This document shows, in pieces, positions 1 through 17,965 of a stretch of 17,965 nucleotides of DNA. Positions within the stretch are counted from its first letter, which is position 1; every line of letters begins with the position of its first letter. The notes below the pieces were generated by a model. It saw only the letters and a program-made list of their open reading frames with translations, did not search any database and was not told where the DNA came from. Both the position numbers and the translations under genes were made by a program. The stretch comes from Eledone cirrhosa (lineage: Eukaryota): assembly GCA_964016885.1 (NCBI GenBank), contig CAXHJY010000156.1, positions 1-17,965 on the forward strand. The letters are read 5' to 3'.

Positions 1-46
1 TTTTTGTGAAAAAACATAATTTTATAAGGTAAGGAAATAATAAAGG

Positions 47-73
47 GTATGTGAATGTTTATTGTATGTGAAT

Positions 74-117
<44 letters not shown>

Positions 118-144
118 ATTCACATACAATAAACATTCACATAC
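47..144. repeat. Perfect 98-bp palindrome centred on (TA)n
   Basis: 47-78 GTATGTGAATGTTTATTGTATGTGAATGTTTA is the exact reverse complement of 113-144; the spacer is self-complementary (TA)n; each arm holds about 2 copies of a 17-bp unit. Confidence 0.95.
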
Positions 145-221
145 ATGTGTGCGAGTTTTTATGTGTAAATAAATATATTCACATAATATATATATTTGCG
201 TGTATTAATAATATTTATTTT

Positions 222-617
<396 letters not shown>

Positions 618-640
618 TATATATATATATATATATATAT

Positions 641-684
<44 letters not shown>

Positions 685-911
685 TAGTATGCTATATTAA
701 ATACACTGTAGCCGTATCAATCAGCAAGTCCGTATCTATTTCATGTGAAGTGTGAAGAAAGGATGCAACCAGTTAAAGAGCGACATTCCATATAGAAGTA
801 CAAGGCCAATCGAATCCAGTTTCATTCACAGACCGGGTGATTGATCGAAGATTGGTGATAATGTTTCATCGAACAAAAGTCGATATACGATACAGCACAG
901 ACTTACTTACT

Positions 912-951
<40 letters not shown>

Positions 952-996
952 ATATATTATATATATATTATATATATTATATATATATATATATAT

Positions 997-1076
997 AACG
1001 AAGGAAATGTGGTAAGGAACCAGGTGGACCATAACGCACCAAGGTAGTCAATACTTAGGGTAGTAGAGTGGGTAAT
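997..1076 (+). mobile_element. Unclassified TA-embedded element, copy C (lacks the terminal palindrome)
   Basis: AACGAAGGAAATGTGGTAAGGAACCAGGTGGACCATAACGCACC...GAGTGGGTAAT matches 5225-5304 and the reverse complement of 5635-5714; (TA)n on both sides. Confidence 0.85.
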
Positions 1077-1960
<884 letters not shown>

Positions 1961-2159
1961 TATGCACACAGAAACATTCACTGAAAAGAAATCATGAAAT
2001 TTAATCGTGTATATTATATCACCCTGCACTGCTAAAACATATAACTCCTTCCTAGTTTCAAATACCATGTAATATATTTAACACAACAATTTATGCACAT
2101 AATCCTCCATATTCATACACACACATGCTCACTCATATATACATACATCATACATACAT

Positions 2160-2560
<401 letters not shown>

Positions 2561-2759
2561 GATACAATTCAGTCTTCCACAGAGTTGGGCACGACTGTAA
2601 TGTATTATGTCATAAACCTTCTCGCTATTAGAACTAACGTGAGGCTAAACAACATCAAAATAATGTCAATATATCTACTGACTAAACAAGTGTAGTGGAT
2701 TGACAGAATAGATTGGACTTCGGATAAAAGGACATTGCAATATTTGTTGGGGCTTTAAT

Positions 2760-2979
2760 AGAGCGGTGGATTGGCAGTATCGGTAGAGGGTCGGACGCCA
2801 TGCTTTGACGCATAGAGTTACGACCCTTTATGATCTAAGTTCAAATCCCGCCTAAGTTAACTTTGCCTTTATCCTTACGAGGTCAATAAAATAAAGTACC
2901 AGTCACGCACTGGGGGTCAATTTAATCGACTTTCCTCTCCCCCAAAATTGCTGGCCTTGTGCCTATATAAGAAACCAAT
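2760..2979 (+). mobile_element. tRNA-derived SINE, long subfamily, with TSD
   Basis: Same head and core as 429-617 plus an extra ~30-nt segment GGTCAATTTAATCGACTTTCCTCTCCCCCAA; direct repeat CAATATTTGTTGGG at 2738-2751 and 2976-2989. Confidence 0.92.
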
Positions 2980-3058
2980 ATTTGTTGGGACTTGTTACAT
3001 TCTGAGATCAGATCTCACCAATCCGTGATCGATAAAATAAAGTAGCATTCAAGTACAG

Positions 3059-3247
3059 TAGTGGCTCCCAAAGTGGCTTCTGCAGAACCCAAGGGTTCTA
3101 CAAGGGAGTGTCTAGGGTTTTGTGAAAAAATGTAGAGGAGTATATATACATATTACGACAATATAACAGTATTAGGCTTTTGGGGTTCCTCCAAAAGTTT
3201 CTGAACCAAAAAAGGGTTCCGCGTTTGAAGAAGTTTGGGAAACCCTT
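3059..3247. mobile_element. hAT (Charlie-like) MITE, 189 bp
   Basis: Ends TAGTGGCTCCCAAAGT and AGTTTGGGAAACCCTT resemble the hAT TIR consensus CAGTGGTTCCCAAA; 8-bp TSD AAGTACAG (3051-3058) / AAGTACAT (3248-3255); subterminal GAACCC/GGGTTC motifs. Confidence 0.8.
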
Positions 3248-3320
3248 AAGTACATGGTTTGATTAAAAAAACTTTGCCACTCCCCAAAATTTGTTGGTCT
3301 TGTTCGTTAAGTAGAACTCA

Positions 3321-3474
3321 TTATCCTGTGGCTCAAATCAGCCCTTGTGGCTAATAAATGAAATCTTTATGTTGTGGCTCAAATCAACCCTTGTAGCTAA
3401 TAAATGAAACCATTATGTTGTGGCTCAAATCAACCCTTGTAGCTAATACATGAAACCCTTATCTTGTGGTTCAA
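3321..3474 (+). repeat. 46-bp minisatellite, about 3.3 copies
   Basis: Unit TTATGTTGTGGCTCAAATCAACCCTTGTAGCTAATAAATGAAACCA starts at 3321, 3367, 3413 and 3459. Confidence 0.95.
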
Positions 3475-3624
3475 TAAATCGACTTCTATATCTGCCTACC
3501 AAAAACATATATTTCTTAAGCTTGTGGCAGAACTATAAATGTTTTTTATTAATAAATTTGAATTGGTAGAGCATCGGATTGATGAGACACTCTCAGGAGA
3601 AAATGCGTTAACTTGGAACAAGCG

Positions 3625-3830
3625 GGTGACTTATTGACCAACTAGAAATAGCAGTCAAATGATCCTTAAATTACACGCTATCTTCTTAAGAAGAGGGAAA
3701 CATATATTGGATAACGTAGAAGTTGGATATATAAAACGACCCGATGGCCACAACTGAAAGTCCTTTGAATACAGCATTACTGGATCGGAGCCGACCTTAG
3801 TAGAAATAACCACAGCAACAATAACAATAG
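3625..3830 (+). mobile_element. 3' half of a second, older retroposon family with a (CAA)n-like tail
   Basis: TTGACCAACTAGAAATAGCAG...GATCGGAGCCGACCT...CAGCAACAATAACAA; an inverted fragment of the same tail at ~3851-3886 and a likely one at ~2630-2656; resembles an octopod interspersed repeat (from memory). Confidence 0.55.
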
Positions 3831-4460
3831 CTAAATGTCCCTCAAACCAATGTTGTTGCTGTTTGGCCATAGGTCAGTCATGATCATATAGATATATCAA
3901 TAGAATACATTCTAGCTGCAATAATCTCTTCTTTCTCCTCCGCGAAAGTGAACCCAATACCGCAGTGTCTAATTTGTCATTTTTCTGAGATAATAGGTCT
4001 TCTCTGTGTGTATATGGGTGTGTATAAGTGTGTGTGTGTGTATATATATATGTACGTGTGTGTGTGTGTGCGTGTGTATACATGTGTGTGTGTGTGTATG
4101 TTCATTTTGAGGTAGATGTAGTTCTTATTTCTTTGTAGGTCCAATGACCACCTACAGTCTGCCCCCGACATCCCAACTTCGTTGTTCCGATCCGGGAAAG
4201 TTGAACATTAAAAGGTGATGTAGCTACAACTACTGGTTGACCTCACAACGTAAAGGGACATAACTAATTATCGTAAGTGATTTAATCCGACACTTCAATG
4301 ATTTAGTCATCCATCTTATTTCTCTATCTCCGAACTAAATGTCATAAATAATAACTCTATATGCTTATTCTGAGGAAAATCTAATCTAACACTTCCTCGT
4401 TGTTCTTTGTAAAGACGGTGTTTCTAGAGGCTTAATCTAAAGACGATTGTTCTAATAATA

Positions 4461-4643
4461 ATTGTTTCTACTTTTGGCACAAGGCCAGCAATTACCCAGT
4501 ACATTACTGGTACTTTATTTTATCGACCCCGTAAGGATGAAAGGCAAAGTTAACCTCGGCGGGATTTGAACTCAGACCGTAAAGGGACGTAACTATACTG
4601 AAAGCATGGCGTCCGACTCTCTACCAATACTGCCAATCCAGCG
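4461..4643 (-). mobile_element. tRNA-derived SINE, near full length, with TSD
   Basis: Reverse complement of the 429-617 family; direct repeat CGATTGTTCTAATAATAAT at 4444-4462 and 4642-4660, followed by (TAA)n to ~4690. Confidence 0.93.
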
Positions 4644-4650
4644 ATTGTTC

Positions 4651-4691
<41 letters not shown>

Positions 4692-5015
4692 TATATATAT
4701 ATATATATACGTGTCCATACACACACACTGATACATGTATACATACATATATATATATATAAGTGGTTACACAACAGTTAGTTAGTTCACCATACCGAGA
4801 ACAATTGTTTCACCTTAGCGGATCTGAGGATATATTCTCATAATGAGAATTTGCTTCGAAATCACTAGACGTATCTGAGGAACTTGCAAATCCAGAGTCA
4901 GGTTCAATCCACAAACAGATCACACCTCGAGCTGTTCGCCGGAGAAACAATTGGAATACGTAAAAAATTGTGTTCCGATGCATCAATGATTTCTTCGTTT
5001 TCCATATATATATAT

Positions 5016-5207
5016 GGAACGGTGGATTGGCAGTATCGGTAGAGGGTCGGACGCCATGCTTTGACGCATAGAGTCACGGCCCTTTCCATTCTGAGTTCAA
5101 ATCCCGCCGAGGTTAACTTTGCCTTTCATCCTTACTGGGTCGATAAAATAAAGTACCAGTAATGTACTGGGTAATTGCTGGCCTTGTGCCAATAGTAGAA
5201 ACAATTA
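5016..5207 (+). mobile_element. tRNA-derived SINE, full length
   Basis: A-box, B-box, core and tail as in 429-617; short (TA)n on both sides. Confidence 0.93.
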
Positions 5208-5224
5208 TATATATATATATATAT

Positions 5225-5397
5225 AAGGAAGGAAGTGTGGTAAGGAACCAGGTGGACCATAACGCCCTAGAGTACTTGATACAATGGGTAGTAGAGTGGG
5301 TAATAGGAAAAAAGTCAGGACTCCGACAGCTATCTCGCAGTTCAGAGATAGCTGTCGAAACGGCCGGAGCTCAGCCGTCGGGATCCTGACTCTTTCC
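5225..5397 (+). mobile_element. Unclassified TA-embedded hairpin element, copy A
   Basis: 80-bp leader as at 997; perfect 13-bp stem CGACAGCTATCTC/GAGATAGCTGTCG (5324-5357); outer arms GGAAAAAAGTCAGGA / TCCTGACTCTTTCC. Confidence 0.85.
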
Positions 5398-5438
5398 ATA
5401 TACTGTACCGATTGTCTTGTTATTTCTGTTTACCTTTT

Positions 5439-5520
<82 letters not shown>

Positions 5521-5525
<5 letters not shown>

Positions 5526-5714
5526 AACGAGTAGGACCCCGACGGCTGATCTCAAGCCGTTTCGACGGCTAATTCTGTCCAGAATTAGCCGTCGAAACGG
5601 CTTGAGCTCAGCCGTCGGAGTCCTACTCGTTCCTATTACCCACTCTACTACCCTAAGTATTGAGTACTTTGGTGCGTTATGGTCCACCTGGTTCCTTACC
5701 ACAATTCCTTCGTT
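5521..5714 (-). mobile_element. Unclassified TA-embedded hairpin element, copy B (complete)
   Basis: Leader (reverse complement of 5637-5714) plus a 116-bp palindrome at 5521-5636 with 57-bp arms, 55/57 matches and a 2-nt centre; (TA)n on both sides. Confidence 0.9.
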
Positions 5715-5718
5715 ATAC

Positions 5719-5800
<82 letters not shown>

Positions 5801-6011
5801 CTAAAAGTGCACACCGTACGTAATTCAGACAAGAAGAGGCAGCAATTAACACCATGTCCATGCCAACAGTATTTTCACTTGCACACCTACTTGAATGTTT
5901 AATCAGCCAATCTTTATTTTAGTAGTTAAGTAATTCACAAATTATTCAAAGGTCAATTAATGATATTTCACGTTTAACTATCTCTCTCTCGGCAGAGTTG
6001 AAAGGATTTGG

Positions 6012-6101
6012 TGAGGAGGAGAGGAGGAGGGGGGGGGGGGCATCATGATCATCATCATCATGATCATCATCAGCATCATGATCATCATCATTTTCATCAT
6101 C
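6012..6101. repeat. (GAG)n, poly-G and degenerate (CAT)n low-complexity tract
   Basis: GAGGAGGAGAGGAGGAG, a G run, then CATCATGATCATCATCAT repeats. Confidence 0.9.
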
Positions 6102-6110
6102 CTTATAGTA

Positions 6111-6177
6111 AATAATTGTTTCTACCTTTGGCACAAGGCCAGCAATTACCCCAGTGCCAAAAGTTGAAATAGTTATT
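6111..6177. mobile_element. Two SINE 3' tails fused in inverted orientation
   Basis: 6111-6151 is a minus-strand SINE tail; 6154-6177 GTGCCAAAAGTTGAAATAGTTATT is a plus-strand tail; arms match at 20/24 positions. Confidence 0.75.
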
Positions 6178-6192
6178 GCCTGTTAATTTCAT

Positions 6193-6253
6193 GAGCAGGC
6201 TATCCGTTGATCTGATCAAATGGAACACTCATCGTCGTAACCAACGGAGTGCC
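6193..6253 (+). mobile_element. Possible 3' tail fragment of another retroposon
   Basis: GAGCAGGCTATCCGTTGATC...GGAACACTCATCGTCGTAACCAACGGAGTGCC resembles an octopod repeat tail from memory; single copy here. Confidence 0.35.
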
Positions 6254-7044
6254 TTCCTTCCCTCCTATTCCATGCCTGTATAAATATATCTTTGGGTGTG
6301 TATTCGCTTATCAGTTTTTTTTCGTTACGTGTATGATATATACAATATACAAAATATGCACATTTGGAATGCAATATGTCTTGAATGTATGATATAAATG
6401 TGTATTAAATGTAGATATTATGTATGCATGTTTGTATACTTGCAATTTTTGTCTGTATCTATGTTAATTAAGTATGTATATAAATATGGATGTACAAGAA
6501 CATTTATTACTTACATATGGTATGCTATCATTGAATAATCTATATTTGAAGAAAACATCTAGAGTCTCTATTACACAGTGGAAAGTATGTATGTGAAGAC
6601 GGTAATGAGTGTGTGTGTGTGTGTATGTATGTACCTGTGTATTTAAAATCTTCATGCGCTTTCTATCTTCTAGATAAGTCAATTTTATGTTGTTTGTTGA
6701 TAACGTTCTGATTGCGGTTACATTCACATTTTATTGCAGGTGAGAAGAACCATGGGAGAGATGCTGTGACTATCTCTGATTTATTAACTCCGGACGTACA
6801 ACTACAACGCATTCTCTTCGACTGACAATACATCTGTAACAAAGCGTTATTACAATATGCCTTGTCGAGGGATCTTTACTCCCAACCGATACAGAGAGCC
6901 ACCACCGTAACATATGGCGTATCTTTGGTAGGTCATTTACACCTGACGAAATTACTCCCTCTTTCAAAATTTGGCTACAGTTGAATTCTTTTTTACAGAT
7001 AGAAAAAGAGACAAATTGAAAGAAAAGAAGTCTCTGTCCTAGAA

Positions 7045-7355
7045 CTAGACAACATACTGCAATACCCTAGGGTTCAAGGGAGCCCAGATTTTTAATAAGA
7101 TGTTAAAATCATCTAATGGATCTACATGGTGTGCTTGTAGATGCTTTCAAGAGATATCTTGACATTCTACTGACCAAGATCCCGGAAGAATCCACAGCAC
7201 GAGGCGAAGTACAAATAAGAGCAACAGCAACAAACTCCCTTTTGCATCAATGGCCAACCAGGGAAGGCTGGCTATAAGAAGGGTAGCATCTGTGGCGGTG
7301 CCCCACCATGATCTCAGTCCCTCGGCTGGAACGCAAATAAATAAACAATAAAAGA
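7045..7355 (+). mobile_element. 5'-truncated, frameshifted LINE 3' end (CR1/L2-group-like ORF2 C-terminus plus 3' UTR)
   Basis: 7052-7111 reads TYCNTLGFKGAQIFNKMLKS; after a +1 shift, 7113-7277 reads LMDLHGVLVDAFKRYLDILLTKIPEESTARGEVQIRATATNSLLHQWPTREGWL*. This fits the GP.LFN.LP..LR...FK..LD..L..IPD.P...NSL pattern after the RT domain. A-rich tail AAATAAATAAACAATAAAA follows. Confidence 0.8.
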
Positions 7356-7675
7356 TACAATAATTGATCGAGAAGGAGAAGTGCAAGCCCAATCGAAGAG
7401 TCATATCATATTTCCAATATAGGCAATCGTTTATCAGAACTTGATCCTCACTAACACTTTCTTTAATTTTCTAAACTTACTTTACAACGAAGCGCATCTC
7501 TAACTAAGGTTTAATAACTTTAGATTCGTGACCCTTTCCTAGACTGTATTAAGACTAATTTCCTGACTATAATAGTATGGGTCACATTCGATATGTTGTT
7601 TGTATACAATGGTAGTTGTCTCCCTCATAGTATCTCCCTTTAAACATGTATATCTCAGCAGCCATTATGTTGTTA

Positions 7676-7852
7676 TGGCAGTATTGGTAGAGAGTCGGAC
7701 ACCATGCTTTGACGTATAGAGTTACTGCCATTGCCATTCTGAGTTCAAATCCCGCCAAGGTTAACTTTGCCTTTCATCCTTACGGGGTCGATAAAATAAA
7801 GTACCAGTAATGTACTGGGTATTTGCTGGCCTTGTGCCTAAAGTAGAAACAG
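7676..7852 (+). mobile_element. tRNA-derived SINE, slightly 5'-truncated, with TSD
   Basis: Family match starting at the A-box; 11-bp TSD TTATGTTGTTA at 7665-7675 and 7853-7863. Confidence 0.93.
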
Positions 7853-8254
7853 TTATGTTGTTAAGTCTACCCAACATCTACTCTAACTACACATGATTCT
7901 GAACTAGATATATTCCGAATATTTCTCTATTCTTATTACTCCTACGATTTACAAGATGAAACGATAGATACCTTTCGAAAGAAATTTAGTTTAAATCAAA
8001 AAGCACAAACACACACATACACACACACACATATCAACATACACTCACACAGATATGTATAGATATATTTACATCTAATATGCATAAAGACACACCCCGG
8101 AATATGTGTAAATCAGCGGGCTGTCTTTAATGACTTACGCAGAAGTGAGTCGCATTCTTACTACCCCCCCCCCCCCCCCCCCCACACACACACACTCCAG
8201 CCCCGCAACCGATCTCTCACGCTCACCACTGTCTCTCATTTACATACACGCACA

Positions 8255-8860
<606 letters not shown>

Positions 8861-9143
8861 GTATCTATCCTCACAAGCAAACCCTAGCCTATACATATAT
8901 AGAATATCTCTGCTTCTACATACAAGTATAGAAAAGTCAGTCGTCAAATATACTTTTTATGATCTAGTTATGGCCTATGACCTTTTTTCAGGTTTGAAAT
9001 ATTGGTGCGTGGGAGGCAGAAGGGTGGGTGAAGGGAAAATATCCTTATAAAAGAGACCTGAACAGAACGCTTGTAGCAGAGTAGCTTCCAAACACAGAAC
9101 AGAAGACTTAGCTGGAAGAATACCGGTGTTTAAAATGTATGCC

Positions 9144-9745
<602 letters not shown>

Positions 9746-9956
9746 ATTCTCTCAGAGACACAATTATATCCACAGGGTATTGCAGAATAACAGACAATTT
9801 ACATCTATAAAAAACGACAATAGGTGACAACAAATATGGCCGACTATAACTTATTTTCTGACTACAAATATATGAACGTCTCAATATGGTAGTATGGCTA
9901 AACTATAAATATATAGACATTGGATATGTGTGATACTTAGAGATATAAATATCTCT

Positions 9957-10000
9957 GGATATATTATAGCTGGAAGTCGGATATATAATAGCTGGAAGTC
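9957..10000 (+). repeat. 22-bp tandem duplication
   Basis: GGATATATTATAGCTGGAAGTC followed by GGATATATAATAGCTGGAAGTC, one mismatch. Confidence 0.9.
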
Positions 10001-10040
10001 CTGGAATAAATCATAGAAATAAATATATATAACTGACAAG

Positions 10041-10042
<2 letters not shown>

Positions 10043-10130
<88 letters not shown>

Positions 10131-10333
10131 GGAGGTGAGTTTTATTGTAGTACAATAAAGCAATGCAGACATCGGATAAGAAGCACTCTACAGTTTGTAG
10201 GACTGGAGTATACATAATATATATATGTATGTATATATATGATGTGTGTATATGTATATATCTATACGTGATGGGTGTATATATATAAGTGTGTGTGCAT
10301 GTATATGTATATATATATATGTGTATGTGTACG

Positions 10334-10387
<54 letters not shown>

Positions 10388-10580
10388 CACACATATATAT
10401 GTATATATATATGATGATGATGATATATATACACATTTATATATACATATATACATACATATTTATATATACATACATATCAATATATATATACATATAT
10501 ATATATATATACACATATATACATAAATACATATATATATATATACATATATACATACATACATATATATATATACACAC

Positions 10581-10631
<51 letters not shown>

Positions 10632-10793
10632 CATCCATATATGTATATGTATGCAGTATCAGGATATATACAATGTGTACGAATGCATATATGTAATTTA
10701 TAAAAAAATAAAAATAAACACTAACGTATACGCAAATATATAATGATGTATATACGGAACGTGCATATGTATCTATATATGCATATATACATG

Positions 10794-10826
<33 letters not shown>

Positions 10827-10908
10827 ACATAGGTATGTATATATATATATTATATATTTATATATATATATATATATACATACACACACACACATATATA
10901 TATATGCA

Positions 10909-10944
<36 letters not shown>
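10043..10944. repeat. (TA)n/(TG)n/(CA)n microsatellite field
   Basis: Pure TA at 10043-10127, then mixed tracts from ~10215 to 10944. Confidence 0.9.
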
Positions 10945-10949
<5 letters not shown>

Positions 10950-11200
10950 ATACTTTGGGAGGGTCATGTTGCCAATAAGAAACATACGCACCAGTCGATT
11001 TCACTCCGATTTATTATAAATTAAATTTATAAATTTAAGAATTTATAAATTTCCGGTTGGCTGGTTGGTTCCACAACCGGACGGTTGTTCATATATTATC
11101 AAAGTTCTTTCGTCACACATTCTGTGACCTCTTCAGTGACTGGGGATTCTTTTCTTTGTTTTGTGCCTCTTCTTTGTTCTGTCCTACGCCATCTTGTTTT

Positions 11201-11201
<1 letters not shown>
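10945..11201 (-). mobile_element. Penelope pLTR-like or retrozyme-like ~255-bp module inserted in microsatellite
   Basis: Unique island bounded by (TA)n and (TG)n(TA)n; contains a hammerhead motif, a CCGGTTG/CAACCGG hairpin (11053-11080) and a minus-strand AATAAA (~11010-11015) downstream of the ribozyme. Confidence 0.6.
11098..11140 (-). ncRNA. Minimal type I hammerhead ribozyme, slightly degenerate
   Basis: Minus strand reads GUCA-CUGAAGA-G-GUCACA-gaaug-UGUGAC-GAAA-GAAC-UU-UGAU: both core boxes, a 6-bp stem II, a 4-bp stem I (GUCA/UGAU), a vestigial stem III and a UH site. Confidence 0.7.
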
Positions 11202-11261
<60 letters not shown>

Positions 11262-11626
11262 CACACTAACAATACTGATGTTGTTATTCATATATATATA
11301 TATAAAGGTATGTAAATATGTAAATAGGTGCATCTCACTTATTGCATTCTTACATGTGTGTGTGTGTCTGTTTCCCTGAGTGTGTCTGTGTACGTTATTC
11401 CATTAAGGTGCGTGTGAATGCTTTTCTTCTAAGATGTGTGTGTGTGCTTTTCTATTAATGTGTGTATGAGTGTGAGTGTTAGTGTATGTGTGTGTGTGTG
11501 TGAATTTGTAATTTGTATGTATGATATTTCGAGAGAGTCAAATATTTTCCTGTCATAACAACACCAGCCCGTAGCGAACACATGGAATAACAGATATATA
11601 TTAAGACTCTTTCTCGCTCTCTCTCA

Positions 11627-11659
<33 letters not shown>

Positions 11660-11829
11660 CACACACATATATACACACACACATGCACATGTACATGTAC
11701 ACACATATATATATACACATATATATACATATCACCCACTCTCTTGGCATTTTCATTGGTATATCTTTTCCACTTTTTCCACCTGCAGAATCATAACATG
11801 AAGTATGTTATAGATGAGAACATATTCCA

Positions 11830-12076
11830 TGAGGATGATGATGATGATGGAGATGGTCGTGGTGGTGATGATGATGGTGATGGTCGTGGTGGTGATGATG
11901 ATGGTGATGGTCGTGGTGGTGATGATGATGATGGTCGTGGTTGTGATGATGATGGTGGTGGTGGTGCTGATGATGATGATGGTGATGATGATGGTGGTGG
12001 TGATGATGATGGTGGTGGTGCTGATGGTGATGGTGGTGCTGATGATGGTGGTGATGATGATGGTGGTGCTGGTGCT

Positions 12077-12113
<37 letters not shown>

Positions 12114-12200
12114 ATGATGATGATGGTGATGATGATGATGGTGATGATGATGATGGTGGTGATGATGATGATGGTGATGATGATGATGATGGTGGTGATG
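11830..12200. repeat. (GAT/GGT/GCT)n trinucleotide low-complexity tract
   Basis: About 120 in-register GRT/GCT triplets, with repeated GATGGTCGTGGTGGTGATGATGATGGT units at the 5' end. Confidence 0.9.
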
Positions 12201-12264
12201 TTACTGCATTCTAGTTAAGGAATTCGAGGTTATGTTAGAAGTGAGGGGCATAGTAAGGCGAGAC

Positions 12265-12650
12265 GGTGGTGGTGGTGGTGGTGGTGGCAGTAGAGGCTGT
12301 GACGGGGTGATGGAGGAGGTGGTGGTGGTGGCAGTAGAGGCTGTGACGGGGTGATGGAGCAGGTGGTGGTGGTGGCAGTAGAGGCTGTGACGGGGTGATA
12401 GAGGATGGTGGTGGTGGTGGTGGCAGTAGAGGCTGTGACGGGGTGATGGAGGAGGTGGTGGTGGCAGTAGAGGCTGTGACGGGGTGATGGAGGAGGTGGT
12501 GGTGGTGGTGGCAGTAGAGGCTGTGACGGGGTGATGGAGGAGGTGGTGGTGGCAGTAGAGGCTGTGACGGGGTGATGGAGCAGGTGGTGGTGGTGGTGGC
12601 AGTAGAGGCTGTGACGGGGTGATGGAGGAGGTGGTGGTGGTGGAGGTGGG
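12265..12650 (+). repeat. G-rich minisatellite, 8 units of about 41-48 bp
   Basis: Constant GGCAGTAGAGGCTGTGACGGGGTGAT(G/A)GAG separated by variable (GGT)n; 8 occurrences counted. Confidence 0.95.
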
Positions 12651-12757
12651 GGTCGCGGCTGATAGTTAACGAATGTAAAGTGTTAAAGAATGGAGTTAAA
12701 AACAGAAACTTCCGGTTTGTCTTATATCAGATTTGGGCTGTGAGGCAATCGGCAAAT

Positions 12758-13300
<543 letters not shown>

Positions 13301-13644
13301 ACAGGCAAATATATAAATATACACATGCATTTTACAAATACACGCATAAATACACACACACACACCCATATATATATAATATATTTTATTTATATTTATA
13401 ATATGTATATATGTAATATTGTATATATGTTTATATATGATATATATATATATAATATAATATAATTTATATCCATCTATCTATATATATTTAAATATCT
13501 AAATCATAAAATATATAAAATATACATAAAATGTACAAAATCTGAAATAAATGTGAATAAATATAGAATACATGTAACAATATACAGAAATAATTGGACA
13601 AAGCAATTATACAATATATATGTAAAATAAGTATATATAATATA

Positions 13645-13664
13645 TAATAATAATAATAATAATC

Positions 13665-13700
<36 letters not shown>

Positions 13701-14007
13701 CTTTCTTTATTACCCACAAGGGTTTACATAAAGTAGACATTAAGGACAGACAGTACAGGACAATACAGGTCGGTACAAATGGGCATTTCTGTGTGTAAAA
13801 AACAAAAAAACAGAGGATGTAACCAAAAAATAACAATGAAAAATTCCCCAATAGGGGGGAGACTTCCGAGAGACATTCGTGGAGAAAGCCCATTAAAAAG
13901 CCACAGTGACCCGGACCACCAGGGCAAGTGCCCTCTCCCAGTTTTCCACCTTTAATTTACAGACACATACTCAGAGTAGGCCCATTCACTCGGGCCATTC
14001 TTGCCTC
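13645..14007 (-). mobile_element. 3' end of an L1/Tx1-like LINE: last codons, 3' UTR and (TTA)n tail
   Basis: Minus strand 14007-13957 reads EARMARVNGPTLSMCL*, followed by ~255 nt of T-rich UTR ending CCCTTGTGGGTAATAAAGAAAGC(ATT)n. The clade call rests on recalled similarity to octopod L1/Tx1 ORF2 ends. Confidence 0.6.
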
Positions 14008-14008
14008 T

Positions 14009-14167
14009 TAATAATAATTGTTTCTACTTTTGGCACAAGGCCAGCAATTATTCCAGTGTATTACTGGTACTTTATTTTATCGACCCCGTAAGGATGAAAG
14101 GAAAAGTAAACCTCGGCGGGATTTGAACTCAGAATGGCAAGGACCGTAACTCTATGCGTCAAAGCAT
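14009..14167 (-). mobile_element. tRNA-derived SINE, 5'-truncated
   Basis: Tail, core and B-box present; A-box region missing; TAATAAT on both sides. Confidence 0.92.
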
Positions 14168-14179
14168 CTATAATAATGG

Positions 14180-14264
14180 TAATAATAATTGTTTCTACTT
14201 TAGGCACAAGGCCAGCAATTACCCAGTGCATTACTGGTACTTTATTTTATCGACCCCGTAAGGA
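14180..14264 (-). mobile_element. tRNA-derived SINE, 3' half only
   Basis: Reverse complement of TCCTTACGGGGTCGATAAAATAAAGTACCAG...GAAACAATTATT. Confidence 0.92.
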
Positions 14265-14432
14265 AATAATAATGATATATAATATATAATGAATTTAAAA
14301 TAATTATATATGAAGAAAAGTGAGTAAAAAATGCATAAAATAAGTAAAGAATATATTCTCTTGTTTGTAAGAAGGAAAGAAAAAATGATGAGATAACATT
14401 CCACGTTGGAAACAGCATTAGAATCACAGATG

Positions 14433-14495
<63 letters not shown>

Positions 14496-14775
14496 CTACA
14501 CACAAACACACACATACACACATACACACATACATTCGTATATATGCTATAAATGCATGTTTACATACTATGTATAATATACATATATAAATACATATAA
14601 TTATAGATACAAACACAAATGTACACCATACACACACACACACACACATACATACACATATATATATATGTGTGTATATATATATATATGTATGTATGTA
14701 TGTGTGTATACAGAGAGAGAGACGTGGAAACTATATACGTTATTCAGACAGAAATCAACACCTTTAAGTGTTTCA

Positions 14776-14942
<167 letters not shown>

Positions 14943-15013
14943 AGATGGAATGAATCAGTGTATGTGTATGTGTGAGTGTGGAATCATATACATGTTTGTT
15001 TATCTGTCTACTG

Positions 15014-15050
15014 GTTTCAGTAAGAACACTGCGGCCGAGCTGGAGCACCA
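15014..15050 (-). mobile_element. Short retroposon tail fragment related to the LINE 3' UTR at ~7295-7332
   Basis: Reverse complement TGGTGCTCCAGCTCGGCCGCAGTGTTCTTACTGAAAC aligns loosely with CGGTGCCCCACCATGATCTCAGTCCCTCGGCTGGAAC. Confidence 0.4.
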
Positions 15051-15170
15051 TACTAATATATTTTGTTTTATGGGTTTCCGTCACTTGATGGACAGGAGCG
15101 ATGATGACCATACTTCCTATTTCAGTCTTACCCATACAAAGAAATAAAGAAATATTAAACCGTACGGAGG

Positions 15171-15214
<44 letters not shown>

Positions 15215-15397
15215 CAAATGAATATATGATAGAGATAGACACTGATACAAGTATACATGTGTTCGTATTGCAAATGTCCAAGTTAGCTAGAGTTTATAAC
15301 TCTATATATAAATATGTGTGTGTGTATGCAAAATATAAACAGAAATAAAGCAAACATCACAGTATAACGAGATATATTTGTTTAACGCTTGATACAA

Positions 15398-15428
<31 letters not shown>

Positions 15429-15430
15429 GT

Positions 15431-15463
<33 letters not shown>

Positions 15464-15560
15464 GTAATAATAGTAATAATAATAGTAATAATAATAGTAA
15501 TAATAATAAAGAAAGGGTGAAAGCAGCGATTCTTTGCTTAAACTTTAATCTGTTATTTTA

Positions 15561-15609
<49 letters not shown>

Positions 15610-16077
15610 TATAAATAAACACTCGTTATATATGTATATGTATAGTTTTAAGTCGTTTATTTAGATACAAATCAAAATTCGCTCAGCAATTCGAAAAACG
15701 ATTGTTTGTTTGTATGTATATAAGCATATATATATGTATATACACACACACACACATATATATATATACATTTACATACACACAAAAACATGCATAGATA
15801 AACACTGCCATCATTTAAACGGTGAAAATGAAATAAGTCGGTGAAAGTTGATTACAGTCACATGTTAGCAAGATATATCTTTTACTTACACACAGACACA
15901 TGTATTTAAGCAGATTTTCCCACATTCGTGTACAAGAAAGCATTCACACATTTAAATACATATACAATGGTAGATTTACACATATATACACATATACATT
16001 TGTATCTGCATGTATATACATGCAGACACAAATATATTTATATGAATGTTTACATATATACAAAGTAATTTACACTC

Positions 16078-17536
<1,459 letters not shown>

Positions 17537-17883
17537 GGTGGCTGCCAACTCGTTTTCGAGTACGGCCACTACTTTATATCCATGTAGGAGAACCCCTACC
17601 GATACGCTGAACGAGTGTGACTTTTTAGTCTAACCAGCGACTTCAAAACTCTGGTACAAACACTACACTTGTGACAATTATTGACACATAGTGCTGGGCC
17701 CATGGTACCATGTGACGACAAATGCAGAGAGATCTCCAGATATAAAGCAATGCCTGTGCCGTGAAGCTTTTATAGTGAGCAAAGGCACTGCACAAAGCCA
17801 GTCCCACTCTCTTAACCAAGATGATATTTACCAAAAAGAAGAACAAGTCAACATCATTGGATATCATCAGGGTTGCAGGTGTT

Positions 17884-17965
17884 ATATCAGAGTTTTCCTT
17901 CTCCTAGAATTCTACCTTGACTAAGGCTAAGGGGTCATCTCTCCCGGTGATTTTGGATGGCCTAT
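17884..17965 (+). mobile_element. Possible RTE-clade LINE 5'-region fragment running off the window
   Basis: AGAGTTTTCCTTCTCCTAGA...CCT...AAGGCTAAGG resembles a motif I recall from RTE/RTE-X 5' UTRs; no ORF is visible within the window. Confidence 0.35.

Follow-up and report, generated by a model that had tools for sequence, protein, structure and literature searches.

Short (TA)n-embedded repeats with a mirrored arm in Eledone cirrhosa: probable 3' ends of a Penelope-like element family

Background

Insertions of Penelope-like elements (PLEs) have been described as 5'-truncated, often adjoining an inverted truncated copy, with a tail of 30-40 bp at one end, and (TA)n is the listed target of the Naiad and Hydra families, including those of Octopus (Craig 2021, PMC8557442). 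According to the same text, abundant PLE 3' ends are left 'unknown' by automated pipelines. Head-to-head repeats with palindromic joints have been found in PLE insertions, and self-priming was proposed (Arkhipova 2013, PMC3846280). In vitro, the protein of an anole PLE nicks AT-rich DNA on both strands and extends them, starting at two sites whose spacing equals the tail; the origin of PLE head-to-head repeats is stated there to be unresolved (Frangieh 2024, PMC11167929). Pairs of hammerheads on opposite strands have been reported near truncated PLEs (Cervera and de la Pena 2014, PMC4209133). In O. vulgaris the Penelope-like share is given as 6.83%, with 190 families (Bonar 2026, PMC13282606).

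Here we analyse a stretch of 17,965 nucleotides from Eledone cirrhosa (contig CAXHJY010000156.1), called the window below, in which a preliminary description had noted an unclassified TA-embedded element with a terminal palindrome. Its hairpin layout is one already described for Penelope-type elements, so that the family is mostly ordinary. We propose, with a probability of roughly 0.7, that the copies are short 3' ends of a PLE family and that their mirror arm was likely made at insertion.

Results

Three copies with one fixed end

The window holds three copies, and blastn found no fourth one in its 17,965 nt. Their parts are as follows.

5473..5523, no strand: (TA)n target tract beside copy B, from the sequence; further tracts flank 5225, 5714 and 997
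5524..5577, minus strand: inverted, tail-less arm of copy B; 55/57 against its mirror; outer end directly on (TA)n
5578..5579, no strand: joint between the arms of copy B; low depth in run X1; minority form in the family
5580..5633, plus strand: direct, tail-joined arm of copy B; has GTC, GAAA, a 5-bp hairpin and TC; depth in runs X1 and X15 continuous into the tail
5634..5714, plus strand: 81-nt extension of copy B, formerly called the leader; common to copies A, B and C; ends in GTT at (TA)n
5225..5305, minus strand: 81-nt tail of copy A; 85.2% identical to copy C over 81 nt
5306..5336, minus strand: tail-joined arm of copy A, lacking the 24-nt unit of GAAA plus hairpin (alignments)
5337..5344, no strand: 8-nt loop between the arms of copy A, from the fold
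5345..5397, plus strand: inverted, tail-less arm of copy A; aligns over its full length to the tail-less arm of copy B
997..1077, minus strand: copy C, tail alone; 96.3% identical to copy B over 81 nt

The three copies had been said to share a (TA)n-bordered end and a leader of about 80 bp, and this holds: the fixed end lies at 5225 in copy A, 5714 in copy B and 997 in copy C, and the shared block of 81 nt is 96.3% identical between B and C and 85.2% between A and C. Counted from this end the copies measure 81 nt (C), about 173 nt (A, 5225-5397) and 191-194 nt (B). Five of the six copy ends in the window lie on TA tracts, the exception being the arm end of copy A, which is adjoined by ATATA only and then by unrelated sequence. 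On the plus strand copy B reads (TA)n, inverted arm, joint, direct arm, 81-nt extension, (TA)n. An inverted truncated copy stands next to a tail-bearing one in two of the three window copies (A and B). In both, as in run reads, the tail is present at one end only, and the inverted repeats do not lie at both termini of the unit, 81 nt being placed outside one repeat. Copy C consists of the 81-nt block with no arm at all; its cut falls at the border between tail and arm, and its flanks are TA-rich on both sides. The constant end had been taken for the 5' end; the strand was likely reversed there, and the 'leader' is best read as a 3' tail, the sense strand being likewise a likely assignment.

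Palindrome and folding

Recomputation confirmed the palindrome of copy B at 5521-5636, with arms of 57 nt, 55/57 matches and a 2-nt centre; its fold reaches z = -19.5 (200 shuffles). Copy A does not form a palindrome of 116 bp. Its fold is a three-way junction (z -7.6), and the Y shape arises because its leader-side arm is without the 24-nt unit, which sits between two CGAC(G/A)GCT repeats. The motif GACGGCT/AGCCGTC is present twice per arm. Alignments show the inner stem of copy A paired, and an extra C/G in both of its outer arms, just as had been described. A hairpin in the 81-nt tail is not above chance (z -0.3 to -0.7), and as DNA the tail forms stems of 4 bp close to its end, plus an interrupted one deeper inside, a fold that shuffled sequences match. 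The preliminary description had made the 116-bp terminal palindrome a trait of the element. That part does not stand, for the form is found in one of the three window copies, A being Y-shaped and C armless, and the palindrome is not a fixed trait of the family. It is best read as an inverted truncated copy rather than as a conserved terminal hairpin.

The series GTC, GAAA, hairpin and TC in the direct arm of copy B resembles the second half of a hammerhead. A motif scan of the element did not find CUGANGA followed by a stem and GAAA, and a search of the element for an intact hammerhead was negative. Leaving pure TA runs aside, half-cores occur at six other sites, and that of copy A escaped the scan. 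We give the motif little weight because the first half is absent, half-cores lie elsewhere and the one in copy A was missed. The first half of a hammerhead would lie inward of the truncation.

Abundance and junctions in public sequencing runs

Words of copy B were found in 14 of 17 listed runs, from nine studies, with half or more of the words in three of them, one of which may itself be the source of the window; no RNA run was among the listed runs with such words. Four of the 17 runs were aligned to 5511-5724 at 80% likeness, and the counts leave out 10 of the 14 runs with copy B words and two of three added RAD runs. In organism A, 20,710 of 16,285,364 contigs of run X1 and 25,880 of 12,467,656 RAD reads of run X15 align to this interval; in organisms B and C three and two contigs do so, respectively. 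From these data we infer a family of thousands of copies or more, alignment counts and contig depth not being copy numbers.

The junctions of arm with (TA)n, of arm with tail and of tail with (TA)n have depth in both X1 and X15, and the joint of arm and tail is also present in records of organisms B and C. A variant tail end at 5703 likewise enters (TA)n (1,045 reads, 97 contigs). No listed record spans both arms, and pairing within a copy is seen in copies A and B only.

At the centre of the palindrome, X1 depth is low, with about 0.28-0.31 million for 5575-5579 and 0.23 million for 5572; most listed arm positions have about 0.7-3.1 million. Loose ends that continue into other sequence occur at 5569-5586 in all four aligned runs, and in organism B two contigs carry 127-130 nt of other sequence at the arm junction and agree with each other near it. 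The drop in X1 depth together with the loose ends in all four runs makes the centre of copy B one joint among many. Loose ends behind 5577 were not scored as longer inverted arms, as reads can map to either arm.

A dip of X15 at the centre was also considered as a sign of a variable interior and rejected: all three molecule-end peaks coincide with the three AATT sites and represent the library cut. Because the library was cut at AATT, X15 gives no copy number, and cuts inside the arms favour arm-bearing copies. In the same run, 1,212 reads with a loose end before 5586 share one different inward sequence, which could form a short stem of its own with the arm; these reads may belong to a subfamily with a native hairpin, or to a few amplified RAD loci.

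Mirrored variation between the arms

Covariation of the arms, named as a check in the preliminary description, was assessed on the best 40 of 117 variants. These comprise 12 in the tail-less arm and 15 in the tail-joined arm; the other 13, of which 11 fall in the block and 2 in the centre, were excluded from the test. Nine of the 12 listed tail-less-arm variants have the complementary change at the mirror position, and 20,000 random placements gave at best six. In X15 the frequencies of the nine pairs correlate with r = 0.98 (0.94 minus the most frequent pair); the nine were picked since both sides were listed, and six of the 15 tail-joined-arm variants have no listed mirror. Inserted bases are mirrored as well, with a C behind 5532 and a G behind 5624. 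At each of the two mismatches of copy B, the letter that restores pairing is carried by 92% of X15 reads. Both arms of copy A share five differences from copy B, namely four substitutions and one inserted base. As X15 depth on the TA flank amounts to 88-95% of that of the tail-less arm, most such reads are true block-free arms, despite the risk of cross-mapping.

Mirrored transitions fit copying, we infer, better than selection on an RNA stem. Selection or regeneration by copying had both been offered as the cause of the hairpin; regeneration of the arm by copying fits, and selection of an RNA hairpin is disfavoured, since G>A on one arm goes with C>T on the other at equal frequency, where an RNA stem would have tolerated one-sided G-U changes. 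Mirrored variants are not unique to the PLE reading, and TIR elements give rise to them too.

An A at 5619 is common to copies A and B, unmirrored, and is carried by at most 8% of X15 reads. This shared letter suggests that the arms were inherited as a unit, or local conversion. The two copies that share the minority letter lie about 300 nt apart, and local conversion, shared descent or chance could each account for it.

Coding capacity and database searches

The element had been described as having no ORF, which agrees with our searches: six stop-free frames (65-186 aa) that cover the locus match no Pfam family. No reverse transcriptase or GIY-YIG frame linked to the element was seen among these six local frames, which counts against the PLE reading. 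ARAGORN found no tRNA gene at the locus, and Rfam gave 0 matches in the window at gathering score; the 51 sub-threshold matches around the locus are all generic hairpins or TA runs. Exact probes had no match in prokaryote genomes, JGI metagenomes or viral contigs, an 18-mer in three viral contigs being taken as chance since the likeness ended at 21-28 nt. Six element probes were without match in the full-text literature, and a topic search likewise yielded no paper.

In the supplement of PMC8557442, as far as accessible, 17 short probes matched no published 3' end, the consensus ends of Naiad, Chlamys and Hydra included, and line breaks in that text may hide matches; the matches obtained lie inside unrelated sequence or are Naiad, Hydra and Chlamys motifs deliberately targeted or noted. 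Four probes found no match in the accessible supplement text of PMC13282606. The family may already be present in Dfam, Repbase or an O. vulgaris library.

Neighbouring features of the window

By eye, about seven copies or pieces of a SINE-like repeat of about 190 nt are present in the window, one of which adjoins the TA tract beside copy A.

429-612, 2762-2975, 4465-4640 (minus strand), 5017-5205: SINE-like repeat, approximate, by eye
7670-7850, 14010-14160 (minus strand), 14180-14262 (minus strand): SINE-like repeat, approximate, by eye

We take this repeat to resemble octopus tRNA-derived SINEs; ARAGORN found no tRNA in it, and five of its probes were unmatched in the full-text literature. 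A broken reading frame lies at about 6750-7260 on the plus strand, its last part presumably resembling the C-terminus of a CR1/L2-type LINE. A minisatellite with units of 41-51 nt and variable GGT runs occupies 12255-12650 and is preceded by a GAT/GGT triplet tract at about 11830-12200, and at 3325-3465 a unit of about 40 nt stands in three to four tandem copies (by eye).

Other segments also border TA tracts. On the minus strand, a segment at 10945-11200 ends at (TA)n and contains, at about 11095-11140, a complete minimal hammerhead-like motif (CTGAAGA, a 6-bp stem and GAAA) with no Rfam hammerhead match; the segment probably represents the 3' end of another PLE family. A TA-flanked segment of 243 nt at 4762-5004 has CTGAGGA, a 7-bp hairpin and GAAA in order; it failed the motif scan and may be a decayed hammerhead-bearing end. 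A GC-richer segment at 17536-17965 begins abruptly at (TA)n and has a short GC-rich hairpin close to this border; it is possibly another TA-targeting element.

Discussion

Likeness to the 3' ends of PLEs

The element probably works like a PLE 3' end. We read it so because its layout matches published insertions in 5' truncation, the adjacent inverted truncated copy and the one-sided tail, and because Naiad and Hydra families, Octopus ones included, are listed as inserting into (TA)n. Of the two candidates originally put forward, Penelope-derived or Helitron/Helentron-like, the former fits the evidence, and the end rules of the latter mostly fail. Membership of the PLEs is not proven, because no coding parent was found and the tail, at 81 nt, has twice the length published (30-40, given as 'often' for PLEs in PMC8557442).

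Among the closest families described in PMC8557442, the Naiad elements Naiad_Obim and Naiad_Ovul share with this family the (TA)n target, 5' truncation, the inverted truncated copy and the one-sided tail, as well as abundant short 3' ends and the lack of a canonical hammerhead near the 3' end. A similar stem-GTCGAAAC-hairpin stands in Octopus Naiads at a distance of about 110 nt from (TA)n, compared by eye with 124 nt here; beyond GTCGAAAC no sequence match to their published ends was found. Cephalopod Naiads are called old remnants in that text, whereas the arms of copy B differ at only 2 of 57 positions.

The Hydra clade (Hydra-1_Obim and others) has the (TA)n target in almost all families, as here. 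The cut of the Hydra ribozyme, derived from PMC8557442, falls about 35-115 nt from the 3' end, and GUC lies at 98 nt here; a short stretch of the tail resembles the end of Hydra-2_Amil at 11 of 12 letters (by eye). Hydra elements have a complete hammerhead, in contrast to the second half alone in the window copies, and the published end of Hydra-1_Obim is a different sequence.

Penelope insertions of Adineta vaga (PMC3846280) are similar in their head-to-head inverted pLTRs, palindromes at the joint, a tail on one of the two and solo pLTRs; they differ in being low-copy, with pLTRs of 180-220 bp, tails of 31 bp and readable target duplications.

How the copies may have arisen

The following steps are modelled on the in vitro behaviour of the anole PLE. 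A protein of the PLE type, with reverse transcriptase and GIY-YIG nickase, would nick (TA)n on both strands, and cDNA would be primed at two fixed sites of the element RNA 81 nt apart, giving one cDNA with tail and one without. Both would stop early and join head-to-head, plausibly via the repeated GACGGCT/AGCCGTC motif; alternatively, the joining step could be fold-back self-priming of one cDNA. Arms drawn from one source element, either full-length or a short non-coding derivative, would share the variants of that source, and later point changes would be one-sided. Copy B would then represent two cDNAs of equal reach. Copy A would be a short and a longer cDNA joined at the same motif, or the result of a later slip between repeats, and copy C a single cDNA halted at the tail border, whose TA can pair with the target.

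We hold a more specific version for doubtful, namely that the family is a non-coding mini-PLE of about 200 nt whose hairpin is rebuilt at each jump by two reverse transcription starts 81 nt apart, with the hammerhead relic as the joint. Such an element would have colonised thousands of TA tracts, and its two cDNAs would anneal through the stems of the decayed hammerhead, which would have no cutting role.

Alternative explanations

It is improbable that the copies are a non-autonomous Helentron-type element (HINE/HLE2), in which the two inverted repeats would lie at the 5' end and inset from the 3' end, and internal deletion would shorten the copies. HINE and DINE-1 elements (PMC4067079, PMC11417382) do resemble this family in being non-coding and of high copy number with asymmetric inverted repeats, the 3' repeat of HINEs lying 38-60 bp from the end; the tail here ends in TT, and many joints that skip the centre are listed in the runs. 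Those elements have repeats of 12-17 bp, a 3' stem-loop and TT targets, whereas the arms here measure 54-57 bp, the flanks of copy B are (TA)n, TT is found at one end only, the arm end being without it, and the tail lacks a stem of 5-10 bp (z -0.5 and -0.7 as DNA). The TC start and the 3' hairpin with CTRR end of Helitrons (HLE1) are absent on either strand of copy B. Helitrons insert between A and T, a position that a (TA)n tract does not reveal.

A similarly small chance is left to a TA-inserting miniature DNA transposon of the TIR or foldback type, represented by the arms, which would have landed at the edge of a separate TA-embedded 81-nt repeat, the pair then spreading jointly. TA bounds both arms of copy B, copy C has only the tail, with its cut at the arm border, and mirrored variants and centre deletions are expected in TIR families; the summed arm depth in X1 is also about equal to the tail depth and not double it, contig depth not being copy number. 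This account has to face the joint of arm and tail in both arm-bearing window copies, in X1, in X15 and in organisms B and C, and how a cut-and-paste transposase would carry along 81 nt that lie outside one TIR is not evident.

It is very improbable that the copies belong to a short RNA-mobilised element, its hairpin preserved by selection and passed on as a unit. The arms of copy A still pair through their five changes, and the letter at 5619 common to A and B would give a G-U pair on one strand; the centre and arm length are variable, copy C is armless, mirrored transitions have equal frequencies, the majority letters pair exactly and no Rfam family is reached at gathering score.

Least probable of those weighed is a non-autonomous DIRS-like (tyrosine recombinase) element. 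DIRS-like families have unequal inverted repeats with a one-sided extension, and inverted repeats with an extension on one side are what is seen here; blastn found in the window copies no internal stretch complementary to the outer ends, and truncating reverse transcription better explains the solo tail and the variable joint.

Twin priming of a LINE was rejected because its product has an inverted 5' part but no second copy of the 3' end. Non-LTR retrozymes (bioRxiv 2026.07.22.740005) are short non-coding PLE derivatives, as these copies probably are; they form head-to-tail tandems with complete type I hammerheads, whereas the units here are head-to-head or solo, and this identity was rejected.

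Implications

If the mini-PLE version were true, the family would preserve, across a whole genome, a natural archive of the way in which PLE inverted repeats arise, and it would be a major source of near-perfect double-stranded RNA. Read as PLE 3' ends, the copies add one more abundant PLE-like end where PLEs are plentiful. As the insertions are shorter than 200 nt and abundant, both arms and the joint are readable in single reads, so that the family could distinguish self-priming by fold-back from a pair of priming events whose products anneal, and could show whether PLE tails reach twice the accepted length.
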